Positions 1 to 16,151 of a stretch of 16,151 nucleotides of DNA are shown here, one piece after another. This DNA comes from Candidatus Hadarchaeales archaeon. GTDB taxonomy: Archaea; Hadarchaeota; Hadarchaeia; Hadarchaeales; JAWBSP01. The stretch lies in the NCBI GenBank assembly GCA_038842485.1, contig JAWBSP010000023.1:1-16151 (forward strand), read 5' to 3'. Both the position numbers and the translations under genes were made by a program. Position 1 is the first letter of the stretch. Every line of letters starts with the position of its first letter. The notes below the pieces were generated by a model. The model saw only the letters and a program-made list of their open reading frames with translations, was not told the origin of the DNA and ran no database searches.

Positions 1-1
1 G

Positions 2-538
2 CTGAGCAGGGTGTTGGCAAGGGAGAGCAAGAGGCTGGAGTACACCGTCCCCCGCCTCCCCTCCCCGGAGTTCGATCCCCTCAACTGGTTCCGCGTCAGC
101 GCACAGTTCAGGATCTCCGGGTTCTTCAGGCTGCAGGCCTGGGCCGAGAACTTCATGCCCGGGGGAACCGGGTGGATCTTCGTCAACGTCTGGAACTTTT
201 TGGAGGAGAACCTGACGGTTGAGGTCTCCCTCCAGCTACCCTCCGGCTTCTTCATCATGGGCCAGCCCTCTGCCACCTTGGAGCTGGGTGCGGGGGAGAA
301 CCGCACGGCCGAGTTCCTCTGCTCGGTGCACGAGGATGTGAGGCCGGGAATCCACAAGGGGAGGGCGAGGGGGAGGGCCGAGAACCAGGAAGTGGCGGAG
401 GAATTCAACCTGCAGGTCCTGGCACCCCCTCCCTTTCCCTTCTACTGGATCCTGCTCCTCCTGCTTGCGGGGGCGGTCGGGATCCTGCTCCTCCTGATGG
501 GAAGGAGGAGGAAGAGGGGTTATCGGTGGAGAATCTGA
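2..538 (+). CDS. C-terminal part of a membrane-anchored surface protein (Ig-like/CARDB-type domain, Pro linker, C-terminal TM helix, basic tail); 5'-truncated by window
   Basis: Frame is open from the window edge. Beta-rich segment (IFVNVWN...LELGAGENRTAEF...V.PG), then PPPFP, hydrophobic FYWILLLLLAGAVGILLLLMG and stop-transfer RRRKR. Confidence 0.75.
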   Translation: MSRVLARESKRLEYTVPRLPSPEFDPLNWFRVSAQFRISGFFRLQAWAENFMPGGTGWIFVNVWNFLEENLTVEVSLQLPSGFFIMGQPSATLELGAGENRTAEFLCSVHEDVRPGIHKGRARGRAENQEVAEEFNLQVLAPPPFPFYWILLLLLAGAVGILLLLMGRRRKRGYRWRI

Positions 539-566
539 CGGTATATAGTGCCGGGTCTTAGGATGG

Positions 567-941
567 ATGGCCGTCACCCTCACCGAAACGGTGCTCGCCG
601 CGCTCGGGACGTGCGCCGTCACCGCCCTGCTCAGATACGGCAAGGTGATCGCAGAGAGGGGGCTGGGCGTGAGAGTAATGACCGCCTCCTCGGCCCTCTT
701 CCTCCTGGCGGCGGCCTTCAAGCTTCTGGCGGCGGTGGTAGAGCTGAGCGATAAGACCGCGGCCATCCAGGTGGAGAGGGCGGGGATTTATCTCGGGTTC
801 GGTCTGGGAGGAATTCTCGCCGTTCTAGGCTGCCTTCTGGTTGTTATTGCCTGTTTCCTGCCCGCGCCCGAAGAGGAGGTCCCGAGAAGGAGATCGGCCG
901 TTTGGCTACCGCCTGTGACCTGGAGAAGCCGAAGGCGCTGA
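567..941 (+). CDS. Small integral membrane protein (about 3 TM helices), unknown function
   Basis: 124-aa ORF with three hydrophobic stretches, co-oriented and closely spaced between neighbours. Confidence 0.7.
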   Translation: MAVTLTETVLAALGTCAVTALLRYGKVIAERGLGVRVMTASSALFLLAAAFKLLAAVVELSDKTAAIQVERAGIYLGFGLGGILAVLGCLLVVIACFLPAPEEEVPRRRSAVWLPPVTWRSRRR

Positions 942-973
942 GCGAGGGATTTGCTTTCTCTCCCCGAGTTCAA

Positions 974-3046
974 ATGACCCGTTCGAGGCCCGCACCACCC
1001 TTTCGCGCGGAGGAGGTCTCCTTCACACTGTGGTGGAAGGAGGGAATTCGGTCCGATGCCTGTTCTCGCCTGGAGGCCTCCCGGCGGAGGGGGAGGGATG
1101 CGGCTGGGCCCTTCCTCCTCCTCTCGGTGCTCTACCGGTGGGGGGAGGAGCGAATCCATCTTCGGGCGAAGGACTACGGGGACGGGCTCATGCTCTGGCT
1201 GGAGAACTCGCTCGGCAGGGGCTTTTCCCATCGGACGGCCGAGTTCCGCCTCCCCGCCCCGGATGCAAAAAGAATTCTGTGCTTTCATAACTCCTTCGAG
1301 GGACAGAAGGTTTTCCCCACCAGCCCGAAGGAACTCCGCTTCATGCTTCGGATGGTCCTTTCCAACCTCTCCTACGCCCTCCGGAGGCCGGGGAGCTTCA
1401 GAAGGTACCTCTCCTCCCACTCCAAGGAACCCACCAACTTCGGTGCCTGGAGCTATCCTAGGTTCCTTTCAAGCTGGCGGGAGCTGCCCCCTCACTCCTT
1501 TCTCGCGCTCGCGGAGGGGGACCCGCCCTTGGTTATCTTAGCCCCGGCCGCCTTCGGGCAGAGGTGCCGGCTGAGGTGGGAGGAGGGGCTGAGGTGCGAG
1601 GCATGGGGGTTCGACTCCACTAAGCCCTACCCCAGAATCCCGGGTCCCATCCTCGCCTGGGGAAAACCATACCACTCGCTGCGGAGAGTCTTCGAGATTC
1701 TTTCGACCGTTAAACCTTGGATCAGGAGGAGGGGAAGGGAGAACCCGCTCAAGGGGCTCGGCTGGTGCAGCTGGAACGCCTTCTACGACAGCCTCAACCC
1801 GGCGCGGATTTTGGAGGGGGCGAGGAGGCTGCTGGAGGGTATTCGGCTGGGGTTCGTCATCATCGATGATGGCTGGGGGAAGTATAGGTCGAGGATGCTC
1901 TCCTCTCTGGATTCCAGGTTCGACCTCGCGGAGCTCGTGGACCAGCTCAAGAAGCTCGGAGTGAAGCAAGTAGGGGTCTGGCACGCCCTGCAGGGATACT
2001 GGATGGGGGCGGACTGCGAGCGCGAACTCACACTGAGGGGCACGGACGGGCGCCGCCTCCCGAGGCCCGAGTTCTTCGAGAAGTGGTACCGGAGGATGGA
2101 GGAATGGGGTGTGGATTTCGTTAAGGTGGACAACCAGTACGATCTGGTTTCAAGCTTCCTAGACAGGCTTCCCGTGGAGGAGGCGGCCGAGCTCATGCTG
2201 GACTCGGTGTATCTGGCGGCCAAGGGTAGGTTTTCAACCGTCCTCAACTGCATGGCCCTCACTCCCGAGTGCTTCGTGAACTTCCGGACTCCACTTTGCA
2301 GGGCCTCCTTCGACTATCCCCCCGACGTGAAGGAACTGCAAAAGAAACAGCTCCTAGCCTGCTTCTACAACACGCTCTGGCTCTCCGCGATATGTGTTCC
2401 GGATTTCGACATGTTCGAGAGTTCGGGCAGGTTCGCCCTCACGCACGCGATGGCGAGGGTTCTGAGCGGCGGTCCGGTCTACATAACGGACGAGCCAGAA
2501 AAGGTCAACGTCCAGCTTCTCCGGAGGATGTGCCTGGACGATGGTTCGGTTGCGGGGGTGGATTTCCCCGCCCTCGTTCACGAGGAATGCCTGTTCGAGG
2601 ATCCCTACTCCAGGCCAGTCCCGCTTAAGGTCTGGAGCAGGGTGGGTGAGGTCGGGGTTGTCGGGGTCTTCAACCTCAACAGGCAGGGAAGGAGGGAGCG
2701 CGTGAGGGTGGAGGCCGGGGACGCGGGGATCAAGGGGGAATGCGTCCTCTACGCGGTGGAGAGAAGAGAAGTCGGGAGGAGGTTGGAGTTCGAACTTGGG
2801 GAGCTGGAGGGGGAGATCGTCGTCGCCTCGCCGCTGAGGGGTGGTCTGGCCCTGATAGGTGTGGAAGAGCTGTTGATCCCGCCCGCAGGTGTTTCGGGGG
2901 AGAGTTTGAGAAAGACCGGGACGCTGCTCGTTTACAGTGAGTCCGGAGGGAGGGCTCGAATCCTAGGCAGGACCTTCCATCTGGTCAGGGGCATCAACCC
3001 CATCCCGACGAAGACCCGCGACCGAGGGACTAGCGGATTAGGTTAG
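974..3046 (+). CDS. Sip1/raffinose synthase family alpha-galactosidase (GH36)
   Basis: Motifs LGWCSWNAFY, FVIIDDGW, VGVWHALQGYW, GVDFVKVDNQ (nucleophile region), NCMA, RASFDY (acid/base region), PDFDMFES, HAMARVLSGGPVYITD. ATG 974 chosen because TTG 902 overlaps the upstream gene; start uncertain. Confidence 0.9.
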   Translation: MTRSRPAPPFRAEEVSFTLWWKEGIRSDACSRLEASRRRGRDAAGPFLLLSVLYRWGEERIHLRAKDYGDGLMLWLENSLGRGFSHRTAEFRLPAPDAKRILCFHNSFEGQKVFPTSPKELRFMLRMVLSNLSYALRRPGSFRRYLSSHSKEPTNFGAWSYPRFLSSWRELPPHSFLALAEGDPPLVILAPAAFGQRCRLRWEEGLRCEAWGFDSTKPYPRIPGPILAWGKPYHSLRRVFEILSTVKPWIRRRGRENPLKGLGWCSWNAFYDSLNPARILEGARRLLEGIRLGFVIIDDGWGKYRSRMLSSLDSRFDLAELVDQLKKLGVKQVGVWHALQGYWMGADCERELTLRGTDGRRLPRPEFFEKWYRRMEEWGVDFVKVDNQYDLVSSFLDRLPVEEAAELMLDSVYLAAKGRFSTVLNCMALTPECFVNFRTPLCRASFDYPPDVKELQKKQLLACFYNTLWLSAICVPDFDMFESSGRFALTHAMARVLSGGPVYITDEPEKVNVQLLRRMCLDDGSVAGVDFPALVHEECLFEDPYSRPVPLKVWSRVGEVGVVGVFNLNRQGRRERVRVEAGDAGIKGECVLYAVERREVGRRLEFELGELEGEIVVASPLRGGLALIGVEELLIPPAGVSGESLRKTGTLLVYSESGGRARILGRTFHLVRGINPIPTKTRDRGTSGLG

Positions 3047-3462
3047 ATCCATTCCTCCTTTCTAGCACTCGCCCTCCTCTTGTTTTCATCAGCGAACCTC
3101 CAAACTCCACGCTTAAGATCCTCTATGGATATCCCCAGCTCGCTCGAAGCAGCATCGCTCAGGATGACCTCCTTCTCTCCCAGACTTATACATGCCCTGG
3201 TCTTAACCGGCCCCACCGTCCTGTCCTCGGTCACCACCGAGAGTCTGAGCTTCTTTGGAATGGAATACAAAATCACCGCCACTCCGCCGGCTCCCAAGTA
3301 GCTCTCCTCCTCCAGACCCTTCGGGGAGAACCCGAGTGCCTCGGCCACCCTCAAGGGGAGGATTATGAGCGGGACCTCGGACTCAAACCCGCTGTTTACG
3401 AGAGCGGAGGTCTCAACTTTTCTCTCTCCAGCCTCAACCCTTACTCTAACCCTTACGCCCAA
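3043..3462 (-). CDS. Archaeal clan-AA (retropepsin-like) aspartyl protease-fold protein, N-S-G variant
   Basis: VRVRV...ALVNSGF...IILPLRVAEALG...EVILSD..SSELGI fits the retropepsin-like hydrophobic-D[ST]G...IL[GS]xD pattern, with N in place of D. TTG start; stop overlaps the convergent GH36 stop. Confidence 0.7.
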   Translation of the reverse strand: MGVRVRVRVEAGERKVETSALVNSGFESEVPLIILPLRVAEALGFSPKGLEEESYLGAGGVAVILYSIPKKLRLSVVTEDRTVGPVKTRACISLGEKEVILSDAASSELGISIEDLKRGVWRFADENKRRASARKEEWI

Positions 3463-3713
3463 CTTTAAACAAAACTAACTTTCCTATTCTGCCCCTTGTC
3501 TTGATTTTGCGGGCCTCTATCTTGCCCACCCTCTCCATCGATATTATCGATCGACGGGGATAAATCCTCCCGAGAGAGGTGCTTGGCCGTGTAGCCAGCA
3601 ACTTAGCTGGACAGCATGTGAACCCTCAGCTTTCGAGAGGGCTTCCTTTTCGGCAGGGACTTGAATCGGGAACATACACGGGCAATGAGCGAAAATCTGG
3701 ATCCAACCGAATT

Positions 3714-4218
3714 TCAGTTCGGTTTGTAGTAGCAAATCTGGAGTTTCTCGTCGTAGACTTTTGGCTCCGGAAGCCGCCTAGCCTCCTCGGGTGAGATCCC
3801 GTCCACCCTCGCCCAGCCGTGCATCATGGCGTTGGCCCGCATGCCCATGTCGATCTTGCGGAGGTAGAGGGCCATCTCCTTTTGGAGGGCGTGGATGTCC
3901 TTCAGGATTTCCTGATTCTGCTGCAAAAGCTTCTGATTTTGACGGACGAGTCCCCTGATCTCCCTCAGAATCCGCTGGTTTGAAACTAAAATTCGCTGGT
4001 TGGAGGCTAGAATTTTCTGGTTAGAAACCAGAATTTCTTGGGTAGAAACCAGAATTTCCCGGGTAAACCCAGAATCCGTTGGTTCGAACTCAAAATCCGT
4101 GGTTAGAACGGAGAATTCGTTGGTTAGAACGGAGGATGTTCTGGGTCGAACGGGTGGTGATGAGCTGGGCGGCAATGACGGAGACGCCCAAGCCGAGGAG
4201 GCTTATGAGTTCCGCCAT
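3714..4218 (-). pseudogene. Membrane-anchored heptad-repeat coiled-coil protein, frameshifted within its repeat region
   Basis: ATG 4218 gives MAELISLLGLGVSVIAAQLITTRSTQNILRSNQRILRSN, then stop at 4090-4092. The repeats continue in other frames (..ILSSNQRIL.., then TREILVSTQEILVSNQKILASNQRILVSNQRILREI...CYYKPN*). Adding 1 nt to each of two 20-bp units restores a 168-aa ORF. Confidence 0.75.
3966..4152. repeat. Nine-unit imperfect 21-bp coding tandem repeat (about CAGAATYCGYTGGTTAGAAAC)
   Basis: Units start at 3966, 3987, 4008, 4029, 4050 (20 bp), 4070, 4091 (20 bp), 4111 and 4132. They encode xS(N/T)QxIL heptads on the - strand. Confidence 0.95.
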
Positions 4219-4299
4219 CATAATGTTCGCCTATCGGCTAATTTCTTGCAGCGGTCTCCTTTAAAGCGGAAAATTTGGTGCGGGAACCAAGTTGCAATT

Positions 4300-4398
4300 C
4301 CTCTTTCACCCTCCAGCAGCTTTAGCACCCTGTTTAAAGGCTCCTCGTAATTGTAGAGGTCCTCCCTCCTCCTTTTGGGCTCAAGGTCGAAGTTACAT
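4300..4398 (-). pseudogene. N-terminal relic of an archaeal ATPase (COG1672 / ATPase_2-like)
   Basis: GGGGTGAGTT SD precedes ATG 4398. ATG-TAA-C has one extra base; removing it gives M(Y)FDLEPKRRREDLYNYEEPLNRVLKLLEGE, matching the family N-terminus M.FDP.PK..REDL[FY][DN]. No Walker A follows. Confidence 0.65.
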
Positions 4399-4434
4399 AA
4401 CTCACCCCTATGAGTTACTCACCCCCATGAGTTA
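4398..4434. promoter_or_regulatory. Two overlapping palindromic boxes T(A/T)ACTCA-N6-TGAGTTA (17-bp tandem), putative operator over the RBS of the ATPase relic
   Basis: taactca-ccccta-tgagtta at 4398-4417 and ttactca-ccccca-tgagtta at 4415-4434. Confidence 0.6.
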
Positions 4435-4567
4435 CTAATCGAGTTTAAGCTAGGATACTTTACGGAGGTCAGCCGAGAAGCGGATAAAGGCAAGATCTCA
4501 GTGCATGGTATTTTCCCTCCTTTCAAGCTTCCCTCCAGAGGGGTTCGAGTGTTAACGAGATTCGTAG

Positions 4568-4587
4568 CAGGCTCGAAAGCCTGTTTT
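4568..4587. terminator. Short hairpin CAGGCT-CGAA-AGCCTG followed by TTTT (UUCG loop on - strand); possible terminator or stability hairpin
   Basis: Perfect 6-bp stem at 4568-4583, about 60 bp past the vapC stop on the - strand; T-run follows on the + strand. Confidence 0.3.
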
Positions 4588-4641
4588 ATCGCCTCCTTTT
4601 TTTGGATTTAGGAGATGGAATTTCCAAGCGAGAACAAGATT

Positions 4642-5046
4642 TTATTTGAATCTGCGCTTTAAAGGACTCCTGTCAAAATCAGCATCGGCAGAGAAGATCT
4701 CCCGACAGTTGTGTCGTAGAGCTGTTTCGAGGTGGATGGCATCCTCCAGCTCAAGCCCGTACTTCTTCACATGTTTTTAGAGCCCTTTTACAGATGCTGC
4801 CGTTGAGTTCAACGATGCGGAGATTTTGTATACCCATCACACTTTCAACCATTTTATTTGGGTCATACTCCCCAATCATTCTAGCTTTCGAGCCCCCATT
4901 GCCCAATCTATCTGTACGATGGAGAGGGCGGATGTTATCGGTTTCACCAGCCTCCACTGCTTCAACGAGCTTTTTGCGATCCCACCGTGGATGGGGTGGG
5001 CGGTAAGCCAGTAAACAAAGATGTTGGTGTCCATGTAAACGGTCAT
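4642..5046 (-). pseudogene. vapC: VapC/PIN-domain toxin, multiply frameshifted
   Basis: Pieces in different frames: MTVYMDTNIFVYWL (PIN D1), ITSALSIVQIDW, IQNLRIVELNGSICKRALK, HVKKYGLELEDAIHLETAL...EIFSADADFDRSPLKRRFK*. In-frame stop at 4876-4878; shifts near 4971-4975, ~4940, ~4885 and 4774-4778. Confidence 0.85.
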
Positions 5047-5050
5047 TAGT

Positions 5051-5296
5051 TTATATCTCGAGTTTCGCTTTTTTTATTATTTCATCCACGTCGCCGAAAG
5101 GCTCAGTAACCTTAAAGATCCCAAAACCCCGATCAGCCATTTTGGGGAGAGGTTTTAGGATTATTTTTCCTTTTTCCACACCAACTAGGCATTTAAGCGG
5201 TGGTTTGAGGTCTGCTTCTTTAAGTACCTTCCCAAGATTACTGCCACTCGTTTTGAAAACCCGAAGCAGGCAACGGGATCTTGTCCCAGCAGTCAA
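5051..5296 (-). pseudogene. AbrB/MazE-type (VapB) antitoxin, N-terminus apparently degraded
   Basis: KVLKEADLKPPLKCLVGVEKGKIILKP resembles the second half of the AbrB fold; it ends 4 bp before the vapC ATG. The typical GRIxIP first half and a convincing start are missing. Confidence 0.55.
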
Positions 5297-5329
5297 GCCA
5301 CCAAACCTTACCTTCGAGTTAAAGCTGTT

Positions 5330-6694
5330 TCATTTCTCGAAATCCCCGGCATTTTGGTATTTCTGTTGGTTTTCTTTCCTAAGCAGCCAGCTCCAAAGGG
5401 GGAGGAATTTTATCCTCTTCCCTTCTATGACCTCTTCGGCACTGTAATCCTCCGTCAGCACGAGCCCCGACTTAACACCCAGCTCCTCCATCGCCTTTAA
5501 AAGCCCCTTGATTTCTCTTTCCCTAGTTTCTTCATCGGAGGGATTCCAGCAGACCTGGATGAGCTCTCTGACCTCCATCCCTTCCCTCACGACAAAGTCA
5601 ACCTCCCTCCCGGCTCGGTTTCTCCAATAATTTATTTCATACCTCGGTGGTTCAAACCTCCTTCTCAGAGAGAGATAGGCCACGTTCTCGGCCAGCCTGC
5701 CGATTCCTTCAGGAAACCTTCCCGTGAGGCAGTTGATTATCCCGGTGTCAACGCAGTATACTTTTTTGGGGTAAAGCATCTTGTTCTTGACCTTGCGCGA
5801 GAAGATCTCGACCGGGAAGAAGAGGAAGACTGATTCTGCATACCTGAGGAAGTTCGCGAGCGTTTTCTTGCTGCACCTGAGCCCCATGCTCTTAAAGTAC
5901 CTTTCAATCTTGCTCAGGCTCACATGCGAGGCAAAGTTCTGAGAGAGGTACCGCAGGAAGGAGCTGAGAAGGGAAAGGTTCTTGATTGCATACCGCTCAG
6001 CGAGGTCCCGGTAGAATATCGTCTCGAAGTAGGAGGAAAGCAGTCTCATTTTGATTTCCCTGTCCCCCGTGAGCACAACTTCTGGAAAACCACCAAACTC
6101 TAGGTACTCCCTGAGCATCCTGAGAACCTCCCCTCTTCTGGCCGTGTACTCTAGCTCCGTGAGGTCGGTGAAGGTGAAATTCTTGGCCCTTAGAAACTCT
6201 CCGAAGGAAAAAGGGTATAGAATATAAGTCAGGCATCTGCCTCTAAGGGAGGTTGCGATCTCCTGCGCGAGAAGCTTGGAGGAGGAACCGGTGATGAATA
6301 TCCGGTACCCTCCCTCATCTTGAATTCGCCTAACCCACCTCTCCCAATCCCTGACGTTCTGGACCTCGTCGAGAAAGAGGTATAGAGGCTTTCCCTCTTC
6401 CACCTCGAAGATTTCCCTTTGTGCAACCAGCAGATCCTGAAGGTCGGAAGCATCCAAGTTCCTCAGCCTTTCGTGTTCAAAGTTAACGTAAAGGACGTTG
6501 CCCCTTCCCGTTTCCTGCAGCAGTTTCTTAATTGTGCTAAAGAGTAGGTAGGTTTTCCCACACCTCCTAACACCCGCTACCGAAACGATCTGGTGAAGTG
6601 AGGTGGGTAAGGAGAGTTCGCGGGGAAACACGGCAGGCAGCTCGAGAAATTTCCACCAAGCCAGCACGGCCCTGAAATCTTCGATCCTCCTCAT
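5330..6694 (-). CDS. COG1373 AAA+ ATPase (AAA_14 + HTH-like region + DUF4143)
   Basis: Walker A GVRRCGKT, YVNFE, Walker B LFLDEVQ, ITGSSS, LRGR, PFSFGEF, GGFPE, KKVYCVDTG, EN, YWR...EVDFVV...LIQVC. ATG 6694 lies about 25 bp downstream of TTTATAAA. Confidence 0.92.
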   Translation of the reverse strand: MRRIEDFRAVLAWWKFLELPAVFPRELSLPTSLHQIVSVAGVRRCGKTYLLFSTIKKLLQETGRGNVLYVNFEHERLRNLDASDLQDLLVAQREIFEVEEGKPLYLFLDEVQNVRDWERWVRRIQDEGGYRIFITGSSSKLLAQEIATSLRGRCLTYILYPFSFGEFLRAKNFTFTDLTELEYTARRGEVLRMLREYLEFGGFPEVVLTGDREIKMRLLSSYFETIFYRDLAERYAIKNLSLLSSFLRYLSQNFASHVSLSKIERYFKSMGLRCSKKTLANFLRYAESVFLFFPVEIFSRKVKNKMLYPKKVYCVDTGIINCLTGRFPEGIGRLAENVAYLSLRRRFEPPRYEINYWRNRAGREVDFVVREGMEVRELIQVCWNPSDEETREREIKGLLKAMEELGVKSGLVLTEDYSAEEVIEGKRIKFLPLWSWLLRKENQQKYQNAGDFEK

Positions 6695-6697
6695 CCC

Positions 6698-6746
6698 GGT
6701 TACTTTAGGAAACAATTATTTATAAATATCGTTTCCTTAAGGAAAC
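6698..6746 (-). promoter_or_regulatory. TATA box (6719-6726) flanked by two related palindromic boxes
   Basis: Perfect palindrome GTTTCCTTAAGGAAAC at 6731-6746, degenerate copy GGTTACTTTAGGAAAC at 6698-6713, TTTATAAA between them. Confidence 0.7.
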
Positions 6747-6783
6747 AAAATTGGACCGTGAACTGACTAAGCCGAACGAGAAG

Positions 6784-6894
6784 ATGGGCGTAATGTTTGT
6801 TGTACGTGCCCGCTGGCATGGCTTTACCATCCCCCAACCAATTCGTTTTGTATACAAATGGGAGAGGTGGAGATCCATATGGAATCATTTATAG
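6784..6894 (+). pseudogene. Possible decayed AbrB/SpoVT-like small DNA-binding protein
   Basis: MGVMFVVRARWHGFTIPQPIRFVYKWE resembles the AbrB 'TIPxxIR' signature. GD and MESFIVKV follow in shifted frames. Weak. Confidence 0.3.
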
Positions 6895-6899
6895 TAAAA

Positions 6900-7026
6900 G
6901 TGTTGCACTGTAACACGTGTTACACCGGAAGTTTGAACAGGTGAAACACAAGGAATTGGAAGTCGAAAATTCCGGTTATAATCACATGGTTTTCGGCTTT
7001 TCCGGTTGTGTTACTATAGTAACACA
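6900..7026. repeat. GTGTTAC/GTAACAC palindromes
   Basis: GTGTTGCA-C-TGTAACAC at 6900-6916, perfect TGTAACACGTGTTACA at 6909-6924, perfect TGTGTTACTATAGTAACACA at 7007-7026. Confidence 0.85.
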
Positions 7027-7094
7027 TGGAAGCGACTGGGTTCCGTATAGTTTTCAATGTTGGAAACCGTTAAACCGAGCAAGGCGGATTTTTA

Positions 7095-7148
7095 AAATTC
7101 GCAATAAAGTGCGAGTTTTTTTAATTTTATTCGCAGTTAATTGATGAA
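7095..7148 (+). promoter_or_regulatory. TATA-like tract (7116-7126) flanked by two TTCGCA-N6-TG(C)GA-type boxes
   Basis: AAATTCGCA-ataaag-TGCGAGTTT at 7095-7118 (1 mismatch) and ATTCGCA-gttaat-TGATGAA at 7129-7148, overlapping the start codon. Confidence 0.6.
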
Positions 7149-8418
7149 ACTGCGAACTTTGCTCGAGGACCAAAGGGCGGAGCTGGAGGAGAAGGTGAGG
7201 GGAACGAAGGTGGTAGAAAGAGAATTCGTGCATGCCGCGAGGGAGAGGGCAAGAAGCGGTTTGGCAAAGGTGATCACCGGGGTGAGAAGGGCAGGGAAGT
7301 CTTTCTTTACCTACCTACTACTGAAGGATAACTTCGCCTACGCAAATTTTGACGACAGGCTCCTCTCAACCGCCGAACACGAGCAAATTCTTTCCGCGCT
7401 CCTCGAGCTTTACGGGCAGACCAAGACGATTTTCCTGGACGAGGTTCAAAACCTCGAGGGCTGGGAGCTGTTCGTAAACAGATTGCTGAGGGGGGACTAT
7501 AACGTTTTTGTAACCGGTTCGAGCGCCAGACTCCTGAGCAGGGAGCTCTCAACCCATCTGACGGGAAGGCATCTCCCCCTAGAAATCTTCCCTTTCAGCT
7601 TCAGGGAGTACCTCGTCTCGTTGAACTTCAAGGAGGATCTTGGCACGAGCAGGGGACAGGCGCTCGCAAGGAGGGCCCTTTTAGACTATCTCGCTTCCGG
7701 TGGATTTCCCGAGGTGGTCGCTAGGGGTGAGAATCCCAAGCTTTACCTCAGGCAGCTCTTCGAGGACATAGTTGAAAAGGACATCATTGCCCGTTACAAG
7801 GTCAGGCACGATGCGGCCTTCAGGGAAATGGCGAGGACGTTGCTCGCTCAAGTTGGCAAACCGGTGAGTTTTCACAGACTCAAGAACCTCTTCGGGCTCG
7901 GAAGCGACCACACCGCAAAGGATTACCTCCTCTATCTCCAAGAGGGGTACCTGTTGCTCCCCCTGAGCAGGTTCTCCTTCAAACCAGCTGAAATAGAGAG
8001 GAGCTTCAAGAAGGTTTACACGGTCGACCCTGGCTTCCTCACACACGTCGCTCTTCTTCCCTCAGAGTCGCTCGGGGACAGGCTCGAAAACCTTGTGGCT
8101 GTTGAGCTCATGAGAAGGAAGAGTTACTTCAGACCGGGGCTCGAACTATTCTATTTCAGGGTGAACCAGGGAGAGGTGGACTTTCTCTTGAGAGAGGGGC
8201 TCAGGGTCGTTCAGCTCATCCAGGCTACCTTCGCCAGTTCAAGGGAGGAGGTGGAGAAAAGGGAAGTAAAATCGCTCCTCGAGGCCTCAGAACTTCTGGA
8301 CTGCAGAGATTTGCTCGTGATAACCTGGGACTATGAGGGGGAGGAGGAAAGGGATGGGAAGAAAATAGTCTTCAAGCCGGCGTGGAAGTGGCTCCTGGAA
8401 ATCCGATCCACAGGTTGA
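7144..8418 (+). CDS. COG1373 AAA+ ATPase (AAA_14 + HTH-like region + DUF4143), second paralog
   Basis: Walker A GVRRAGKS, YANFDD, Walker B IFLDEVQ, VTGSSA, LTGR, PFSFREY, GGFPE, KKVYTVDPG, LENLVA, EVDFLL...LIQAT, C-terminal PAWKWLL. Confidence 0.92.
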   Translation: MKLRTLLEDQRAELEEKVRGTKVVEREFVHAARERARSGLAKVITGVRRAGKSFFTYLLLKDNFAYANFDDRLLSTAEHEQILSALLELYGQTKTIFLDEVQNLEGWELFVNRLLRGDYNVFVTGSSARLLSRELSTHLTGRHLPLEIFPFSFREYLVSLNFKEDLGTSRGQALARRALLDYLASGGFPEVVARGENPKLYLRQLFEDIVEKDIIARYKVRHDAAFREMARTLLAQVGKPVSFHRLKNLFGLGSDHTAKDYLLYLQEGYLLLPLSRFSFKPAEIERSFKKVYTVDPGFLTHVALLPSESLGDRLENLVAVELMRRKSYFRPGLELFYFRVNQGEVDFLLREGLRVVQLIQATFASSREEVEKREVKSLLEASELLDCRDLLVITWDYEGEEERDGKKIVFKPAWKWLLEIRSTG

Positions 8419-8474
8419 TGAGGGTCGAGATCTCAAATCGTTTCCCCAAGAGTGGGGACTTCGAACGTTCGCCA

Positions 8475-8717
8475 TCATTCAACGTTGGACCTGATGCCCC
8501 TGATGAGCTCCACTCTGGCCCCTCGCTCCCGACAGAAGTGGGCTATCTGCAGGGCGATGTCCAGTCTCTCGGCCCTCACGACGCTGTACTGAATCAACTC
8601 CACCAGACCCTGCGATTTTAGGCGCTCTAGAAGGCGGTAGAGGCCCCGTGGAGCCTTGCCCCTGAAATCGTAAATCACGTAGTGGCGAACGTTCGCCACC
8701 CCCGCTCTCTTCATCAT
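8475..8717 (-). CDS. Stand-alone Cas2/VapD-like small protein (ferredoxin-like fold predicted)
   Basis: 80 aa. HYVIYDF at the N-terminus and ELIQYSVV in mid-protein match Cas2 'hhhYD' and 'QxSV' signatures. TTATAAA at 8745-8751 on the - strand is about 28 bp upstream. Alternative GTG start at 8699. Confidence 0.65.
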   Translation of the reverse strand: MMKRAGVANVRHYVIYDFRGKAPRGLYRLLERLKSQGLVELIQYSVVRAERLDIALQIAHFCRERGARVELIRGIRSNVE

Positions 8718-8752
8718 CTCTCGCTTGGTTTTGAGCGAGAGTTCTTTATAAG
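8718..8752 (-). promoter_or_regulatory. TATA box plus 8-bp inverted repeat between TATA and start of the Cas2-like gene
   Basis: CTCTCGCT (8718-8725) N8 AGCGAGAG (8734-8741), followed by TTTATAAG at 8745-8752. Confidence 0.55.
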
Positions 8753-9039
8753 CAGGTAAATTCGAGCAGTGTACACATACATGCCCGCACCCGCATTCAT
8801 GGATAAGAATACCGACGGGAGATTTGATCTAAACACATACGGGGAGCTCTGGATCTTGTAAGGGATTTGGATTGCGAACGTTCGCAGACCCTTCCTTCAC
8901 TTGAAGGCCTAGTTCCCTGAGTTATGCATGCGTTTTCGAGTAAGATCAGCGGCCAGAACCCTGCGACACTTGGCTGGAGGAGGAAAGGGCGAAAGTAGGC
9001 GAGAATTGGCTGACGAAAGTTGGGGCTTGCCGGGTTCTT

Positions 9040-9432
9040 TCAAATCCATTCCCACCCCGCTGGCAGGTTGAGGAGCAGGTAGCCGTAGAGGACGAAGAGG
9101 AGATAGGCGAGCAGGCAGTAGAGGAAGTACCTTCGGGTGAGGGATGCTTGGAGGATGACCACCGTGAGGAGGGAGAGACCGCTCAGGCAGGTGACCTTAT
9201 CCCTGGTTGCCACTCCGAGGAGCCAGAGGATCAAGCCGTAGGAGAGCAATCCTCCCCTCGCGAGTGCCCCGAAGATCCCCTCCCTTCTCCTGTAGGCGAG
9301 TGCTCTTTCCCTCTCCTCCCAGTGGGCGAGGACTAGGGAGTGGAAATATTCCTTCAGGACTAAGGAGAGAAGGCCCAGGTAGAGGAGATAGGAGGGCCAA
9401 CCCGTGAGCAGGAAAGTTAGGTTTACGGTCAT
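9040..9432 (-). CDS. Integral membrane protein (about 4 TM), last gene of MoxR operon
   Basis: ATG 9432 (MTVNLTFLL...) overlaps the upstream stop as ATGA. The longer listed ORF (to 10002) overlaps the real upstream gene. Confidence 0.75.
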   Translation of the reverse strand: MTVNLTFLLTGWPSYLLYLGLLSLVLKEYFHSLVLAHWEERERALAYRRREGIFGALARGGLLSYGLILWLLGVATRDKVTCLSGLSLLTVVILQASLTRRYFLYCLLAYLLFVLYGYLLLNLPAGWEWI

Positions 9433-10175
9433 CCCAAGAGGAGTGGCACGGTAAGAAAGAGGGCGAAGGTCAGGCCCATCATCCCCAGCCAGCCGGGGAT
9501 GGAGTTCAGCTCGGCGCTCTGCAGGAGGTAAACGGAGGGGGAGAACTGGCGGAGGATGGTCAGGTTGAGGGTGAGGTCCGCGGCTAGGTAGAAGAGACCC
9601 AAGTAGAGGAAGAGGTGGGCGAACCTCAGCGGTCTGGCCAGGTAGGGGCTCACCTGTCCCTTCACCTCCTTCATGAACCTGTGCTCCCTGGAACCCATCC
9701 CGGTCACCCAGAAGTAGAGGGAGAAGGGGAAGAGGAGCTCCCTGAAGCTGAGCCAGACCAGCGAGGGTTCGAGCCTCCCCCAGCCCGGCATGAGCCAGGC
9801 CCAGGTGGCTGTGAGGACGAGGAAGCAGAGCCAGCGGTGGCTGGGTCTCCAAACGGCCTCGGCTAGCAGGAGGAAGAGCAGGAGGGAGAGCGTCTCCCTG
9901 CTCACCGAGGTCACTCTTTCCCCCACCAAAACCGGGAGGGAGGAGAAGAGGAACCATAGAGTCGGCAAGAGGGCTGCCTTGGCGAGCGGGGGAATCCTCC
10001 ACTTCCTAACCCAGAGCCAGAGAAGGAAGGGGGAGAGGAGAAAGGTGGAGAGGAACCCAAACCGGAAGAATCCTGGGCTCAGGGGGAGAGAGGGGGGAAG
10101 CCAGGGCTCGAGCTTGCTCACCATCCAGCCGCAGAGGAGGAGCGAGAGGATGTCGTACTCGTTGGGCGCCCTCAA
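9429..10175 (-). CDS. Polytopic membrane protein, unknown function
   Basis: 248 aa, multiple Leu/Phe/Trp-rich helices; 4-bp overlaps with both neighbours. Confidence 0.75.
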   Translation of the reverse strand: MRAPNEYDILSLLLCGWMVSKLEPWLPPSLPLSPGFFRFGFLSTFLLSPFLLWLWVRKWRIPPLAKAALLPTLWFLFSSLPVLVGERVTSVSRETLSLLLFLLLAEAVWRPSHRWLCFLVLTATWAWLMPGWGRLEPSLVWLSFRELLFPFSLYFWVTGMGSREHRFMKEVKGQVSPYLARPLRFAHLFLYLGLFYLAADLTLNLTILRQFSPSVYLLQSAELNSIPGWLGMMGLTFALFLTVPLLLG

Positions 10176-11461
10176 GTCATGGCCACCCCCAGCCTCTTCC
10201 TCTCGAGCACCGCCTTCATGACCTTCGGGAGGAAGTCGCGCGGGCCCACCTTCACGCAGTCCACCCCCAGCTTCTCCAGTTCCACCTCCACCCTCCTGTA
10301 CGCGCGTTCCATCTCCTCGATGAGGGCGGACTGCACCGGGGCAAGAATCTCGGGTTCCTGTGGTTCAGCCTCGAAGAGCGGGGTAAAGGGGCAGACCAGT
10401 AGAAGCTGGTGTCCCCTCCCCCTGAGCTTCTTCACCGCTTCCTTCAGATTCTCTAGGTCCATCTCCAGATCCGTGAGGAGCAGCACGAGCATGGAGCGCT
10501 TGGTTGAGCGGCAGATGAAGTTGGCTAGCTCCTGGTAGGACTTTCCACCCTCCGCCCGCACCCCCGTGAGGAGTTCCAGCATCCGGTGGAAGTGCTCCCT
10601 GCCCTTCCCCGGTTTCAGGTAGCCCAGCACCCGGTCCGAGAAGGAAACCGCCCCGTACGAATCCCCCCTCTCCTCGGCCACCCTGGCGAGCAGCATGCAG
10701 GCGCTCACGGCGTACTCCAGCTTGGTGACGGGTTCCCGCCCCCCGCTCATGGTCCAGCTCGAGTCCAGGCAGAAAAGAAGGGTGATGTTCCTCTCCGCCT
10801 CATACTCCCTGGACATCAGCCTTGAGTACCTGGCCAGGTGCCTCCAAGAAATCTTCCTGAACTCGTCGGTGGGCACGTACTCCCTTATCGCCCTGAAGTC
10901 CCCTCCCAGTCCGGCCTGCCTCGTGCGGTGGGGTCCGTAAAGCTTTCCCAGCTGCCTGGACTTCCCCCTGAGTTCCAGTTTTCTCACCTCCTCGTAGCTC
11001 GGGCGGATGGTGAGTTCTTGGGGCGGCTGGATCTCGACCGCATCCTCGAAGAGCCCGAATCTATCCCTCAGCCTGCACCACAGTCCGACCTTGTATCTCC
11101 CCCTTTTCGCCCTGAACTTGTACTCCCTCCAGTACCTCCCGGGCTTGAGGAAGATCCTAGAGCTCACGTCCGGCGGGAGGAAGCGATCCTCGACCTCGAA
11201 CAGGTCCGGGTAGAAAAGCCCCCTGGCCCTTAGCCTCCCCTCCACCGGTCTGTCGGCGAAGAGCTTGGTGTGCTCAAACTCCCGCCTCACCACTCTCTTC
11301 ACCAGCGCACGCTTGAGGGAGAGGTCGAAGAGGGGAGGGAGGAAGCCGAGCCAGAGCAGCATGCCGGCGAAGAAGAAGCCGGGTTTGTTGAGGAACAGGC
11401 TCAGGAGGAAGTAGGAGAGACCGACCAGGAAAACGGTGTAGAACCCCCTAGTGGGTCTCAT
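10172..11461 (-). CDS. DUF58 / vWA-domain protein (MoxR partner)
   Basis: N-terminal TM pair, KRGRY, GGDFRAIREYVPTDEFRKISWR, SREYEAE, MIDAS-like LDSSWTM, TKLEYA, LLLTDL. Confidence 0.92.
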   Translation of the reverse strand: MRPTRGFYTVFLVGLSYFLLSLFLNKPGFFFAGMLLWLGFLPPLFDLSLKRALVKRVVRREFEHTKLFADRPVEGRLRARGLFYPDLFEVEDRFLPPDVSSRIFLKPGRYWREYKFRAKRGRYKVGLWCRLRDRFGLFEDAVEIQPPQELTIRPSYEEVRKLELRGKSRQLGKLYGPHRTRQAGLGGDFRAIREYVPTDEFRKISWRHLARYSRLMSREYEAERNITLLFCLDSSWTMSGGREPVTKLEYAVSACMLLARVAEERGDSYGAVSFSDRVLGYLKPGKGREHFHRMLELLTGVRAEGGKSYQELANFICRSTKRSMLVLLLTDLEMDLENLKEAVKKLRGRGHQLLLVCPFTPLFEAEPQEPEILAPVQSALIEEMERAYRRVEVELEKLGVDCVKVGPRDFLPKVMKAVLERKRLGVAMT

Positions 11462-12396
11462 CCCTTGAGGCGCGGGACCTCCACCGAGGATTCGATGGAT
11501 CTTATGACATCCAAGACGCTCTTCCCCTCCAGCTCCGCCTCCGGCCTGAGGATGAGCCTGTGGTTCAGCACGGGGATCAGCATGGCCTTGACATCGTCAG
11601 GGATCACGAAGTCCCTTCCCCGGAGGGCGGCATGGACCCTGGAGGTGAGCTGGAGGGAGAGGGAGGCTCTGGGGCTCGCACCCAGCAGGAGGTCGGGACT
11701 CTTGCGGGTCCTGAGCACGAGCTCCGCGATGTAGTTCCTGATGGAGGGATCCACGTAAACCTTCTCCACCTCCTTCGAGAGCCTCACGATTTCCCGCGCA
11801 GAGGTGACGGGTTTGACTTCCTTCTCTCTTTCCTTCAGCTCGAGGATTTGGAGCTCCTCTTCCTTGCTGGGGTAGTCCACAAGGATCTTCATCAGGAAGC
11901 GGTCCACCTGTGCCTCGGGAAGGGGATAGGTTCCCTCGAGCTCTATCGGGTTCTGGGTGGCTAGGACGATGAAGGGGGAGGGGAGGGGATAGGTCTTCCC
12001 CTCAACCGTCACCTGTCTCTCCTGCATGCACTCGAGCAGGGCGGACTGGGTCTTGGGAGGGGAGCGGTTCACCTCGTCCGCCAAGACGACGTTTGCGAAG
12101 ATGGGCCCCTCTCTGAAGACGAACTCTCCCGTCCGCTGGATGTACACGTTGGAGCCCAGGATGTCCATCGGGAGGAGATCCGGGGTGAACTGGATGCGTT
12201 TGAACTTGCAGCCCAGAGCGGCGCTGAAATTCTTGGCTATATGGGTCTTGGCTATCCCGGGCACTCCCTCCAGCAGAACGTGCCCCCCCGCGAGGAGGGA
12301 GATGAAGATCTTCTCCACCACGTCCTGCTTCCCCACCACCACCTTCGAAAGCTCCCTGCTGAGGCGCTCCCAGAGGTGTTTTATCGCCTCGACCAT
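11458..12396 (-). CDS. moxR: MoxR-family AAA+ ATPase
   Basis: GGHVLLEGVPGIAKT, RIQFTPDLLPMDILG, GPIFANVVLADEVNRSPPKTQSALLECMQE, ATQNPIELEGTYPLPEAQVDRF, GASPRA, PDDVK, HRL. Confidence 0.97.
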   Translation of the reverse strand: MVEAIKHLWERLSRELSKVVVGKQDVVEKIFISLLAGGHVLLEGVPGIAKTHIAKNFSAALGCKFKRIQFTPDLLPMDILGSNVYIQRTGEFVFREGPIFANVVLADEVNRSPPKTQSALLECMQERQVTVEGKTYPLPSPFIVLATQNPIELEGTYPLPEAQVDRFLMKILVDYPSKEEELQILELKEREKEVKPVTSAREIVRLSKEVEKVYVDPSIRNYIAELVLRTRKSPDLLLGASPRASLSLQLTSRVHAALRGRDFVIPDDVKAMLIPVLNHRLILRPEAELEGKSVLDVIRSIESSVEVPRLKG

Positions 12397-13679
12397 TCCT
12401 CGACGCTCCTCTCAACTTCCCTCAGGTTGCTTATCAGCCTCTTAGCGGTTTCCACGTCCACCCTGAGCACACCCTGCTCCACCAGATGGCCGATTCTCAC
12501 GGTTTCCGCCACCCTCTCGAACTCCTTGGGAAGACGCTCGCGCAGAGTCTCCAGGATCTCTCTGGGGGAGGGTTCGGTCCCCAGCAGCCTGCCGCACTTC
12601 CGCAGGAAGTGTCTGTAGCAGGCGAGGAAGGGGAGGGAGAAGTCGGCCTTGGTGCTCGATTTCGAGGCCTTGGTGTATCTCTCCATCTCCTGCATGAGTC
12701 TCCCCCTTGGTTTGGCGGGCGGCTTAACCCTCCCCGCCCGGCCTGCATAAACCGCGGCCGCCACCAGCCCGAGTGAGAGGAGGAAGAACTTGTCGGTGAG
12801 CCAGGCCGACCAGAGCCAGAGCTCCGGCCTGTGACCCGAGTGGGTGAGGTCGAGGAGAACCGTCTTCCTCTCCATTCCCCCCAGCGGCGTGGAGGTTTCC
12901 ACCTTGGTGGCCCATTCCAGCAGCGATTGGACGAAGTACCGGTTGCTCTGGATGATGTTGTTGATGAAGATTCCCGGATCCGCGATGAGCACGAGCCTTC
13001 CTCCACTGGAAAAGTTTCCGGCGATGATCACGGGATAGGAGCCAGAGGGCTCATCCGGGTCCTGTGCGCCGTTCCGGTTCTTGTCTGGGTAGGCCTGGGG
13101 GGTGGTCAGGGCCTTGGAGGTTACGTTGAGCGTGCCGAGCCCAGCAACCGGCTCGATGACCTCGACAATCCTGCCCCCTAGGATCAGCCTCCTGCCCTCG
13201 ATATAGGAGGGGTAGTTGGTGAGGATGGCGGAGACGCCAGAGAAGATCTCCCCTTCCAGGTTCCTCAGCACGACGAAGTCGGGCCTCCTCTCGTAGCTCC
13301 CGGGATCCCTGAGGAGGTAGTTGGAGATTTTCACCCCGAAGTTCAGGGTATTTCCCGTCCCCTCCACATCCGCGACTAGGATGAGGGTTCCCCCGCCGGC
13401 TAGGAAGTTGATCAGCTGCGTTCGTTCCCAGTCGGAGAAGGGTTCGGTGGGGCCGAGGGTGATCAGGACCGCTCCTCGGTACTGGGCGAGGACGGAGTAA
13501 TCGGTGGTGAGGAGCTTGGCCCTGTAATCCCTCTGGAGGAACTCCCAGAACTGCGAGCACCCCTTCCATCCCCCGTCAAAGGGCCCGTAGGCGGAGGGCA
13601 GAGCTGAGGGCCCCTCCCTGGTGCTCAGCAGAATCAGGGCCGCGAGGGCCAGCAGGAGCAGGGCAGTCTTCTTCCCCAC
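12381..13679 (-). CDS. DUF4350-like membrane-anchored protein
   Basis: N-terminal signal/TM, GWKGCSQF, GPTEPFS..E...L..FLAGGGTLILVAD, GRLVLIADPGIFINN, second TM, cytoplasmic tail. Position is typical of MoxR loci. GTG start. Confidence 0.8.
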   Translation of the reverse strand: MGKKTALLLLALAALILLSTREGPSALPSAYGPFDGGWKGCSQFWEFLQRDYRAKLLTTDYSVLAQYRGAVLITLGPTEPFSDWERTQLINFLAGGGTLILVADVEGTGNTLNFGVKISNYLLRDPGSYERRPDFVVLRNLEGEIFSGVSAILTNYPSYIEGRRLILGGRIVEVIEPVAGLGTLNVTSKALTTPQAYPDKNRNGAQDPDEPSGSYPVIIAGNFSSGGRLVLIADPGIFINNIIQSNRYFVQSLLEWATKVETSTPLGGMERKTVLLDLTHSGHRPELWLWSAWLTDKFFLLSLGLVAAAVYAGRAGRVKPPAKPRGRLMQEMERYTKASKSSTKADFSLPFLACYRHFLRKCGRLLGTEPSPREILETLRERLPKEFERVAETVRIGHLVEQGVLRVDVETAKRLISNLREVERSVEEWSRR

Positions 13680-13680
13680 C

Positions 13681-15762
13681 TCAACCCCATTTCATCTTGT
13701 CGATGGTGGAGCAGAGGCCCTCCAAGGCAGAGGCGAACTCGGCCTGCGTGGGCTCCTTCTGGCTGAACATGCACTTCTCGTAAACCTTGACGAACGCCTC
13801 GAAATCCTCCCGCGGGAAGCCCTCAAACTTCCTGGCGAGCTCGGAGGCCACCTCCCTCGCCGTCTGGTTGACCCTCACCTCGTAGAGCCCCGCCCCCATC
13901 AGCATGCCAAGGAACTGGTGGTAGGCCGCGATGATGCCGTCCTTGTAGCGCTTGGCGGAGGAAAACTCTTCCAGCATCTTCCTCATGCTGGTGGAGGGCA
14001 GGGGTGCTTCCTCCTTCTTCTTCCTCCTGAAGATGAGCAGCAGGGGGAGAGCGACCGCTGGGGCAAGGAGCATCATCCGCCACGGGAACTCCTCGGAGAT
14101 CTCCTCCACCACCTCAAAGGTGTGATTGGTAGATTTAGAGGGCATGTATCCCCAGCTCGGGGGAGGATCGAAGCAAGTCTGAACCGAGTGCCTCCCGGGT
14201 GCGAGATCCTGGGTGGGAAGGCTCAGCCTGTAGTTTCCCCGATTGTCGGTGGCGGTGGAGCCGGCGGGCTGGCCGTCCAGCAGGAGGGTTATGGTCTTGC
14301 CCCCCACCCCCTCACCGAGATCGTCTAGGAGCTGGCCCCTGAGTTCTAGGTGCTCACCCTTGGACACTTTGGAGCGGCTTAGGTGGAGGCTGAGTCCGGT
14401 CTCGGAGTAGAGGAGGAAGGGAAGGATGTTGTCGGCCTCCAGCGATCCCTCCCTAAAGGTGGCGCTCAGGTAGCGGGTTCCAACCCTTTCTGTGCGCGGG
14501 AAAGTGTAGGTGGCGGTGGCGGGCTCCACCCTGGTGAGGAGGGTGGTAAGGCCCCTCCAAGTTGAGGTGTCTAGAATTCTGACCTCCCTCCCGGCTAGGG
14601 GAAATCCCTGCCAGGTCAGCCGAACCGTGAAGCTCACGTTCTCCCCCCTTCGTCCATTCTCGGGGCTGATCCAGAACTCGAGTTTGGGCTTGGGTTCTTC
14701 CTCCTCGGGGGGAGGGTTGTAGGTGTTGGGGGGATACTCGAGGGGGAGGTGGGTCGGTCCCTCCCCCGGCGGTGTGGCATCGAAGTAGACCCAGCCATAG
14801 GGGGGGAAGTAAGCCTCCACTTGGGCGTGTCCGGGAGGCGTGTACAGCAGCTTGTTTCCAACTTGTTGGGTCGGGTGGTAGCCGAAGACCATGCGGGCTG
14901 GGATACCCAAGCACCTCAGCAGGACGGCCAGGGTGGTGTTGGCGTGAAAACAGTGCCCCTGTCTGGCTTGAAGGTAGGTCCAGGCTGCGTCCCTCTCAAT
15001 GGTTCGTGTTAGGGGTCCGTAGGTGAAGCCCGTCTTCAGATACTCCACCACCCTCATGGCTTGGCGGTAGGGGCCCAAGCTCGGGTTTCTTAGGTTCTCG
15101 GCAACCTCTCTGACCTCTTCCGGAAGGGAGAGGGGGAGCTGCAGGCACTTTTCCCTTATCTCAGCGGGGGCGCCCTCGAGATCCTCCCAGCCGACCATCT
15201 CCAGCATCTGGGGGGAGGGGAAGGGGTGGAAGCTGGTGCTGTACCTAATCGTGGCTGGGGTTTTGGTTCTAAGCCTGAAGGTGCCGGCGAATTCGTCCCT
15301 CAGTAGCTCGAAGCTGGTTACTGGATTGGTGAGGAAGTTGAAGACCTTTGAGGTGGAGGAGGGGACGGGCAGGGAGATTTCCCCGCCAGCCGTCTCCAGT
15401 TCCACTTGGAGGGTGTATGGGGCGCTCTCGGCTTCGGGCTCGACCCGGGGGCCGGCGGTGGTCTTCTGCCATTCGGTCCCCGTGTAGTAGTCGGCCGTGT
15501 CTATCTTCATGAAGAGGACCGGACTGGTGGGTTCCACGGTGAAGAGAACCGCGGGTGAGCCCTGGGGGACCTCGTTTTCGCCAGAGGGGATGTGCCACTC
15601 GTTGGAGGAAGGAGGAAGAACGGTGTTTTCGGGTCCCCAGGGTGAAGAGCCAGGTCCACCTCCCCCGCCGGGACCGTACTCAGGAGGGGCCCCCTCGAAC
15701 GGGAGCTCGTAGGCAAGGACGGCTGGGAACAGGAGAAGCAGGAGGAGAGCGGGCCACCTCAT
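13681..15762 (-). CDS. Secreted, membrane-anchored transglutaminase-like protein with Ig-like domains and DUF4129-like C-terminus
   Basis: Signal peptide; DYYTGTEW; triad motifs GHCFHANT, LLRCLGIPARMVFGY, HAQVEAY..PYGWVYFDATP; beta-rich repeats; TM followed by RRKKK; QTARE...YEKCMFS. Confidence 0.88.
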   Translation of the reverse strand: MRWPALLLLLLFPAVLAYELPFEGAPPEYGPGGGGGPGSSPWGPENTVLPPSSNEWHIPSGENEVPQGSPAVLFTVEPTSPVLFMKIDTADYYTGTEWQKTTAGPRVEPEAESAPYTLQVELETAGGEISLPVPSSTSKVFNFLTNPVTSFELLRDEFAGTFRLRTKTPATIRYSTSFHPFPSPQMLEMVGWEDLEGAPAEIREKCLQLPLSLPEEVREVAENLRNPSLGPYRQAMRVVEYLKTGFTYGPLTRTIERDAAWTYLQARQGHCFHANTTLAVLLRCLGIPARMVFGYHPTQQVGNKLLYTPPGHAQVEAYFPPYGWVYFDATPPGEGPTHLPLEYPPNTYNPPPEEEEPKPKLEFWISPENGRRGENVSFTVRLTWQGFPLAGREVRILDTSTWRGLTTLLTRVEPATATYTFPRTERVGTRYLSATFREGSLEADNILPFLLYSETGLSLHLSRSKVSKGEHLELRGQLLDDLGEGVGGKTITLLLDGQPAGSTATDNRGNYRLSLPTQDLAPGRHSVQTCFDPPPSWGYMPSKSTNHTFEVVEEISEEFPWRMMLLAPAVALPLLLIFRRKKKEEAPLPSTSMRKMLEEFSSAKRYKDGIIAAYHQFLGMLMGAGLYEVRVNQTAREVASELARKFEGFPREDFEAFVKVYEKCMFSQKEPTQAEFASALEGLCSTIDKMKWG

Positions 15763-15789
15763 TCTTATCGTTGGAAACGAAACAAGAAA

Positions 15790-16151
15790 ATGAGGGGTTG
15801 CTGGGCTCTAGCCACTCTTCTCTTTTTCACCTTGGTGGGCGTGGTCCAGGCCAGAACCGTCACTCTAATCTCGCAAGCGGACACCTACGTGGACAACTCG
15901 AACCCCGATAGTTCATTTGGGTCTTTCAGCTCCCTGCTGGTTGAGAACTCCGGTGATGTGAGCAGGTTGGGTTACCTCATGTTCTACCTGAACGAGATAC
16001 CCTCAACCGCGGAGATCTTCTCGGCCAAGCTGTATCTTTACCGCTCTTACCCCTCTTCCTCCCTGCCACCAGTGCACAGGGTTGCCCAGACCGTCTCGGA
16101 GAGCATGACTTGGAACACCAATCCAGGCTATCTCCCCGGGTGGTATGCCAG
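15790..16151 (+). CDS. Secreted DNRLRE/disaggregatase-related domain protein; 3'-truncated by window
   Basis: Absent from the ORF track because it has no stop in the window. MRGCWALATLLFFTLVGVVQA signal peptide, then ADTYVDNSNPDSSFG...LLV...GYLMFYL..IP..AEIFSAKLYLY...SESMTWNTNP. Confidence 0.8.
   Translation, partial: MRGCWALATLLFFTLVGVVQARTVTLISQADTYVDNSNPDSSFGSFSSLLVENSGDVSRLGYLMFYLNEIPSTAEIFSAKLYLYRSYPSSSLPPVHRVAQTVSESMTWNTNPGYLPGWYA

Follow-up and report, generated by a model that had tools for sequence, protein, structure and literature searches.

A Cas2-like gene between two copies of a 16-bp palindrome in Hadarchaeales: a putative mobile cassette

The Cas2 proteins (PF09827), which are ~85-99 aa long, have to our knowledge no well-defined function beyond the Cas1-Cas2 integrase, and the nuclease activities reported for Cas2 are still unexplained. 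The protein considered here resembles them in the Y-D that ends strand 1 and the Q-Y-S in strand 2, and profile comparison shows its first half to be homologous to Cas2 from this archaeal class. It differs in that it has 74 aa and stays below the Pfam threshold, and in that the start and the 3' flank of its gene are a palindrome, with no cas genes or CRISPR array found. A CRISPR array is built from repeats of ~23-50 bp and unique spacers, whereas in the arrays described below ~16 bp are conserved and the spacers resemble one another. Stand-alone relatives have been described as VapD, as the BPSL1038 subfamily (PMC10491678) and as Cas2 homologues of mobile elements (PMC3506569). They share with the present protein the small ferredoxin fold of a dimeric type, the conserved Asp and the absence of Cas1; the gene here sits on a mobile element, and a nuclease activity of its product is putative. 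In the passages searched, these two papers make no mention of a cognate palindrome inside the gene, nor of arrays of repeats or rearrangements at such sites. The PaaX-like regulators combine an N-terminal winged helix with a Cas2-like domain, while the present protein is a single domain with no winged helix.

The arrangement of gene and repeats also has described counterparts. In the REP/RAYT system (REPtron) one gene is flanked by the same short palindrome on both sides, and further copies are dispersed and found in arrays with alternating spacers, as they are here. The RAYT protein, however, is an HUH/Y1 transposase of ~150 aa, whereas here the fold is that of Cas2 without an HUH motif, the copy number is low (up to ~20) and one palindrome is coding sequence. 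The MITEs or mobile insertion cassettes of the IS66 family share with our case the 13-bp terminal repeats, the 8-bp duplications and a transposase-bearing element with the same ends; the difference is that here the carrier is found only in some genera, while the core of palindrome, gene and palindrome is conserved beyond the carrier and is the recombining unit. In type III toxin-antitoxin systems (ToxIN-like) a toxin gene of the ToxN/AbiQ type is preceded by near-identical tandem RNA repeats; here the arrays lie downstream and the fold is Cas2-like. Invertons and shufflons have a segment flanked by inverted repeats which occurs in both orientations, compared to one inverted locus here, in one assembly. 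No published description of a palindrome-bracketed Cas2-like gene was found in a literature search, and a Cas2-derived gene between two 16-bp palindromes with scattered and arrayed copies seems to be undescribed.

The window, by which we mean the whole stretch of 16,151 nucleotides that was analysed, comes from a hot-spring archaeon, a Hadesarchaea genome of 0.94 Mb in 27 contigs (assembly 88.9% complete). A first-pass annotation had placed the palindrome core CGAACGTTCG at three positions of the window only, 8462, 8686 and 8875, which is confirmed by a motif count and shuffles (3 matches against 0.01 expected; none of 200 shuffles reaches 3). Around these cores the palindrome is perfect over 10 bp (8462-8471), 18 bp (8682-8699) and 14 bp (8873-8886), and the copy at 8875, which had been put about 160 bp upstream of the gene, is 158 bp from its first ATG. 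The proposal that palindromes bracket the gene holds for the two copies called P1 and P2 in Table 1, but not for that at 8875, which is external to the conserved cassette and of the other palindrome type. Nor does the "next ORF" that was said to begin with ANVR stand: this 63-aa ORF (8287-8478) reads MMANVRS..., starts at the palindrome copy at 8462 and is antisense to the end of the ATPase gene, and homologous loci do not conserve it. The absence of cas1 and of a CRISPR array can be extended from the window to the whole assembly, in which neither cas1 nor a Pfam-level cas2 gave a match and in which a k-mer scan of all 27 contigs found no CRISPR-type array; the module is thus CRISPR-independent, as had been suggested; a toxin-antitoxin or defence function, also suggested, is conjectural. 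An Rfam and tRNA scan of the window gave no match. The similarity of the window locus to other loci ends inside P2. Where the window has an inverted repeat between TATA-like box and start codon, other genomes have CCGCC..GGCGG, which is a compensatory difference.

Table 1. Positions of the features at the locus of the Cas2-like gene (strand "." where the feature has no direction).
Feature	Position	Strand	Remarks
Cas2-derived small protein gene	8475..8717	-	80 aa from first ATG; ORF reads MMKRAGVANVRHYVIYDF...; dN/dS median 0.20
74-aa core of the Cas2-like protein	begins GTG at 8699	-	suggested by homologues
P1, 18-bp perfect palindrome GTGGCGAACGTTCGCCAC	8682..8699	.	codons V-A-N-V-R-H of the gene
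P2, palindrome abutting the stop codon (TGA TGG CGAACGTTCG)	8462..8474	.	only the gene-proximal arm intact
P0, 14-bp palindrome TGCGAACGTTCGCA, "T type"	8873..8886	.	outside the cassette; resembles an array unit
TATA-like box, TTATAAA on the gene strand	8745..8751	-	conserved at homologous loci (alignment A4); putative promoter
Inverted repeat CTCTCGCT-8 nt-AGCGAGAG, between TATA box and start codon	8718..8741	-	
Conserved mobile cassette block: promoter, leader, P1, gene, P2	8462..8778	-	inter-genus similarity confined to the block
CTAAACACATAC, worn left terminal inverted repeat of an IS66-type MITE	8829..8840	+	right end missing here
Array-type spacer remnant behind P2 (CTCTTGGGGAAACGATTTGAGATCTCGA)	8420..8461	-	resembles C9 and C11 array units; by-eye, unscored comparison

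The ORF at 8475-8717 is a real gene, and it is under purifying selection (median dN/dS from 18 unsaturated pairs of 21). The Cas2/VapD kinship that was first read from two short motifs is supported by structure prediction and by profile comparison with shuffle controls: the protein is predicted to have a ferredoxin fold with a Cas2-type N-terminal half and a Cas2-type Asp that ends strand 1. AlphaFold2 with 17 sequences (alignment A2) gave a pLDDT of 92.4, superseding a first model from the shallow alignment A1 (pLDDT 52.8), and predicts the elements E3-11, H18-29, E33-37, E40-43, H46-58 and E62-70. The residue Asp11 in the 74-aa numbering, which is Asp17 of the 80-aa ORF, is present in at least 90% of the 17 sequences. 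Alignment A2 against 13 Hadarchaeal Cas2 sequences gave 93.4% with an E of 2.6e-7 in hhalign, for a match that spans 37 columns and covers strand 1, helix 1 and strand 2 only, the C-terminal half being unaligned; the real score was 43.7 versus 18.0 for the best of 60 column shuffles and 11.0 for the reversed alignment. In Pfam the Cas2 family was the only recurrent, though weak, match (4 of 7 members, N-terminal, 12.4-14.6 bits, E 0.04-0.19); none of the seven reached its curated threshold of 23.8 bits, and the protein of the window had no match at all. Foldseek returned 23 Cas2 entries among the 41 matches listed, with E from 3e-3 to 4e-2. A distance-based structure comparison (VIA-align) gave generic ferredoxin folds, with no Cas2 in the best 50, by which Cas2 is not excluded.

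The Cas2-like protein is basic and consists of a single domain of 74-80 aa in which no recognisable DNA-reading domain was found. It matched no Pfam transposase and no helix-turn-helix family, except for one weak match in one long-tailed member. NCBIfam had no match, a PDB sequence search brought up designed repeat proteins alone, all of them spurious and without a passing stretch, and the ESM Atlas gave unnamed clusters only, with a score of at most 0.89. No metagenome contig yielded a locus for P0015, the most divergent of the homologues.

The palindrome is evidently selected as nucleic acid and not as codons. All 8 orthologues write ANVR with the same codons, GCG AAC GTT CGC, so that all four columns are fixed, whereas of the 22 other columns in which the residue is invariant 17 have at least two codons and 5 are fixed; the conservation in homologous loci that had been looked for at the DNA level thus includes synonymous sites. 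At all 16 intact loci examined one palindrome encodes ANVR and the second adjoins the stop codon, and the spacing from P1 to P2 is 224 bp at all 8 genome loci whose gene has 73 codons and at all 8 intact metagenome loci. The consensus is the 16-bp palindrome T(G/T)GCGAACGTTCGC(C/A)A, which exists in two symmetric types with covarying flanks, TGGCG..CGCCA and TTGCG..CGCAA; at position +-7 the 82 distinct sites have G..C in 44 cases and T..A in 28. The type tracks the gene variant (His12 or Asn12).

A model placed at the RNA level postulates that the palindromes are hairpins of the transcript and that the Cas2/VapD-like protein binds or cuts RNA. P1 in the region of the start codon and P2 at the 3' end would then control the messenger of the gene itself, the array transcript would soak up the protein or be processed by it in the manner of a type III toxin-antitoxin system, and the arrays beside dead gene copies would be orphan antidotes. 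Endoribonuclease activity has been reported for Cas2 and VapD (PMC3506569), the protein here is basic, the covariation at +-7 preserves pairing, and on the gene strand a T-run follows ~20-25 nt after P2 and after many of the array palindromes. The arrays, too, are downstream of gene remnants and in the same orientation. Against this stands the core of 10-12 bp, in which there is no compensatory change at the 82 sites from several genera, and such a lack of variation points to reading of a sequence rather than mere pairing. It should be added that beyond the palindrome the array units show only a loose resemblance, which sets them apart from the repeats of type III antitoxins, that many copies lie within unrelated coding genes on either strand, and that the rearrangements described next are events of DNA. 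On this evidence we regard the RNA model as unlikely.

By all signs in the sequences the cassette is mobile between genomes. Its flanks are unrelated from one genome to the next. A contig from another hot-spring run shows 3 differences over 8462-8685 and an unlike flank, with similarity breaking at 8462, while the adjacent gene of that run has 52 differences over ~760 positions. Two runs labelled as metatranscriptomic are probably of DNA. In the Cas2-like protein two families share 88% identity; their helicase orthologues have 54-62% identity to that of a third genome. In some genera the cassette is carried by an IS66-type MITE with 13-bp terminal inverted repeats. Two of the three complete elements, those of G017 and G020, have perfect 8-bp target duplications (AATTTCTG; CCTACCGC), and in the third, G013, the duplication matches at 5 of 8 positions; an IS66 DDE transposase is found between the same terminal ends on G013:C53. 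The window locus has kept a worn left MITE end only. The first-pass annotation had imagined recombination at the palindromes, and in homologous loci there are rearrangements of DNA with breakpoints exactly there: in G022 an element with a solo palindrome corresponds to a gene deletion that runs precisely from palindrome to palindrome, and in G024:C40 (one assembly) the gene segment is inverted between the same two points relative to promoter and tail. The homology breaks inside P2 in the window and at 8462 in the other run fit with such recombination. No serine or tyrosine recombinase was found among the 16 ORFs of the window that were scanned. A search for the empty site in the two genomes of the same genus gave no readable insertion boundary, because synteny exists only on the 9040+ side. 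Movement in the genera g6 and g7 is explained by an IS66 transposase acting in trans, with no need for the Cas2-like protein.

The genome of the window holds 20 copies of the palindrome core versus 0 for a reversed control, which is a non-random number; the motif is scarce in the window yet not in the genome. Two arrays with a period of ~71 bp (C9:10316-10609 and C11:4910-5326) lie directly behind decayed gene copies. Only the palindrome is conserved within each unit, and the "spacers" are alike and of two alternating types, also when the two arrays are compared with each other. CRISPR was considered for these arrays and rejected: the spacers are mutually homologous, and the palindrome bears no relation to the genuine CRISPR repeats found in relatives. 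At decayed loci the palindromes are mostly still perfect, so their upkeep is independent of the neighbouring gene copy. Two palindromes are situated in the helicase gene of G031, the length of which is unchanged compared to 11 orthologues; these two are thus not simple insertions.

The number of sites, from a handful to ~20 per genome, might be taken as the small regulon of an ordinary transcription factor, with the palindrome as operator of its target genes including its own. The symmetric site that overlaps the start of its own gene and the sites in intergenic promoter regions fit with this, but ~11 of the 16 scattered sites of one genome are inside long ORFs, tandem arrays lie behind dead gene copies, the gene is patchily distributed (17 of 65 genomes) with several pseudogenes to a genome, and it has evidently passed from one family to another. 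No conserved target gene was found next to the palindrome at the sites surveyed. We consider such a regulon very improbable.

A further possibility is that the palindromes stem from the host or from an unlinked process, either as a REP-like family served by another enzyme or through correction of quasi-palindromes in replication, and that the gene is cargo with a job of its own, for example as a decoy Cas2 which interferes with CRISPR adaptation. In PMC10541130 a Cas2 homologue that a virus carries, with mini-arrays, is discussed as inhibiting adaptation. Two other palindrome families, one of them limited to this genus, form arrays in the same genome; a cognate small ORF was looked for and none was found for either, so arrays may stem from a host process unrelated to the Cas2-like protein. 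The palindromes are also retained where a genome or locus has no intact gene, and transposition of the carrier is explained by the IS66 transposase. The fit between gene and palindrome is, however, too exact for chance capture, with P1 forming codons 2-6, P2 touching the stop codon and the spacing kept at 16 of 16 loci, and the type of the palindrome shifts together with the gene variant. The 12-mer is present in 15 of 15 genomes which hold the gene and in 15 of 50 which do not (related genomes are not independent), and the gene is unlinked to canonical Cas2 (3/15 versus 15/50 genomes). Several of the 15 genomes with a palindrome but no detectable gene are incomplete. Taken with both sides, the cargo explanation is unlikely.

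The model which we tentatively prefer, and which may quite possibly be right, is that of a mobile cassette composed of promoter, leader, P1, Cas2-derived gene and P2, the protein of which reads the palindrome; as part of this tentative model the cassette may be specific to Hadarchaeales. No Cas2 is known to read a sequence. Like Cas2, the protein would be active as a symmetric dimer, and it would recognise the 16-bp palindrome in DNA. P1 lies 10-30 bp behind the predicted transcription start and covers the first codons, where bound protein would throttle its own expression, while P2 would close off the cassette. Copies elsewhere and the arrays may be further binding sites, acting as decoys or as landing pads. 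Binding, or cutting by way of the retained acidic site of Cas2, could make the palindromes break and rejoin, which would explain the flips, losses and junctions and the growth of arrays. The element as a whole would be a small selfish module outside CRISPR.

A bolder version, which we judge distinctly unlikely, hypothesizes that the Cas2-derived protein is the site-specific nuclease or recombination factor of the selfish element. It would cut or pair the palindrome, flip or excise its own gene, seed sites even in housekeeping genes and make the arrays grow. If this were true the element would be the Cas2-fold counterpart of REP/RAYT, a living case of "Cas2 plus short regularly spaced palindromic repeats" outside CRISPR, and it would bear on the origin of the partnership between repeats and Cas2.

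What the locus presents is a minimal Cas2 descendant which is tied to a short palindrome with base-level precision across genera. If the protein reads or cuts the site, one protein of 74 aa and one site of 16 bp would constitute a testable sequence-specific activity of the Cas2 fold, and may offer a window on the repeat biology that preceded CRISPR.

Within the window, the 10-base palindrome core CGAACGTTCG is found at 8462, 8686 and 8875, three copies against about 0.01 expected, and at least three were seen in 0 of 200 shuffles. The copies are perfect over 10, 18 and 14 bp, respectively. The first-pass annotation had read these positions and lengths, and the small gene that goes with them, correctly throughout. 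The motif is rare in the window but not in the assembly (943 kb in 27 contigs, of which the window is C23; the runs with this stretch are hot-spring metagenomes), where 20 core copies are found and none of the reversed control. Two arrays of T-type palindromes (types as defined below) account for part of these: C11:4910-5326, with 6 exact and 1 variant palindrome, lies directly behind a decayed copy of the small gene, and C9:10316-10609, with 5 palindromes, directly behind a gene remnant. The array steps are mostly 70-72 bp, with a single 51-bp step in C11; the strictly kept part of the unit is only ~16 bp, and the remainder comes in two alternating, loosely similar types. Compared by eye, the window stretch behind the palindrome at the gene's stop resembles such an array unit.

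Features of the window and its assembly (G000), positions without a contig name being those of the window
Feature	Position	Strand	Remark
Intact small gene	8475-8717	(-)	reads MMKRAGVANVRHYVIYDF...
Decayed gene copy	C11:4682-4879		frameshifted
Decayed gene copy	C2:35671-35835		stops
Decayed gene copy	C9:10159-10242		3' remnant
Single palindrome copies	C5:52224, C11:13410, C11:33057
Second palindrome family TGTAACACGTGTTACA	6909-6924; C16:10821-11015, C18:3484-3715, C11:20210-20253		centre CACGTG
Third palindrome family TGTTACTATAGTAACA	7009-7024; C13, C18:11710-12066, C4:31737 and 31951		10 copies on C13
AAA_14 + DUF4143 ATPase paralogues	5330-6715; 7141-8418	(-); (+)	divergent
Operon: DUF58/VWA, MoxR AAA+ ATPase, DUF4350, transglutaminase-like membrane protein	10172-15762	(-)

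In the class, the 12-base core is present in 30 of 65 genomes at 1-18 copies each (reversed control in 1 genome). It is found in all 15 genomes with a clear match to the small gene (median 6 copies) and in 15 of the 50 without (Fisher p 7e-7, a value to be read knowing that related genomes are not independent and that several gene-less genomes are incomplete). Copies in other genomes are mostly solitary. They could be read as the sites of an ordinary regulon, which we consider highly improbable; in one genome, G031, a crude ORF criterion puts ~11 of 16 scattered copies within long ORFs. It should be noted that all genomes are metagenome bins, that counts over related genomes are non-independent and that the "inside a gene" calls are rough. 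The Lhr-type helicase gene of G031 holds two palindromes, one on a conserved R-T-F-A motif with all codons turned into palindrome, the other in place of a variable patch. Its length is unchanged relative to 11 orthologues, and new sites thus arise by substitution or short-patch replacement rather than by simple insertion.

The loci share a conserved architecture. In all intact ones the first palindrome, P1, forms codons 2-5 of the gene and the second, P2, follows directly after the stop (TGA-TGG-core). P1 and P2 are spaced 224 bp apart in all 8 genome loci whose gene has 73 codons (G000, G013, G016, G017, G020, G030, G031, G032) and equally in all 8 intact metagenome loci, one of them on a contig that also supplied a genome locus; three genome loci that are shorter or decayed have 218-221 bp. 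Some loci have a third copy, P3, 63-70 bp beyond P2. Upstream of P1 a TTATAAA box, an inverted repeat and the ATG are conserved in this order. Most loci have CCGCC..GGCGG as the inverted repeat, where the window has CTCTCGCT..AGCGAGAG; the change is compensatory. From the usual distance between TATA box and transcription start in archaea, we infer a promoter whose transcript would start a few bases upstream of the ATG, which would put P1 ~10-30 bases downstream of the transcription start. About 1 kb upstream of the cassette (promoter, leader, P1, gene, P2) at locus L027 (G030:C54) there is a second promoter-inverted-repeat-ATG module of ~45 bp, 80-91% alike, before a short ORF of no relation to the gene; it follows that the promoter module is itself repeated.

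The A-N-V-R codons of P1, GCG AAC GTT CGC, are identical in 8 of 8 orthologues, while 17 of 22 other invariant-residue columns use 2-4 codons; the last two codons and stop, GTT GAA TGA, are nearly frozen as well, and so is P2 next to them. The proposal that the palindrome is conserved at the DNA level, synonymous sites included, is thus borne out. Among 82 distinct sites (this genome and fetched loci, some found via the 12-mer, orthologous sites being counted separately) the inner 10-12 bases are invariant. At position ±7, G..C stands in 44 sites and T..A in 28, other combinations being rare, so the sites fall into a pair of symmetric types, TGGCGAACGTTCGCCA and TTGCGAACGTTCGCAA; at position ±8, 38 sites have T..A. 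P1, P2 and P3 of one locus are of the same type. Since codon 12 forms the outer arm, type and gene variant go together, with His (CAC) at this codon in G-type and Asn (AAC) in T-type loci. Judged from this pattern, selection acts on the palindrome as a nucleic acid. A system working at the RNA level in the manner of a type III toxin-antitoxin pair is, we find, decidedly unlikely. With its core invariant and its flank in one of two symmetric states, the palindrome resembles the site of a symmetric partner that reads sequence, and not a structure-only hairpin.

The small gene is real and its family narrow. The window protein has no family match in Pfam or NCBIfam; 9 relatives were found in 5.8 billion clustered proteins, and a profile search of 1.84 billion representatives gave 10 at E <= 0.001. 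In the class a gene match is present in 17 of 65 species genomes, all of one order, 2 of the 17 being weak. The dN/dS ratio is 0.09-0.35 (median 0.20) for 18 of the 21 pairs among 7 intact orthologues, the other 3 being saturated at synonymous sites. Homologues start with M/V-ANVRHY or 3-7 residues earlier; the core protein therefore has 74 aa, and either ATG 8717 or GTG 8699 may serve as start. The opposite strand, at 8382-8621 (+) and in homologous loci, is often open for 59-74 codons from the palindrome's reverse ANVR, probably an incidental result of palindrome and GC-rich codons.

The first-pass annotation took the protein for a Cas2/VapD-like one, and the fold and profile comparisons agree with it in part. 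An AlphaFold model from 17 sequences shows a ferredoxin fold at a pLDDT of 92.4, whereas a 10-sequence alignment reached only 52.8. Foldseek gave no match at E <= 1e-3; of the 41 rows listed, 23 are Cas2 structures or Cas1-Cas2 complexes (E 3e-3 to 4e-2, TM 0.42-0.60, identity 11-22%). Canonical Cas2 genes occur in 18 of the 65 genomes, and a profile of 13 of them matches the small protein with 93.4% probability (E 2.6e-7, 37 columns), pairing YVIYDF...IQYSV with VIYDIS...RIQYSAF. The score is 43.7, against at most 18.0 in 60 column-shuffled controls and 11.0 in the reversed one. The Pfam Cas2 model gives weak N-terminal matches in 4 of 7 family members, all under threshold. The family keeps the Asp ending strand 1, a metal-binding or catalytic residue of Cas2 according to PMC10491678. 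We conclude that the small protein is a shortened Cas2 descendant, the homology being demonstrable for the first half only.

The Cas2 context is lacking. In this genome (88.9% complete) no Cas1 match, no Pfam-level Cas2 and no array of long repeats with unique spacers were found, which extends to the assembly what had been said of the window. Canonical Cas2 occurs in 3 of 15 genomes with the small gene and in 15 of 50 without (p 0.53), so the two are independent, and the palindrome shows no relation to the CRISPR repeats that adjoin canonical cas2 in relatives. The known system most like this palindrome-gene-palindrome unit is REP/RAYT, which likewise has a gene between its own palindromes and dispersed and arrayed copies, but the HUH transposase that defines that family is absent from the cassette. 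Stand-alone Cas2/VapD homologues on mobile elements are discussed in PMC3506569, and one such protein has been shown to nick DNA (PMC10491678). In the passages and search listings covered, those of these two papers included, we found no cognate palindrome described, which does not prove its absence from the literature.

Loci of different genera are similar only in the part that begins ~65 bp before P1 and ends with P2; their flanks have nothing in common. With the protein of G017, a member of another family, the window protein shares 88% identity; for a housekeeping helicase of G031 the values against its G000 and G017 orthologues are only 54% and 62%. A contig from another hot-spring run has 3 differences over 8462-8685 and unlike sequence exactly from 8462; in the same run, the neighbouring gene (9038-9797) differs from the window at 52 positions. 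Genera g6 and g7 carry the cassette inside an element of ~410-475 bp with 13-bp terminal inverted repeats GYACGTATTTAGC ... GCTAAATACGTAC. Its 8-bp target duplications are perfect in G017 (AATTTCTG) and G020 (CCTACCGC) and imperfect in G013. These ends also delimit 178-bp MITEs (G013:C88, C47) and a 2977-bp element (L136, G013:C53:1300-5200) whose gene for an IS66-family DDE transposase is split by an IS110-family transposase gene. The carrier can therefore transpose without any activity of the small protein. The window has only a worn left MITE end (8829-8840), the right one being missing. The data as a whole show a mobile cassette with its protein and palindrome locked together, the latter being recognised through its sequence.

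Four observations place DNA breakpoints exactly at palindromes. An element in G022:C57 has promoter, leader, one palindrome and tail without the gene; its parts correspond to positions 3-50 and 252-332 of a full copy, an exact loss between P1 and P2. In G024:C40, known from one assembly and with a frameshifted gene, the P1-gene-P2 segment runs in the opposite direction to the promoter at one end and to the tail at the other (blastn pieces plus, minus, minus). In the window the likeness to other loci stops within P2, the distal arm being replaced, and the boundary in the other hot-spring run is 8462. Two copies of a perfect palindrome are direct and inverted repeats of each other at once, so deletion and inversion are both expected from P1-P2 exchange. 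The data show the palindrome to be recombinogenic in DNA.

The TGTAACACGTGTTACA family forms irregular intergenic arrays (~13 copies in G000, steps 27-82 bp), and no small ORF starts on its palindrome. The TGTTACTATAGTAACA family is limited to this genus among the 65 genomes, with 23 copies in G000, 1 and 3 in two same-genus genomes and 0 in the other 62; the C4 pair, 214 bp apart, encloses no ORF. One copy of each family lies in the 425 bp between the ATPase paralogues. The stretch 5330-9040 has no counterpart beside the conserved genes from 9040 onwards in two same-genus genomes. The 320-aa ORF at 9040-10002 has no family match; just outside its stop, contigs of three other runs (X6, X10, X11) have an extra T behind 9037, which may be a 1-base assembly difference. 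Arrays of palindromes for which a cognate small gene was looked for and none found bear on the view that the palindromes come from an unlinked process, the gene being cargo or a Cas2 decoy; we judge this unlikely.

The simplest reading, which we put forward tentatively, is that this Cas2-like protein would bind the palindrome as a symmetric dimer. It is put in doubt by these gene-less families and by the lack of a known DNA-reading motif in the small protein. If it is right, the protein would regulate its own gene through binding at P1, and the retained acidic site may allow it to cut.
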